A stretch of DNA of 64,000 bases from Candidatus Multivoradales bacterium (GTDB lineage Bacteria > Acidobacteriota > Thermoanaerobaculia > Multivoradales > Multivoraceae): NCBI GenBank assembly GCA_965223325.1, contig CBDCWI010000001.1, positions 1,312,001 to 1,376,000 on the forward strand, in the 5' to 3' direction. Made by a program: the position numbers and the translations under genes. Below are positions 1-64,000 of this stretch, in pieces. The notes under the pieces were generated by a model that had not been told where the DNA came from, did no database searches, and worked only from the letters and a program-made list of their open reading frames with translations. Each line of letters starts with the position of its first letter. Positions within the stretch are counted from its first letter, which is position 1.

Positions 1-607
1 TGCCGTGAAAGGCCTCGAATGGCCCCATCGGTACGTGCCACACCATCTCACCATCGAAATCGAGTGCCATCAGACCGCTGTTGCCGAAGTAGACGTACAG
101 GCGCTCGCCGTCGGTCGTGGGTGTCGAGCTGGCGTGGCCATTCTTGGGATAGGCACGCTCGGGCGCAGCCTCCGGCACGGCGGTCTTCCAGAGCAGCGCA
201 CCGTCGGTGCGTCTAAAGGCCAGCACCTCGCGCGCCTGCCCACCGCGGTACGCCGTGGTGAGAAAGATCCGGTCACCGTGCACGATGGGCGACGAATTGC
301 CGCTGCCCGGCACCTCGGTGCGCCAAAGGACGTTCTCAGTCGCCGACCAGCGCGTCGGGTAGGCGCGCTCCGGATCGGACGGAGCGTCAACCAGCCCCTG
401 ACCCGAAGGCCCCCGCCAGCGCGGCCAGCCAAGCTCGCCTTCGACCTCGGCCGGAATCATCAGAGCGGTCGGTGGAGCGTCGGGCGAAGGCGCCGCAGCT
501 CCAACGGCCTCCTCGCCACCCGCAGAAGGTTGGCAAGAGAGCAAGAGGGCTGCGATGAAGCCGGCGGAGCAACGCGACAAGGGCCAAGCGGACTTCTCGA
601 AGGTCAT
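1..607 (-). CDS. PQQ-binding-like beta-propeller (BamB-like) putative lipoprotein; 3' end runs off the window
   Basis: Read manually because it is absent from the ORF track: MTFEKSAWPLSRCSAGFIAALLLSC (lipobox-like), then WPRWRGPSGQG, NVLWRTEVPGSGNSSPIVHGDRIFLTTA and ASSTPTTDGERLYVYFG, typical of PQQ-like propeller repeats. Confidence 0.85.
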   Translation of the reverse strand, partial: MTFEKSAWPLSRCSAGFIAALLLSCQPSAGGEEAVGAAAPSPDAPPTALMIPAEVEGELGWPRWRGPSGQGLVDAPSDPERAYPTRWSATENVLWRTEVPGSGNSSPIVHGDRIFLTTAYRGGQAREVLAFRRTDGALLWKTAVPEAAPERAYPKNGHASSTPTTDGERLYVYFGNSGLMALDFDGEMVWHVPMGPFEAFHG

Positions 608-697
608 AGGCGAACTCCCTGGAGGGTGACTCCTGGGAGGATATCGACTCAGAAGGGGCGGCGTAGGACCGCTGGGGCGCGGGGACCAACGCCTCGA

Positions 698-2383
698 CTA
701 GCGGTGCGTCGTGCCAGACGAGGCCGCTGACCAGAAGCGCAGATCTCCATGCTCGAAGTTGGCGACGAACAGGCGCTCCGGCGGATCGACGTGAATCGTG
801 ATCGGAACTTCGTCGAAAAAGGCGCGATCGTCGACAAGGCGGGTGCTCTTGTAGACCAACGCCAACGAACGACCGTCCAACAGGCTGTCGGGAATCGACA
901 GTTCGAGGGTGAAGTCATGACCGTCGGCAATCGCGCTGACCGTCGCGGCATAGTCGGCGCCGAACAGCGCATGCCGCTCGCCGTCGACCGAAAGCTCGAC
1001 GTCGTCGAGGCGTACGCCACCGGGCATATGACGCGTCCCGGTCTCGATCACCATCTGCGTCATGCCCTCCTCGAGGCCAACCGGCGAACGACCGGAGTGC
1101 CGGCGCATGCGGCACGGGACGCAGAACTCGGAACCCGGCGTGGGCAGATTGGTTTCACGCATCAACTCCTGACGACTGATCGGAAGCTCGTCGACAAGCG
1201 CCGTCTTCGAAACCGTCACGCTATGCGCCGGGTCTGGATAGCTCTGTACTTCGAAGACCGTATCGTCGAAGCCCAGGGCGATCGACAGCATGTCGTCGAT
1301 GTGATCGAAGCGTGAATCGAGAAACGGCGTGCCGTTGGCAGCCAGGTAGAAGCCATCCTGGGCCCAGACTACCGAGAGGGGCCTGCCAGCCTCGCCCATC
1401 GCAAACCATGACGCCAGCGACCCAGGAGAGCGATCTTCCCAACGTGTCAGCCAACCCGAGAGGAAGGCCGCCGAGAACGACGACCCTGGCGAGACCGGCT
1501 GGTAGAGGTCGGCCTCTTCGTCGATCAGCGCGAGACCCGAGCCGGGAATCAGAGCGTCGAAGCCGCCGGGCGTCGCCCGTGTTGGAACAGAAGAGAGCCC
1601 GTTCTGGGAGAAGTCCGTCATGTCGAGCATGCCAACGGCAATGGTCGACGGATCCGATGCCGGGAAGAGCAGCTCGTCGTGGTTGCCGGCCGCCGCGACC
1701 AGCGCGATCCCGCGTTCGTTGTGCAGGAACGCCATCAGCTTGCTCAGCTCGCAGGGAATCGAGTCGGGGGTCGCACAAGGTTCTTCGTCGAGCAGACGCC
1801 CGAAGCTCATGTTGATGACCTGCGGAAGCAGATCCCACTGGTGGTCATCGGCGATGCCACACAGTGACTCGAGGAAATGTAGGTCACTTGCGTCAGGAAT
1901 GTCTTCGAGCGCCGGCACCTTGGTGGTCTCGAGGAACTCGAAGTAGAGAAAACTCTCATGGTTCGAGGACCAGCGTGCGACCTTGTTGACCCAGAAGCCG
2001 TGCGAGCCCGTGAAGAAATCGACAATTGGAATGTCATCGACCAGGCCGGCGCGCGACGGGTTGTCGAAGGCACTTCGCCCCGGCATTTCGTTCGAACTGA
2101 CATCGGGTGCCAGGACCAGTGGCTGCGCCGTACCGGAAGCGACCGGCAAACAGCCGGGGGAACGCGCCGAGGCACCGAACTCATACTGACCGAACTCGCC
2201 GCAGGTCAGCGTACTCGCCGAGCGTGCAGTGCAGACCGAATCAACGCGCGCCCACGACACTGGCTCCTGGGCCTGGAGGGGCGAGAGGACCAGCAGTAGC
2301 GAGCCGCCAACGCACAAGAGGGCTCGCGGCACGAGGCGCCGGCAGGCGCCGGAGAGGGGCAAGTGAATCAAGGGGCAAAACAA
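698..2383 (-). CDS. Secreted S8 (subtilase)-like serine peptidase with C-terminal FExG...WS tag
   Basis: Signal peptide; IVDFFTGSHG, VINMSFG, AAAGN and GSSFSAA match subtilase motifs; ends LFVANFEHGDLRFWS. Confidence 0.7.
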   Translation of the reverse strand: MFCPLIHLPLSGACRRLVPRALLCVGGSLLLVLSPLQAQEPVSWARVDSVCTARSASTLTCGEFGQYEFGASARSPGCLPVASGTAQPLVLAPDVSSNEMPGRSAFDNPSRAGLVDDIPIVDFFTGSHGFWVNKVARWSSNHESFLYFEFLETTKVPALEDIPDASDLHFLESLCGIADDHQWDLLPQVINMSFGRLLDEEPCATPDSIPCELSKLMAFLHNERGIALVAAAGNHDELLFPASDPSTIAVGMLDMTDFSQNGLSSVPTRATPGGFDALIPGSGLALIDEEADLYQPVSPGSSFSAAFLSGWLTRWEDRSPGSLASWFAMGEAGRPLSVVWAQDGFYLAANGTPFLDSRFDHIDDMLSIALGFDDTVFEVQSYPDPAHSVTVSKTALVDELPISRQELMRETNLPTPGSEFCVPCRMRRHSGRSPVGLEEGMTQMVIETGTRHMPGGVRLDDVELSVDGERHALFGADYAATVSAIADGHDFTLELSIPDSLLDGRSLALVYKSTRLVDDRAFFDEVPITIHVDPPERLFVANFEHGDLRFWSAASSGTTHR

Positions 2384-2591
2384 GAAAGAGAATCAACAAA
2401 GAGCCATCACGACACCCGGGGGACTCACCGAGTCCCGAGGTCCTATCGGCCGCGCTACAACCAATCCAACATTGTATCATGGATATATAGCTAATATCTA
2501 ATGAATTCGGCAATCTGGCCAGGACAACCCATGGCGGGTAGCATCCGCGCGCAGCCATCCTCCCCCTCAGCTACCGCGAGAGCCCTTCGCC

Positions 2592-3377
2592 ATGGACTTT
2601 CTGACCCTCGACAACCTCGTCACCCTGGCCCTTCTAACCCTTCTCCAGGCCGTTCTGGGCTTCGACAACCTGCTCTACATCTCGCTCGAGTCGAAGCGCG
2701 CTCCGGTCGAAAAGCAGGCCTGGGTCCGCAGAATGGGCATCGCCATCGCGATCATCGCCCGGATCATCCTGCTCTTCCTCCTGGTCAACCTGATCAGCTA
2801 CTTCCAGGACCCGCTCTTTGACGTTCACCTGGGCTCCTTCGTCGAGGGCACGTTCAATCTGCATAGCCTGATCGTGCTCGCCGGCGGTGTGATGATCATG
2901 TACACGGCGACCAAGGAGATCTGGCACATGCTCAGTCTCGAGCACGCCGAGGAGGAGGACAAAGGCGAACGCTCGGTCGGGTCGATCGTCTTCTGGATCG
3001 TGCTCATGAACCTGGTGTTCTCGTTCGATTCGATCCTCAGTGCGATCGCTCTCACCGATGTGTTCTGGGTCATGGCCACCGCCATCATTGCCAGCGGCCT
3101 GATGATGATCTACCTCGCCGACACGGTGTCGGAGTTCTTGACCAGGAACCGGATGTACGAAGTGCTCGGTCTGTTCGTGCTTTTCATCGTCGGCATCATG
3201 CTGCTCTCCGAGGGTGGCCACCTGGCGCACCTGCACTTCTTCGGCAAAGAAATCGTGGCCATGGGCAAGGCGACGTTCTACTTCGTCATCGGCACTCTGG
3301 TGGTCGTCGAGATCGTGCAAAGCCGCTACCAGCGCAAGCTGTTGGCCAAGAAACAGCACGCCGCGGCCAGGAGCTAG
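2592..3377 (+). CDS. TerC family integral membrane protein
   Basis: LQAVLGFDNLLYI and NLVFSFDSILSA motifs, several TM helices. Confidence 0.92.
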   Translation: MDFLTLDNLVTLALLTLLQAVLGFDNLLYISLESKRAPVEKQAWVRRMGIAIAIIARIILLFLLVNLISYFQDPLFDVHLGSFVEGTFNLHSLIVLAGGVMIMYTATKEIWHMLSLEHAEEEDKGERSVGSIVFWIVLMNLVFSFDSILSAIALTDVFWVMATAIIASGLMMIYLADTVSEFLTRNRMYEVLGLFVLFIVGIMLLSEGGHLAHLHFFGKEIVAMGKATFYFVIGTLVVVEIVQSRYQRKLLAKKQHAAARS

Positions 3378-3382
3378 TTGCC

Positions 3383-4345
3383 TCAGGCGCCCGGATACGA
3401 CGACTGGGTTCCGGGCCGACAGACCGACTCGCTGGCGTAGGCGACGGCTGCGGCCAGGGCGCGCGCAAGCTTTTGTGGTGCGTGCCAATCGAGCGGCAGG
3501 TCACCGAGAAGCGCTGCTGCGAGGGCACCGTTCCAGGCGTCACCAGCGCCCGTCGTGTCGATTGCCTGGACACTGGGGGCGGGCTCTTCAATGACTTGTT
3601 CGCCGAGTACCGCCAGCGCACCATGCGCACCGCGGGTGATGGCGACCAGGCTTCCGGTGTCTCGCGCGAGCTCACGGGCCGCGGCCGCCGTCTGGTCCCG
3701 GCTCGCGGCATCGAAACCACGACTCAAGAGACCGGCGGCTTCGACCTCGTTGGGCGTGACAAGAGCCGCCTGAGCGAGATCGAAAGGCGCCACGCTCCCG
3801 GCTGGGAAGGGCGCCGGGTTCCACACCAGCGGTACTCTCGCGATACTGGCGCGGCGGGCGACGGCAGCAATCGTCGCACCCGGGATCTCGTTGGGCATCA
3901 AAACCAGGTCGGCGTCTTCGACGGGCACCCCGGCCACCACCTCGGGGAGCAGCGCGAGGTTGGCGCCGGGTGCCGACAAGATGCGGTTCTGGCCCGTCGT
4001 CTCCTCGACCCACACCGCAGACGTACCGGTCGCACTACCCGGGACTACGACCAGGTGGGTGGTATCGATGCCCTCGCTCTCGAGCACCCCCCTTTGAATG
4101 CGGCCGAAGGCATCGTCTCCGATCGCTCCGGCAAACACGACGCGCAGATCGAGGCCGGCACGTTTCGCCGAGCGGGCGGCAGCAACCGCCTGGTTCGCAC
4201 CCTTGCCGCCAGGCGACTCGTAGAACACAGCCCCCACCACGCTCTCGCCTGCCTGCGGCAGTCGCTCATGGCGAAACATCAGGTCGTAGTTGACCGACCC
4301 CACCACCAGAAGCGTTGGCCGGGATGCTCTGGAAGTCTCGCCCAT
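3383..4345 (-). CDS. rbsK: Ribokinase (PfkB family)
   Basis: VVGSVNYD, PGGKGANQAVAAAR, PNEVEA, DTTGAGDAW. Confidence 0.9.
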   Translation of the reverse strand: MGETSRASRPTLLVVGSVNYDLMFRHERLPQAGESVVGAVFYESPGGKGANQAVAAARSAKRAGLDLRVVFAGAIGDDAFGRIQRGVLESEGIDTTHLVVVPGSATGTSAVWVEETTGQNRILSAPGANLALLPEVVAGVPVEDADLVLMPNEIPGATIAAVARRASIARVPLVWNPAPFPAGSVAPFDLAQAALVTPNEVEAAGLLSRGFDAASRDQTAAAARELARDTGSLVAITRGAHGALAVLGEQVIEEPAPSVQAIDTTGAGDAWNGALAAALLGDLPLDWHAPQKLARALAAAVAYASESVCRPGTQSSYPGA

Positions 4346-4353
4346 GACGACCC

Positions 4354-5334
4354 CTACTCGTAGACCTCGAGGTCGCGCGCCGTAGAGACCTGCCCGTTCC
4401 AGCGCTCCTTGACCTCTAGCACCATTTGCGCGTCGTCCTCACCCCAGTAGAGCTGGTGGTAGAGGACCAGCCGCCGCGGCTCAGCCCGACGTGCAATCTC
4501 GCCGACCTGGTGGGTCGAGGTGTGATTGGCGGCGTGGTAGCGCTGCCAGACAGCATTTCGACGACTGAAGCCGGCCACCGAGTAGGCCTCGTGAAAGAGT
4601 AGGTCACAGCCCTTGGCCGCCTCAATCAACGCCTCGCTAACGGCGGTGTCACCCGATATGACGATCGTCTTGGTTCTGCCGTCGCCGCCTGGAGGCGGAA
4701 CGGTGAACTTGTAGCCCAGTGCGAGCGGCCAGGAACCATGCGCGACTTCGATCGCCTCGACCTTGACCTCCGGTGTATCGAGGACGACACCGGCGCCCTC
4801 GACCTCATGGACGACGGTCCGGTAACCCGAACGGTTGGCGGGCTCGAGCCCGAACAGGCGCATATGAACGTCTTCTTGCCATGCGGCCTGAATGTGCTCG
4901 ACCATGCGCGCCGTACCGGGCGGTCCCCAGATCTCGAGTGGGCGCTGGCGTTCGAGCACCCATGGGGAGAAGATCAAGTCCGGCAGGCCGAGTGTGTGAT
5001 CGGAATGCAGGTGGGTCAGGAAAAGCCGGTCGAGATTCGGTGAGGCGAGCTGGGTCACCCCGCGAGCCTCGGCCGCCGCCGCGCGCCGAACGACGCCCGG
5101 ACCCGCATCGACGAGCAGCGCGCGCTCGCCAGCGATCACCGCTACCGCCGGGCCGGAACGTTCCGGATCCGCGTTGGGAGTGCCGGTACCGAGCATCACC
5201 ACACCAGCGCCGATAGTGCTCTCGCCGTCTCGTGCACCTAACGCGGAAAACGCCGACGCCGACGCCACGAGCGCCAGCAGAAGAGTTCTGCTAAAGGCAG
5301 CGCTGCAAGGGCGGAGGATCGGCATCGGCCCCAT
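4354..5334 (-). CDS. Secreted MBL-fold metallohydrolase (RNase Z/arylsulfatase-like)
   Basis: LGTGTP, LVDAG, THLHSDH, SGDT and HEAY motifs after a signal peptide. The start is placed at MGPMP; the longer ORF overlaps nthB. Confidence 0.88.
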   Translation of the reverse strand: MGPMPILRPCSAAFSRTLLLALVASASAFSALGARDGESTIGAGVVMLGTGTPNADPERSGPAVAVIAGERALLVDAGPGVVRRAAAAEARGVTQLASPNLDRLFLTHLHSDHTLGLPDLIFSPWVLERQRPLEIWGPPGTARMVEHIQAAWQEDVHMRLFGLEPANRSGYRTVVHEVEGAGVVLDTPEVKVEAIEVAHGSWPLALGYKFTVPPPGGDGRTKTIVISGDTAVSEALIEAAKGCDLLFHEAYSVAGFSRRNAVWQRYHAANHTSTHQVGEIARRAEPRRLVLYHQLYWGEDDAQMVLEVKERWNGQVSTARDLEVYE

Positions 5335-5406
5335 CGTACCCGCTGTTGGAGCCGGACTCCGCGAGTCAGTGGCCGAAGACCCCCGGGTCCCGCTACGCTC
5401 GGGTGC

Positions 5407-6084
5407 ATGGACGGAATCCACGACATGGGCGGCATGCATGGCTTCGGCGACGTACCGTTTCGCGCTGCCTACGAAAATGAACCACTGTTTCCCGAGCGCT
5501 GGCAGTCGCGCGTGTTTGCGCTGACCAACCTCGTCCTCGGCACCGGAATGGCCAACGTCGACTGTTTCCGCCACGCCGTCGAGAGGGTCGTACCCCAGCG
5601 CTACCTCGAGCACGGCTACTACGGCCGCTGGCTCGCCGGCCTCGAGCAACTGCTGGTCGAGAAAGGGGCCTTGAGCGAGCGCGAGCTCGCCGATCGCATC
5701 GCTTCCGTCATTCGAGACGGAGCACCTAGAGCGCCGGCCGGCGAAGCCCCGCGTCTCGAGTTGCGTGACCCAACCGTTTTCCGCCGGCTCGACCGGCCAC
5801 CGCGCTTTCAAACCGGAGACCGAGTGCGGACGGCCCGCGATGCTTCCCCCGGCCATACCCGCCTGCCACGCTATGCACGCGACCGGGTCGGCGAGATCCG
5901 GCGCGTATACCCCGCGTGCGTCTTCCCGGACACCAACGCCCACGATGAGGGTGAACAGCCGCAGTACCTCTACTCCGTCCAGTTTCGAGGTGAAGAGCTC
6001 TGGGGCAACGAGAGTGAACCCGGGGTAAAGGTGGCACTCGATCTCTTTGAGCCCTATCTCTCCCAGCGAGGCATCGAACAGTGA
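5407..6084 (+). CDS. nthB: Nitrile hydratase beta subunit
   Basis: [15 protein letters not shown]-terminus, [19 protein letters not shown]...DLFEPYL. Confidence 0.96.
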
Positions 6085-6701
6085 ATGAGCACCATGAGCA
6101 TGACCACGGCCACTCCCACGATCCCGAGGAGCCAGCGATCCGCGCCGAAGCAATCGAATCCCTGTTGATTGAGAAAGGGCTGGTGGCAGCACCTGCGATC
6201 GACGCCATCATCGCCCGCTACGAGAACGACATCGGCCCCATGAACGGCGCCCGTGTCGTCGCCCGGGCGTGGACCGATCCTGCTTTCAAGAAGCGCCTGC
6301 TCGAGGACGGGACCGCAGCCGTCGCCGACTTCGGCTTCGAAGGCGGCGGCCAGATGGACTGCTTGGTGGTCAAGGAGAACACGCCCAGCGTTCACAACGT
6401 CGTCTGCTGCACGCTCTGCTCCTGCTATCCGTGGGCGGTGCTCGGATTGCCGCCGGCCTGGTACAAGGACCCTGCCTATCGCTCACGGATCGTGCGCGAG
6501 CCGCGTCGGGTGCTTGCTGAAATGGGCCTGGCGATCGACCCGCAAGTGGCGGTGCGGGTCTGGGACTCGAGCGCCGAGGTGCGTTACCTGGTGCTACCCG
6601 AACGACCCGCTCTGACCGCCGATTGGAACGAAGAGCAGCTCGCCGAGATCATCACTCGCGACGCGATGATCGGCGTCGCCCATGTAACAACGGCATCGTG
6701 A
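6081..6701 (+). CDS. nthA: Nitrile hydratase alpha subunit, cobalt type
   Basis: Metal-binding [11 protein letters not shown] (Thr/Tyr indicates Co type), [19 protein letters not shown]; the start overlaps the nthB stop (GTGA). Confidence 0.97.
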
Positions 6702-7054
6702 GCGGGCCCGCCAACAGAACCGCCGGCGGCCTGACCGTGTCAGGACCCGCTGCACCGCCGCGCCAAAACGGCGAGCTGATGTTCGAAGCCCCTTGGGAGA
6801 GCCGCACCTTCGGACTCGCCGCAGCCCTGGTCGAGAGCGGTGTCTTGACCTGGCCTCAGATGCAAGAGGCGTTGATTGCCGAGATCGCCCGCTGGGAGGC
6901 CTCAGACGACAGCACGTGTGGCCCTTGGCACTACTGGACGTGCTGGCAGCGCGCGCTCGAAACGCTGTTGGTGGAGCTAGACCTTCTCCCCGCGACAGCG
7001 GTTACCGAGCGCGCCGTGCACTTTGCCAACCGCCCGCATGGTCACGACCACTGA
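6698..7054 (+). CDS. Nitrile hydratase accessory/activator protein
   Basis: [32 protein letters not shown] and a His-rich tail; GTG overlaps the nthA stop. Confidence 0.9.
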
Positions 7055-7086
7055 GCACGATCACCGGAGAGGCCGGACAGGGGCCT

Positions 7087-7806
7087 TCACGATCCGACGT
7101 TCGCCGACCACAGGCCGAGGTCGCCGGTCTCGAAGTCGTTGCCCCACAGGCAGTCGCCGACGCTGAAGTTCGATCCGAAGTTGATGGTGAAGGTCGCTGC
7201 GCCCGGGGTCAGGGCGTAGTCGGCTGTGTTCTCGGTGCTCATGGCATTGGCCGCGCCCTGAAACTCGAGCGCCTGGTTGGTCGACGAAGGGAGGGGTCCA
7301 GGAAACGCCATGCCGAAGTCGCCATCGTCATCGTTGGTCAGAAGACCACTGTTCGAACCCGTGTAGTGAGCACCACCCCACGCCAGCGACCAATAGACAC
7401 TGCCGTTCTTTTCGAAGGTGAGCCGCCCGGCTCTCAGGTAGTCAGCGGGAATTGGCGTCTCGAGGAAAAAGTCGGCCAGGGCACCTCCGACCATCAGGTT
7501 CATGTCGACTGTGAGAATGCGCGAGCCGGCACTCGCACCACTCACGTCGTCTCCGAACACCACCAGCACGACCGGATTCAAGCCAAGCGCGTCGTAGGCG
7601 ACCAACCGGGTCCCGGTGATTTCGTTCTGCCCGCCCGAGCGCATGCGCAGCTGAATGACCTGCTGCGTGGTGTCGCCACAAATGCCGCCAATCGCCTGCT
7701 CGATCTGCATCAGGTGAAACGACGCGTGCGCCGTCGGGGGAATCGAGGCCAGAGACACAAGAAAGAGGGCGTGCAAACAGAGGGTGGCTAGCGCTTTGCG
7801 ATTCAA
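7087..7806 (-). CDS. Secreted hypothetical protein with C-terminal FExG...WS tag
   Basis: Signal peptide ending AHA, then FHLMQIEQAIGG; ends LWGNDFETGDLGLWS. The TTG start is uncertain. Confidence 0.75.
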   Translation of the reverse strand: MNRKALATLCLHALFLVSLASIPPTAHASFHLMQIEQAIGGICGDTTQQVIQLRMRSGGQNEITGTRLVAYDALGLNPVVLVVFGDDVSGASAGSRILTVDMNLMVGGALADFFLETPIPADYLRAGRLTFEKNGSVYWSLAWGGAHYTGSNSGLLTNDDDGDFGMAFPGPLPSSTNQALEFQGAANAMSTENTADYALTPGAATFTINFGSNFSVGDCLWGNDFETGDLGLWSANVGS

Positions 7807-7959
7807 TCGAGTTCTCCCGGTTGTTCCCTCATCGAGGCTACTCCTACCACCGACGGGCTCGCGCAGGCGGCGGCTCGCCAAGAGTACCCCCGGTGTAGCC
7901 TCGGGACAGTCTTTGTCCCAGGCAGTTGTAGGGTTGCACAGCCCTGAGGAAACGGGCTG

Positions 7960-8733
7960 CTAGCCACTCGCCGAGCGCGCCGCGAGTGACTGACGGCCCG
8001 CGGCGACGATGGCACCCCGCTGGTTCTCAACCAGGACCACGACAGCGAGTGCAGCCATTTGCCAGCTTGGCTCGGTCGGCAACTCCGCTCTGACCGTCTC
8101 CGAGAGGCGGCGCTCGACTAGCGAACGCACAACGTGGTCATGTCGCAATTCGCGCCGGCTGTTTTCTCCGCTCGCGACCGCGGTTTCGAGCCCCGACTCG
8201 GTGACCGCCAGCAGAACTCGATGCGAAGTGTCGGAGAGCGCCGGGGGAACATCGACGCGCACTTCTAGTCTCGATTCGCTGCCCTCGGCCAACGCAACTT
8301 CGACCTCGAGTGCGACCAACCCCTGCTCTCCCTCGAGCGCGCGCTCGAGGGAAGCTCGATCGGAGCCCACGAAGTGTCGTAAACCGTTGACCACCAGCTG
8401 CGGCGTGTAGAGACGCCCACCGGCTAGCCGCCGAGCGTAGGCCTCCTGGCGGCCCGACCAACGAGCATCCGAGAAGGGATCCCGCCACCCGAGGTGGTTC
8501 CAATAATCGACGTGGAACGAGAGTGCGATCACCTTCGGCTGCTCCCCCACCGCCCGCAAGAGTCGATCGGCGGGCGGACAACTCGAGCAACCCTGGGAGG
8601 TGAAGAGCTCGAGAACAATCGGGCCACCCTCCGCTCGACCTTCGGAGAGGAGAGGTGCCCCTGGAGCCATCGTGGCCATCAGGAGCCCTAGCGCTGCGCC
8701 CATGGTGAGCAGAATCGATATTGCGGTCTTCAT
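7960..8733 (-). CDS. DUF1223 family thioredoxin-like secreted protein
   Basis: VLELFTSQGCSSCPPAD, FHVDYWNHLGWRDPFS, YTPQLVVNG. Confidence 0.92.
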   Translation of the reverse strand: MKTAISILLTMGAALGLLMATMAPGAPLLSEGRAEGGPIVLELFTSQGCSSCPPADRLLRAVGEQPKVIALSFHVDYWNHLGWRDPFSDARWSGRQEAYARRLAGGRLYTPQLVVNGLRHFVGSDRASLERALEGEQGLVALEVEVALAEGSESRLEVRVDVPPALSDTSHRVLLAVTESGLETAVASGENSRRELRHDHVVRSLVERRLSETVRAELPTEPSWQMAALAVVVLVENQRGAIVAAGRQSLAARSASG

Positions 8734-8888
8734 GGAGCCTCTGGTCGAGCACGGGTCAGGGTGATTGTGCGGCTCGGGGTTCAAACATCGGTACGCATTC
8801 GAAGAGCCTGTGGATTCGAGAGGCGCTTGATCCCATGCGCGAAAGGCCTCGATGCATCTTCGAATCGTCGAATAAAATGACGAGTCGG

Positions 8889-10856
8889 ATGAGAGATCAC
8901 CGCCCACAGCGACCTCCTGGCAAGAACGAGCACCCTTCTCCCGCGACCGGCCGAGCGATACGCGCGATCGCACGCCTGGTGCTCCTCCTGGCGCTCGGGA
9001 TGGCAACGACGACCAGCGCAACGGTTCCTCCCGCCACCGACTGGCAGCGGCTCGACACACCGCATTTCAGCTTTCTCTCCGACGCTTCACCCGCAGTGCT
9101 CGAGAGGTTGGCGATCGATCTCGAGACTCTCCATCAGGCCTTCTCCGAGCTCCAACCAGGAGGTGCACGGCCGGTACCACAAACGACGATCTTCGCCTTT
9201 CGTAACGACGCCTCGTTCACCCCCTTCAAGTCACTCGACAATTCCGGACGTCCCGCGCGCATCAAGGGCTACTACCTCGAGCAACCTTTCGGCGCCTACC
9301 TGGCGATCAACGGCGATCCGCGGTCAGAACCACGCGAAACGCTGCTCCATGAGTACCTCCACGGGTTCGTTGAGAACTCGCTGCCTGGCATGCCGCTGTG
9401 GGTCAACGAAGGTCTGGCGGAGTTCTACAGCACCTTCCGGGTGCGTCCGGACGGCGTGGCCGAAATCGGTCAGCCTGACCACGACTGGGTCGAGGTCCTC
9501 CGTCGCAGCGAGCTCCTGCCGCTCGAGACCATGCTCGACGCTGACCGCCACTCGGATCTCTACCGCGGCGGCAGCCACAGCGACGGTGAGCGCAGGCTGT
9601 TCTACGCCCAATCCTGGCTGATGATGCACTGGGTACTCGCCGGCGAGGTCGATCGCCAGTTCCAACTCGCCGCCTACCTCAACGAGGTCGAACAAGGCAG
9701 CTCGACCCTCGATGCCTTCGAAACCGCCTTCGAACTCGATTGGCGTACCTTCGACATCGAGCTCGAGGACTACGTCCGTGTCGGCCGCTTCCGATTCTTC
9801 GAGCGCCCTACGGAACGCTCAGCCACCGATGGTTTCACCTGGCAGCGTCCTCCGCGCGACGATGTACTCACCGCACTCGGGTTTCTGTTGACCTTCCAAC
9901 GCGGTAGCCGCAGTACCGAGGCGCGCGAACTCTTCGAGGCCGCGCTCGGCTTTGACTTCACCAACCCCCATGCAATCGCTGGCCTCGGTTTGCTGGCCGA
10001 ACGCTCCGGCAACCAGGACGACGCGCTCTCGCGATACCGCGACGCAGCGCGAAAGGCGCCTGCCGAACCGACCATCCAGTTCCTGCTCGGGCAGCTCCTG
10101 GTGCGCGACACCGCGCGCCTCGCCGAGGCATCGCCGGGGACCTATCTCGCCGATGATCCCGGCCTGCTCGAAGGCCGTCGAGCCCTCCAGCTGGCCGTGC
10201 GCGGTGAGCCCGAGCTGGCGCAAGCGTGGGCAGCTCTGGGACTGTCGTGGATGTTTGCCGAACCCGCCGACGAGCGCGGTCTCGAGGCGCTCGGGCGCGC
10301 CTGGGAGCTGGCGCCGGGCGACACGGCCGTCCTACATCACCTGGCCGTGCTTTCCGCTCGTCTCGACCGCTATCAGGAAGCCCGTTCGTGGACCGAGGGC
10401 TATCAGGCCAGGATCGCCGAGCCGGAAGTGCTCAGAAGAACTCGCAAGGCCGTAGCGCTCACGATGCTCAAACGCGGGGTGGCGCTGGGTCGCCCTCCCG
10501 ACCAGAACGCTGTGGCCGACCTTCACGACCCCGTCGCCGATGAGCGACTCGAAACCGCGGTCACCGTCATTCAGCTGGCGCTCGCGGGCGTCCCCGATCT
10601 CGACCTGCGCGACGAGCTACGGCCCGAGGCCTCGCGCATCCAAGTCGCCCTCGAGCATGACCGGCTGAGCGAGCGCTACCGCGCTGCGGTCACAGCCGCC
10701 AACGGTGGCGAACGCCGTGCCGCGAACGCCGAGCTGCGCGACGTGCTCGAGCGCATTGACGAGCTCGAGGACGATCATGGCGGCCAGACGCCTCTCGACG
10801 TTCTGGAGGGGCTGACCGAAGCGGTTCGGGAAGCTGTCGAGGCGACCAACCGCTGA
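8889..10856 (+). CDS. Secreted gluzincin-type (DUF1570/peptidase MA-like) protein with TPR repeats
   Basis: Signal peptide, LLHEYLH...WVNEGLAEF, FYAQSW, then helical TPR-like repeats. Start uncertain. Confidence 0.8.
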   Translation: MRDHRPQRPPGKNEHPSPATGRAIRAIARLVLLLALGMATTTSATVPPATDWQRLDTPHFSFLSDASPAVLERLAIDLETLHQAFSELQPGGARPVPQTTIFAFRNDASFTPFKSLDNSGRPARIKGYYLEQPFGAYLAINGDPRSEPRETLLHEYLHGFVENSLPGMPLWVNEGLAEFYSTFRVRPDGVAEIGQPDHDWVEVLRRSELLPLETMLDADRHSDLYRGGSHSDGERRLFYAQSWLMMHWVLAGEVDRQFQLAAYLNEVEQGSSTLDAFETAFELDWRTFDIELEDYVRVGRFRFFERPTERSATDGFTWQRPPRDDVLTALGFLLTFQRGSRSTEARELFEAALGFDFTNPHAIAGLGLLAERSGNQDDALSRYRDAARKAPAEPTIQFLLGQLLVRDTARLAEASPGTYLADDPGLLEGRRALQLAVRGEPELAQAWAALGLSWMFAEPADERGLEALGRAWELAPGDTAVLHHLAVLSARLDRYQEARSWTEGYQARIAEPEVLRRTRKAVALTMLKRGVALGRPPDQNAVADLHDPVADERLETAVTVIQLALAGVPDLDLRDELRPEASRIQVALEHDRLSERYRAAVTAANGGERRAANAELRDVLERIDELEDDHGGQTPLDVLEGLTEAVREAVEATNR

Positions 10857-11051
10857 TTCTTGGGTAACGGAGAGCCGCCTCAGCCTCGTGGGACGTCTGC
10901 CAACGGGCTGCTAGTGTCCGGCACTCACCATGCGCACCGAGAGCTATGCAAGGGCCTGTGCCGGCGGAGTAAGATCAGCCGAAACGCGTCCCCTCGATTC
11001 CAAAGCAGGGCCCTCAGCTGGCCCGCCGACACGCCACCGGAGAGCCTCCCG

Positions 11052-11624
11052 ATGTCCGACAACGATACTTTCCGCGCCCGCGAGAAAGCTCTCGAAGATC
11101 TGTTCTTCGACAAACAGAATCGCGAACTCATCGAGCGCCATCGTGAAGAGCGCAAGCACCTCGAAGAACGGGCCGCTCTCGAGCAGGCGACGGGCATCGA
11201 AGACGAGCAGGTGCTCGACGACATGCTGAGTATCAATGTCACCGCCGAGTCGCTGTCGGCCCTGCGCCTATACCCGATGGTGGTTGTCGCCTGGGCCGAC
11301 AAATCAATGGACGAGCGCGAACGGCGGGCGATTCTGCGCGCTGCGCACAAGAGCGGAATCGACGAGGGCAGCGCCGCCGCCGAGCTGCTCACCTCGTGGA
11401 TGCTCCACCAGCCCGGAGAAGAGGTTCACACCGCCTGGTGTGAGTTCATCGAGAGCTTGCGCGGCGCCCTCAGCCCCGAGGCCTTCGAGACCCTGCGCAA
11501 GCAGATCTTCCTCCAGGTTCGCGACGTCTCCGAGGCAGCCGGCGGTTTTCTCGGACTGGCATCGATCTCGGCTGCCGAGGAGGTGGCGATCTCGGACCTC
11601 GAGAAGGTGTTCGAAGGCGGCTGA
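11052..11624 (+). CDS. Hypothetical protein with a TerB-like helical domain and a charged N-terminal helix
   Basis: VAWADKSMDERER and VSEAAGGFLGLASISAAEE resemble TerB-like proteins; N-terminus MSDNDTFRAREKALEDLFF. Confidence 0.7.
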   Translation: MSDNDTFRAREKALEDLFFDKQNRELIERHREERKHLEERAALEQATGIEDEQVLDDMLSINVTAESLSALRLYPMVVVAWADKSMDERERRAILRAAHKSGIDEGSAAAELLTSWMLHQPGEEVHTAWCEFIESLRGALSPEAFETLRKQIFLQVRDVSEAAGGFLGLASISAAEEVAISDLEKVFEGG

Positions 11625-11820
11625 CCACCCCGAGGGGGGATTCTCCGTATGACGCGGTGGTCCAGGATCACCTTCGGTACACTCCCCCTTCAACACCAGC
11701 AACCGACCGCAACGCGCCCGGTGGGAATCGGAGGCGCAGGCTCGCCTGCGTTCGAAACTCCGCTCGCATGCCCGAGCGAACGCGTCGGATGGCACAACTA
11801 CTGGGAACCAGGGGGGCGTC

Positions 11821-12582
11821 ATGAAGGACCTGTTTGACCTCAGCGGGAAGGTGGCGATCGTCACCGGCTCGAGTAAAGGAATTGGCCGAGCGATTGCCGA
11901 GGGAATGGCTGCGCACGGCGCTCGGGTCGTCATCTCCAGCCGCAAGGGTGATCTCTGCGAAGAAGTCGCAAGCGGTATTCGAAACGAGGGCTTCGAAGCC
12001 ATCGCCATTCCCTGCAACATTTCACACAAGGAACAGCTCGAGCACCTGGTCTCGCAGACCCGCGAGCAGCTCGGGGCGATCGACATCCTGGTCTGCAACG
12101 CTGCCGTCAACCCCTACTATGGCGGCTCGCTCGAGTGCCCCGACTCGGCCTTCGACAAGGTGATGGACGTCAACATCAAGAGCAACCACTGGCTGTGCCA
12201 GCTGGTCATGCCGGAGATGGTCGAGCGAAAGGACGGCGCAGTCATCATCGTGTCGTCGATCGGCGGGCTCAACGGCAGCCCGGTCCTCGGGGCGTACTGC
12301 ATCTCGAAGGCCGCCGACATGCAACTGGCCCGCAACCTGGCGGTCGAGTACGGCCCCCACAACATCCGCGTCAACTGCATTGCACCGGGCCTCGTCAAGA
12401 CCGACTTCGCCCGCGCCCTGTGGGAGAACCCCGACCTCGCCGAAGCGCGCGAACGAGACACTCCGCTGCGGCGGCTCGGTGAGCCCGAAGACCTCGCCGG
12501 TATCGCGATCTACCTCGCGTCACGGGCCGGCGCGTGGACGACCGGACAGACGTTCGTGGTCGATGGCGGAGTGTGCGCCTGA
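11821..12582 (+). CDS. Classical SDR oxidoreductase
   Basis: TGSSKGIG, CNAA, YCISK catalytic motif, NCIAPG. Confidence 0.95.
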   Translation: MKDLFDLSGKVAIVTGSSKGIGRAIAEGMAAHGARVVISSRKGDLCEEVASGIRNEGFEAIAIPCNISHKEQLEHLVSQTREQLGAIDILVCNAAVNPYYGGSLECPDSAFDKVMDVNIKSNHWLCQLVMPEMVERKDGAVIIVSSIGGLNGSPVLGAYCISKAADMQLARNLAVEYGPHNIRVNCIAPGLVKTDFARALWENPDLAEARERDTPLRRLGEPEDLAGIAIYLASRAGAWTTGQTFVVDGGVCA

Positions 12583-12594
12583 CGGACGCCCGCT

Positions 12595-12639
12595 AGGCCC
12601 CAGCGCTGGCTCCCCACCGGGGGCTGCCGGCTGGGGCCT
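12595..12639. other. GC-rich intergenic hairpin (possible terminator or mRNA stabiliser)
   Basis: AGGCCCCAGC...GCTGGGGCCT inverted repeat just after the SDR stop; no U-tract. Confidence 0.4.
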
Positions 12640-12668
12640 GCGGTCGCTGCCCGCTCTACACCGTCGTC

Positions 12669-14453
12669 ATGTCAAGCCGGGGGAAAGCCAATGCCGAGCC
12701 AGAGCGGCGCGAGCGTGGCCTCTATCGTCTGGCCCTGGGAGTCCCATTGGCGCTCTTGGCTGCCGGGGTCCTCTTGACGACCAGGCCACAGGTCTGGCCC
12801 GGACCGTTCGGTGACGAGGCCACTTACCTCATGGCGGCCGAGAGCCTGGCCTTCGACTTCGACTTTCGCTATACCCAGGCCGACCGGAGCCGATACGTCG
12901 AGCGCAACGGTCATCAGCCAGAAGGGCTGATCCTGCAGAGCCCCGACGGCGGCAAGCGCCTGATCTATGCCAAGCCGGTGGTCTACCCACTGGCCATCGC
13001 ACCGTTCGTGCGCCTGGGTGGAGTCCGTGGCGCGCTGTTCGCCAACTTTCTCTTCCTGGTGCTCGCCGGCTGGCTGGCGGCGAAACGCCTGGAGCGACGG
13101 CTGGGAGAGGCGGCGTGGCCGCTGGTCTCGGTCGCGATCTTCGCTTCGGTGATGTTCGCCCATGTCTTCTGGATCCATGCCGACCTCTTCTATGCCTGCC
13201 TGGTTGCGATTGGCCTGGCTCTTTCGCTCGACCGCGAACGCACCGACGGAGACCAGCCGGAAGTGACGTTCGTCTCGCGCCTCGGCGTTGCCTGTCTTAT
13301 CCTGGTGGCCTTTGCGCGACCGTTCTACGCCACGCTTCTTCTCGCTCCCTTCCTCTTCGCACTCGGGCGCGGGCGCTCGCCGCGCACCCTTTTTGCCCCT
13401 GCGCTGGTCGTGCTCGCCGCGCTGGTGACCTGGAACATTCTGGTGCGCGAGAACTGGACCAGCTACTCGGGAGAGCGCCAGGGCTATTACCAGCACACCG
13501 GCTTCCCCGGCGATACCAACGCCGCCACTTGGAACGAGCGACTGGAGGCACGAGGAGCGAACCGCTGGGGAGCTTCGGAAGCGCTGCGTCAGGGCTTCGA
13601 CCTGCGGCAGTTCGCCTGGAACTTGATCTATCTACCCCTCGGGCAAACCGTCGGTCTCCTGCCCTACTTCATGCCCGGTCTGCTCTGTTTGCTCCTGCTG
13701 CGCTCCGGCGAGGTTCGAGTCACCCTGGTCGTCCTGGTTCTAGCGGCGACCCTGGCATTCGTGATCGTGCGCCCGTTCAATTTCTGGGGCGGCGGTGGCT
13801 CGATGGGAAACCGCTACTTTCTGCCGCTCTACCCGGCGCTGTGGTTCACGGTCGGCGCCATCGCGAACGGCCGCCGCGTGCTCCTGGCGAGCGGCGCGAC
13901 GGCCCTGGCGGCGAGCCTCTTCCTTTTCCCGACCTGGCTGCGCCCCGACGCCTACCCTCGCTCAGACGAAGGCGGCTACCCGTGGGTTTCGGGGTTCGCA
14001 CGCATGCTGCTCCCCTATGAGACGACCCAGAGCCATCTCAAGCCGGCGGGGCGCGAAGACTTCCTTCACGGCGCCTTGTGGATCAAACCCCTGCGACCCG
14101 GAACCCGCCCGGCCCAGGAGAACGATCAGGGAAGCCCAATCGTCTGGAACAAGCAGAAGCCGGGGCGTCTCCTGGTCGGTTCCCGACATCCGCTCGAGCA
14201 GCTCGTGTTGCGCTTGAGCGAGGCCGACGTCGGCCTTCGCGGCGGCCGCGTGATCGAGCGCCAGGCAGCGCAAGACGGCGCCGAGCAGGTCACGCTGGAG
14301 CCCAGGGTGCGAGCTAAGCACCCCATGTGGTGGACTGCCGATGACCTGTTTCTGTACTCGATTGGCTTCACCCACCGTTCTGACAGCGATCTCGAATCGC
14401 TCACCGTCTACATCACGCCGCACGAAGCACAGGCCGAGGGAGCACCTCTGTGA
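12669..14453 (+). CDS. Polytopic membrane protein, putative GT-C-fold glycosyltransferase
   Basis: DE motif in the first extracytoplasmic loop (GDEATY), many TM helices, late GGGGSMGNRYFLP motif. Confidence 0.65.
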   Translation: MSSRGKANAEPERRERGLYRLALGVPLALLAAGVLLTTRPQVWPGPFGDEATYLMAAESLAFDFDFRYTQADRSRYVERNGHQPEGLILQSPDGGKRLIYAKPVVYPLAIAPFVRLGGVRGALFANFLFLVLAGWLAAKRLERRLGEAAWPLVSVAIFASVMFAHVFWIHADLFYACLVAIGLALSLDRERTDGDQPEVTFVSRLGVACLILVAFARPFYATLLLAPFLFALGRGRSPRTLFAPALVVLAALVTWNILVRENWTSYSGERQGYYQHTGFPGDTNAATWNERLEARGANRWGASEALRQGFDLRQFAWNLIYLPLGQTVGLLPYFMPGLLCLLLLRSGEVRVTLVVLVLAATLAFVIVRPFNFWGGGGSMGNRYFLPLYPALWFTVGAIANGRRVLLASGATALAASLFLFPTWLRPDAYPRSDEGGYPWVSGFARMLLPYETTQSHLKPAGREDFLHGALWIKPLRPGTRPAQENDQGSPIVWNKQKPGRLLVGSRHPLEQLVLRLSEADVGLRGGRVIERQAAQDGAEQVTLEPRVRAKHPMWWTADDLFLYSIGFTHRSDSDLESLTVYITPHEAQAEGAPL

Positions 14454-16384
14454 CAATGCACGGCAGAGTCGACACCAGCCATGCCGGGGCGGGCAGGCTC
14501 ACCGGCATCCTGCGTGCCGCCGCGGGCATCAGCCTGGTCGGAGGTGCCTACGGTGCCACCATTTCGCTCCTGCATCTCGTCCACAACCGGACCACCAGCC
14601 CGGTCGACGCAGTCATGGTTCTCGTCGTCATGCTGGTGCTCTATACCGGCTGGACGGTGGCTGTGCTGCTCCCATGCGCGCTCCTGGTGAGCTGGTGGCA
14701 GCGACGCACCCCGCCGGCGGCGCTTCGAGAGGATCACCCCGACGCCCCGAGCGAGCGCGCAACGGAACACTCCGGAGAACCCAGCGGCGCGATCGAGGTC
14801 CGCGCACCGCTCGAACTGCCGGGCCTCTTTCTCGGGCTCCTGGTGTTTCACCTCATGTTCTGGTTACCGGTTTTCCTGTACGGAATCACCTACGAGCAGA
14901 CGTTCGTCTTTCGGCCGCGAGGGTTCGCCGGCATGCTCACCTGGCTCGTCCTCGCGGCCGGTGTCGTGGTAGCGCTTGCCCTCGGCCTCTCCGGCTTGAC
15001 CCAGCGCTTTGTCACCCGGGTGGTCGACGGTTCGGTTCGCAACCGGGCGCTGGTATGGATCGGCGTCGGGGCACTGTTTGTGATCCACTTGGCGGCACCC
15101 CTTCTCTATCGCTCGGCTGAAGCTTCTGAGTCTGCCCGCCAAGTAGCGGCCGTAGCTGAGGACGCGTTGGCCGCTGACGCCCGCGACTTTCGAGTCGTCC
15201 TGGTAGGTCTCGATGGAGCCGACCCAGAGGTCATCGAGCGGCTCGTTGGAGAGGGCCGCCTGCCAACGTTCGAGCGCTTGATCCGCGACGGTTCTTGGGG
15301 GCCGCTCACCACGCTCCCCGACGCCAACTCGGCGGTCATCTGGGCGTCGATCTACACCGGCGCTACACCAGAAGAGCACCGTGTCTCGGATTTCTACCGC
15401 ATCCATTTGCCTGGGGTCGAGGTTCCGATCTACCCGGTCCACCGCACCTTCTTCAAGGAGTTTGTTGGTTGGCTCGAGAAGCTCGGCATCGCACGGCGCA
15501 GCGTCATCACCCGCGCCGAGCTAGCCCGCCCACCCCTATGGGAGATCGTCGACCAGACCAACGTGACCTGGGGAATCGTCGATGGCTACCTGTACTCCTT
15601 CCCGGCCTTCGAACCGAGAAAAGCCACCCCTGGCCCTCTTTCGCCGGAGTTCTTTGTCGCGTATGGGGCCGATGGGTGGGCCCGCCAGAAGAGCGTGGGC
15701 GAGCTCTCACTCGACCAGCTGCGCTGGTTCGTGCAACCAAAGGAGCTCTACCCCCTTCTCGAAGAAGCGCTACCCGAGCCCGATTTCACCTGGCAGTCGC
15801 AATCGCTCCTCCGGCTGCTCGCACGTCCTGTCGATCCGCCGCAACTGATTTCGCTCTATACGCACGAACCCGACTCGGTCCAGCACGAGACCTGGAACGG
15901 CTTCGAGCCCGAGAAGTACGCCCGCCCTGGAGATGATGGCGAAGCGATCGCCGCAATGCACGAGCGTTTCGATACGTTCCTCGCCGAACTCATCGCCACC
16001 ATGGGACCTGATACCGCCCTGATGGTGGTCTCCGACCATGGCCACGCGGCGACCGTCGTGCACGACAAGGCCACCCAGCACCGCCATGGCCCGCCGGGTA
16101 TCGCGCTCTTCTGGGGCAAGCCGTTCCGCTCCGGGTACACTCTCGAAACCGCCCACGTCTACGACGTTTTCCCGACGGTCCTGCACCTCCTGGGCCTGCC
16201 AACCGCTCGCGATAGCGCCGGCCGGGTCCTCGAATCCGCGCTTAGTCCCGGCTTTCTCAACCGTCATCCGGAGCGTAGAGTCGACTCGTGGCGATCCACC
16301 GCCCGCGACACGGCGGGCGGCTTTCGCAGCGAACTCCTCGACCGCGAGGAAATCCAAAAACTCAAACGCCTCGGCTACTTGTAG
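14450..16384 (+). CDS. Membrane-anchored alkaline phosphatase superfamily (phosphodiesterase/sulfatase-like) protein
   Basis: About five N-terminal TMs, VGLDGAD, WASIYTG, EPDSVQH, VSDHGH, C-terminal LKRLGYL. Confidence 0.85.
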   Translation: MTMHGRVDTSHAGAGRLTGILRAAAGISLVGGAYGATISLLHLVHNRTTSPVDAVMVLVVMLVLYTGWTVAVLLPCALLVSWWQRRTPPAALREDHPDAPSERATEHSGEPSGAIEVRAPLELPGLFLGLLVFHLMFWLPVFLYGITYEQTFVFRPRGFAGMLTWLVLAAGVVVALALGLSGLTQRFVTRVVDGSVRNRALVWIGVGALFVIHLAAPLLYRSAEASESARQVAAVAEDALAADARDFRVVLVGLDGADPEVIERLVGEGRLPTFERLIRDGSWGPLTTLPDANSAVIWASIYTGATPEEHRVSDFYRIHLPGVEVPIYPVHRTFFKEFVGWLEKLGIARRSVITRAELARPPLWEIVDQTNVTWGIVDGYLYSFPAFEPRKATPGPLSPEFFVAYGADGWARQKSVGELSLDQLRWFVQPKELYPLLEEALPEPDFTWQSQSLLRLLARPVDPPQLISLYTHEPDSVQHETWNGFEPEKYARPGDDGEAIAAMHERFDTFLAELIATMGPDTALMVVSDHGHAATVVHDKATQHRHGPPGIALFWGKPFRSGYTLETAHVYDVFPTVLHLLGLPTARDSAGRVLESALSPGFLNRHPERRVDSWRSTARDTAGGFRSELLDREEIQKLKRLGYL

Positions 16385-16437
16385 CGCCTCGTCAGGCAGG
16401 TCGGCTCGACCGCCCCTGACGAAAAGAGGAGCATTCA

Positions 16438-17229
16438 ATGCCCACATCTTCTGAAATCCCGGTCATTATCCTGTGCGGCGGACAGGGAACTCGCCTGCGC
16501 GAAGAAACGGAGTACCGCCCCAAACCAATGGTCGAGATCGGCCCTCACCCGATTCTCTGGCACATCATGAAGATCTACGCCCACCACGGCCTCGATCGCT
16601 TCGTGCTCTGCCTGGGTTACAAGGGGTGGGAGATCAAGCGCTACTTCATGCACTACGGCGAAATGTCCGGCGACTTCACGCTCGAGCTCGGAACTCAGAA
16701 GGCGCCAGTGTTTCACGAGCCCAAGCCACAAGAACACTGGTCGATCACCCTGGCCGAAACCGGCGCGATGACCGCCACCGGGGCACGGCTGAAGAAGGTG
16801 GCGCGCTACGTCGACTCCGACATCTTTTGTTTCACCTACGGCGACGCGGTGGCCAGTGTCGACATTTCGGCGCTGATCGAGTTCCACCGCCGCGAGGGTC
16901 GCCTCGCCACAGTCACCGGGGTTCGTCCTACGTCGCGCTACGGCGAAATGCGCACCGACGGCAGCCGGGTGACCGAGTTCCGCGAGAAACCGACGGCCGA
17001 GGGCGTCGTCTCCGGCGGCTTTTTCGTTCTCGACCGCAAGGTCTTCGACTACCTCAGTGACGACCAGAACCTGTTCTTCGAGCTCGACCCGCTGCGCAAC
17101 CTCGCACGCGACGGTCAGCTCTCGGTCTTTCTGCACGAAGGCTTCTGGCATCCCATGGACACCTACCGCGACTACCTTGCACTCAACGAGCAGTGGCAGG
17201 CGGGTGACGTGCCCTGGCGCTGCTGGTAG
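16438..17229 (+). CDS. rfbF: Glucose-1-phosphate cytidylyltransferase
   Basis: ILCGGQGTRLREETEYRPKPMVEIG, TYGD, HEGFWHPMDTYRD; GAGGAG RBS. Confidence 0.93.
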   Translation: MPTSSEIPVIILCGGQGTRLREETEYRPKPMVEIGPHPILWHIMKIYAHHGLDRFVLCLGYKGWEIKRYFMHYGEMSGDFTLELGTQKAPVFHEPKPQEHWSITLAETGAMTATGARLKKVARYVDSDIFCFTYGDAVASVDISALIEFHRREGRLATVTGVRPTSRYGEMRTDGSRVTEFREKPTAEGVVSGGFFVLDRKVFDYLSDDQNLFFELDPLRNLARDGQLSVFLHEGFWHPMDTYRDYLALNEQWQAGDVPWRCW

Positions 17230-17231
17230 AG

Positions 17232-18512
17232 ATGATGTCGACTGTGACCAGCTCTCCCGACAGTGATCTCGGAGAACGTCCCCAGCATCGGTGCAGGTTT
17301 TGCCAAGCGACGCTCGAGGTCTCGGTTCTCGACCTCGGAAGTTCGCCGCTCGCTAACTCCTATCTCGAGCCGCGGGATCTCGACGAGCCAGAATCGTTCT
17401 ACCCGCTTTGCGTCTACCTGTGTGAGAACTGTTGGCTGGCGCAACTACCAGCAGTCACAACGGCGGAGGCGATCTTTAGCGACTACGCCTACTTCTCCTC
17501 CTTCTCCGACAGCTGGCTGGCGCACGCCAAACAGTTCGTCGAGCGCGTGACACGCCGTCTCAATCTGGGCACAGACAGTCTGGTCGTCGAAGTCGCCAGT
17601 AACGACGGCTACCTTCTCCAGTATGCCCAGGAGCTCGGCCTGCGCGTCCTTGGCATCGAACCGGCGCAAAACGTTGCCGTCGCGGCACGTGAGAAGGGAA
17701 TCGAGACGATCGCTCGCTTCTTCGGGGCAGAGCTCGGAGAAGAGCTCGCCGAGCAGGGCATCCAGGCCGACCTGATGGTCTCGAACAATGTGCTTGCACA
17801 CGTCCCCGACCTCAACGACTTCGTGGCTGGGTTCACACACCTCCTGGCTCCCGATGGCGTCTGGACGATCGAAGTGCCTCACCTGCTGCGACTGCTCGAC
17901 GAAACCCAGTTCGACACCATCTATCACGAGCACTTTTCCTACTTCTCGCTGCATTCGGCGAGTACGGTCCTCGATGCCCACGGCCTGGCGGTGTTCGATG
18001 TCGAGGAGCTACCGACCCACGGCGGCAGCCTGCGCCTCTGGGTCAAGCACGCCAGCAACCGGGACCGCCCGGTCGAGTCTGCGGTTGAACGACTGCTCGA
18101 AGAAGAGGCCGCGGCAGGTCTCCTGGGCCTCGATGCCTACGCCTCGTTCGAGAGTCGAGTGCAGGCGATCAAGTGCGACCTCCTGCGGTTTCTCATCGAC
18201 GCCCAGGAGCGCAACGAACAAGTGGTGGCGTACGGCGCGCCAGCGAAAGGCAATACGCTTCTCAACTACTGCGGAATCGGCCCAGATCTGGTGACCTACA
18301 CGGTCGACAGGAGCCCCCACAAACAGGGCCGGTATCTGCCTGGAACCCGCATCCCGATCCACGCCCCGGACAAGATCCGCCAGACGCGACCCGCCTGGGT
18401 GCTCATTCTCCCCTGGAACCTCGAAGCTGAGATCCGCCAGCAGATGGCAGACATCGAAGACTGGGGCGGGCGCTTCGTAGTGCCAGTACCCATCGTTCGC
18501 GTTCTCGATTGA
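17232..18512 (+). CDS. NDP-hexose C-methyltransferase (Zn-binding N-terminus, class I SAM)
   Basis: CRFC...CENC, EVASNDG, FDTIYHEHFSYFS, THGGSLR, YGAPAKGNTLLNYCG. Confidence 0.92.
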   Translation: MMSTVTSSPDSDLGERPQHRCRFCQATLEVSVLDLGSSPLANSYLEPRDLDEPESFYPLCVYLCENCWLAQLPAVTTAEAIFSDYAYFSSFSDSWLAHAKQFVERVTRRLNLGTDSLVVEVASNDGYLLQYAQELGLRVLGIEPAQNVAVAAREKGIETIARFFGAELGEELAEQGIQADLMVSNNVLAHVPDLNDFVAGFTHLLAPDGVWTIEVPHLLRLLDETQFDTIYHEHFSYFSLHSASTVLDAHGLAVFDVEELPTHGGSLRLWVKHASNRDRPVESAVERLLEEEAAAGLLGLDAYASFESRVQAIKCDLLRFLIDAQERNEQVVAYGAPAKGNTLLNYCGIGPDLVTYTVDRSPHKQGRYLPGTRIPIHAPDKIRQTRPAWVLILPWNLEAEIRQQMADIEDWGGRFVVPVPIVRVLD

Positions 18513-18529
18513 AAGCCGCCTCAGACCTC

Positions 18530-19075
18530 ATGAGATTCGAAAAAACACCGCTCGCGGGCTGCTTCGAGATCGAGATCGAGCCGCACAGCGACGATCGTGG
18601 CTTCTTTGCCCGCACCTGGTGTCGTGATGAGTTGGCGGAGCATGGCCTGACGGCAGAACTCGCGCAGTGCTCGGTGTCCTACAACAAGGCGCGTGGAACG
18701 TTGCGCGGCCTCCATCTGCAGGTCGCACCCCACTCCGAGGCCAAGCTGGTGCGCTGCTCTAGCGGTGCTTTGTGGGACGTGGTCGTCGACCTGCGCCGCG
18801 GCTCGCCAACTGCCGGCCGCTGGCACGCGACCGAACTCAACGCTCGGCGACGAAACCAGCTCTTCGTTCCCGAGGGTTGTGCGCACGGCTTCCTGACTCT
18901 TGAAGACGACACCGAGGTCGAATACCTGATCTCGGTCCCCTACGCCCCAGACTCGCAACGCGGCTTTCGTTTCGACGACCCGACTCTCGGGATCACCTGG
19001 CCGGAGAAGCCACGGGTCATCTCTGACCGCGATCGAGAACTGCCGTTGTGGAACGGCACCCTCCTCGAGACCTAG
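18530..19075 (+). CDS. rfbC: dTDP-4-dehydrorhamnose 3,5-epimerase family
   Basis: DDRGFFAR, GTLRGLHLQ, KLVRC, DLRRGSPT, GCAHGFLTL. Confidence 0.92.
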   Translation: MRFEKTPLAGCFEIEIEPHSDDRGFFARTWCRDELAEHGLTAELAQCSVSYNKARGTLRGLHLQVAPHSEAKLVRCSSGALWDVVVDLRRGSPTAGRWHATELNARRRNQLFVPEGCAHGFLTLEDDTEVEYLISVPYAPDSQRGFRFDDPTLGITWPEKPRVISDRDRELPLWNGTLLET

Positions 19076-19078
19076 AAA

Positions 19079-20461
19079 GTGAAGTCGCTCGCCGAAAAAG
19101 GTCCGCAGAGCGGCGACTCGATGATGGAATTGATCGAGCGGCTCTTCCCTATCTGTCGCTCGATCACCGGCGCCGGAGTAAGAGACACGCTCGACGTTCT
19201 CGGCGAGGTCCTCTCTCTCGAGCGCTATCGACTACCGACGGGGCAAGCGGTTCTCGATTGGCGGGTCCCCAAGGAGTGGACCGTCGAGGCGGCGACGCTC
19301 AAAGACCCTGAGGGTCACTCGGTCGTCGACTTCAAAGACCACAACCTGCACCTGCTCAACTACAGCGCCCCCTTTGAGGGCAGCGTCGCGCTCGAAGAGC
19401 TGGAGGAGCACCTGTACTCGCTGCCCGAGCATCCCGAGTGGGTTCCCTACCGCACTTCCTACTACCAGGAGCGTTGGGGATTCTGCCTCAGCCACCATGA
19501 CCGCCAACAACTCGTGCCCGGCCAGTACGAGGTTGCAATTGACACCGCGCTCGGCAACGGTCACCTGGACTGGGGAGAGCTCTACCTACCACCAACGGTA
19601 GATGCCAGCCAGGCCTCTCAGGATGTGCTGCTGTCCGCGCATATCTGTCACCCATCGCTCGCCAACGACAACCTCTCGGCCATCGCGGTGCTCTGGCGGT
19701 TGGGGCAACTCCTCGGAGAACTCGAAGAGCGCCGGCATGGCTACAGGCTCGTCTTCGCGCCCGGAACCATCGGAGCCATCTGCTGGTTGGCGCACAATCG
19801 CGACTCCGCGGCCAAACGGGTCGGCCATGGGCTGGTGCTCGCCAACCTGGGCGATCGCGGGCGCTTTCACTACAAGCGAACTCGACGAGGCCAGCGTGGC
19901 ATCGATCGGGCGGTCGCTCGAACGTTTGAGGCCGATCTCGCCGAGGGCGACTTCGAGCTCCGCGACTTCTCACCTTTCGGCTACGACGAGCGCCAGTACG
20001 GCTCACCCGGCTTCGATCTGCCGGTTGGTCTCCTGAGCAGGACGCCCTGGGGGGAGTTCCCCGAGTACCACACTTCGGCCGATGATCTTTCGCTGGTCAG
20101 TTCCGAAGCGCTCGCCGAATCGCTCGACGTCCTGCTCGCCATCGTCGCTGCCATCGAGAGTGGGGAGTTCGAAGACGGGCCTCTACGGACCAAGGAGCCG
20201 CGCGATGACGGCACGCCGGTGCTACGGAACGTCGAACCCTATGGCGAACCCCAGCTCGGCAGTCGCGGCCTCTACTCCACCCTCGGTGGCGGCGAGAACG
20301 GTCGCGAGCAGCAGTTGGCGATCCTCTGGTTGCTCAACCAATGCGACGGTGAGAACAGTCTCGGTGAGATCAGCGAGCGTTCAGGCTTCACGGTGGAGCG
20401 ACTGTCTGAGACGGCACGCATCTTGACTTCGAGTGGTCTACTCGAGCGGCTGCGCGGCTGA
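19079..20461 (+). CDS. DUF4910 family aminopeptidase-like polysaccharide biosynthesis protein
   Basis: LFPICRSITGAGVR, PYRTSYY, HICHPSLANDNLS, GYDERQY, EYHTSADD, C-terminal HTH. Confidence 0.9.
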   Translation: MKSLAEKGPQSGDSMMELIERLFPICRSITGAGVRDTLDVLGEVLSLERYRLPTGQAVLDWRVPKEWTVEAATLKDPEGHSVVDFKDHNLHLLNYSAPFEGSVALEELEEHLYSLPEHPEWVPYRTSYYQERWGFCLSHHDRQQLVPGQYEVAIDTALGNGHLDWGELYLPPTVDASQASQDVLLSAHICHPSLANDNLSAIAVLWRLGQLLGELEERRHGYRLVFAPGTIGAICWLAHNRDSAAKRVGHGLVLANLGDRGRFHYKRTRRGQRGIDRAVARTFEADLAEGDFELRDFSPFGYDERQYGSPGFDLPVGLLSRTPWGEFPEYHTSADDLSLVSSEALAESLDVLLAIVAAIESGEFEDGPLRTKEPRDDGTPVLRNVEPYGEPQLGSRGLYSTLGGGENGREQQLAILWLLNQCDGENSLGEISERSGFTVERLSETARILTSSGLLERLRG

Positions 20462-20463
20462 GC

Positions 20464-22746
20464 TCAGGGGCGAGGAGACGTCTCGGCCACGGCCACCTCG
20501 ACCGCCGCCACGTTACCCTCTCGGCGATCGCCGAACCAGGCGACGTACTCGAGAACCGGCTCGATCTCCAGCACCAGCGAACCGACCGTCGCAACCGGAG
20601 CGTCAACGCGAACCGCGACCTCGACCGCATCACCGGGGGCGACCGGGCCCGGCAGTTCGGTGCGATGGTTGCCGCGCCCGAGGCTCGTCCCGTCGCCGGC
20701 AAGCCACTGGTAGCCCAGCTTGACGCGCGTCGACGGAGCCGGACTCCAGACCACTTCACTGTTGTTCCGGACGGTGACCGGCACCTCGAAGGCCTCTCCA
20801 GGTGAAACCGCATAAGGGGAGCTTCGAACAGCGACTTCGGCAAAGAAGGGGTCGCCCTCGACCATCGAGCCGTCGCCCAGCCAGATCAAGCGAGCACCCT
20901 GCATGAAGGTCAGCGTTTCCGACTCGGGTTCAGCAAACGTCGAACAGCGACGCGGCGGATAGTGGCGCTCCCAGTCGCGAAGCGCTCCGCGGCTGGCATG
21001 CACGGTGAGCCTGTACACCCACTCACTGTGACCCTCCCGAAGCCGCCTGCGACCGCGCGGCTCGAAGCGTACCCACGCACCCTGTCCGGTGCGCTCCATG
21101 TCCAGTTCGTGGGTCGCATCGTCCATGGACAGGCGAATTCGATTCGACGGCGCGGCGGACTGCACTTCGAACATGAAGACCGGGAGCTTCTGCGGCGACA
21201 GGAAGATCAATTCCACCGGCGCCGATGCCTCGACCCACAGTTCTTCGCCGAGTGGCACCACCACGTCCTTCTGCGCCCGCAGCCTCAACCCCTCGCCGAA
21301 CTTGACGGTGTGGTACCCCGGCATGTTGCGCAGCGACAACTCGAGCGGCAGGTGACGCAACGGGAAACCTCGCGCGTGGGCCTGGAGCGTTGGTTCAGGA
21401 ACCAGCACTCCTAAAGGGGTCAAGAGGAGCGGGCCAAGCAAGAGGCCACCGACGCCGAAGGCGATGGGTAGGAGACGGGCTCGCACAGCGGTCACCAGAA
21501 AGAGAAACGCTGGGACCACACTCACGAAATAGCGATTGCCAACGAAGCCCCCGCCACCCTGCCAGTTCCAGTCGATGAACAAGAGGAACCAGAAAGCGAC
21601 CACGACGAGTGAGAACAGCAACAACAGATGCGGTCGCGAGCGACGGCCGTAGAACAGAAACAGCACCACGGCTAGCGCTGCGAAGGGGAAGTACGGAACG
21701 AAACCTGCGTGGCGACCGATCAAGAAGTAGACAACGTTCTCGGCCAGCGCCGTTGGGTGGACACGAGGGATGCGCGCCAGCCAAGTGAACGCGTTCTGTG
21801 GCGTCGCTTCCGGGGCGGAGTCGGTCGCCAGTGCTGCAACCTCTTGCCTTGTGTCACCGCGCCACGCGGCGACCTCGGGCGGCATCTCGCCCGGCGCACA
21901 AACCGTCACCCCCCCGCGGTGCGGTTCCAGATACGGCGAGAGTCGCCCGGTGAGCACCAGACAAACCAACGAGGTGACGAGTAGCCCGAGAACGACCCCA
22001 CCGACCACCCAACCCGCGGCGCGAACTCGACGTGCGAGAAGCGGAGCTCCTACCAGCACCAGCGCCAGGCCGGCATACATCGGCTTGCCCCAGGCAGCCA
22101 CGCCGAGAGCGGCCCCCGAGCCAAGGGAGAACGCCCAGGCATGGCGCGTTTCTTCGGGCAGGCGCTCGAAGCCGAGAAACATCGCCAGGGTGATCAAGAA
22201 GGCGTTCCAGATCTCGGGCTGCAGCCAGAAGACGTAGGTCCACAAGGCGCTCACAAAGAAAAAGCCCACCGAGAACACCGCCGCCACGGGCGGTGACAGC
22301 CAGCGCGATAGGTAGAGCGCCCCCATCCAGATCATCGCCAGGAACAACACGACGTTTAAAAGCAGCATCCCGTTGGCGCCCAGCAGCCGAACCGCCGGTG
22401 CCGCTGCCAGCGAGTACGGATAGGGCTTGCCGAAATGGGTCGACTGCCAGCCATCGGTACTCATCAAGATGAGGTTGCGCTTCCAGCGAAACGGAAAGTC
22501 CTCGAACAAGCGCACCGTATCGACCTCGTCAAACCGCAGGTCGAAGTCGTTGGCGAGGCTCTCAGCCATGCCGAGGTAGGCCGCCTCATCGGCCTTCAGG
22601 TTGACAGGTAGACCCGGTTTTCCGATGGCGAGCGGTAGCGCCAGCAGAAACAACGACAGCGCGACCAACACCAATACGGTGCTCTGGTACTGCCACAACG
22701 GATTGCGCGGACCGAGGATCGGGCGCTCGAGGGGAGGAGCAGACAT
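20464..22746 (-). CDS. Polytopic membrane protein, putative GT-C glycosyltransferase with C-terminal Ig-like domain (paralogue of 12669..14453)
   Basis: ADEAAY, GGGGFVGNRYF; C-terminal VTVRNNSEVVW...GPVAPGDAVEV resembles an NBR1-type Ig-like domain. Confidence 0.65.
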   Translation of the reverse strand: MSAPPLERPILGPRNPLWQYQSTVLVLVALSLFLLALPLAIGKPGLPVNLKADEAAYLGMAESLANDFDLRFDEVDTVRLFEDFPFRWKRNLILMSTDGWQSTHFGKPYPYSLAAAPAVRLLGANGMLLLNVVLFLAMIWMGALYLSRWLSPPVAAVFSVGFFFVSALWTYVFWLQPEIWNAFLITLAMFLGFERLPEETRHAWAFSLGSGAALGVAAWGKPMYAGLALVLVGAPLLARRVRAAGWVVGGVVLGLLVTSLVCLVLTGRLSPYLEPHRGGVTVCAPGEMPPEVAAWRGDTRQEVAALATDSAPEATPQNAFTWLARIPRVHPTALAENVVYFLIGRHAGFVPYFPFAALAVVLFLFYGRRSRPHLLLLFSLVVVAFWFLLFIDWNWQGGGGFVGNRYFVSVVPAFLFLVTAVRARLLPIAFGVGGLLLGPLLLTPLGVLVPEPTLQAHARGFPLRHLPLELSLRNMPGYHTVKFGEGLRLRAQKDVVVPLGEELWVEASAPVELIFLSPQKLPVFMFEVQSAAPSNRIRLSMDDATHELDMERTGQGAWVRFEPRGRRRLREGHSEWVYRLTVHASRGALRDWERHYPPRRCSTFAEPESETLTFMQGARLIWLGDGSMVEGDPFFAEVAVRSSPYAVSPGEAFEVPVTVRNNSEVVWSPAPSTRVKLGYQWLAGDGTSLGRGNHRTELPGPVAPGDAVEVAVRVDAPVATVGSLVLEIEPVLEYVAWFGDRREGNVAAVEVAVAETSPRP

Positions 22747-22765
22747 CGCGCGGAGTCTACGACCC

Positions 22766-23881
22766 CTAACGAACGGGTGCCCAGCCGGCAGTGGCGCTCT
22801 GTTCTGCGGACCACAGGAGGGTGGGGTCGCCCGCAACCAGACGCACCACCGGAGTCTCGCGAAGGTCGGTCTCGATGAGCGCGGTGCGCGTCACCTGGGC
22901 CGTACCATCGAGCTCGGCAAGGCTCCACTGACGCGGCCATGACCGGTAGCTCAGAAGCCGACGGCTCGAGGGAGGGCCACTCCAGCTGAGGCGATGCGCT
23001 CCCAGGGCGGGCAGCTCTTCGGTGTCCCATACCGTCGCCGCTTCGAGCCGCTTCGCCAGGTGCAGGCGGTAGCCGCTGTTCGGAGCAGCAGCGTTCTCTT
23101 CGCGCACGAAACCCGACCACGCCACCGCAACGCCAGCCGTGGTCGTTGCCACCCGCGGCCGAATGTCGGGAACCTGGTTGTCGGTGAGGTTTTGCGCCGC
23201 CTGCCAGAGACCTCGCGTGCGCACGGCCACCCGGATCTCGTCGTCCTGGCCGTCGAAGGCGCTCCAGGCGAGCAACCAGCTCCCGTCGCCGAGCACCGCA
23301 CCGTCGAGCCCGGTCTGGGTGCCGCGAGCTGCAGCAGCGACGCGGACAGGGCGCTCGAAGACAGGGTCGGTTGATTCTTCGCTGTCGGCCGCCGGACTTC
23401 GCACGGCGGCCGCCCAGACTTCTAAGCGCTGGGGGTCGGAGCCTTCGAGCCAGGCGAGCCCGACGAGTGCACCGTTCGCCACCAGCACGACCGGCTCGCT
23501 GCGCTCGCGTGCCGTGCCGCTCGTGTGGCCTGGCACACGCAGCGGTCGTTGTGCTCCTTCGTCGCCCACCAGCAGGAAGAGCTCGTCGAGGCTGAGTTCG
23601 CCCCGGGTCCCGGAGTCACTCGCCGGACGTGAGCCGGCCACCCAGAACCGCCTCCCATTCTCACCTTCGGCAACCGCGAACGAGGAAACGAAGCCATCGC
23701 CCGTGGCTACTTCGGTCTTCGCCCCGCCGGGCCAGACAACGGCCACCACGTCGCCCTCGGCGCGTAGAACGACCTCTTCGCCCGAGACCGGGTCGGCTCG
23801 CTGGAGAACGAGAACATCGCTCGCCCACACCCTCGCACCCGAGACCAACATGACCAGGGCGACCAGCAGAGTGCAGCGCAC
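22766..23881 (-). CDS. Secreted hypothetical protein (beta-rich repeats)
   Basis: Hydrophobic signal-like N-terminus; repeated LAW/VAW strand motifs. Start uncertain. Confidence 0.6.
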   Translation of the reverse strand: MRCTLLVALVMLVSGARVWASDVLVLQRADPVSGEEVVLRAEGDVVAVVWPGGAKTEVATGDGFVSSFAVAEGENGRRFWVAGSRPASDSGTRGELSLDELFLLVGDEGAQRPLRVPGHTSGTARERSEPVVLVANGALVGLAWLEGSDPQRLEVWAAAVRSPAADSEESTDPVFERPVRVAAAARGTQTGLDGAVLGDGSWLLAWSAFDGQDDEIRVAVRTRGLWQAAQNLTDNQVPDIRPRVATTTAGVAVAWSGFVREENAAAPNSGYRLHLAKRLEAATVWDTEELPALGAHRLSWSGPPSSRRLLSYRSWPRQWSLAELDGTAQVTRTALIETDLRETPVVRLVAGDPTLLWSAEQSATAGWAPVR

Positions 23882-24205
23882 TCGAGGGTCGCCCGAGCGC
23901 GGGCTCGAATGCCTGGCGCCGAAGGGGTTTTGGGGCGTGTTTTCGGGCCGGTTTCCGAAGCGAGGGACCATCAGGAAATCGTTCTCAGAGCAGAAACGTC
24001 GTGGGGGAGTCGAAGCTTCAATCTATCAGCCGGCCCCAGCTCTGAGCCGACGCTCGGGTCGCGCGGTCGCCAGTAGACTGCCCGGGGACAGAACGGCTGT
24101 CGACCGGTCGAGATTGCCCTAGAAGCTCGCAACGACCCGCTGCCCCGCAAACATCCTAGAGTTCCCAGGCCCTCCACCCCGCTGGTCAGACGACGAACAG
24201 ACTCC

Positions 24206-25474
24206 ATGCCAGGCCGCCCCATAACCCGCAGTTCTCCGCGTTACCTCGCCTCCGAGGCACGGCGCATCTCGCGCAAGCTCTATCGTCGATTCACCCGTCA
24301 TGACCAGCGCCTTGCCAGGCTGCGGCCCGCCGGTAGCCCACGCGGCCGGGTCCTTCTCTCCTACGTGCTCGACCCCCTCCTTCTCCCGCTCGACCATGAC
24401 CTCCCCCACTCCCACACCCACTTCTGGGAGACGCGCGAGATCGCACGTTCGTTTCTCGACCTCGGCTGGGCCGTCGACGGAATCTCCTGGACGCATCGCA
24501 CCTTCGAACCCAACGAAGGCTATGAGGTGATCATCGACCCGCGTGCCAACCTCGAGCGCCTCGCCGAGACCCTGCCAACGGCGCAGGCCATCTTCCACTC
24601 TGACACCTGTCACTGGGCGGCGAGCAATGCGGCACAGGAAGCCCGCCAACAGGCACTCACCCAACGTCGCGGGGTACGACTCGATCGTCACAAGCTGGTG
24701 GAAGAGAACCGCGGTGCCGAAGCCGCCTCGATCGTCTGCTACCTCGGCAACGACTTCACCCGTCGCACCTTCGAGAACGCACTCCGCTCTGGGGGCTCTG
24801 GGGGCTCTGGGGGCGAGAAAGATTTCACGCCGACCGACAAACCCCTGGTGCGCATCCCGGTCTCGGTCCCCTTCGAATACGACTGGCCCGGCGATCGAGA
24901 CTGGGAACAGGCGCGGCGACGGTTTCTGTGGTTCGGCAGCGGCGGCCTGGTGCACAAGGGGCTCGACTTGGTGCTCGAAGCCTTCGCGGGCATGCCGGAG
25001 CTCGAGCTCACGGTCTGTGGACCAGTTGAGCGCGAGCGCGACTTCGAACGGCTCTACTGGCGCGAGCTCTACGAAACAGCCAACATCAACACCCTCGGCT
25101 GGATCGACTCGCGGCCTGAACACTTCGCACCGCTCGCCGCACGACACGGTGCCCTGATCTACCCGAGCTGCGCCGAGGGCGGTGGCTCGAGCGCTCTGAC
25201 CTGCATGCACGCCGGTCTCGCTCCCCTCTTGACCCCCGCCGCGAGTGTCGACCTCGAGCCCGATCGCGGCGTGCTCTTGACCGACGTGACCGTCGAGGGT
25301 CTGCGGGCGGCGGCACAGAGCTTCGCCGAGATGCCACCTGGCGAAAGCGAGCAGATGGCTCGCACCGCCTGGGAATGGGTCAGGCAACATCACACCCGCT
25401 CATTGTTCGCTTGCAACTATCGCCGCTTCGCCGGCCGGGTCACCGGCGAGCGTTCTAGCGGAGACGGCGAGTGA
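24206..25474 (+). CDS. GT-B (GT4-like) glycosyltransferase
   Basis: FLWFGSGGLVHKGLDLVLEAF and YPSCAEGGGSSALTCM signature. Confidence 0.85.
   Translation: MPGRPITRSSPRYLASEARRISRKLYRRFTRHDQRLARLRPAGSPRGRVLLSYVLDPLLLPLDHDLPHSHTHFWETREIARSFLDLGWAVDGISWTHRTFEPNEGYEVIIDPRANLERLAETLPTAQAIFHSDTCHWAASNAAQEARQQALTQRRGVRLDRHKLVEENRGAEAASIVCYLGNDFTRRTFENALRSGGSGGSGGEKDFTPTDKPLVRIPVSVPFEYDWPGDRDWEQARRRFLWFGSGGLVHKGLDLVLEAFAGMPELELTVCGPVERERDFERLYWRELYETANINTLGWIDSRPEHFAPLAARHGALIYPSCAEGGGSSALTCMHAGLAPLLTPAASVDLEPDRGVLLTDVTVEGLRAAAQSFAEMPPGESEQMARTAWEWVRQHHTRSLFACNYRRFAGRVTGERSSGDGE
24786..24814 (+). repeat. In-frame 9-bp tandem repeat (GCTCTGGGG)x3 encoding SGGSGGSGG
   Basis: Three exact copies inside the GT4 CDS. 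Confidence 0.85.
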
Positions 25475-26265
25475 TCGAGCCCGGGTCTGGCGACGTCGCG
25501 GTCGCGCTTTCACCGCATCTCGACGACGCGGTGTTCTCGTTGGGCAGCACCCTCGCGCGCCTCTCAAAAGAAGGTCGCAGCGTTCATATGGTCACGGTCT
25601 TCGCCGGCCCTCCTGCGCCTGCGGCCCCCTTACACTCCCTCGCGAAGCAACTGCACGAGCTCTGGGGCCTAGGCGACGACCCGGTCGGCGAGCGCCGGCA
25701 AGAAGACCTCGAGGCGGCCGCTGTTCTCGGGGCCCAGGCCACCCACTGGGACTTCATCGAAGCGCTCTACCGCACCGGCTCAGTTGAGCGCCCGCTCTAT
25801 CCCGACCTATCCAGTCTTCGCCAGGCGCCTCATCGAGCAGACGCGCAGCTGGTCGAAAATCTCAGCGTCGCGCTCGAACGCCTGGCCAGCGACCTGGATG
25901 AGGAGGCGCACTTTTTCGCGCCGCTCGCCATCGGGGCCCACGTCGATCACGTGTTGTTGCGCGCCGCCGCGGAGCGAACCCTTCCCCCTTCCCGGCTGTG
26001 GCTCTTTGAAGACCTTCCCTACGCCTTCAACAGGCGGGTACGCAAACGAGGCCTGCCTCGGCGCCGAACCAGTGAGGACGTGCTACTCCCCATCTCCGCA
26101 CGCGACCTGGAGCGTAAGTGTGAAGCAGCATGCTGCTATCGCTCGCAGATCGCTCCGGCCTGGCCCGACCGAGCGGCCCTCGAGCGCGAGTTCAGAGATT
26201 TCGCCGCGAAGAGCGGCGGCGGCGAGCGCGTGTGGACCGTTCCCACGCCAAGTTCAAGGTCCTGA
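25471..26265 (+). CDS. PIG-L/LmbE family deacetylase
   Basis: SPHLDDAVFS, RRQED, GAHVDH, EDLPY, YRSQ. Confidence 0.9.
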   Translation: MIEPGSGDVAVALSPHLDDAVFSLGSTLARLSKEGRSVHMVTVFAGPPAPAAPLHSLAKQLHELWGLGDDPVGERRQEDLEAAAVLGAQATHWDFIEALYRTGSVERPLYPDLSSLRQAPHRADAQLVENLSVALERLASDLDEEAHFFAPLAIGAHVDHVLLRAAAERTLPPSRLWLFEDLPYAFNRRVRKRGLPRRRTSEDVLLPISARDLERKCEAACCYRSQIAPAWPDRAALEREFRDFAAKSGGGERVWTVPTPSSRS

Positions 26266-28050
26266 ATCAGAGCCGGCTGGCACCAACACGACCTTCTGTT
26301 CCAAGAAAGACGTTTCGCCGCCCAACTCGTCGTGCACCGCCACGACCACGGTTGCCTCGACACCACGAAGCGGAATCTCGACCTCGTAGGTGTAGCTCTC
26401 ACCGCGTGGGCTCTTTCCACTCGGCAAACCGACGGGAATGCTCTTGTGGCCAACGGGCGTGTAGCGCTCCCAACCATCACGGGCACCGATGAAGACCGCG
26501 AACGAGCCGGCGTCATGACCCTCCTGCGGCACCAGGGCGAGGTGATCGAGCGGCACCACCACTCGCAGCCGCGCGGTTCTGCTCCGAGGACCATCGCCGC
26601 CGTCGCCGGAGGTGGGGGTGTCGCGCACGTCGACGACCTCCAGTTTCGCGCCCAGCGGGTTCTGAAGTGAGCCGTGAATGAAGGTACCGAAGACCGCCTG
26701 CGAGAGCTTCTCCTCGCGCGTTTCGGCGACATAGCTGCGGCGATAGCGCACATCGCCGGGACCCTCGACCTCGACCCTGATCGTGTGCACTTCGCCATCG
26801 GCGGGACGCGGTGGGGTGTAGGCCAGGCGGTAGCCGGCCGAGGCGTCTTCGACCGCCAGCGCCAGCACGTCGCTAGGCTGGTTGGTGTTGAAGAGCGCTT
26901 TGCCGCCGGTGTCGTTGGCGAGGGTGTAGAGGCCATCCTGGAGGTTTCGCATGCCGGCCGACTCGGTGGTCATCGCAGTGCGCGCCGAGTCGACCCCCGA
27001 GCTCCGGTTGGCGCGCAGGCCGGCGACCTGAAACGGGTAGATCGTCACCGATTGGGCATTCGCCTGGGCGCCCAACTGGTCCCAGGATCTTCGTGTGCTC
27101 TGGCTGTGCAGGGCATCGAGTGGCTTTCGTGGATCGAAGGGACGCTGGTCGCTGGTCAGTCGGTCCTGGCCGGTGGTGTCCTGGCCAAAGCACAACTCTG
27201 CGACGTGGAGCTGAACCTCCTGCCCGGGAAGAAGTGGAATACCGTCGCTGACCAGGAGCAGGCTCTTGCGACCGTCATAGCGGGCAAGCGACTGGACGAA
27301 GCGCCGCATGCCGGCGATCGAAGCGAGCGCCTGGGACTCGGCCTGCTGAGAATGCATCGCAGCCGTCGCCGCCAGATCCTCACAAGGGTCTTCCATCCCC
27401 TGCGCTCTTATGTTCTGGGTCGTATTGAGTGCCGCGTCGCGCGCCTGTTGATCGATCTGGCGCAAGACGAACTCGGGCGAGGCCAGCGCAGCGGTTGCCG
27501 GGTAGACCTTCCGGCGCGCCTCCTCAGACAGGGCGCGGCTGATCTCTTTCGGGTCGGCGGTAAACGGCAGGCGCATGCGGATCTGACCGTCGAAGGTGGC
27601 GATCGCCACTTCATCGCCCGGGCGAACGATTTCGTCGATGGTCTTCCTGAGTTGCTTGAAGAGCTGGCCACGGTGGCCCTTGCCCATGTGCAGCTCGTCG
27701 ACGTAGACGACCAGGCGGGCGCGACCGTCGGCCGGAAGCTCCATGCCTTCGGCGAGAAGTGGGCGCTCGTCAGAGTCGATCCAGGTGCGGTCGTCGCCGG
27801 CGGACTCTCTCGCCAGGGCCGAGAACTGCGCGATCTCGACCGGCTGCCCGTCTTCGAAGACAGAGAAGGCGGAGGCGTCGAGATCAGAAACCGCGGTGCC
27901 GCCCTGTTCGACCCACACGTCGACGACCACCAGACGCACGTCAACCTGATCGATCAAGGTGGCATCGGCGACTTGAGCGGCAGCAATGCCAGGCCACAAG
28001 CCACCCATGAGGGCCAGGAGCGAAACCAACACGAGAATCGAGTAGCGCAT
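26254..28050 (-). CDS. Acidobacterial-type secreted VWA domain protein
   Basis: Signal peptide, VDVRLVVVDVWV, FEDGQPVEI, RKSLLLVSDG, LANDTGG, YRLAYTP. Confidence 0.85.
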   Translation of the reverse strand: MRYSILVLVSLLALMGGLWPGIAAAQVADATLIDQVDVRLVVVDVWVEQGGTAVSDLDASAFSVFEDGQPVEIAQFSALARESAGDDRTWIDSDERPLLAEGMELPADGRARLVVYVDELHMGKGHRGQLFKQLRKTIDEIVRPGDEVAIATFDGQIRMRLPFTADPKEISRALSEEARRKVYPATAALASPEFVLRQIDQQARDAALNTTQNIRAQGMEDPCEDLAATAAMHSQQAESQALASIAGMRRFVQSLARYDGRKSLLLVSDGIPLLPGQEVQLHVAELCFGQDTTGQDRLTSDQRPFDPRKPLDALHSQSTRRSWDQLGAQANAQSVTIYPFQVAGLRANRSSGVDSARTAMTTESAGMRNLQDGLYTLANDTGGKALFNTNQPSDVLALAVEDASAGYRLAYTPPRPADGEVHTIRVEVEGPGDVRYRRSYVAETREEKLSQAVFGTFIHGSLQNPLGAKLEVVDVRDTPTSGDGGDGPRSRTARLRVVVPLDHLALVPQEGHDAGSFAVFIGARDGWERYTPVGHKSIPVGLPSGKSPRGESYTYEVEIPLRGVEATVVVAVHDELGGETSFLEQKVVLVPAGSDSGP

Positions 28051-28083
28051 CGCGCCAGTATACGAGGGACTGCTCTCGCTGTC

Positions 28084-29091
28084 TCAGGGGCGGACCGCAG
28101 GCTCTCGGGTACCGACTTCGGCGACCGCGAGCGGCGGATCGGGGATCGGCGGAATCTCGAGCCAGAGCCCGTGCCAGAAACCGCGCCACTTCTCGTAAAC
28201 CGCCCGCACGTTGCGGCGTGGCAATTCGCGGAGCGTTGCGGCAGGGATCGCCACCAGGGCGAACGCCAGGACGCGGGCCCAGTGCCACGGTCGGGCGTAG
28301 CGGCGCAGGTAGATCGCCGAGCTGCGGCCGGTGTGAAAGGTGCGAGTGGGCCTATAGACCCCGATCGAATGCGAAATCATGTGCCAGAGGTGCGCGTCGT
28401 GAACATAGAGGCAACGCCACCCGGCCTGTTTCAGGCGCACGCAGAAGTCGGCGTCTTCGACTCCCAGGTAGTAGACCGGGTCCCAGTACGGCACCTGCTC
28501 GAGAGCCGTACCGCGTACCAGCATCGCGCACCCGTTGATGTAGGGAACGAACTCGGTACGGTCGTACTGGCCACGGTCGAGTTCGCCGTCGCCGCGTTCG
28601 CGGGTGACAGTTTCACGCCAGCGCAAGGATCCACCCGCCGACCAGATGCGCTCGCGATCGCCGTGGTAGTAGCACTTGGGGCCAGCACAACCCGCACTCG
28701 GGTGCTCCTCCATGGCGACCACCAGGCGCTGCAACATTTCGCGGTCGACCTCGATGTCGTTGTTCATCAAGAGCACATAGTCGTAGCCCGACTCGCGCGC
28801 CCAGCGAATCCCGTGATTGAGCCCCCAGGAGATGCCGCGATTCTCTTCGACCCGCAGCTGGCGCACCGCTGGAAAAGCCTCGCGGATCGCCTCCCATGAG
28901 CCGTCGGTCGAGCCGTTGTCAACGACCAGAAGATCGAGCACCGGGTAGGAGAGCTCGAGAAGCGAGCCCAGGGTGACCTGGGTGACCTCACGGCCGTTGT
29001 AGTTGAGAACCACGCCGGCTACGCTCGGGACAGCGCTACCTCCCACGTCAGGCAAGTCCTGGGGCTTGGTGGGATGTTCGGCTTCGCTCAT
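28084..29091 (-). CDS. GT2 family glycosyltransferase
   Basis: VVLNYNG, VDNGSTDGS, LMNNDIE, GCAML, EDADFC. Confidence 0.93.
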   Translation of the reverse strand: MSEAEHPTKPQDLPDVGGSAVPSVAGVVLNYNGREVTQVTLGSLLELSYPVLDLLVVDNGSTDGSWEAIREAFPAVRQLRVEENRGISWGLNHGIRWARESGYDYVLLMNNDIEVDREMLQRLVVAMEEHPSAGCAGPKCYYHGDRERIWSAGGSLRWRETVTRERGDGELDRGQYDRTEFVPYINGCAMLVRGTALEQVPYWDPVYYLGVEDADFCVRLKQAGWRCLYVHDAHLWHMISHSIGVYRPTRTFHTGRSSAIYLRRYARPWHWARVLAFALVAIPAATLRELPRRNVRAVYEKWRGFWHGLWLEIPPIPDPPLAVAEVGTREPAVRP

Positions 29092-29193
29092 AAGACGGGC
29101 CCCTAAGGGGAATCGAGATCCGGATGGACAGGATGATACTGACAGTCACTGCTTGCACGGCGGTTTCGACCGCGGCGAACTGGTGGAGCTGAG

Positions 29194-30132
29194 ATGAGCG
29201 CACCAGAACTCATCGACCCCGACCAACGGGCCGTTCTGGTGACCGGGGCCAGCGGCTTTCTCGGTCGTCATGTCTGCCGCCATCTGGCAGCGCGAGGTGC
29301 GACGGTCCACGCCATCACCCGTTCTGACCCAGGCGAGCAAAGCCTCGAGAACTCGATGGAAGCGGTGGTGCGATGGCACCAGCTGGACCTCCAGGATGCT
29401 TCCGCTGTTCGAGAGACTGTCAAAGGCATCGCGCCCGACGCGACGATCCACCTGGCCAGCCTGGTCAAGGGCTCGCGTGACCACTCCCTGGTCTTGCCGA
29501 TGTTCGAGGCCAACCTGCGCTCCACCGTGCACCTACTCGCGGCGGCAACCGAGAGTGGCTGCCGACGCTTTGTCCAGGCCGGATCGCTCGAGGAGCCGGC
29601 CGCCTCTGACCCCGCCCCCGCCGCCTCGCCCTACGCCGTCGCCAAAGCAGCAGCGGCCGAGTACTGCCGCTACTACCATCACGCTTACGATCTCTCAGTG
29701 GCGCTGGCGCGCATCTTCATGGTCTACGGACCGGGTCTCCAGGACGAGAACAAGCTGGTGCCCTACGTCATCTCACATCTCCTGAGCGGCAAGGCAGTGG
29801 AGCTCTCGAGCGGCGCACGGGCTGTCGACTGGGTCTACGTAGACGATGTCGCCGAAGGCCTCGTACGGCTCGCCTGTCTGGAGGCGATCGAACCCGAGCC
29901 GGTCGACCTCGGGAGCGGTGACCTCGAAACAGTAGGAGACCTCGTGCGCCAAATCTACGACCAACTCGGAGAGGAGGCCGAGCCGCCGCTGGGAACGCTG
30001 ACCGACCGCGCCAACGAAACCGTCCGCCGTGCGAATACAAAAGACACCTGGAAGCGAACCGGCTGGAGACCCAAGACCGCTCTCGACGACGGTCTGGCCG
30101 CGACCATCGACTGGTTCCGCCAGCGCTCATGA
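29194..30132 (+). CDS. NAD-dependent epimerase/dehydratase
   Basis: TGASGFLG, HLAS, YAVAK, RIFMVYGPG, DWVYVDDV. Confidence 0.92.
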   Translation: MSAPELIDPDQRAVLVTGASGFLGRHVCRHLAARGATVHAITRSDPGEQSLENSMEAVVRWHQLDLQDASAVRETVKGIAPDATIHLASLVKGSRDHSLVLPMFEANLRSTVHLLAAATESGCRRFVQAGSLEEPAASDPAPAASPYAVAKAAAAEYCRYYHHAYDLSVALARIFMVYGPGLQDENKLVPYVISHLLSGKAVELSSGARAVDWVYVDDVAEGLVRLACLEAIEPEPVDLGSGDLETVGDLVRQIYDQLGEEAEPPLGTLTDRANETVRRANTKDTWKRTGWRPKTALDDGLAATIDWFRQRS

Positions 30133-30140
30133 GCGAACTT

Positions 30141-31430
30141 CTAGGCGACGGCTTCGTCAGCTAGAGCCTCGTTCTCCGGGACGGCAGCCTCCCGCTCTTC
30201 GGGCGGTGGAAGCCGCCCGAAGAGGCGAAGGACCACCATCCACGCGGCGAAGATGCAGAGCGCACCCAGAAAGAAGGGAGCTCCGGGCAGCTCGACCGGG
30301 GCACGCTCCGAAGTGAAGTAGCTGAACAAGCCGGTGGTGAAGATGAGCGGCGCAACGATGTTGGTGACACTGACGAGGGCCGTCAAAGAGCCCTGAACCC
30401 TGCCCTGCTCGGACGGCGAAACAGCACCCGCGACCATGCCGTTGATCGCCGGGCCGGCAACTCCGGCAATCGAACCCCCGACAATCACCGCGATGATCAT
30501 CCAGCCTTCAGACGCCAGGCCGTACCCGATGTAGCTGAAGACCGACAGCCCGAGGCCAAAGAGAATCGCTCGCCGTTCGCCAATGCGCGACACCACCGGC
30601 TTGACCAGAAAGCCCTGGACGATCACCGCGGTCACGCCAACCAGCGCCAGCGCCAGGCCGTTGGTCATCTCGTCCCAGCCGTAGCGATAGCCGGTGTAGA
30701 GCACCCAGACATTCTCGAGACCACGCTGCGACATCGAGATGAGAACGAAGGCCACCGCCAGGCCGGCAACGATCGGGTACTTGCGCAGGTTGCCGATACT
30801 CGACATCGGGTTGATGTTCTTCCACTCGAACTTGCCCCGCTTTTCGGGAGGCAGCGACTCGGGAAGTACAAAGAAGCCGTAGAGCCAGTTGATCATCACC
30901 AGCGCCGCCGAGACGTAGAACGGCAAACGCAACGAGATGCCACCCAGGAGACCTCCGAGCGCGGGCCCCATGATGAAGCCGAGGCCAAAGGCAACCCCAA
31001 CCAGACCGAAATTGCGCGCGCGGTTCTCGGGTGTCGATACGTCGGCGATGTAGGCATTGGCGGTCGTGATGCTGGCGCCCATGACACCGGCGATGGCACG
31101 GCCGAGAAACAGCCAGCCGATGCTCGGTGCCCAGCCCTGCAGCAGGTAGTCGATGCCGAGCCCGAAAAGGGAAACGAGAATCACCGGCCGACGCCCGAAG
31201 CGGTCCGAAAGCGCCCCGAGAATTGGTGCGAAGAAGAACTGCATCAGAGCGTAGGTCGCCGCGATGATGCCCACGTAGCGGCCAGCCAGGGCCGCATCGC
31301 CACCCATGAACTCTTTGACCAGCTCGGGCAGGATCGGAACGATGATCCCGATTCCCAGGATGTCCAGGAACAGGGTGACCAGAATGAAGGCCATCGCGGC
31401 CTGGCGGTTCTTTGCTCTCGACATTGCCAT
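30141..31430 (-). CDS. TCR/Tet family MFS efflux transporter
   Basis: [13 protein letters not shown], motif A ([12 protein letters not shown]), [10 protein letters not shown], 12 TM-like segments. Confidence 0.93.
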
Positions 31431-31543
31431 CTTGCTCGGGTGGTGAAACGGCTGAAAAACGGCGGCGCTTGCCCGACCGCCCCCTCGGGGTGCCTGAGAC
31501 TAAGGTGATCTCACCCGGCGCGCCAGCGCCGGGCAGGGACCCT

Positions 31544-31584
31544 GCTCTCTGTGGGCTCTCTGTGGGCTCTCTGTGGGCTCTCTG
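31544..31584. repeat. 11-bp tandem repeat (GCTCTCTGTGG) x3.7
   Basis: Exact copies in the divergent MFS/NHLP intergenic region. Confidence 0.85.
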
Positions 31585-31720
31585 ACGAGCCCCTCGAGGA
31601 GCTCTTTGAGCCAGGGCTCCATCCGATGGAGGGAGCGCTCCATCCAAGCGCGCCTCTCGACGCCGTCAAACGGGGTTGGCGCCCTTCCCGCAATCGCCGG
31701 CAGGCAGTTTTCTTGATCTT

Positions 31721-31747
31721 GTAAGTACCTGCAAGGAAAGGTCTTAC
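31721..31747. promoter_or_regulatory. Imperfect palindrome upstream of the sigma54-type promoter (IHF-like or activator site)
   Basis: GTAAGTACCT...AGGTCTTAC, about 50 bp upstream of the -24 box. Confidence 0.45.
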
Positions 31748-31798
31748 GCTGCACGCACCGGGGTTCCAAGGGCGCCATTCGAGGGCAGGCTCGAGAGC

Positions 31799-31814
31799 TG
31801 GCACAGCCAATGCA
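31799..31814 (+). promoter_or_regulatory. Sigma54 (RpoN) -24/-12 promoter for the NHLP precursor
   Basis: TGGCACAGCCAATGCA has GG-N10-GC spacing and is close to the consensus TGGCAC-N5-TTGCA; about 85 bp upstream of the ATG. Confidence 0.7.
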
Positions 31815-31897
31815 CTATCCCACGCTGTACGCAACGGACTCCTCCAGTCCCCACTTTCCAAACCCTTGACCAATACCCACAACACAGGAGAAACGAA

Positions 31898-32230
31898 ATG
31901 GAACTTACCCGAGGCGAAATGCAGGATCTGCTGGCCAAGTTTGCGACCGAGAGCGACAGCTACCGTGAGCGTCTGCTTGCCGACCCCAAGGAAGTCATCC
32001 AGCGCCAGTTCGGTGTCGACGTCCCCGGCGCCGTCAGCGTGAAGGTGCTCACCGAGTCGGCCGACACGGTCTACGTGGTGCTGCCGCACATCGTCGAGCA
32101 GGGTGACGAGCTCTCCGACGCCGACCTCGAGGCGGTCGCCGGCGGCCACTCGATCATCAAGGAGGCCAACTGCCAGGACTCCGATGGTGCGCTCAACACC
32201 GTCAACAACTTCGAGATGTCGCTGGTCTAG
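31898..32230 (+). CDS. NHLP (nitrile hydratase-like leader peptide) RiPP precursor
   Basis: AGGAG RBS; leader YRERLLADPKEVI...VKVLTESADTVYVVLP...ELSDADLEAVAGG; predicted 27-aa core HSIIKEANCQDSDGALNTVNNFEMSLV. Confidence 0.9.
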   Translation: MELTRGEMQDLLAKFATESDSYRERLLADPKEVIQRQFGVDVPGAVSVKVLTESADTVYVVLPHIVEQGDELSDADLEAVAGGHSIIKEANCQDSDGALNTVNNFEMSLV

Positions 32231-32240
32231 GTCGACGACT

Positions 32241-32300
32241 GAGGACGGCGGGTCGGCCTGGTCGACCCGCCACTCCTCGCCCCGTTTTCTGTTCTTTTCC
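32241..32300 (+). terminator. Intrinsic terminator after the NHLP precursor
   Basis: GAGGACGGCGGGTCG...CGACCCGCCACTCCTC stem followed by the T-rich tract GTTTTCTGTTCTTTT. Confidence 0.7.
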
Positions 32301-32507
32301 CCGCACCTTTCTTGATCTGATTTCCCCGCTTTGCTTTCTAGTTTGACTTTCTAGTCCCTTCGCTTCGGAGCCACGCTCTTCTCACCTCATCAGGTTCCGA
32401 AGCTTCTCGAGCCCGGCGCGGCCCCTCAGCCGCTCCGGGCCTTTCTCTTTTGTGCAGTTCTCGGCGAGCGAGCCCGCGCGCGCGGGGACCGGTACACTCC
32501 GCGCACG

Positions 32508-33452
32508 ATGGGAATCCCACGAGGCAGTGCGCGCCTCTTGTTTCGCGAAGCTCGAGCACGCCCCTTCTCGGGCACGGTGCTGCAGCTCGGCCGGTCTTCG
32601 ATCTACTTCACGGAGCGTGAGCTCGAGAACTGGGCCGCGCGTGATCGCTTCGCGCTCACGCCGCGTCGCGGAGAGGAACCTGCGGCACGACTCTCCCACG
32701 ACCCGCGCCTCGCGGCCCTGGGCTGTATGGACGACCGGGCATTCTTCGAGCGCCTCGGCTTCGATGCGGTCGAGAGCAGCGACATCGAAGAATGGGAGGG
32801 CGCCGATCACATCTTCGACCTCAACGACGAGCTCCCCGAACAACTCGTCGAGCGCTTCGATGCGGTGTTCGAGACCGGCACGATCGTGCAGATCTTCGAT
32901 CTTCCACGGGTGCTCTCGAACCTGGCGCGTCTGGTCAAACCCGGCGGGCGGATCATTCACTGCGCCGTCCCGTCGAACAACCACATGGACCTCGGCTTCT
33001 ACATGCTCTGCCCGAGCTTCTTCGCCGACTTCTACTCGGCCAACGGCTGGCGCATCGAGTGCCACTGGCTGTGCGAGTACTACGCCTGGTGGCACGGCGG
33101 CAAGCTGCACTCTGACCGCTGGCGGGTCTATGAGTACACCCCCGGCGCTCTCGACGCACTGAGCTATGGGCGCTACGGCGGTGCCCAGGCGGCGACTTTC
33201 ATGGTGGCGACCAGGGTCGACGGGTCGACCGGAGACATAAGACCGCAACTCGGCCACTACCAAAGAGCGTGGCAGGACTTCGAAGATCAAGGAGGCGCCG
33301 ACGACGCGGTCGCCGGGCTCACCCGTGCCGGGGCGGCCGACAACATGTCGCCCGCCATGCTTCGTTTCACAGCGCCCTGGAAGCGCGTCGCCGAAACCGT
33401 CCGGCGCCGGCTACTACCGCGCCGCATGCCCAGACTCATCGCACGCGTTTGA
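32508..33452 (+). CDS. Class I SAM-dependent methyltransferase-like protein
   Basis: VLQLG...DLN...FDAVFETGT...LVKPGGRIIH resemble Rossmann methyltransferase motifs. Confidence 0.75.
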   Translation: MGIPRGSARLLFREARARPFSGTVLQLGRSSIYFTERELENWAARDRFALTPRRGEEPAARLSHDPRLAALGCMDDRAFFERLGFDAVESSDIEEWEGADHIFDLNDELPEQLVERFDAVFETGTIVQIFDLPRVLSNLARLVKPGGRIIHCAVPSNNHMDLGFYMLCPSFFADFYSANGWRIECHWLCEYYAWWHGGKLHSDRWRVYEYTPGALDALSYGRYGGAQAATFMVATRVDGSTGDIRPQLGHYQRAWQDFEDQGGADDAVAGLTRAGAADNMSPAMLRFTAPWKRVAETVRRRLLPRRMPRLIARV

Positions 33453-34374
33453 ACCAGAACGATCCGAAGTGGCTGTCGTAGTCGGGCGCCGCAAGCGGCC
33501 GGTAGCCACCCGGGATCGAACCGTCGAGGACTGAGGCGAGGAAGGCCTCGTCGTGGTGACGAATCATCGGTGGTGCGAGCCAGATCTCGAAGTCGTTGTT
33601 GAACGCCAGGAAAGCCTGCAGCAGCATCGCCTCCGTCCAGTAGCGTGGCCACTTTCCGTCGACGACGTTCTGCTGCACCGGGTGCGGCACGTTGTAGGGG
33701 AAGTGAACGTCGTGCGCATGAATGAGAACTCCCGGTGCAAGGCGCGGCACTACTTCGAGATAGAGGTGCGGTACGTCGCCGTCGATCTTGACCACGTGCG
33801 TCGAGTCGATGAACAAGACATCGCCCTCGGCGAGGCATGAAAACCAGTCCGGTGACACGTCCTGTACCGCCTCGCCGCGAACCTCGAGGCCCGGGATGGT
33901 GCGCACCCGGTCGCGCGCGAAGGGGTCGACGGCGATCATTTCGCACTCGTGACCTTCGGCGCGGTTCCGCTCCAGCGCCTGACTCGCCCACCAGGTGGAG
34001 AGACCCGAACCAATCTCGACGAAACGTCGAGGCCTTACGCCACGCAACACGAGATAGAGGAACTGGGAGTCGTGGAGGGTGAATCCCGGGCCGTATCCCA
34101 TGCGCTTCGTCTCGTCGTAGGACGGCAACGCTTCGAGCTCGGAGCCGAAACGCCGAGCGAGATCCCCGAGGCGCTCCTTCATTGCGTCGAGCTCCCAGCG
34201 AAGACCCGGTAGTTCACTCGGCCGGTCCCATCGGGCGCGGTTCCTCAGAACTTCGCTACGAGTTGGCAGCGGCGAGTAGTAGTCGGACGTCTTTGCCAGA
34301 TTGAAGCCGAGTGCTTCAAAGGCACGCACGCCCACGCGCAGGCCTGCCCGGTAGGCGCGACGAAGTGGATTCAC
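33436..34374 (-). CDS. Class I SAM-dependent methyltransferase (Methyltransf_24-like)
   Basis: [45 protein letters not shown]; the GTG start overlaps the upstream stop. Confidence 0.88.
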
Positions 34375-35441
34375 GGGTTGGCGTCGGCAGCTGAGGCGGC
34401 GGCGTTCGTCCAACAGAGCGCGCGGTCGAGCCGACCCTCGTCCATCAGCTCTTCGAGCCGTTTGAGCCGCACATAGCGACTGCCCTCGAACTGCTCGAGC
34501 GTCAAGCCGATCTCCTGATACGCGGTATGGAGGCGTTTTGCAGCTCGCTCCGGATCCCACTGTGGGTCGAAGGCTGGAACAGCCACCCCGAGGGCATCGC
34601 AGTCGACACGGTAGGTGCGCTGGTCACCGCTGGCGCCTTCGGCGATTTCGACCTCGGTCCCTGGAACCGCCGCCGCGACAATGTCTGCCAACTCGCGGAT
34701 GCGGTAGTTGTGCTCCGTGCGGCCAACGTTGAAGGCGCGATCGAAGACCGCCTCACGATCTGCCTCGACGACCGCCAGGAAAGCCCGCGAAATGTCCTCG
34801 ACGTGCACGATCGGCCGCCAGGCCATGCCGTCGGAAAGCAGTCGCACGCGCCCGGTGGTATGTGCCCAGGCGACCAGGTTGTTGAGCACCAGGTCAAGCC
34901 GCAGGAGAGGCGCGAGACCGTAGGCGGTGGCGTTCCTGAGGTATGTGGGGGTAAAGCTCGGGTTGGCGAGCTCGGAGAGCGCCTGTTCGAGGCGCACCTT
35001 CTCGACTCCGTAGGGCGTGACGGGGTTGAGCTCGGCCGACTCGTCGAGAAAATCGTCGCCGGCAGCGCCGTAGGAACTGCATGACGACGAGAACACAAAA
35101 CGCGGCACTCCCGCCCCGCGCGCCAGCTCCGCGAGCCGTAGCGAGGCGCTGTAGTTGATCTCCGTGGTGAGCTCGGCGTTGAGGTTGCCGAGCGGATCGT
35201 TCGACAGTGCTGCCAGGTGAACGACCGCATCGAAGCCCTCGAGATCACCAACCTCGACCTGGCGGATGTCTTTCGGGGTTCCTTCGCGGCCCGGGCCGGC
35301 TTCGTCGGCGGCGCCCTCGGGAAGGGCGCAGTCGACGAACCATCCGGCGTCGAGCCCTGTGACGTCGTGGCCGGCGCGTTGGAAGAGCGGCACAAGAACG
35401 CTGCCGATATAACCGGTGTGACCGGTGACGAGAACTCGCAT
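34371..35441 (-). CDS. NAD-dependent nucleotide-sugar epimerase/dehydratase
   Basis: [44 protein letters not shown]. Confidence 0.92.
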
Positions 35442-35447
35442 GACGTT

Positions 35448-36653
35448 TCAGTTTCCTTGGACGGTGCCGAAGTTTGCCGCGACAATGGCCAGGTCGCTGC
35501 CGTCGATCGCGAGATCGTCGTTGAGGTCGGCACGCTGGTCCCAACGCGAACCGTTGAGATCGGCACCGAAGGCCAGGCCGAGCAGGATGAGGTCGATGCC
35601 GTCAACGCGACCGTCGCCATCGACATCGCCTCCGAACCCACCACCGACAGCGTCGGTACGGAACTCGGTGATCGCGCGGTCGAAAACGTTGGCCGGGGTG
35701 TCCAGGTCAGCGGCGCGCAGGCTGACGTTGACCGTACCGCTCCACGGTACCGGCGGCTCGTGCTGAATGGTGACATTGCGCGTCGTACCAACGACGGTGC
35801 TCTCGACGATCTGCCCGTCGATCCGCAGCTCGACCGTCGCCATGTCGATGCCGGCGCCGAAGTCCCAGATCTGCACGGTCACCGGAGTGATGTCAGGTAC
35901 CTCGACGGCCTTGTTTTCCGGGCTGATAACGGACGGCACTGGCGGCACGTTGTCGAGACCCTGGAGAACGTCGGCGAAGGTGCGGGCCATCAGGTCGTAG
36001 CCCTGCGGGTTGGGATGGCCAACAGCATCTTCGCTGGCGGGAACCGGGTCGTACAGCGACTGTAGATCGCCCCGGGTAATCCACACCTCGTAGTTATCCA
36101 CCAGGTCGCGCCCTTCGCCACCGGCAATCTCGCGGATCCCACGCACGACGCGGTCGGTGAGCACATTGTCGCTGTCTTGCCGGGCGCTCTCGCGGCGCGG
36201 AATCGGGCTGGCGTGCACGACTGCCATTCCGCGGTTGGTCGCGCGGTTCGCGAGCTCACGCAAGTTGAAGATCGTCGACTCGAGAGACAGCCCCGAACCC
36301 CTCTGCACGTCGTTGGTTCCCAACATCAGAAGGAGCACATCGCCGTCGGCATCGGCGAGGACCGAGTTGATGACCTCGAGCGCCTCTGCCGTGTTGTCAC
36401 CTTCCGTCCCGTAGTTGAGGACGGTGGCGTTGGTGAGCAGCGCTTCGAGCCGTCTCGGATAACCGGCGTCCGGACCGAGCGGTACCGAGTCGCCAGTGCC
36501 GGCCGTGATGCTGTCGCCAAAGGCGACGTAGACCGTCTGCGCGCTCAGGGTAGCACCGCAAACCAGGCCGACGAGGAGCGCCACCATCACGTACCGAACG
36601 GGCAGCGAGCGTTGGGCTCCTGGTAGCAAGCGACAGATGGCGGTAGCGTTCAT
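35448..36653 (-). CDS. Secreted SGNH/GDSL hydrolase with C-terminal dockerin-like domain
   Basis: FGDSIT, LGTND, DAVGHPNPQGY; C-terminal GDVDGDGRVDGIDL...ADLNDDLAIDGSDL paired Ca-binding loops. Confidence 0.88.
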   Translation of the reverse strand: MNATAICRLLPGAQRSLPVRYVMVALLVGLVCGATLSAQTVYVAFGDSITAGTGDSVPLGPDAGYPRRLEALLTNATVLNYGTEGDNTAEALEVINSVLADADGDVLLLMLGTNDVQRGSGLSLESTIFNLRELANRATNRGMAVVHASPIPRRESARQDSDNVLTDRVVRGIREIAGGEGRDLVDNYEVWITRGDLQSLYDPVPASEDAVGHPNPQGYDLMARTFADVLQGLDNVPPVPSVISPENKAVEVPDITPVTVQIWDFGAGIDMATVELRIDGQIVESTVVGTTRNVTIQHEPPVPWSGTVNVSLRAADLDTPANVFDRAITEFRTDAVGGGFGGDVDGDGRVDGIDLILLGLAFGADLNGSRWDQRADLNDDLAIDGSDLAIVAANFGTVQGN

Positions 36654-36808
36654 GATCTCGGTTGTCACAGTGCGCCCCGTCCGCAGGAAAACCTGAGGAG
36701 GGCATGAGACGCTCCTCGAGGGCTCTCTTCCAGTGCTCTCCTGAAGGCCGTTCGAAACGGCCGCTGGGCGATGGGCGCAACGCTTCAGATTCTACCGTTG
36801 TCGAACTC

Positions 36809-37609
36809 ATGACCACATTGCATTTTCTCGGTACCAACGGCTTCTACCCTTCGAGAAGCCGCCAAACCATGTGCTTTCTGCTCCGTGACAGCGGCCGCGC
36901 CCTCTTGCTCGACGCTGGGAGCGGGCTCGGGCGGTTGTTTTCGAACGACCTGACGGCCGACCTGCTCGTCGGAACAAAGCGGCTAGATGTTCTGCTCACG
37001 CACTACCACCTCGACCACATCATGGGCCTGGTCACCCTTTCCCATGCCTGGCAGGGAGACCTGGTGATTCACGGCCCCGAGGCTCCGCTGGTCGACGTAA
37101 GGAGCGCCCCGAAGGCACTCGAACGCCTCATCGCCCCGCCGCTCTTTCCCGTGTGCCTGGACGACTTCGCCTCTCAACCCGAAGTGCGCGGCTACGGCGG
37201 ACCGGAGGTGTGCGCCGCCGGCTTCGCTTTCCAGACGCGGCGGCAGAAGCACCCGGGTGGTTCGGTCGGCCTGCGGTTGGATGACCGACTGGCCTACATC
37301 ACCGACACCGCCGGCGACCCAGAGACGACGGTCTTCGCAAGAGGCGTACGGACTCTTCTCCACGAGGTCTGGGTCACCGCCGCCGAGGGCGAGCGAAACC
37401 CTCTTCTGCTGAGCGGCCACGCATCGACCGTCCAGGTCGCCGAGATCGCTCGTGCGGCTGGCGTCGAGCGATTGTTTCCGGTCCACCACCGGCCGGGTCG
37501 CAGCGACTCCGATCTCGAAGCCATCGTCCAGGAAATCAGAGAGGCGGGCGCGCCGCCAACCGAACTCGTGCTCGAGGGAGAGCACCGCGAGGTGGGGCTC
37601 AGGACTTAA
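36809..37609 (+). CDS. MBL-fold metallohydrolase (RNase BN/Z-like)
   Basis: FLGTNG, LDAGSG, THYHLDH, YITDT, HE, GH, HH. Confidence 0.88.
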   Translation: MTTLHFLGTNGFYPSRSRQTMCFLLRDSGRALLLDAGSGLGRLFSNDLTADLLVGTKRLDVLLTHYHLDHIMGLVTLSHAWQGDLVIHGPEAPLVDVRSAPKALERLIAPPLFPVCLDDFASQPEVRGYGGPEVCAAGFAFQTRRQKHPGGSVGLRLDDRLAYITDTAGDPETTVFARGVRTLLHEVWVTAAEGERNPLLLSGHASTVQVAEIARAAGVERLFPVHHRPGRSDSDLEAIVQEIREAGAPPTELVLEGEHREVGLRT

Positions 37610-38330
37610 ACAGCGCGTGAGCGCGCGCCAGATCCTCGGGGGTTCCGACGTCGAGCACGCGGCCCGCTTCGAAGCACACGGCAGTAGGCGATCCGCCGGT
37701 CTGGATCTCGCGCCGCAGCAGATCACCAACGTAGAGCTCGGCGCTCGCTCCGGTCTCGAGGTTCTCGGTCATACGCTTGGCGGTCCGAGAACCGAGGAGT
37801 GCTATCGACCAGGTGAAGGCCAAGCCCCGGTCGGGCTGTTTGATGACGAAGTCCCGCGGGCGCCCTCCTTCGTCCAGAACCACCATGTCGCTCTTCTCGG
37901 GCCGGTCGCAGGGGAAAAGTCCCAGGACCAGACCGTCTTCGGTCATGGGTTCCTTCCGCAGGGCGGCGAAGGCGTCGCTGGGCTGGAAGAGAATGTCGGG
38001 GAAGGCCAGGGCAGCGGTGCGGCTCCCGAGGCGTGCGAAGGCGACCGCCAGGGTGTGCGGCACGCTCGGGGTGGGCGGGGTCTTCAGCCACTCGACCTCG
38101 ACCCCGAAGCGCCGGCCATCGCCAATCGCGGTTACGAGATCGGTCTTCTCGGGCCGGACGATGACCATCGCCCGGTGGATCCCACCCTCTGCCAGGCGTT
38201 CGAGGAGGTGGGCCATGAGGGGTCGACCGTCGAGCTCCAGGGCTTCCTTCGAGCCCCTGGGCCCGAGCTCACCGGCAAGGCGGGTCGCACGCCCGGCGGC
38301 CGGCAGTACGGCCACGATCTGCTCACTCAC
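37599..38330 (-). CDS. Sugar-phosphate nucleotidyltransferase (RmlA-like)
   Basis: VLPAAGRATRL...SKEAL, FPDILF, LDVGTPEDL. Confidence 0.85.
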   Translation of the reverse strand: MSEQIVAVLPAAGRATRLAGELGPRGSKEALELDGRPLMAHLLERLAEGGIHRAMVIVRPEKTDLVTAIGDGRRFGVEVEWLKTPPTPSVPHTLAVAFARLGSRTAALAFPDILFQPSDAFAALRKEPMTEDGLVLGLFPCDRPEKSDMVVLDEGGRPRDFVIKQPDRGLAFTWSIALLGSRTAKRMTENLETGASAELYVGDLLRREIQTGGSPTAVCFEAGRVLDVGTPEDLARAHALFKS

Positions 38331-38389
38331 GGGGTTGCACCCGGCGCTGGCCTTTGTCGCCGGGCCAAGTGAGCGATAGCCTGCACTTC

Positions 38390-38926
38390 ATGCCGAGCAC
38401 TCTCTCCGCCGACTTCAAGCGGCTGGCCGACTACCGAGAACGCCATTCGCTGTTGTTCTTTCTCGAAACCGCGCTGTTTGACAACGGTTTTCAGGCGGTG
38501 ATGATGCACCGCATTGCCCATCGCCTCAAGCGTTGGCGTATTCCCGGAATGGCGCCGCTGGTGGCGAGGCTCAATATCGCGATGACCGGCGTCGACATCT
38601 CTCCGCGCGCCGAGATCGGCCCGGGTCTTGTGATCAGTCACGGCGTCGGCCTGGTGATCGGCGGCAGCGTGACGATCGGGAAGAACGCCCTTCTCCACCA
38701 CGGGGTAACGGTGGGTGCCCCCACCCCAGGACGCATCGTCCAGATGCCGACTATCGGAGACGACGTCGTCCTCGGAACTGGCGCCACGGTGATCGGACCG
38801 GTGACCATCGGCGACGGTGCCTTCATCGGTGCCGGTGTTCTCTTGACGCGCGACGTTCCAGAGTGCGCCAAAGTGACCGTCGCCGGTGAGCCGCACATCG
38901 AGGTCGCCACCGATGAGTCGAGTTGA
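38390..38926 (+). CDS. Serine O-acetyltransferase-like hexapeptide-repeat acetyltransferase (CysE/EpsC-like)
   Basis: TGVDISPRAEIGPGLVISHGVGLVIG, PTIGDDVVLGTGA, left-handed beta-helix repeats. Confidence 0.88.
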   Translation: MPSTLSADFKRLADYRERHSLLFFLETALFDNGFQAVMMHRIAHRLKRWRIPGMAPLVARLNIAMTGVDISPRAEIGPGLVISHGVGLVIGGSVTIGKNALLHHGVTVGAPTPGRIVQMPTIGDDVVLGTGATVIGPVTIGDGAFIGAGVLLTRDVPECAKVTVAGEPHIEVATDESS

Positions 38927-38934
38927 GCTCGCGG

Positions 38935-40353
38935 CTACTCGACGAGGTGCCATTCAGTTTGTCGACCGCCCAGGTAGTGCACATCTTCGCCGTCGAATAC
39001 GGCGCCCTGCTCGAGCTTGATCAGCACTGGCCCATTCCAACTTTCGAGTGCGACCTTGGCATTGCCTTCGATCGCATAGGTGGTGTTCGCATGGAGCGGC
39101 CAGTCGCCGCGCACCGGGGTATCGCCCTGGTTATCCCACATGCCGATCGTCGGCCCGACCGAGTGGCCGAAAACGCCGAGCGGATGGGTGTAGGTCATCG
39201 TGCTGAGACCCTCGGCCTGGGCGTCACGAATGGTGCCGGCGAGAATCTCGTTGCCGGTGCGGCCGAGCTCGTAGTTGCTGGTCAAGATGTCCTGCCAGCG
39301 GTTGCCATCTGAAAGAGCGCGCACCAACTCCGCCGGCACCTCGGTTTCGCCGAGACGCATGACGTAGCCCATCTCCTGGTTGTCGGTGCAAAGCCTCAGG
39401 TAGCAGATCCCGACATCGGTGTGCAGCACGTCGCCACGCTCGATGACCACGTCGCCACTCTCGCCACAGAAGGTGTCGTGGTCGCATTCGAACTCGGCAC
39501 GTTGGACGTCGACCGACGGTTGAAACCAGATCGGCAGCTCGAGTTCGGAGAAACGCTCCCTGATGTACCAGGCGACGTCGGCAGCGGTCGTGGCACCCGG
39601 AGTGACCACCTGTTCGGAGAACGCCTCGGCGATCACACGCCGGGCGATCGACACGATGTGCGGAAAGACCTCGAGCTCGAGCTCACTGCGGGTCTCGATC
39701 CAACGCACGACCAGGTCTTCGGCCGGAACCACGCGCCCCTTCAGCCCCGGTGGCAGAACTTCGATCAAGCGCTCGTGCAGGCCGTGGGTCAAGCCGTCGG
39801 CCACTGGCCAGTGGCGACTCGTGTTGATCGCAATGCGTTTCGGGTCACGCTCGGCGATCAACGCGCCCAACGCCCGCCACTGGTCTTCGAGGTCGCCGCC
39901 CTCCCAGGCCGCTTCATAGAGGCGCCCGAACGGATAGCGGTTGACTGAAAGGCGATCGACACCGGCCTCTTCGCCGCGATCGTGGAACACCAGCATCGTG
40001 GTGCGCCGCGCCGCGAAGACCGGCTCTGGCACCAGGCTCCAGAACACAGGGTCTTCCGCGTACTCCCGGTTGATGACCACCCACATGTCGATTTCGGTGT
40101 CGCGCATCAGGCGCGGCAACAGGTTGACCAGGCGATCTTCGAGAATGCGGTTGACCACCTCGACCCGTTCGCGGTGGCGCAGGATCTTGGGCATTTCCGT
40201 CACCACACGCCCTTCGCGATGCTCGCGCGCGTTGACCTCAGGGCGCTCGCCATCATCGGCTGCCACTGCCGGTGTCGGAAGGACTGCCGCACTGACCAGC
40301 ACGACAAACCATGCGCTCGAAAACAATAGGGAACTTCTGGATGCCGACATCAT
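38935..40353 (-). CDS. Secreted M24 family metallopeptidase (Xaa-Pro aminopeptidase-like)
   Basis: Signal peptide, GDVLHTDVG, TDNQ, THPLGVFGH, YAIE, KLEQ. Confidence 0.88.
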   Translation of the reverse strand: MMSASRSSLLFSSAWFVVLVSAAVLPTPAVAADDGERPEVNAREHREGRVVTEMPKILRHRERVEVVNRILEDRLVNLLPRLMRDTEIDMWVVINREYAEDPVFWSLVPEPVFAARRTTMLVFHDRGEEAGVDRLSVNRYPFGRLYEAAWEGGDLEDQWRALGALIAERDPKRIAINTSRHWPVADGLTHGLHERLIEVLPPGLKGRVVPAEDLVVRWIETRSELELEVFPHIVSIARRVIAEAFSEQVVTPGATTAADVAWYIRERFSELELPIWFQPSVDVQRAEFECDHDTFCGESGDVVIERGDVLHTDVGICYLRLCTDNQEMGYVMRLGETEVPAELVRALSDGNRWQDILTSNYELGRTGNEILAGTIRDAQAEGLSTMTYTHPLGVFGHSVGPTIGMWDNQGDTPVRGDWPLHANTTYAIEGNAKVALESWNGPVLIKLEQGAVFDGEDVHYLGGRQTEWHLVE

Positions 40354-40490
40354 GCACCTCCGTTGACAGAAACGAACTCAAGGTCGGGAATGCCGGCATC
40401 CTACGGCACTCTTCGTTACTACGGAGAGAATCGGCAGGCACGCCCTGGGGAGCGGCGGCCTATCGACGACCAGAGGTGTACGACCCGGGA

Positions 40491-41591
40491 TCAGGTCATG
40501 GTGCCGATGGCAGGCCCCTCGTAGCGACCATGCTCACGGCGAAGGCTGTTCTCGGTAGCCTCCAAGCGTTCGGCCAACTCCGCGCGGTCGAGCAAGAGTG
40601 ACGCGAGTCGCGCACCTTCTTCCAGGATGTCGGTGTGCTCGATCTTTCCGTTGAGCGTCACGTCGCCATAGAGCACCAGGAAGGCCGCGCCGCTCGCAAA
40701 CAGCGGGACCGCCATGGTTTCGAACGGCAAGTCACCGCCCAGCCGGTCGAAGATCGACTGTTCGAGATCGTTGCCGAGGGGGGCCTGGCGGACCAACCGC
40801 CCCGCCTGCAGTGCGTGGTTGAGAATCGAGGGTGGCGCGGTGGGAATCGACAGGTCGCCGAGATCGAAGGCTACCTCTTCAGCCTGGCCGAGGCCGGCAG
40901 AGGCAAACCCCCGTAGGCCGTCGGCCGAACAGAAGAACAGCGCTGCCCGATCGACGAAACGCAGCGCGAAAGGCAGCAACTGCCAGGCCACCTCTTGCGG
41001 GTCGCAGGCCGTTCGCAGGCTGCGCGAAAGGTGAAAGTAGGCGTTGAGATGGCCAGCCCGCGACGCACCCACGTCATCCCAGCGCGCCTGCGCTCCCGAG
41101 GCCGTCACATCTACCTCGGTTGTCCCGAGGATCGGACCGAGGGGAATCGCCTCGCCGACCTGCAGGTGCACTTCCAGGGGCTCGAAAGAGTAGTGCCCCG
41201 AGTGCCAGGTCATGACCTGCTCGAGCAACTCCTCGACTTGAATGCGCAGCGCACGCGTCAGGTCGGGCTCGGCAACGTCGGCGGTCGCGCGCAGCAAGAA
41301 GCCGAGTTTGTGGCCGCCCGACGAGCGCTCCTGGCGGTCGAGAGCACGGTCGAGTGACGCGCGGGTCACCAGCGCCCGGCTCAGGAGAACCTCGCCCAGC
41401 AGCTGACGCTTCCACGACGTCCAGGTGTCTGCGACCTTTCCCTTGCTCACCAGCATGGTGGCCTGGCGACCCGGGCCCGTGAGCGTCAGCTTGCCGCTAC
41501 GCCCGCTCTGAACCAACTGTTCGAGCACCTGCCGGACGCGGCCGGCGTTCAGAACACCGCGGTAGATCATGACCTCCTCCAAGCCTGCCAT
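40491..41591 (-). CDS. DUF4388 domain protein with a GAF-like C-terminus
   Basis: YRGVL...SGKLTL, LGEVLL, WHSGHYSF; C-terminal AVPLFASG...VLYGD. Confidence 0.8.
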   Translation of the reverse strand: MAGLEEVMIYRGVLNAGRVRQVLEQLVQSGRSGKLTLTGPGRQATMLVSKGKVADTWTSWKRQLLGEVLLSRALVTRASLDRALDRQERSSGGHKLGFLLRATADVAEPDLTRALRIQVEELLEQVMTWHSGHYSFEPLEVHLQVGEAIPLGPILGTTEVDVTASGAQARWDDVGASRAGHLNAYFHLSRSLRTACDPQEVAWQLLPFALRFVDRAALFFCSADGLRGFASAGLGQAEEVAFDLGDLSIPTAPPSILNHALQAGRLVRQAPLGNDLEQSIFDRLGGDLPFETMAVPLFASGAAFLVLYGDVTLNGKIEHTDILEEGARLASLLLDRAELAERLEATENSLRREHGRYEGPAIGTMT

Positions 41592-41662
41592 CGAACGCCG
41601 TCACCTCCTGTGCTCAGGGACCATGGATCGAGATGACGGTCGCCCCGACACCTACCGGGTTA

Positions 41663-41678
41663 TTCAACGAGTGTGCCA
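41663..41678 (-). promoter_or_regulatory. Possible sigma54-like promoter for the DUF4388 gene
   Basis: Minus-strand TGGCACACTCGTTGAA: perfect -24 box, -12 box TTGA instead of TTGC; AT-rich tract upstream. Confidence 0.45.
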
Positions 41679-41809
41679 ACGGATTCTTTCACGATAACAA
41701 TTCACAACAAGTATCCAGGCCTTTCGATCTATCTCAATGCGTCATTGCGCACTTCAAGGGAGGACCTGCGCGTTGTCCCATCACCGCCACACCGTTCCCA
41801 TTCGGACCA

Positions 41810-41892
41810 CGGGACCCGGGTGGGGTCCCGGGTGACGACCCGGGTGGGGGCCCGGGTGGGGACCCGGGTGGGGGCCGGGCGGGGGCCCGGGT
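41810..41892. repeat. Degenerate 12-bp tandem repeat (GGGGACCCGGGT-like) x7
   Basis: Units cgggacccgggt, ggggtcccgggt, gacgacccgggt, gggggcccgggt, ggggacccgggt, gggggccgggc, gggggcccgggt. Confidence 0.85.
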
Positions 41893-41893
41893 G

Positions 41894-42766
41894 TCAGTCT
41901 TCGCCGAGTTGGACGAGGACGTTGGCCGACTCGGGGAGCACGTCGATGCGCGCACCGGAGGCCAGGAGCTTTTCGGTTTCCATGACCTCGAGCACCGCCT
42001 CGAGAATCTCGGGATCGTGCCCCTTGAGTTGGTTGAGGGTCCCGCCGACGATTGCCGGTCGTGACGCCGAAGCCTCGGCAAGTTTCTGCGACACCTTCTT
42101 GGCGGTCTCACTCTGGATCAGACCAACCCGGTTCTCACCGTCCTGGCGCATGGCGCTGGTGACCTGCACCAGGCGCTTGACGACCTTCTCGGTGATGTTC
42201 TCAACCATCGCACGGTCGGTAAACGCGACCTTGCGGATGTAGACCGAACCCAGCTTGTAGCCCCACTTCTCGCTCAGCGGCGAGACCGCGGCACGCACCG
42301 TGCGACTGAGGGAGTGTCGGTTCTCGAGCATCTCCTCCATCTCGAGGTTCGACAACGTCGAGATCGTCGAGCTCGACACGTTGGCCTGCAACGAACCGTC
42401 GGGATTGGCGTTCTTGAACAGGTATGACACCGGGTCGCTGACCCGCATCTCGTACCAGATGCCGACACCCATCGGAGTGCCCTCTTCCGAGTTGACCATC
42501 TGCGAACGCAGGTAGTGCTGGCGCAGCGCCGTTGATACTCGTTGACGACTGCCGAAGAAGGGAACGAGAAGCGCGCGCGGGCCGAAATTGCTCACGGGGA
42601 TGCGCAGTCCCGGCTCGTCGAGTACCCCGATGACCTTTCCGAACAGGGTGTAGACGTGCGCCTCACACTCACCGACGACGGCGTAGAGACCGAAGAAGCG
42701 CGCGAACGTCGTCATGACGGGAATGATCAAGAGGCCGAGAACGAACGCGATGGCTGGGAGAATCAT
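41894..42766 (-). CDS. SPFH/band 7 domain protein
   Basis: N-terminal TM, LFGKVIGVLDEPGL, SEKWGYKLGSVYIRKV; ATG overlaps the upstream stop. Confidence 0.85.
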   Translation of the reverse strand: MILPAIAFVLGLLIIPVMTTFARFFGLYAVVGECEAHVYTLFGKVIGVLDEPGLRIPVSNFGPRALLVPFFGSRQRVSTALRQHYLRSQMVNSEEGTPMGVGIWYEMRVSDPVSYLFKNANPDGSLQANVSSSTISTLSNLEMEEMLENRHSLSRTVRAAVSPLSEKWGYKLGSVYIRKVAFTDRAMVENITEKVVKRLVQVTSAMRQDGENRVGLIQSETAKKVSQKLAEASASRPAIVGGTLNQLKGHDPEILEAVLEVMETEKLLASGARIDVLPESANVLVQLGED

Positions 42767-43755
42767 GCCCCGCCCTCCTGTTCGCCGCTCATCACCACGC
42801 GACGGGCACGCTCGAAAAGCGGCACCCTCAGGTTGCGACGGTAGGCAGACAGCGCCGCCGAGCCGCCCTCGGCCTTGATCTTCGAAAGGATCGACCCGAG
42901 CTCGCGCAGCGGCGCGACCTCGGCCTCGGCGTTGTTGCGAGCAATCTCGACTGCGCGCTCGCTCATGGTGATCTGCTGCTCGGCGTCGGCGCGCGCAGTC
43001 GAGATGTCGGCCGCCACCTGGTTGCGCGTCGAGTTGATCGCCGACAGCGCCCGATCGACTTCGGGCGGCGGATCGATCTCGGTGATCAAAGCAGCCTCGA
43101 GCTCGATCCCGTAGCGCCCCGACGTCGGCCGGCACTGCTGCTCCATGTAGTCGTTGATCAGCGGTAGGTTCTTGCGCAGGTCGTTGATCGAAACGCCCTC
43201 TGAAAGGTCGACCGCTACCTGACTGGCGCCATCGACGTCGCCGGTCTCGACCAGACTGGCGCCCCTCGGGTCCTCAAAGTTCGCGATGCGCTCACGAAGA
43301 ACAGAAACAAAGAAGCCCATGACGTGCTCGAGCGGGCTGGCCACTCCAAACAGGAAGGGATAGAGATTGTTCTCGCTGACGCGATAGCGCAGCTGGCCAT
43401 TGACACCGGTGGTCAGGTTGTCCTTGGTGACCGCCTCGATCGTGCTTTGGCGTTTCGTGGGGTCCCAGATGATGTCGACGGTCTGGGTGGCAGCCGAGAC
43501 CTTGTGCACCTTCTGCCAAGGCATTTTGAGGTACGGGCCCCCGGGACCGATCACCTTGAGGCGCGGGTAGCGATAACGCTCCTGCTCATCGTCGCTCAGG
43601 CTCGGATCGGGAGCCTCGAGGCCCGCGAGCCGCTCGGCGCGACCGAAGCTCGTGCGCACCGCCCGTTCGTCTGGCTTGACCGTGAAGAAGCCGCGGATGC
43701 CGATTCGCACGACGGCATAGATCGCCAGCCCGAGAAGAAATCCCAACAGAGTCAT
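42763..43755 (-). CDS. SPFH/band 7 domain protein
   Basis: N-terminal TM, VKPDERAV, AVTKDNL, YGIELEAALITEIDPPPEV, coiled-coil tail. Confidence 0.88.
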   Translation of the reverse strand: MTLLGFLLGLAIYAVVRIGIRGFFTVKPDERAVRTSFGRAERLAGLEAPDPSLSDDEQERYRYPRLKVIGPGGPYLKMPWQKVHKVSAATQTVDIIWDPTKRQSTIEAVTKDNLTTGVNGQLRYRVSENNLYPFLFGVASPLEHVMGFFVSVLRERIANFEDPRGASLVETGDVDGASQVAVDLSEGVSINDLRKNLPLINDYMEQQCRPTSGRYGIELEAALITEIDPPPEVDRALSAINSTRNQVAADISTARADAEQQITMSERAVEIARNNAEAEVAPLRELGSILSKIKAEGGSAALSAYRRNLRVPLFERARRVVMSGEQEGGA

Positions 43756-43874
43756 CGAAAGCCCCCCTTCTTGACCGCGCCGCGCCTCGAACGAAACCAG
43801 GCGCGCATGGCCCTAGCCTAGACCAGAAAACCAAGTTTTCCAGTAAGCACCCCTCTCCGGCTCGCGGGGGCTCC

Positions 43875-44939
43875 CTACTGGCCTGCGATCCTGTCGATCA
43901 GGAGAGCCTGGAACTCGGGAGCGGGGTCGGTGAGGTAGAGCACCGAGCGCTCAGAACCGTCCCCAGGCGCCGCTTCTTCAACCACCAGGAGCGGCTTCGT
44001 GACCCCGCTGCCGGGCTGGGTGTCGTCTGGACCTTCGGTGATCCTTGCAACTCCCTCGAAGCCCGAAAGCAGCTCGGGATGGGTCACCCAGGCAACCGCC
44101 AGGGTGTCGAAGGGGTTGAACCCCGGCGCGCCGAGGGTTGTCTGCCAGCGCTCGAGCCAGGTCGCTGTGTTCTCGGCCGCCCACTGCCCCACCGGACCGC
44201 GGCTTGCCAGCTCGGCAATCTCATCCGGCCCGATCCACACCTTGGAGGAGACCTCCCAGGGCGCCAACACCAGGCGCACGTCGCTGTCGAGCAGGACCTG
44301 CATCGCAACTGGATCGAGCTCGAAGTTGAAGTCGCGAAACGCGCGTGCGCCTTCTTCGATCTGGAAGCTCTGACCTGGACGACGCCCCGCCACGATGACG
44401 ATCGCCTCCAGGCGGTCATGCAGTTCGGGGTGGAGCATCAAGAGCGACGCGGCATTGGTCAGCGGCCCGACGGCGAGCAGGGTGAGTGGCTCCCGTTCGA
44501 GGGCCGTCGCCATCGCCCGCACCGCCTCGGTGTCTTCACCCAGCTGGTTGGCCGAGTGCGCGCCAGGGAACACTCCGATCGGCGTGCCGTCCGGCTGACG
44601 GGGCGCGAAGCGCTCTGTGACATCTCGAGCAATGGGTAGCGCGTTCTCGAACTCGGTGTTGCCGAACACCACGCTGATGCCGCGAATCGAGATCTCGGGT
44701 GAGTGGAAGGCCTGCAGCATCATGAGACCGTCGTCGACCTCGCGCTCCGGCAGGCCGATCGCCGGGTCGACATCGAGCCATACCGGTTTCGGCTCGACGT
44801 GCTCGGCTGCTTCTCGGTTTGTGTTTGTGCCATCGACTGCCTGGCCAGCCGGGCGTTCTGGTTCGAAACGACAAGCCACGCTCGCGCCGAGCACCGTAGT
44901 CACAACTGAGACGACCAATAGGGTGGGGATGGTCTTCAT
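43875..44939 (-). CDS. Nucleoside hydrolase (IU-NH family), putative lipoprotein
   Basis: WLDVDP...DD, VVFGN, VGPLTN, FNFELDP, FD; lipobox-like SVAC. Confidence 0.88.
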   Translation of the reverse strand: MKTIPTLLVVSVVTTVLGASVACRFEPERPAGQAVDGTNTNREAAEHVEPKPVWLDVDPAIGLPEREVDDGLMMLQAFHSPEISIRGISVVFGNTEFENALPIARDVTERFAPRQPDGTPIGVFPGAHSANQLGEDTEAVRAMATALEREPLTLLAVGPLTNAASLLMLHPELHDRLEAIVIVAGRRPGQSFQIEEGARAFRDFNFELDPVAMQVLLDSDVRLVLAPWEVSSKVWIGPDEIAELASRGPVGQWAAENTATWLERWQTTLGAPGFNPFDTLAVAWVTHPELLSGFEGVARITEGPDDTQPGSGVTKPLLVVEEAAPGDGSERSVLYLTDPAPEFQALLIDRIAGQ

Positions 44940-46000
44940 GCCTTGAAAGCCTCCAGCGAGCCCGAGATGACAACCAGACGAGCACGCTCGAGCATCTCAG
45001 ACCGCCAGCCGCGGGTTGGGGCGATCGGAAGCTGCGCGACCCCGATCAGGCGACGAATGACTTCGACTCCGGCAAAGCGCGCCAGCAGTTCCTCGTCGAG
45101 GGGTCCGGCACTCACCGCGCGCGCGGCTGCCAGAAACGTCGCGGGGATGTCCCGGTCATGCCGCGCCAGCACCAGGTGCGCAACGGCCACCGCCAGGTCG
45201 AACTCCGCTGGGCCCAGGAACCCAAACTCGGGGTCGATGACCCGCAGACCACGGTCGGTGCGCAACCAGCTGCCCGGGTAGTAGTCGCCATGCAGCAGGC
45301 AGGGACCGTCGGCCAGATACTGCCGACCGACCAGGGCGAACTGCTCGGCGAGTTTCGGGTCGCCCTGCAGCCTACGCGCAGTCTCCTCGAGCCGAGGCTC
45401 GAAGGCGTCGAGCTCGAGGCCGTTGCCGGCATCGAGCGGCACGACAAAAAGGTGCTCATGATTGAGCTCACGCATCTCTCGGTTGGCGAGCAGCGCGCTG
45501 GCTCCCTCCAGACCACGGGTGCCGTGATGGAGGCGACCGATCCAGTCTCCCAGGGTCTCGGCCTCCGAAGCGAGCAGAACCTCATCGCCGTACAAAGAAG
45601 TCAGATCCCGCGCCACCCCGAGGTCTTCGAACAGAAGAACCCGTGCTCGATCATCGGAGCCGAGCAGCCGAGGCATGCTCGCAGCCACCGACGGCAATCC
45701 CCGAATGCGCTCGTAGAACGCCTTCTCGACCAACGCCCGGTCGAAGGGAGCTGGAATCGTCTTGTACTTCTCCACCCACGGGCGGGACTGCTTGAGCACC
45801 ACACTCTGTCGGTCGCTGACCAGGCGCAAGACGAGGTTCATGTTGCCCTCGCCGGCCCGTTCGACCGAGAGGAGGTTCTCGCCTTCGGCGAGCCAACCGG
45901 CCGCCCTCGCGAACTCTTCGATCTTCTGGGGCTCGCTCTGCCGCAACAGAAGCTCCTCCAGATCGACTTCCGGAGCTTCGAGGTTCGAAGCGTCGTTCAT
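44936..46000 (-). CDS. APH-superfamily kinase, 5-methylthioribose kinase (MtnK)-like
   Basis: GEGNMNLVLR, KQSRPWV, LLHGDYYPGS, IDPEFGFLGP. Confidence 0.8.
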   Translation of the reverse strand: MNDASNLEAPEVDLEELLLRQSEPQKIEEFARAAGWLAEGENLLSVERAGEGNMNLVLRLVSDRQSVVLKQSRPWVEKYKTIPAPFDRALVEKAFYERIRGLPSVAASMPRLLGSDDRARVLLFEDLGVARDLTSLYGDEVLLASEAETLGDWIGRLHHGTRGLEGASALLANREMRELNHEHLFVVPLDAGNGLELDAFEPRLEETARRLQGDPKLAEQFALVGRQYLADGPCLLHGDYYPGSWLRTDRGLRVIDPEFGFLGPAEFDLAVAVAHLVLARHDRDIPATFLAAARAVSAGPLDEELLARFAGVEVIRRLIGVAQLPIAPTRGWRSEMLERARLVVISGSLEAFKA

Positions 46001-46225
46001 ATGCGATTCATCCTATTGTGAAACCTCGACCGTCGTGAACCGACCTGGCTGGCCGGATGGGTCGCCGCTCCTCAGGGTTCGTTGTCCGGGCACCGGCGGT
46101 TCTATTTGACGATTCACATCTGCGCCTGGTTCGGCCCTCCCCGCACCCTGCGGACAACGGCCATTCCCTCAACCGAAAGCGTTGCTATCCTGCCCCTCCC
46201 CATCCTCACCTGGAGCGGTCTTTCG

Positions 46226-46984
46226 ATGAGCCGAGCGCGATACATCGCGATGTGGTCCGGGCCGCGCAACATCTCGACTGCGATGATGCGCTCATTCGGA
46301 CAACGCGCAGACACCTTCGTCTGCGACGAGCCCCTCTACGCTCACTACCTGCTCGAAAACGGCCACGACCATCCCGGCCGAGCAGACATCCTCAGAGCCC
46401 AGGAGAGTGACGCGGTACGGGTCGTGGCATGGCTCACCGACGAGATCCCCGAAGGTCGCTCGGTCTTCTACCAGAAGCAGATGGCGCACCATCTCTTGCC
46501 CGACGTGCCACGCCAGTGGCTCGATCGGGTGACCAACGCCTTTCTCATTCGCGAGCCACGCGCCATGCTCGCCTCGCTCGACCGCATCCTGCCGGCGCCA
46601 GAGCTCCTCGATACGGGTCTACCGCAACAACTCGAGATCTTCGAGCGAGTGGAACGCCGCACCGGTTCGACCCCACCCGTCATCGACTCGCGTGACGTGT
46701 TGATGGACCCGCCAGCGATGTTGCGGGCTCTGTGTGAGCGTCTCGGGCTCGAGTTCGAGGAGGCCATGTTGTCGTGGCCACCCGGGCGGCGCGAGACCGA
46801 CGGCGTCTGGGCGCCGCATTGGTATGACGCGGTCGAAGAATCGACCGGCTTTGCACCCTGGCAGCCGCAAGAGGTCGAGCTTCCCGCACGGCTGGAGGCC
46901 GTTCTCCGCGACTGCCAACCGATCTACGACCGCCTGTCGCAATTCAAGCTCACCGTCAGCAACCGCGCCAGGACGGCCAGCTGA
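46226..46984 (+). CDS. Sulfotransferase-like P-loop protein (family often linked to branched-chain aminotransferases)
   Basis: IAMWSGPRNISTAMMRSF, DEPLYAHYL, YQKQMAHH, WAPHWY. Confidence 0.8.
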   Translation: MSRARYIAMWSGPRNISTAMMRSFGQRADTFVCDEPLYAHYLLENGHDHPGRADILRAQESDAVRVVAWLTDEIPEGRSVFYQKQMAHHLLPDVPRQWLDRVTNAFLIREPRAMLASLDRILPAPELLDTGLPQQLEIFERVERRTGSTPPVIDSRDVLMDPPAMLRALCERLGLEFEEAMLSWPPGRRETDGVWAPHWYDAVEESTGFAPWQPQEVELPARLEAVLRDCQPIYDRLSQFKLTVSNRARTAS

Positions 46985-47026
46985 ACCCTCCTTCGCCAGC
47001 GGAACGACCACAGAACGGAGCTCCCG

Positions 47027-49057
47027 ATGAAGTCTCGCATCCACCTGTCCACACTCCTAGCATTCTCCATTGTTCTTCCGGGCTCGCTCCTCCTCGCACA
47101 AGCAGGTGCCCCGGGCGGTGAATGGCCCACCTATCACGGCGACCTCGGCGCCACCCAGTACTCGGCCCTCGACCAGATCGACGCGTCGAACTTCGATGAG
47201 CTCGAGGTCGCGTGGACCTGGACACCTCCCGACGGCGCAGTCGCCGAGGGCAAACGGGCGCTGACAACTTTCGGCTACAAGTCGACGCCGCTGGTGGTCG
47301 ACGGCCGCATGTACATCAACACGTCGCTGGGTTTCGTCGTCGCGCTCGATCCGGTGACTGGAAAGGAACACTGGGCCTACGACACCAAGGCCTACGAAGC
47401 CGGGCGGCCCACCAACCTCGGTTTCAACAGCCGCGGGGTTGGCTACTGGACCGACGGCAAGCAAGAGCGGGTCTTTCACCCCGGCAACGACGGTTACCTC
47501 TGGGCGATCGACGCGCAAACCGGCGAACCCGTCGGCGGCTTCGGGACCAACGGCAAGGTCGACCTCATCGCCACCTACCGTCGCGAGGTGCCGCGTCGCC
47601 TGGTGACCTTCATGTCGTCACCTCTCGTGGTGGGCAACGTCGTAGTGGTGGGCTCGTCGATCTCCGACGGCCCAACCCGCAAAGAAATGCCACCCGGTGA
47701 CGTGCGCGGCTACGACACGCGCACCGGCAACCTCGTATGGACCTTCCACAACCCGCCCGCTCGAGGAGAAGTCGGCTACGACACCTGGGAAGACGGTTCT
47801 GCCGAGTACACCGGCAATGCCAACGTTTGGACCAACATGTCGGCCGACGCGGACGCCGGCCTGATCTACCTACCCTTCGGCACGCCCACCAACGACTGGT
47901 ACGGCGGCCATCGCAAAGGCGACAACCTGTTTGCCGAGTCGATCGTGTGTATCAAGGCAGCCACCGGCGAGTACGTCTGGCACTTCCAGCTCGTCCACCA
48001 CGGCCTCTGGGACTACGACATTCCGGCCGCCCCGACCCTTCTCGACGTCGAAATCGACGGCAAGCCGCGCAAGATCGTTGCAGTGGTCTCCAAGCAGGGC
48101 TTCAACTACGTCTTCGATCGCCTGACCGGTGAGCCGGTCTGGCCAATCGAAGAACGCCCGGTCCCTCAGAGTCGCGTACCGGGTGAACAAACTTCAGCGA
48201 CCCAGCCTTTCCCGACCAAACCGCCGGCGTTCGAGTCTCAGGGCATCAGCGATGACACCGTCATCGACTTCACCCCCGAGATGCGCGCCGCGGCCATGGA
48301 GACCCTCTCGCACTACGAGTACGGGCCGATCTTCACTCCGCCAATCGTCGCCGGCTCAGAAAAGAACGGCAAGAAACTAAACGGTACCGTGCAGCATCCG
48401 GGCTGGGCGGGTGGCGCCAACTGGTGGGGCGCAGCGGTCGACCCAGAAAACGGCCGGCTCTATGTGCCGTCGTTCTCGAGCCCGATCGTCGTCGCATTAG
48501 ACAAGCCCGATCCGGCGCGCTCGAACTTCAACTACGTGCGTGGGCAACCCGGCCAGGAAGGGATGCCCGAGGGGCATACCGCAACCCGCGGCTCGATCCC
48601 CGGCCCGCACGGCCTGCCGATCATCAAACCACCCTACGGGCGCATCACCGCCTACGAAATGTCCAAGGGTGAGATTCTCTGGCAAGTTCCTCACGGCGAA
48701 GGGATCCGCCAGAAGATCATCGACCTCGGAGCACCCGACCCCGGCCCCGTCGGTAGCAACAGTGGCAGCGGCCCGCTGCTCACCGAAACACTCCTGATCG
48801 TTGGCAAAGGCGCCGGCGGACGCGGTGCCCGCAGCGGCAGCGGCGACCAATCGCAGCTCTTCGCCTACGACAAGGCGAGCGGCGAGCTCATCGCAACTCT
48901 CGACATCGACGCGCCGCCAACCGGAACGCCGATGACCTACATGGCCAATGGCCGGCAGTACATCGCCTTCGCCGTCGGCGGCTTGAACGCCGCCAAGCTG
49001 GTGGCGGTGGCGCTACCGGCGAGCGAGGGCGAAACGCCGGGAGCAGGCGGGCCCTAG
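47027..49057 (+). CDS. PQQ-dependent (quinoprotein glucose-type) dehydrogenase
   Basis: Signal peptide, EWPTYHGD, YSALDQI, HFQLVHHGLWDYD, TQPFPTKPP, PMTYMANGRQY. Confidence 0.92.
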   Translation: MKSRIHLSTLLAFSIVLPGSLLLAQAGAPGGEWPTYHGDLGATQYSALDQIDASNFDELEVAWTWTPPDGAVAEGKRALTTFGYKSTPLVVDGRMYINTSLGFVVALDPVTGKEHWAYDTKAYEAGRPTNLGFNSRGVGYWTDGKQERVFHPGNDGYLWAIDAQTGEPVGGFGTNGKVDLIATYRREVPRRLVTFMSSPLVVGNVVVVGSSISDGPTRKEMPPGDVRGYDTRTGNLVWTFHNPPARGEVGYDTWEDGSAEYTGNANVWTNMSADADAGLIYLPFGTPTNDWYGGHRKGDNLFAESIVCIKAATGEYVWHFQLVHHGLWDYDIPAAPTLLDVEIDGKPRKIVAVVSKQGFNYVFDRLTGEPVWPIEERPVPQSRVPGEQTSATQPFPTKPPAFESQGISDDTVIDFTPEMRAAAMETLSHYEYGPIFTPPIVAGSEKNGKKLNGTVQHPGWAGGANWWGAAVDPENGRLYVPSFSSPIVVALDKPDPARSNFNYVRGQPGQEGMPEGHTATRGSIPGPHGLPIIKPPYGRITAYEMSKGEILWQVPHGEGIRQKIIDLGAPDPGPVGSNSGSGPLLTETLLIVGKGAGGRGARSGSGDQSQLFAYDKASGELIATLDIDAPPTGTPMTYMANGRQYIAFAVGGLNAAKLVAVALPASEGETPGAGGP

Positions 49058-49150
49058 TGCCCCGTAGCCCGAGGGCGCAGATCTTGCGCTCCCGCCCCGA
49101 GGTCAGGCGACGGCCCGCAAAGCCGGCAGCGCAGCGTTAAGCTTCCCGTC

Positions 49151-49699
49151 ATGAAGAACACGCACTCGCCCACGCTCCGCCCGGCCCCGCGGGCCCCGCT
49201 TTCCTCGCTCGCCTGCTGCCTCCTGGCGCTCGCCCTCGCGGGCTGCTCGAGCTGGACGCTCACGCCGCCCGCCTTGACGCTTGCCAACCTCGAGGTCGTC
49301 GAGATCACTGCCCTCGAAACAACGACACGATTGGCGGTGCGGATCGCCAACGAGAACGATGAACCGCTCTACATCACCGGCGGCGTTTTCAACCTCAGCC
49401 TCGGCGGGATTCGGGTTGGCAAAGCCCTCTCCAATGAGGCCGTTGAGGTGCCACCACTCGAGTCGGTGGTGCAGGAGGTCGATCTGTTCCTCAACAACAT
49501 CGCCCTCGCGACCCGACTCGCCCCGATCATGAATCGCGGAGAGGTCGACTGGCGGTTGCAGAGCAAGGTCTACCTCGATGGCCCTCTCATGGGGCGGCGC
49601 AGCCTCAAGGTCACCAATCAGGGTTCGTACGTCTTGCCGGAGTCTTGGCAGGATTCTCTGAGCCAGCTCGACAGCGCGGCAACCCAGCCTGAGGTCTAG
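49151..49699 (+). CDS. LEA type 2 (WHy domain) lipoprotein
   Basis: Lipobox LAGC; VRIANENDEPLYITG...GKALS pattern. Confidence 0.82.
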   Translation: MKNTHSPTLRPAPRAPLSSLACCLLALALAGCSSWTLTPPALTLANLEVVEITALETTTRLAVRIANENDEPLYITGGVFNLSLGGIRVGKALSNEAVEVPPLESVVQEVDLFLNNIALATRLAPIMNRGEVDWRLQSKVYLDGPLMGRRSLKVTNQGSYVLPESWQDSLSQLDSAATQPEV

Positions 49700-49720
49700 G
49701 ACAGGGCAGCTGGTTTCAGA

Positions 49721-50653
49721 GTGATCGACCTGATCAATCTCGACGTTCCCGCACTCGAGCTCCGCTTCGTCGTCGAGTGTTCGCACTGCGGGCTCCAGTT
49801 CGCGTCGTCAGAGCGCTCGCCGGGTGACCGACTCCACTGTGCCTGCGGTCTGGTGCTCGAGGTTCCCGAGCTCGATGCACACGATGAGGCGGTGGTCTTC
49901 TGTAGTAGTTGCGGAACCGAGCGCGCGCCGGGGGCCGAGTTCTGCTCCGAGTGCACCCAGGTACTCCAGACCGATCGGCAGCTGATGCACACCATCTGCC
50001 CGGATTGCGCGACGCGTATCCGAGACGATGCGCGCTTCTGTCATTCCTGCGCCAAGAGCATCGACATCGCGCGAGAAACGCTGTCTGTGTCACCCTTCCA
50101 GTGCGTCGACTGCCAACCCCCGGTTCAGTTGCTCGAACGCACGATCTTTCCCGGCTGGAAGCCGCGCGGCGAACGGGTCGCAGGCGTGACGCGTCGGCAG
50201 GAAAGAGGCGTCACCTTCAGCGAGTGTCGGCAATGTGTCGGCCTGTGGTTCGAGAAGGAGCCATTCCGACGTCTGGAAGAACAGGCGGCCCGAGCGGAGA
50301 AGGTTGCCGGTGAACCGCCAGCACCACCAGCTGGGGCCGAACAAAAACCTCGCCGCAGCTGCCCGCGCTGCAACGACGAGCTCAACCGCTCGACCTACGA
50401 CAACTCGAGCGGAGTCGAGTTCGACATCTGTGCCCGCCATGGCCTGTGGCTCGATGAAGGTGAACTGGCCGGCATCATTCACTGGATCCAGTCGCGACCG
50501 CGCGGTTGGCAACGGATGGGCGAGCGCCCCGCCCGTCGCCAGGAATCGCGCAACCGCACGCCGCCCGACCTCGGAAACATGGTCGACAGCGAGCTGGCCA
50601 TCGACGTCTTGTTTGGGGCACTCGAGTTGCTCGTCGAGTTTCTCGACGACTGA
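49721..50653 (+). CDS. Multi zinc-ribbon protein (double zinc ribbon plus zf-TFIIB-like)
   Basis: Many CxxC pairs; CRQCVGLWF; CPRC...DICARHGLWLDEGEL. Confidence 0.8.
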   Translation: MIDLINLDVPALELRFVVECSHCGLQFASSERSPGDRLHCACGLVLEVPELDAHDEAVVFCSSCGTERAPGAEFCSECTQVLQTDRQLMHTICPDCATRIRDDARFCHSCAKSIDIARETLSVSPFQCVDCQPPVQLLERTIFPGWKPRGERVAGVTRRQERGVTFSECRQCVGLWFEKEPFRRLEEQAARAEKVAGEPPAPPAGAEQKPRRSCPRCNDELNRSTYDNSSGVEFDICARHGLWLDEGELAGIIHWIQSRPRGWQRMGERPARRQESRNRTPPDLGNMVDSELAIDVLFGALELLVEFLDD

Positions 50654-50678
50654 CGACTCGGCGAGGAAAGGACCCTGA

Positions 50679-51554
50679 TCAGGTCGCGACTTGCCGGGGC
50701 TCGATGATCGCCGTGTGGCGGACCCTCGCCCGCACGACATCGCTTGCGGCAGGATCGTTCAGGGAGATGAGAGCACCATCGATCTCAACCGTCTTGTGGC
50801 CTGACCGCTCATAGGCTCGAGCGATCTTGCAGCGCAGCTCGAGCGCCTCGCTGCGAGGTGGAATGCCATAGAGCTGCAGCTCGCTGGCGGCGTGAATCCA
50901 GGGGCCCATCTTGACCGTCGACACCAGGGCTTCGTTCGCCATCGCCAGGATCTCGGCGGGGTGAAGCGCTGCTTCTTCGCCTTGCCAGATGGGCGACGTG
51001 TCTCGGTAGCGGTTGGCGATCTCCAGGAGGCCGTCATCATCGCGCGGCGCGAGCGGCACCATGGCAAGCACGGTTCCTACGGGGAGAGCCGCGAGCGAAG
51101 CCGGAGGGCGCTCGCCGCGCTCCGGCGCAGGCTGGCTGGGGAAACTCGATGGCTCCGGTGGCTCGGGGACTGCCTGAACTTCCGGAACCCACGCGGCCCC
51201 TTCGGCACACAGACCACGGGGGGTGTGCAGCTCCAGAGCGAGCTCGCACGTAACCGGCGCGTTTCCCGGCGCGACGCGCTCGCTGGCGGGTACAGCGACC
51301 GCCTGGACCTCCTCGCCGTCGTAGACCGGGGCCTTGAAGCGGGCCTTCATCGCCCCTCTTTGGAGCCACTCGGCGCCCAGTCGGTCCGCCACCGGGCGTA
51401 CCATGTACGCGAAGTCGGCAACCCCTGGCACCAGTCCACCGGAGAAACCAAAGCGCCGCGCGGTCAGATCGTCATGGATCTTGTTCTCCGAGTCGTGGGC
51501 GTAGTTGAAGGCGAGAACGGAGTAGCGGGTTTCTTGCAGATCTTCGACTGACAT
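50679..51554 (-). CDS. Double hot-dog fold (MaoC-like) protein
   Basis: SENKIHDDLTARRFGFSGGLVPGV resembles a hydratase motif; PWIH. Confidence 0.7.
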   Translation of the reverse strand: MSVEDLQETRYSVLAFNYAHDSENKIHDDLTARRFGFSGGLVPGVADFAYMVRPVADRLGAEWLQRGAMKARFKAPVYDGEEVQAVAVPASERVAPGNAPVTCELALELHTPRGLCAEGAAWVPEVQAVPEPPEPSSFPSQPAPERGERPPASLAALPVGTVLAMVPLAPRDDDGLLEIANRYRDTSPIWQGEEAALHPAEILAMANEALVSTVKMGPWIHAASELQLYGIPPRSEALELRCKIARAYERSGHKTVEIDGALISLNDPAASDVVRARVRHTAIIEPRQVAT

Positions 51555-51658
51555 CGTGACGTTCCTTTTTGCCGGCTGGCGGGAGAAGCCCGCGGTAGAG
51601 CCCATGCTAGCTTCCCTAAGATCAGTCAAACTTCACCACCGCACCAGGGAGCTCCGCC

Positions 51659-52480
51659 ATGCGTAGTGGCAGCCGGTTCGCGCTTTTCTTCTTTGTCGCA
51701 GCACTCCTGTCCTACCCTCCCCCCGTCGCAGCCGACGACCTGCGGGTGCTCTTTCTCTCGAAGTCGGCCGGTTTCGAGCACTCGGTCGTTCGCCGCACAG
51801 GGGGCGAGCCGAGTCACGCGGACCGGGTCCTGGCCGAAATCGCCGAGCGAGAAGGCTGGGAGCTCACCACCACCAAAGACGCCAGCCTGATCAACGCCGA
51901 GGATCTGGCGAAGTACGACGTCGTCATCTTCATGACCACCGGCGATCTGACCGCCACGAACGAGCACCGCGGAATCATCGGCGGCGAAGGTTCGCCGACG
52001 ATGCCCGCCAATGGTGTCGCCGACCTGACGGCGTGGGTCGAGGCCGGCGGTGGCTTCGTTGGTTTCCACTGTGCCACCGATACCTTCCACGGCGCGGACG
52101 GCGAGGTGTCGCCATACATCGCGCTCATCGGTGGCGAGTTCAAGACCCACGGCGCTCAGTTCGAGGGCACCGTTTCAAGGGCCGCACCCGAACACCCGGT
52201 CGCGGCTTCGTTCCCGGAGAAGTGGAAGATCAAGGACGAGTGGTACGTACTCACCAACATCAGCCCCGATGTCGAAGTGATCGCCGAGCTTCTCCCGGGT
52301 CCCGCGCGCGAGGCACAAAAGAAGATCTACGACTTCGAGTCGCAAGCCATCGCCTGGACGATCGAGCGGGGCGAGGGGCGGGTCTACTACAACGCCATGG
52401 GGCACCGTGAAGACGTCTGGTCGAACGCCACCTTCCAGCGAACCGTCGTTGACGCCATCAACTGGGGGGCCGGCAATTGA
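51659..52480 (+). CDS. ThuA-like domain secreted protein
   Basis: SKSAGFEHS, GGGFVGFHCATDT, DEWY, GRVYYNAMGH. Confidence 0.9.
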   Translation: MRSGSRFALFFFVAALLSYPPPVAADDLRVLFLSKSAGFEHSVVRRTGGEPSHADRVLAEIAEREGWELTTTKDASLINAEDLAKYDVVIFMTTGDLTATNEHRGIIGGEGSPTMPANGVADLTAWVEAGGGFVGFHCATDTFHGADGEVSPYIALIGGEFKTHGAQFEGTVSRAAPEHPVAASFPEKWKIKDEWYVLTNISPDVEVIAELLPGPAREAQKKIYDFESQAIAWTIERGEGRVYYNAMGHREDVWSNATFQRTVVDAINWGAGN

Positions 52481-52490
52481 ACCCTAGGGC

Positions 52491-53972
52491 CTATTGACCT
52501 CGCCAGTACCCATCCGGAGCGCGCAGCTTGACCCCTGCTCTTGTGGTGTCGATCTCGAGGCGCCGCCAACCCGGCCCCCGGGCCTCGCTCCGGAAGCCAA
52601 CCCGCAGCTGAGAGGCGAGCTCCGCCGCAATGTCTTGCCAGACCCCGCTCACTTCGTCGACCGTGCCCAACGACGAAACGTGGCCGCCGGTCTGTCCGAC
52701 GAAGTGATCGAGCATCATCCAGCGGCCTGGCCGTCGTATCAGGCCCTCCTTGCCTTCGAGTCGTACCAGGAAGAGCGGCAGGCCGGCACGACGAACGACC
52801 GTCGATGCCTGCTGCAGAGAAAAGCGACCGCTGCTGTCGCGGCCATCGGTCAACAGAACAACCGCCCGTCGACCGACGACGCCGCGCAGCTGGACGACGG
52901 CGTAGGCCATTGCCTCGTGCAGGGCGGTGGAGCTGCCCACTTCGATGCCTTCGAGCGCCGCACGCACGGCAGCACCATCGTCGGTGGGCCCGATGACGTG
53001 CTCGGGACGCTCTGAGAACGCCACCACCAGAGCGCGATCACCGGGTGCCAGGCGCTCGACGAATTGCTGAGCCGCGGCGCGCACGGTCTCCTGATCGTCT
53101 TCCATGCTTTCGGAGGCATCGAGAACAAGAGCCACCGTCAGAGGAATCATCGGAACCGGCTCGACGAAACGAACCGGCCGCTCCTTGCCGGCTTCACGAA
53201 CGATGAGTTCCCCAGCCTCGAGGTCGAGCACCGAATCACCTCTTCCATCGCGCGCCGAGACGTAAAGTTCGACCATCGACACCTCGCTCTGGTAGCGATA
53301 GTCCCTTTCGTCGCCTTGCGGCATGACGATGTCTTCGGCCGCCGGTTGCAGACCGTCTTTGCCGTCCCGGTCAAAGGCAACGGCTCGTAGCCAGCTCGGC
53401 GTACTGGGAAACTCGATCACCCTACGGTAGGGCGGACCGTCGAAACGATGAAGCAGCTGCTCGCCCCAGCGGAGCTCCACCGGCACCGGGCGACGACCGC
53501 GAGGGAGATCGACGTCGAGGTCGACAAGCACCCGCTCGCCAGGTTGAAGGGTCGTGGGGCGCCGGATCTGGACACTCAGCCTCCCCTGTCCCTTGTTGAG
53601 CGAACGACGGTCTCTACTGGTGAGTTCACCCATCTCATCGAAGGCCTGGACCTCGAGCACATGAGGCTCAGGCAGCATCCCGAGTTTGAGAGCCGCCCGC
53701 CAAGGCGGGCGCACGAGACTGGCGACAGTCTGGCCATCGAGCAGGACCTCGAGCCGGGCGACTCCTTCTCCGACCTTGAACTCGACCGGCACACGTCCCC
53801 AGACCATCGCCCGAAAGGCGGCCTCGATCTCAACGCTCCCCGGCTCCGGGGCTTGCCCTTCTTCTACCCGTGGTGGTGGGCCGACGGCCGCGAGCTGCGT
53901 CGTTGTGACCGCCAGCACTGTCACCAGCGCCGTCACCCGCAACGACGCCACAAGGGGAGGAGCAACTTTCAC
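52491..53972 (-). CDS. Secreted Ig-like plus VWA domain protein (acidobacterial type)
   Basis: MIDAS DASESM, STALHEA, LLTDGRD, QTGG. Start uncertain. Confidence 0.85.
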   Translation of the reverse strand: MKVAPPLVASLRVTALVTVLAVTTTQLAAVGPPPRVEEGQAPEPGSVEIEAAFRAMVWGRVPVEFKVGEGVARLEVLLDGQTVASLVRPPWRAALKLGMLPEPHVLEVQAFDEMGELTSRDRRSLNKGQGRLSVQIRRPTTLQPGERVLVDLDVDLPRGRRPVPVELRWGEQLLHRFDGPPYRRVIEFPSTPSWLRAVAFDRDGKDGLQPAAEDIVMPQGDERDYRYQSEVSMVELYVSARDGRGDSVLDLEAGELIVREAGKERPVRFVEPVPMIPLTVALVLDASESMEDDQETVRAAAQQFVERLAPGDRALVVAFSERPEHVIGPTDDGAAVRAALEGIEVGSSTALHEAMAYAVVQLRGVVGRRAVVLLTDGRDSSGRFSLQQASTVVRRAGLPLFLVRLEGKEGLIRRPGRWMMLDHFVGQTGGHVSSLGTVDEVSGVWQDIAAELASQLRVGFRSEARGPGWRRLEIDTTRAGVKLRAPDGYWRGQ

Positions 53973-54024
53973 CGGCGACACCAGGAGGCCCTCCAGTACC
54001 AGCGCCGACGCGACCGAGCGGTGC

Positions 54025-55260
54025 TCAGTTCGCCTGGCGAGCAGTCGCAAGCCCCAGAAGGACGCGCTGGCCTTCGAGATACTCCGGCACGTCGACGTAC
54101 TCGTCGATGGTGTGGGCATTGTGCTGACCCGCCCCCAGGGTGACGGTGGGAACGCCTTTCGCATTCAGGTAGTTCGCATCGAGGCCACCGTTGGCGATGT
54201 ACTGCACAGGCTTGCCGCCCTGATCACGGATGATCGCCTCCGCCAGTTTGACCGGCGGCGCCTGCTTGTTCATCACGAACGCCTCGTAGTCGCGCTCGGC
54301 GTGGAAGTCGACGCTGCCACACGCGCCCGAATCGTTGCGCACCGACTTCGCGGCATCCTTGAACGCTTTCTCCCACGCCTTCGTAATGCGGTTCAAGAAG
54401 GGCTTCGAGTGGCTGCGCGACTCTCCCTTGACGTAGACGTGGTCGGTGACCTGGTTGGTCGCTTCGCCACCCTCGAGCACCCCAACGTTCGAGGTCCCCC
54501 GGCCGCCGCGCTTCTCGATCTTGCCGAACCAACCATCCGCCGCTGCCCCGGCAATGGCGCGGCTGGCGATCAGCGAAGCCGAGATTCCGTCCTCCGGCCG
54601 CACCCCGGCGTGCGAAGAGCGGCCATTCACGTGGACGTACCAGCGATCGGCACCCGTGGCACCGATGATGACGCGATGGGGATCGCCCGAGTCGACGTTG
54701 AAACCCATTCTTGGGTTGCCCAGGTCCTTGAGCTTGACCATGCGCGCTCCCCACAAGCCGACCTCTTCGCCAACCGTGAAAAGAAAAGTGAGCGGCGGCC
54801 GCTCGAGGTCTTTGGTGAGAATCGTTTCGAGAACGGTGACCAGCGCTCCAATCGAAGTGCGATTGTCGCCGCCAAGAGCGGTCTTCCCCTTGGGCACGAT
54901 GCGATCGCCTCGAAGGACAGGCACGGCGCCACGACACAGAGGTACCGTGTCCATGTGCCCCATGAACAGCCGTCGCGGCGCGCGAAAGGTGCCCGGCACT
55001 TTGACGATCAGATTGCCAATCTCATAGTCACCTGGGATGCGGCGGTTGGCGGTGTCGTACTTGACCCAGGCCTTCTTCGCTCCGGCCCGGGCGAGTTTCT
55101 TCTCAATCGTCTTGGCGACCTGGGCCTCGTTACCCGACGCACCCTCGATGGCCAGGAAATCCATCAAATGCGCGAGCGCCCTGCGGTCGGTGGCATCGCG
55201 CCGGTTCTTCTTCGCGATGGTGCTTCTGGGGGCGGCCTTCTTTGTCTTCTTGGCTGGCAT
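54025..55260 (-). CDS. M20 family peptidase (peptidase T-like)
   Basis: GHMDTV, LGGDNR, GEEVGLWGA, GRSSHAG, AHTIDE. Confidence 0.92.
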   Translation of the reverse strand: MPAKKTKKAAPRSTIAKKNRRDATDRRALAHLMDFLAIEGASGNEAQVAKTIEKKLARAGAKKAWVKYDTANRRIPGDYEIGNLIVKVPGTFRAPRRLFMGHMDTVPLCRGAVPVLRGDRIVPKGKTALGGDNRTSIGALVTVLETILTKDLERPPLTFLFTVGEEVGLWGARMVKLKDLGNPRMGFNVDSGDPHRVIIGATGADRWYVHVNGRSSHAGVRPEDGISASLIASRAIAGAAADGWFGKIEKRGGRGTSNVGVLEGGEATNQVTDHVYVKGESRSHSKPFLNRITKAWEKAFKDAAKSVRNDSGACGSVDFHAERDYEAFVMNKQAPPVKLAEAIIRDQGGKPVQYIANGGLDANYLNAKGVPTVTLGAGQHNAHTIDEYVDVPEYLEGQRVLLGLATARQAN

Positions 55261-55327
55261 CGAGAGACGGTACCAGAGCACCTCACTCCCGTTCTGGGCC
55301 GCGGTTTTCTCCCCATTTGACCTCTAC

Positions 55328-56386
55328 TCAATCCGACCGGGGTGTTCCGTCGGCACGCACACCGAAGCGCTGGCGCAGAAAGGTCGCGCTGTCGCCAACC
55401 GCACTCTCGGCCCTGGGCACCATGGGTGCCAGGCTCCAGAAGAGGTGGAACAGGTCCTCGTAGACCTTGAGTGTCGTGTCGACTCCCGCTTCGGAAGCGC
55501 GCTCAGCGAACCGCTGCACCTGATCGAGGAAGACCTCGGCGGTGCCCACCTGGACCATGAGGGGCGGCAAACCGCGCAGGTCGGCGCGCAATGGCGCCAA
55601 CCGCGGGTCGTCGATCTCCGGGCCCCATTCCCCGGTCTCAGGGTTCTGGGACAGAACCGCCTGCAGGCACTCCGAGATAAAGCCCGGACCAATGGAGTCA
55701 TCGTGATCGTTTTCAGCCATCGAACCGTCGTCGGCACGCGGATCGACCCAGGGTGAGAAGAGAACGGCCCCAACCGGCATCTCGAGAGACTGGTCGCGCG
55801 CCTGTTGCAAGACCGAAACAACGAGTGCACCGCCCGCAGAGTCTCCCGCCAGGGCAATCTTGCACGCGTCTTGCGACTGTGAAGCGACCTCGAGCAGGCC
55901 GCGATAGACCGCCAGACAGTCATCCTGGGCGGCGGGGAATGGGTGTCGCGGTGCCAGCCGGTAGTCAGGTGCCAGCACCCGCGCGCGCGCTTCGATGGCG
56001 AGACGTGCGATGACGTCACGGTAGAGGCTCGGCGAACCAAGTGCGTAGCCCCCGCCATGGAGATAGAGCAGGACCCGTTGGCCACTTTGATAGTGCGAGG
56101 TTGCAATCTTCTTCGGCCGACACCAGATGCAGGGAACTCCCGCAATGGTGGTCTTCTCCGTTTCGACCATCCGGGCCAGCGGCGTCGTGCGCGGCAGGAG
56201 CCGCTCGGTTCGCTTGGCCCACGGTAGCCCGAACTGCACCGCGCCGTCGGTGTAGGTGCGCACGATTGTTCGCAGGAACTCTTCGCGCTTCGACCAGGTC
56301 GGTCGACGACGACCGCGAACCAGACGCAACGGCATCACCGCCGCCGCCGCAGCCAGAACGCGGAGAAAGAAGAACACTGTGCGCAA
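55328..56386 (-). CDS. Alpha/beta hydrolase, HSL family esterase
   Basis: HGGGY, DYRLAP, GDSAGG, C-terminal catalytic His (FHLF). Confidence 0.93.
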   Translation of the reverse strand: MRTVFFFLRVLAAAAAVMPLRLVRGRRRPTWSKREEFLRTIVRTYTDGAVQFGLPWAKRTERLLPRTTPLARMVETEKTTIAGVPCIWCRPKKIATSHYQSGQRVLLYLHGGGYALGSPSLYRDVIARLAIEARARVLAPDYRLAPRHPFPAAQDDCLAVYRGLLEVASQSQDACKIALAGDSAGGALVVSVLQQARDQSLEMPVGAVLFSPWVDPRADDGSMAENDHDDSIGPGFISECLQAVLSQNPETGEWGPEIDDPRLAPLRADLRGLPPLMVQVGTAEVFLDQVQRFAERASEAGVDTTLKVYEDLFHLFWSLAPMVPRAESAVGDSATFLRQRFGVRADGTPRSD

Positions 56387-56587
56387 GGGCGCTCCTGCGG
56401 GAAGTCGTGGGCACGGCGATCGGCGTCTTCAAGACAGCGCGATCATGGCGGTCGAGAAACGGTGCGCACATTGTACGGGGCAGGCCCGTCCAGGAACGGC
56501 CACCCCACGTGGCGGACCCTCTCGCCTCCGGAGGCCGCTGATGGCCCAGCCCTCGCGTTATGGCCGGGCGCTCGAAACCGCGCCGCT

Positions 56588-57958
56588 TCAGTCGGCGTCG
56601 GTGCTCTCGCCATCCGGCTCTTCGCTGACTCCCTCATGCAGACCGAAGTGCTTCTCGAGCACCTCGGCGATCGTCAGTTGGCGCGAGTCGGTCGCCGAGT
56701 AGGTGACGTAGCCGAGCATCATCTCGTCCCAGGTCTCGGGGCCCCAGTCCATGGCAATGTCCGGGTTGGGGTTGTTGGGGTTCTCATCCGAGTTGTCGTA
56801 GTGCACGCTGTATTCGAGGCGCGTACCGGCAGGCAACTCGAGCGGCTCGGCGAAGGAGTAGTCGGTCTGCCAGTTGAAGTCCCACACCGGCACCGAAAGG
56901 ATCTCCCGGCGCGTACCATCTGGATAGATCGCTTCGTACCTGGCGTCGCGACCACGCAGATGCATATGCGGGTGCATGGCGATCAGGGTGGTGTCTTCTT
57001 CGAACACTCGGGCGGCACCGACCTTCCAGTTCGGGTGGCCGGGAGGGATCTCGAACCAACGGTTACCGATCGCGTTGTGTTCGACGAAGTGCTCGATGGC
57101 AGCGTCCTCGTCGTAGAAACGGAAGGCCACCTGCGACTCATCCCAGACGCCGGTGCCCTCGCCCTTCTCCTTGTGATAGTGCATCGAAAAGACGATCTTC
57201 GACCCCGCGATGAGCAGCTTGGCGTAGCCATCGGGGAAGATCATTGGCTCTTCGCCCGGGGCGATTGACCCGAGACCGTAGGCCTTGGTGCGGTCGCCTT
57301 CAGCCCCTGGCGGATAGCCATAGCCGACGATGTGATGAACCGGCTCCGAGCCGCCGCGCCACTCAATGCCTTTGATCCAACGACTGGCTGGCAGCATGTC
57401 TTCGGTGACTTCGACGACCAACTGCTCGTAGTGGGTATCGGCGTCATCGGGCACGAAGAACCGCGGCGCGGTGACGACGAGGTCGGGCTTGCCGATTCGC
57501 CAGCCGTGATCGGAGAACTCGAGCGATGGCGGCGCGTCGGCGATGTCGCCAGCAGGCGCGCCAGTCTGCGCCCAACGGACGACGGTCTCGATCTCTTCGT
57601 CGGCAAGGGTGCGCTCGTTCTTGAACACCCCGTGGTACTTCGAATCGGCGTACCAGGGCGGCATGAGGCGGGCCTTGACGTTCTTGGCGATCGACCGCGC
57701 CCACGGTCGCGTTTCCTCGTAGGTCATGAGCGACATCGGCGCCACCATGCCGGTGTAGTTGTCGCCACCGGCGCGATGGCACGCCTGGCAGTTCTCCTGC
57801 AAGATCGGCAGGACGTCACGATGGAAGGTCGGCTGGGCGGCTACGTCCTTGTTGGTGCTCGGCTCGCTCGACGACACGGCGGCTGTGGGGCCAACAAACA
57901 GGGCAGTGGCCAGCACGATCCCGGCAAGCGTGGACGTGAGCGTACGGTGCTTGAACAT
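56588..57958 (-). CDS. Secreted haem-c plus copper type II monooxygenase-like protein
   Basis: CQACH haem motif, MPPW, VHH, MHYH, HPHMHLRG, WDFNWQ, DEMM. Confidence 0.8.
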   Translation of the reverse strand: MFKHRTLTSTLAGIVLATALFVGPTAAVSSSEPSTNKDVAAQPTFHRDVLPILQENCQACHRAGGDNYTGMVAPMSLMTYEETRPWARSIAKNVKARLMPPWYADSKYHGVFKNERTLADEEIETVVRWAQTGAPAGDIADAPPSLEFSDHGWRIGKPDLVVTAPRFFVPDDADTHYEQLVVEVTEDMLPASRWIKGIEWRGGSEPVHHIVGYGYPPGAEGDRTKAYGLGSIAPGEEPMIFPDGYAKLLIAGSKIVFSMHYHKEKGEGTGVWDESQVAFRFYDEDAAIEHFVEHNAIGNRWFEIPPGHPNWKVGAARVFEEDTTLIAMHPHMHLRGRDARYEAIYPDGTRREILSVPVWDFNWQTDYSFAEPLELPAGTRLEYSVHYDNSDENPNNPNPDIAMDWGPETWDEMMLGYVTYSATDSRQLTIAEVLEKHFGLHEGVSEEPDGESTDAD

Positions 57959-58048
57959 CGGTAGCCTCCAGTGCGCGCGCTGCGCATTGATCGCAAGTTC
58001 TGCAGATTGTCTCAGGCCACGGCAGAAGCCGTCAAACCGACCCTCGAC

Positions 58049-60400
58049 TCAGAAGCTGAGTTTGAGTGAAAGACTGATGTCACGACCGGGAAGTGGCACG
58101 TTGTCCTTCAGATACGAGGTGTGCCGGCGGGCTTCTTCGTTGGTGAGATTGCGTGCCCGCAGCAACAGGTCGAAGACCTGGTTGCCAACGAACACCCGGT
58201 GGCCGACGCTGGCGTTCACCATAGAGTAGCCGTCGGTCGGCGTTTCGTTCGGCGCCAGGTTGGTCGCGTCGTCCGTCCAGCGTAGCTCGACCATCCCATT
58301 CCAGCGCGTGCTATGGAGGTGCAGGCCGCTCCACGCTCGCCGCGGAGGAATGCGCGGCAGGTTCTGATTGCCGTCGTCGAGAGTCGCCCGCACGTAGTCG
58401 CCGCCGAGACTGAGGTGAAGGTCGGCGCCGTTCTCCCACTCGACTAGCTCGACCCGCCCGGTGAGCTCCACACCTTCGAACGTCGCGTCGTTCTGGGTAA
58501 AGAGCACCACCGGTAGACCGTCCTCCTCGAGGCCGGTCGGCGCTTCGTAGATGTAGTCATCGAACCGGTTGTGAAACAGCGTGACCTCGCCCTGTACTAC
58601 GCCCTGGGTTCGTCGCAGGGAGAGATCGAGACCCAGGCTGGTCTCTTCGCCGAGCTCGGAGTTGCCGACTTCGAAGGTCTGGGTCGCCAGGTGCGGACCG
58701 TCGGAAAACAGCTCCTCGGTGATCGGTAGCTTGACCGAGCGCGCCAGCGAACTCGCCAGTGACCAGCCCTCAGACAGCTTCCACACCACGCCCACGGAGG
58801 AACTGAGGCCGCTGTGTGAGACGTCTCCTCGACCCACTGCCTCGAGGTCCTGATCTTCGTAGCGCGCACCGAACTGCCAGGTGACCGGGCCAGCCTCGAT
58901 CTCCTGAAAGGTGAACAACGACATGCGCTTCGCCGTGCTGGCTGGAATGAAGGCTTCCGCGCCGATGGCCTCGAGCTCACGCATCGTGAACTGCAACCCG
59001 ACCGAACCCGACGATCTGGCCCTTTCCTTCTGAACCAGTTCCACCCGTCCGTCAAACGATTCGTTGAAGAAGCGAGTTCCGATCTCGTCGCCTTCGAGCT
59101 CGACGTGCTCGTAGTCGGTCACGCCGATCCGCCCACGCCATCCCCGGAAGATCGAGAACGGCTGGTTGATCTCAGAACGCAGGTCGACCCGTCGCTGCCG
59201 CATGTCGATGCGCACGGGCGCTTCCTCGTCCTCTTCGCCATCGTGATCGTCGTCATCATCATGATCATCGTCGTGGTCATCGTCGTGATCGTCCTCGTCC
59301 CCGTGGTGATGCGCGCCCTCACCCGGTATCCCGTAGTTGGTGTCGAAGCCCGCCACTGAAATACCGAGGAAGCCCCGGTCCCCGAAAAAGCGGGTCACGC
59401 CCAGGCGGCCGCTTTCGGTCTCCAGGTCGCTGTTGGGCAAACGATCGAGCGGTTCCTCGTCGCCGTCAATGTCGGCCGAACCAGGAATGTCATAGTCCCC
59501 GGCATCTCGGGCGCTCACCCCGAAGTGATAGGCCCAGTCGCCAGACCCGCCTTCGAGGAGGAGAGCGGCTGCCTTTTCGTCTGCCACGGAGGCGGCGCGC
59601 ACTTCAACACTGCCCGAGATTGGCTCGATCGCGCGATAGGTCGGAATCCTCTCGTCGACGACATTGACCGCACCACCGATGGCACTCGAACCGTAGAGCA
59701 GCGTCGATGGCCCGCGGAGAACCTCGATACTGTCGGCGAGCATGGTGTCGGAGGCCACCGCGTGGTCGGCACTGACCGCAGAGGCGTCTCCTATGTCGAC
59801 GCCGCCCTCGAGAACGCGCACCCGGTCGCCCGACTGCCCGCGAACGATCGGACGGCTGGCACCCTGACCGAAAGACGTGGAGCTCACCCCGGCGAGTCCG
59901 TCGAGTGTCTCGCCGAGCGTCGCTTGGCGTTTGAGGTCGAGCTCGAGCCCGACCAGCGAGTCGATCGGTTGCGCCATCTCCAGCGCCAGGCGCGCCTCAC
60001 CAGCACTGACGACCACCTCGTCCTTGTGGCTGGTGACCCCAAGGGCAATGTCGACCTCTGCGCTCTCCCCAGCGACCACCTCGACACGAGCAACGCCGGC
60101 CCCGCCCGGGCCGCTCGCCTGCAGCAAATAGGAACCCGTGGGAACGTCGGCGAACGAAAAGGTGCCGTCGGCAGCGACGGCCACCTGGCGACCGAGCTCA
60201 ACCAGGCGAACTTCGACGAGGGCAATACCTTCGCCAGATTCGTGGCGGTCAGCATGCCGGTCATGAACGACCCGCCCTTCGATCGCACCGAGCTCCTCGG
60301 CACTGAGCGACCCGGGAACGACCGAAAGGATGAGAAGCAGCTGGCAAGCGCCAAACAGACTCCGGATCAACTGTCTCGCATTCCAATACATCATCATCAT
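58049..60400 (-). CDS. TonB-dependent receptor, ZnuD-like, with His/Asp-rich loop
   Basis: Plug SRPIVRG...IEVLRGPSTLLYGSSAIGGAVNV, GPHLAT, HHHGDEDDHDDDH loop, terminal Phe. Confidence 0.93.
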   Translation of the reverse strand: MMMMYWNARQLIRSLFGACQLLLILSVVPGSLSAEELGAIEGRVVHDRHADRHESGEGIALVEVRLVELGRQVAVAADGTFSFADVPTGSYLLQASGPGGAGVARVEVVAGESAEVDIALGVTSHKDEVVVSAGEARLALEMAQPIDSLVGLELDLKRQATLGETLDGLAGVSSTSFGQGASRPIVRGQSGDRVRVLEGGVDIGDASAVSADHAVASDTMLADSIEVLRGPSTLLYGSSAIGGAVNVVDERIPTYRAIEPISGSVEVRAASVADEKAAALLLEGGSGDWAYHFGVSARDAGDYDIPGSADIDGDEEPLDRLPNSDLETESGRLGVTRFFGDRGFLGISVAGFDTNYGIPGEGAHHHGDEDDHDDDHDDDHDDDDDHDGEEDEEAPVRIDMRQRRVDLRSEINQPFSIFRGWRGRIGVTDYEHVELEGDEIGTRFFNESFDGRVELVQKERARSSGSVGLQFTMRELEAIGAEAFIPASTAKRMSLFTFQEIEAGPVTWQFGARYEDQDLEAVGRGDVSHSGLSSSVGVVWKLSEGWSLASSLARSVKLPITEELFSDGPHLATQTFEVGNSELGEETSLGLDLSLRRTQGVVQGEVTLFHNRFDDYIYEAPTGLEEDGLPVVLFTQNDATFEGVELTGRVELVEWENGADLHLSLGGDYVRATLDDGNQNLPRIPPRRAWSGLHLHSTRWNGMVELRWTDDATNLAPNETPTDGYSMVNASVGHRVFVGNQVFDLLLRARNLTNEEARRHTSYLKDNVPLPGRDISLSLKLSF

Positions 60401-60613
60401 GAGAACCTCCGCCGTTTGAGCCTCGTCACCGCCCTGGGTGTCTGACCCAGACGGAGGTGGATAGGCCCCGATTGTGTTCCGGGGTCACGTCGCTTCGCCC
60501 CACTCGCGTGAGAGCCGGAGCGACGGAGAACGTCGCGGTTCGACTGAGCGACCCACTGTGAGGCTCAGGAACCCTTTGACTCGCCTACTGGCGGTCAGCT
60601 ACGTGGCGACGGT

Positions 60614-61078
60614 CTAGAGCGCAACGGGCGGTCCCCGGCGGAGGGGAAGGGCGATCTGTTGGTCGGCGAAAGCTTCGGGTGCCCGACGCGCCAGCCGCTG
60701 ACTACCGTCGGCGTTGCCCCCGCGCGCCGGCACCGAGCGTTCGAGCGCCACACGGTGGGTGGACGCTGAATGACAAACGGCACAACCGTGGCGATGGGCG
60801 CGCGGCGAGCCGGTGAGCTGCGAGTGCCCGGGCTCGTCGGCATCGCGTTGTAGAAGGCCAGAGGATCTTGGTCCGCCGGCTTCGACGTGATCGAGGTTAC
60901 AGAGCGCGTCACCGACCGGCGCGACGGCCAGCGTGTCGTGATCATGAGCCCAGTCGAGCGGCCCGCTGCCGAGCACCAGGCAGGCGCCCACCACCGACCA
61001 CACGACCGCCCTGCAGGCCGATCTGAAGCAGTGTCGCGCGGTCTTCGAGGCCGACGCGCTCTTGATCAGACTCATCAC
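60614..61078 (-). CDS. DUF2946/CruR-like metal-sensing leader protein (CxxC...RGPP)
   Basis: TM/signal segment, HDHD, HRHGCAVCH, C-terminal RRGPP; directly upstream of the TonB receptor on the same strand. Confidence 0.72.
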   Translation of the reverse strand: MMSLIKSASASKTARHCFRSACRAVVWSVVGACLVLGSGPLDWAHDHDTLAVAPVGDALCNLDHVEAGGPRSSGLLQRDADEPGHSQLTGSPRAHRHGCAVCHSASTHRVALERSVPARGGNADGSQRLARRAPEAFADQQIALPLRRGPPVAL

Positions 61079-61096
61079 GCTGGCAATTCTACTAAA

Positions 61097-63136
61097 TCAA
61101 CGATCTGGGGGAAGCGTCAGTGCGACCAGCTCGGGCGGCGACCCCGCCACGGTGATCGCAACGTACTGACGCCCGTCGACGCGATAGGTCATTGGCGTGC
61201 CGATCGGGCGTGCCGGTAGCTCGACCTCTCCGACGACCGCGCCAGTCGCCTTGTCGCGTGCGACCAGAGCCCCGCGGCCGCTTGCTCGGCCACCCGGTGC
61301 CTCACCCTGGACGAGCAGCGTGCTGGTGACCAGAGGCCCGGTCACGCCGTCGCCTCCCAGAGGACCGAGCTCGAGCCCCGCCAGCGCTTCGTGGTTGCGG
61401 ATGTGATCACCATTGCCGGTCGGAACAGTCCAGAGAATCTCACCTCGCGCCAGATCAATCGCCGTCATGCGGGAGTACGGCGGCTTGAGAAGCGGCAGGC
61501 CCGCGGGGCCCCGCGGGCCACCCGCCGAGCGATGGGTATAGCGCACCGTGCCACCTTCGTCGGGGTCGGGCGAATAGAACTCGACGCCGCTCAGTGAATT
61601 GCGCGAGGGAACGAAGAGCACACCGGCTCGAGGATCGACGCCGGCCCCCCACCAGTTCGCGCCGCCACCGATTCCGGGGCGCTGGAGCGTGGCCCTCTTT
61701 CCTCCGGGAGTCTCGAGGATGGGTGGCGTAAACAGCGGCCCGAGGCGGTACTCGGCGGCAATCTCGAGCGCCGCCTGGCGCAGCTGGGGCGTGAAGTCGA
61801 TCAGGTCGTCCTCGCTGATTCCCTGGCTTTCGAAGGGCGGCGGCCGGGTCGGGAAGGGCTGGGTTGCCGACAGCTTCTCGCCGGGAATGTCGGAAGCGGC
61901 TACCGGGCGTTCTTCGATCGGCCAGATCGGTTCGCCGGTGGCACGATGGAACACGTAGGTGAAACCCTGCTTCGAAACCTGTGCCAGGAGCGGCACCGTC
62001 GCGCCGTCGATCTCGACGTCGACGAGGTTCGGCGCTGCCGGGAAGTCGTAGTCCCAGACCCCGTGATGAACCGCCTGGAAGTGCCACACCACCTCACCGG
62101 TTTCGGCGCGCACTGCGACGACACTCTCGGCGTAGAGGTTGTCGCCCGGGCGATGACCGCCGTAGAAGTCGTTGGTGGGCGTTCCAATCGGTAGATAGAC
62201 CAGCCCGAGCTCGGGATCGGCGCTCATCATCGTCCACACATTCGTGTTGCCGCTATAGCGCCAGGATTCCTCCTCCCAGGTTTCGTTGCCGGGCTCACCG
62301 GCCTGCGGAATGGTGTGGAAGGTCCACCGCAGTGCGCCGGTCCGCGCATCCCAGCCGCGTACGTCGCCGGGTGCCGCTTCCTTGGTGATCCGCCGATCGG
62401 CGATCGACGAACCGGTGACGATCACGTCGCCCACCACCAGTGGCGGCGAAGAGCTCGAGTAGGGCAAGGCGTTCAGGTAGTCGCGCTCGCTGCGCGCCGC
62501 GCCCCGAATGCCTGCGGTGAGATCGACGCGCCCGTTGTCGCCGAAGCCGAGGACGGGTCGACCGGTCGCGGCATCCACCGCCACCAACCAACCGTCGCCG
62601 GTTCCCCAGTAGATGCGACGGTCGCGTTCACCGTCACTCCAGGTCGCCACCCCGCGGTGGTTCCACAACAGACTCATCGTCGGAGTGCCGCTTTCGTAGG
62701 CCCGCGGGTCGAAGACCCATTCGGTCTCACCGGTCACCGCGTCGATGGCGGCGCCCTGGTAGAGCGGTGTGGCGAGGAAGAGCGTGCCGTCAATCGCCAG
62801 CGGAGTCGCCTTGAGACTGCTCAACCGCGGGGCAAGTCCGCCACGCCAGAGGTCGGGGTCGGCCGCATCGAGCTCCTCGAACAGCACCGACGACGGCCCC
62901 GTCCACGACCCTCCGGCCACTTCCCGCGACAGGAGCGCGTCCACCGAGCGCCAGCGCCAGGCGACTTCGAGGCGCGCGAAGTTCGATGCGTCGATGTCGG
63001 CCAGCGGTGAGTACTTGCTCGACGCCAGGTCGCCGCCATAGTGATGCCACTCACCCTCGGCCGATGGCTGGGCAGCCGCCGGCGCGGCGATCGACAGGGT
63101 GGCCAGTAGAACAGAGGTCAAGCTGTAGCGTGGCAT
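61097..63136 (-). CDS. PQQ-dependent (quinoprotein glucose-type) dehydrogenase, paralogue of 47027..49057
   Basis: EWHHYGGD, HFQAVHHGVWDYD, TQPFPTRPP, PMTYRVDGRQY. Confidence 0.92.
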   Translation of the reverse strand: MPRYSLTSVLLATLSIAAPAAAQPSAEGEWHHYGGDLASSKYSPLADIDASNFARLEVAWRWRSVDALLSREVAGGSWTGPSSVLFEELDAADPDLWRGGLAPRLSSLKATPLAIDGTLFLATPLYQGAAIDAVTGETEWVFDPRAYESGTPTMSLLWNHRGVATWSDGERDRRIYWGTGDGWLVAVDAATGRPVLGFGDNGRVDLTAGIRGAARSERDYLNALPYSSSSPPLVVGDVIVTGSSIADRRITKEAAPGDVRGWDARTGALRWTFHTIPQAGEPGNETWEEESWRYSGNTNVWTMMSADPELGLVYLPIGTPTNDFYGGHRPGDNLYAESVVAVRAETGEVVWHFQAVHHGVWDYDFPAAPNLVDVEIDGATVPLLAQVSKQGFTYVFHRATGEPIWPIEERPVAASDIPGEKLSATQPFPTRPPPFESQGISEDDLIDFTPQLRQAALEIAAEYRLGPLFTPPILETPGGKRATLQRPGIGGGANWWGAGVDPRAGVLFVPSRNSLSGVEFYSPDPDEGGTVRYTHRSAGGPRGPAGLPLLKPPYSRMTAIDLARGEILWTVPTGNGDHIRNHEALAGLELGPLGGDGVTGPLVTSTLLVQGEAPGGRASGRGALVARDKATGAVVGEVELPARPIGTPMTYRVDGRQYVAITVAGSPPELVALTLPPDR

Positions 63137-63256
63137 GCCACGGACGCTAGCACTCGCTGGCGGGCAACGCGGTCGGCGCCACGCTTCCTGATAAGGCCGG
63201 CTGACAGGGGGGTGCCTCGTGGGGGCCGGCTTTGCCGCAGCCAAAGCCCAACCGGG

Positions 63257-64000
63257 CTAACCCGTGGGGACGATCTTGCTCCAGGGGTCGATACCGTTCT
63301 CGAAGTCGTCGCGCGCGATGTAGGGGTCGAACTCATCCTGATGAATCAGAATGGGCGTTGCGTCCCAGAAGTCGATTCCATCCGGGTTGCGCAAACGATA
63401 GACCATTGCAGCATCGGCGCCGAGCTCGAACGGGAAACCGTCGAGCGTTGCACTGGCGGCGGTACCGTTCTCGATCGCCTGCTCGAACGCCAGGGCGTCA
63501 TCGCCGGTGATCTCGAACCATGAGTTCTCGACTCGCACCAGGACTTCGAGCAGCTCGGAAGCCGGGACCACTCCTCCACCGGCTTCGAGTTCGAGGCGTA
63601 GTTCATAGCCGTCGCCACTCGCACGATTGCTGCGCCGGCGATGGGCTGCGCAAGGGACGCACGGCCGGCTTCCGGGACTGGGGTTGAATGAAGTGGCGGC
63701 CTGGTCGGCGAAGCTCACTCCCAGGTCGGGAGCCTCGACCGCCGACAACACCAGGTGAAGGTTCTCGCTGGCGTTGAGAGCGTTACAGACCGCGGGGTGT
63801 AGGCCGATGGCCGTTTCGAGAATCCGGTTGGGAGCCTCGAGATCAGAGCCGGCAAGGATCTCGGTGCCCCGTACCAGGGCAGCGCGACCACCCATCAGGC
63901 GCGCCACGCCGAGTGGCGGGTACGGTTGGCCCGAGCGCAGGAAGTCGAGCGCTCCAGGCACCGCGTCTTCCCACGCCAGGAGCCACCCGGTGGCAAACGC
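63257..64000 (-). CDS. C-terminal part of an S8-like protein, paralogue of 698..2383; 5' end outside the window
   Basis: The frame is open to the window edge: AFATGWLLAWEDAVPGAL versus AFLSGWLTRWEDRSPGSL, and PSPGSRPCVPC versus PTPGSEFCVPC; ends DDFENGIDPWS. Confidence 0.7.
   Translation of the reverse strand, partial: AFATGWLLAWEDAVPGALDFLRSGQPYPPLGVARLMGGRAALVRGTEILAGSDLEAPNRILETAIGLHPAVCNALNASENLHLVLSAVEAPDLGVSFADQAATSFNPSPGSRPCVPCAAHRRRSNRASGDGYELRLELEAGGGVVPASELLEVLVRVENSWFEITGDDALAFEQAIENGTAASATLDGFPFELGADAAMVYRLRNPDGIDFWDATPILIHQDEFDPYIARDDFENGIDPWSKIVPTG

Follow-up and report, generated by a model that had tools for sequence, protein, structure and literature searches.

The gene at positions 31898 to 32230 of the window (the whole stretch of DNA analysed, 64,000 nucleotides) is, with a probability of about 85%, an additional, unlinked and still functional gene for the NHLP-leader precursor of a class II (LanM-type) lanthipeptide; we call it lanA3. 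Its core recurs unchanged in two further genes of the same genome, one of them in a tandem pair that immediately precedes the single LanM gene and single C39-peptidase ABC exporter of this genome. The genes for sugar and methyl transfer that flank the window copy are unrelated neighbours.

The precursor gene, its paralogues and the LanM cluster

The gene and its parts are as follows.

31886..31890, plus strand: Shine-Dalgarno sequence AGGAG, 7 nt before the ATG, read from the sequence
31898..32230, plus strand: precursor gene lanA3, ATG at 31898, stop codon TAG at 32228-32230, 110 aa
31898-32146, plus strand: leader, codons 1-83, NHLP fold, with the C-terminal end ELSDADLEAVAGG
32147-32227, plus strand: core, codons 84-110, 27 aa, HSIIKEANCQDSDGALNTVNNFEMSLV
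32234-32286 and 32285-32298, plus strand: hairpin after the stop codon and U-rich tract, from RNA folding

The first-pass annotation had read the product as a 110-aa protein with an NHLP leader, a cleavage motif and a core with one Cys, and profile searches and translation bear this out. The NCBIfam model TIGR03793 matches residues 4-83 at 68.0 bits against a cut-off of 50.9 (E 4.7e-19), spanning model positions 1-77 of 77, and the genome-wide search scores the same locus at 68.1 bits; Pfam NHase_alpha reaches 41 bits against a cut-off of 27.2. In the translation, ELSDADLEAVAGG forms residues 71-83, the Gly-Gly end of the leader (GG at 82-83). The 27-aa core HSIIKEANCQDSDGALNTVNNFEMSLV holds a single Cys, Cys9, and its residues able to form (methyl)lanthionine are this Cys, Ser2, Ser12, Thr18 and Ser25. 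An AF2 model built with 39 homologues places helices at residues 5-18, 20-28 and 30-38, with pLDDT of 79-92 across residues 1-50, and leaves the core disordered. When the leader model was searched with Foldseek, all matches had E > 0.001; the top two in the PDB, 9cjx (DprE2) and 8tb1, are weak (E 0.39 and 0.63) and are both solved NHLP leaders, with nitrile hydratase (NHase) alpha chains ranking next.

The genome searched comprises two contigs (C1 and C2; 6.69 Mb, 98.2% complete) and contains four NHLP precursors above the TIGR03793 cut-off. Besides the window copy these are:

C1:1758258-1758590: copy A1, in tandem with A2
C1:1758851-1759183: copy A2, in tandem with A1
C2:3680650-3680979: copy A4, at a third locus

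The first-pass annotation had called the gene an orphan, which is true of the window and not of the genome, where three more copies exist, two of them beside LanM. The cores of the window copy, A2 and A4 are identical, and that of A1 differs at 2 of 27 residues. The window gene lies 414 kb from the LanM cluster on the same contig, and A4 is surrounded by the housekeeping genes HrpB, TPR, Mfd and SurA-like. In DNA alignments, similarity among the four loci is restricted to the coding region and a stretch at the Shine-Dalgarno site, AGGAGAAACGAAATGGAACTTACC, which the window gene has in common with the copy on C2; no duplication boundaries or traces of mobile elements are visible in the alignment of the four loci. 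The paralogues have diverged to dS 0.44-0.66 with dN/dS of about 0.1-0.2, and among the three identical-core copies the core has dN = 0 with dS 0.28-0.60. The four genes are old and under purifying selection.

The cluster around A1 and A2 contains the following genes.

C1 cluster, upstream of A1/A2: predicted sigma-54 activator (at the head of the cluster; C1:1756614-1757981), cNMP-binding/FHA protein and FHA-GAF-SpoIIE phosphatase
C1:1759313-1762576: LanM, 1087 aa, DUF4135 and LANC_like domains, TIGR03897 at 509.6 bits against a cut-off of 304; starts 130 nt past copy A2
C1 cluster, downstream of A1/A2: two OEP/TolC-like proteins
C1 cluster: HlyD of the NHLP type, TIGR03794 at 277.1 bits against 156.2
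C1:1768158-1770383: C39-peptidase ABC subunit, TIGR03796 at 1094.7 bits against 853.3
C1 cluster: second ABC subunit with an N-terminal FHA domain, TIGR03797 at 849 bits against 709.4
C1 cluster, downstream of A1/A2: DUF7005/HATPase protein

All three NHLP export components (TIGR03794, TIGR03796 and TIGR03797) thus pass their equivalog cut-offs in this distant cluster and none occurs in the window. A genome-wide check for PCAT transporters, which the first-pass annotation had proposed, found one C39-ABC exporter, in the distant cluster, and the C39 domain of that cluster is the only one in the genome. The annotation had also described the 64 kb as devoid of a recognisable maturase or C39 exporter. 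This stands: 55 distinct window ORFs were scanned against Pfam (20 at E ≤ 0.01, 34 at E ≤ 1e-4 and one more), and none matched YcaO, LanM (DUF4135/LANC_like), radical SAM, ATP-grasp or Peptidase_C39. LanM and the C39 domain each occur once in the genome, outside the window. The presence of a complete LanM/PCAT cluster with two precursor genes 414 kb away on the same contig supports the earlier suggestion that the peptide is matured in trans.

The columns invariant across 32 members of the LanM family, all kept by this LanM, are D291/H293, K313/R315, D388/N393/D405, H883, C946 and C991-C992-G993. C946 and C991-C992-G993 belong to the cyclase domain, with C-C-G where LicM2 has C-H-G. The invariant columns of the cyclase domain we take to be zinc ligands, and the C-C-G presumably marks a three-Cys zinc site like that of ProcM.

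NHLP leaders serve several types of maturase (PMC2887384), and it could be proposed that the peptide is the substrate of a YcaO that forms azoles, of a proteusin-type radical-SAM epimerase or of some unknown enzyme encoded elsewhere. This is very improbable. YcaO (PF02624) has no match in the 98.2%-complete genome; the control search detected it in five of the 14 reference genomes. Of the 20 radical-SAM matches in the present genome, none lies in the window, among the scanned ORFs of the C1 cluster or within 20 kb of any precursor copy, the nearest being 23 kb beyond the end of the cluster. Further, the core is without runs of Cys, Ser or Thr, and the conserved context of the precursor family is adjacency to LanM.

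For the LanM reading, the chemistry and the position of the ring may be pictured as follows. The structured NHLP leader would dock onto the genome's single LanM, which would dehydrate the invariant core Thr18 and possibly also Ser2, Ser12 and Ser25. LanM would then add the thiol of the invariant Cys9 to give one methyllanthionine ring, Cys9-Abu18. The ring is assigned to Cys9 and Thr18 because both are conserved across homologues, and since the core has one Cys there can be at most one ring. A Cys located N-terminal to the Thr, as in this proposed ring, is the less common direction. The exporter, consisting of the C39-ABC subunit, the second ABC subunit, HlyD and the two TolC-like proteins, would finally cut after Gly-Gly83 and secrete a 27-residue peptide.

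Upstream elements shared by the precursor loci

Two elements precede the window gene.

31799..31813, plus strand: sigma-54-type promoter-like element TGGCAC-N5-ATGC (-24 GG / -12 GC), 99 nt before the ATG
31627..31642, no strand: palindrome TGGAGGGAGCGCTCCA (TGGAG-N6-CTCCA), 172 nt upstream of the promoter element

The same sigma-54-type pattern occurs 88 nt before the ATG of A1 and 107 nt before that of A4, so that the three loci have TGGCAC-N5-NTGC in common; the -12 element of the window copy is ATGC, against a consensus of TTGC. The palindrome lies 148-172 nt upstream of the promoter element at these three loci. Individually, the elements are not confined to precursor genes: the genome has 104 sigma-54-type sites, counted on both strands, and 16 palindromes of the form TGGAG-N6-CTCCA, three of which are upstream of precursor loci. 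Together, within 350 nt of each other, they occur only at the window copy, A1 and A4 in the 6.69 Mb. Copy A2 is without the pair and is probably transcribed along with A1. The genome contains rpoN (C2:194239-195987), and a simple promoter scan of 31300-32700 found no sigma-70-like promoter.

The elements recur in related genomes, including loci without LanM. Of the 47 promoter-like sites in 1.23 Mb of related loci, 39 fall at most 500 nt upstream of a precursor gene, and the same is true of 52 of the 63 palindromes. There the palindrome has the consensus aTGGAGCc..GGCTCCAt and stands 76-120 nt ahead of the promoter element. Among 101 scorable precursor genes, 42 have the strict promoter pattern, 47 the palindrome and 22 both. 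Many tandem downstream precursor copies have neither.

The palindrome is the putative upstream activator site of the cluster's sigma-54 activator. Between the end of the activator gene and the palindrome of A1 there are 41 nt, and it is from this position and from co-occurrence that we infer binding; the identity of the activator is likewise putative. Its PDB matches cover the AAA+ domain only, and Pfam detects no HTH in it even at E ≤ 1. A Fis-like pattern can be seen by eye in the sequence of its C-terminus. In the proposed scheme, lanA3 would be transcribed from its own sigma-54 promoter, with a predicted start some 10-14 nt past position 31813, and the enhancer-binding protein whose gene heads the distant cluster would bind the TGGAG-N6-CTCCA palindromes of the three precursor loci and activate them.

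Downstream of the gene, RNA folding of 32228-32310 gives -34.2 kcal/mol (z -2.49), a stability reached by 1 of 200 shuffles. The hairpin and U-rich tract at 32234..32298 probably mark the end of the transcript, ahead of the next gene at 32508. A simple terminator scan of 31300-32700 returned two terminator-like sites, which is no excess over shuffles, and neither is 3' of the precursor gene; it missed the hairpin, as the T-run does not directly adjoin the stem.

These data also bear on whether the window copy is a silent or decaying duplicate, one that has lost its expression or its acceptance by LanM and yields no product. The gene is distant from the enzymes, and of the four leaders its own has diverged furthest: 14-15 of 83 leader codons differ non-synonymously between the window copy and each other copy, against 8-9 among the other three. 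However, only one of the last 24 leader residues before the GG departs from the other copies, and reading frame, Shine-Dalgarno sequence, GG site and core are all intact. The core has dN = 0 despite dS of 0.28-0.37 relative to A4 and A2, with an overall dN/dS of about 0.15-0.2, and the sigma-54/palindrome composite, found only at precursor loci, has been kept. Loss of function is therefore improbable, though somewhat less so than the involvement of another maturase. A functional lanA3 remains our preferred reading and, given how far its leader has diverged, recognition of this leader by LanM is put forward as a prediction.

Related loci and the genes beside the window copy

To place the gene in its family, 78 loci with relatives of the precursor in other genomes were compared by tblastn with the proteins of this genome. 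They come from Thermoanaerobaculia (including Ca. Multivoraceae), Vicinamibacterales, Verrucomicrobiales and one Aquimonas. A LanM HSP of any coverage is present in 52 of the 78 loci; among the 48 that are flanked by 5 kb or more on each side, 35 have one. At a coverage of at least 40%, LanM is found in 48 of the 78, the activator in 50, the OEP protein in 37, HlyD in 31 and the cNMP/FHA protein in 34. Conversely, 11 of the 48 well-flanked loci have no cluster protein within 5-10 kb, and in one genome (G010) six of nine precursor copies sit in three orphan pairs. Unlinked precursor copies are a trait of the family. At the level of genomes, all seven relatives with a precursor at E ≤ 1e-10 carry a LanM above the cut-off, and three further genomes have LanM without this precursor family. 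Matches at E 1e-4 to 1e-6 in 12 relatives, which cover only residues ~18-90 and are presumed to be nitrile hydratase alpha, were left out of this co-occurrence count.

Conservation extends to the peptide itself. In an alignment of 39 homologues, the leader residues E71, L72, S73, D74, L77, E78, V80, A81, G82 and G83 are invariant, as are the core Cys and Thr18. Similarity among homologues runs on past the GG into the core, which is atypical for the TIGR03793 family. Exactly one core Cys is present in 97 of the 101 homologues with a recognisable GG site, and the motif [NS]-T-[VTAH] follows it by 7-11 residues in 86 of the 101. The earlier suggestion that the peptide acts unmodified is unlikely, given this constant Cys and the [NS]-T spaced from it, co-occurring with LanM.

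The window neighbours named by the first-pass annotation were re-examined with profile searches. An MFS transporter, one methyltransferase, two SDR epimerases and one GT2 were confirmed; the second methyltransferase and the GT4 fall below threshold.

24206-25474: "GT4", sub-threshold at 25.9 bits against 27
30141..31430, minus strand: MFS transporter, Tet-family-like and divergently oriented, MFS_1 at 190 bits; NF012174 at 334.6 bits, below its cut-off of 475
32508-33452, plus strand: methyltransferase-like, sub-threshold at 21.8 bits against 30
33436-34560, minus strand: methyltransferase, passes Methyltransf_24

On the strength of these neighbours, the annotation had proposed a glyco- or methyl-RiPP of a new class, wherein the flanking GT2/GT4-like, SDR and methyltransferase genes modify the peptide and the divergent MFS transporter exports it. 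The physical adjacency is real, Ser, Thr, Asn and Asp abound in the core, and its Cys could in principle be glycosylated. However, the neighbourhood comparison speaks strongly against it. The MFS protein, the two methyltransferases, the two SDRs, the GT2 and a GDSL protein, seven neighbours in all, have homologues in none of the 78 loci (E ≤ 1e-8, no coverage filter), against 52 for LanM. The reading fails on the refutation that the annotation itself had set out, since homologues of the precursor adjoin a known maturase and never relatives of the window neighbours. The identical-core copies, too, adjoin LanM or the Mfd/HrpB/TPR/SurA-like genes, and the window gene has its own promoter-like element and post-stop hairpin.

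Synteny with other genomes points the same way. In a genome of the same genus (G001), which has no precursor and no LanM anywhere, GT2, SDR1, MT1 and SDR2 are contiguous without the MFS and precursor genes, and only 19 nt separate the end of SDR1 from MT1, at the place where the present genome carries MFS and precursor. In G008, GT2 adjoins MT1. The orthologue of the MFS gene in G001 (70% identity) is located elsewhere, ~844 kb from the sugar locus. Based on the synteny with G001, a block of ~2.4 kb comprising MFS and precursor interrupts a conserved polysaccharide locus here; its GC content of 0.627-0.634 is slightly under the 0.653-0.657 of the neighbours. The glycosylation and methylation genes would thus form a separate polysaccharide locus into which MFS and precursor were inserted. 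The MFS gene belongs to the same inserted block but is no conserved partner of the precursor. Collectively, modification by the neighbours has very little to recommend it, and maturation by the distant LanM is the reading retained.

Relation to known systems and meaning for the family

The pairing of NHLP leaders with LanM and the occurrence of precursors unlinked from their synthetase were both described when the family was defined, the latter for Nif11/NHLP systems (PMC2887384). Recognition of NHLP leaders by LanM has been described for DprM and OspM (PMC12537861), and a lanthipeptide catalogue includes five class II families with NHLP leaders (PMC7268733). The strings RGEMQDLL, RGEVQDLL, NTVTQ and LNTVI are not among the entries listed in one supplementary file of that catalogue. 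As NHLP leaders with LanM and unlinked precursors are already published, and as LanM adjoins an identical-core copy here and the precursors of 52 of 78 related loci, the candidate new RiPP class of the first-pass annotation has to be abandoned.

The closest counterparts are the NHLP-leader class II systems (the "NHLP bacteriocin system" of Haft; OspA/OspM and DprE/DprM), which have the same NHLP leader with a Gly-Gly end and the same arrangement of LanM beside paralogues with a dedicated HlyD, C39-ABC and second ABC subunit. The present system differs from them in several respects. Its core is conserved across phyla and has one Cys, whereas theirs are variable; its cluster is without radical-SAM or other tailoring enzymes; and a sigma-54 activator stands at the head, accompanied by FHA, SpoIIE and cNMP regulators. 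Further, 414 kb separate the window copy from the enzymes, although clustering is usual and not obligatory for the class.

Similarly, the prochlorosins (ProcA/ProcM) combine one LanM with several precursor genes, some of them scattered (PMC2887384), and have a long structured leader with Gly-Gly cleavage. Their leader, however, is of the Nif11 type and not NHLP, their cores are hypervariable, whereas three of the four cores here are identical and the core of the family is conserved, and their hosts are cyanobacteria rather than Acidobacteriota and Verrucomicrobiota. For the direction of the proposed ring, cinnamycin and duramycin offer a precedent: they contain a LanM-made methyllanthionine in which the Cys precedes the dehydrated Thr in the chain, as proposed for Cys9-Thr18. 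Their leaders are short and unrelated, and the peptides carry several rings as well as lysinoalanine and hydroxy-Asp. No relationship in sequence to the cinnamycin and duramycin systems was found, and P0001 has no DurB-like match.

Glycocins and other S- or O-glycosylated RiPPs resemble the window locus, in this one genome, in that a small peptide with Cys and Ser/Thr lies beside a GT2 gene. Unlike them, the family has no conserved pairing of precursor and glycosyltransferase (0 of 78 loci), and G001 and G008 keep a GT2 locus that has no precursor in it. The gene is also unlike the azole-type (TOMM) NHLP peptides, as this genome has no YcaO, and unlike proteusins of the polytheonamide type, as no radical-SAM epimerase or methyltransferase is clustered with an NHLP precursor.

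The literature searched contained no sigma-54-controlled LanM/NHLP family. Nor did it contain a core conserved across phyla, genes multiplied with identical cores, or the combination of a sigma-54 activator with a palindrome and FHA, PP2C and cNMP regulators, and these features look unusual. They may, tentatively and with the odds against it, belong to an undescribed system of Acidobacteriota (Thermoanaerobaculia and Vicinamibacterales), Verrucomicrobiota and one Aquimonas, in which a one-ring lanthipeptide with a conserved core is encoded by dispersed identical-core genes under joint sigma-54 control. Such a system would also include the palindrome TGGAGCC-N2-GGCTCCA, the FHA, PP2C, cNMP and kinase regulators and the FHA-fused exporter subunit.

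For precursors that appear as orphans, the present case advocates a genome-wide check before a new class is proposed; the apparent tailoring neighbours here are coincidental. The sigma-54 promoter and the palindrome would tie unlinked precursor genes into one regulon and offer a testable handle on their co-ordination with the synthetase. A core shared across phyla with a single invariant Cys/Thr pair, and identical-core copies under purifying selection, are worth a modest follow-up. If the system spanning phyla is real, the conservation of the core together with the gene dosage would point to a conserved physiological target, with the product serving, for example, as signal, morphogen or surface-active peptide, and away from an antibiotic arms race.

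The MFS and precursor block and its neighbours

In the window, the gene for the NHLP-leader precursor (TIGR03793) and the adjacent MFS gene together form a block of ~2.4 kb (30133-32507). The corresponding interval of a same-genus genome (G001, locus L113), between the SDR gene and the methyltransferase-like gene, lacks this block. At its edges neither repeats nor mobile-element genes were seen, and its GC content lies only ~2 points below that of the flanks.

The product of the gene adjoining the precursor (32508-33452, plus strand), which had been called a methyltransferase, has solely sub-threshold Pfam methyltransferase matches, the best of which scores 21.8 bits where the cut-off is 30; NCBIfam gives no match. 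The protein is well conserved, with 55-70% identity in four of the five relatives' genomes searched. Further along, on the minus strand (35448-36668), this Acidobacteriota genome encodes an esterase of the GDSL family that carries a dockerin type I domain at its C-terminus (27.7 bits, above the cut-off of 22.9). In two relatives, G008 and G010, orthologues of the esterase adjoin the sugar locus.

Other genes of the window

The genome-wide profile search also returned two sub-threshold TIGR03793 matches, which are accounted for by a genuine nitrile hydratase operon (5407-6701, plus strand), which precedes the NHLP gene by 25 kb. The 5' end of the minus-strand ORF listed with it is probably over-extended. 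Elsewhere, the window encodes two beta-propeller proteins of the PQQ-dependent dehydrogenase type, which score 638 and 621 bits, with a TonB-dependent receptor gene nearby.

Genes of the window outside the sugar locus
4354-6192, minus strand: long ORF overlapping the nitrile hydratase beta gene
5407-6084, plus strand: nitrile hydratase beta subunit (NHase_beta_N 105 bits, NHase_beta_C 107 bits)
6081-6701, plus strand: nitrile hydratase alpha subunit (NHase_alpha 283 bits)
47027-49057, plus strand: PQQ-dependent dehydrogenase
58049-60400: TonB-dependent receptor
61097-63244, minus strand: PQQ-dependent dehydrogenase

Precursor copies and regulators at related loci

G010, a Ca. Multivoraceae record, carries nine precursor copies (loci L048-L051), namely a triple adjoining LanM and three unlinked pairs. 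All three unlinked pairs have the palindrome TGGAG-N6-CTCCA ~198 nt upstream of their first gene; a strict match to the sigma-54-type pattern TGGCAC-N5-NTGC was found at none of them.

The distant lanthipeptide cluster of the window's own genome (G000 C1:1753375-1775389; loci L007 and L008) is surrounded by phospho-threonine and partner-switch-like regulators.

Regulator-type proteins within G000 C1:1753375-1775389
FHA-GAF-SpoIIE phosphatase
cNMP-binding/FHA protein
Second ABC exporter subunit with a fused FHA domain
DUF7005-HATPase_c_2 protein

The majority of these regulators were found again in the related loci of other genomes, the cNMP/FHA protein in 34 of 78 and SpoIIE in 20 of 78.
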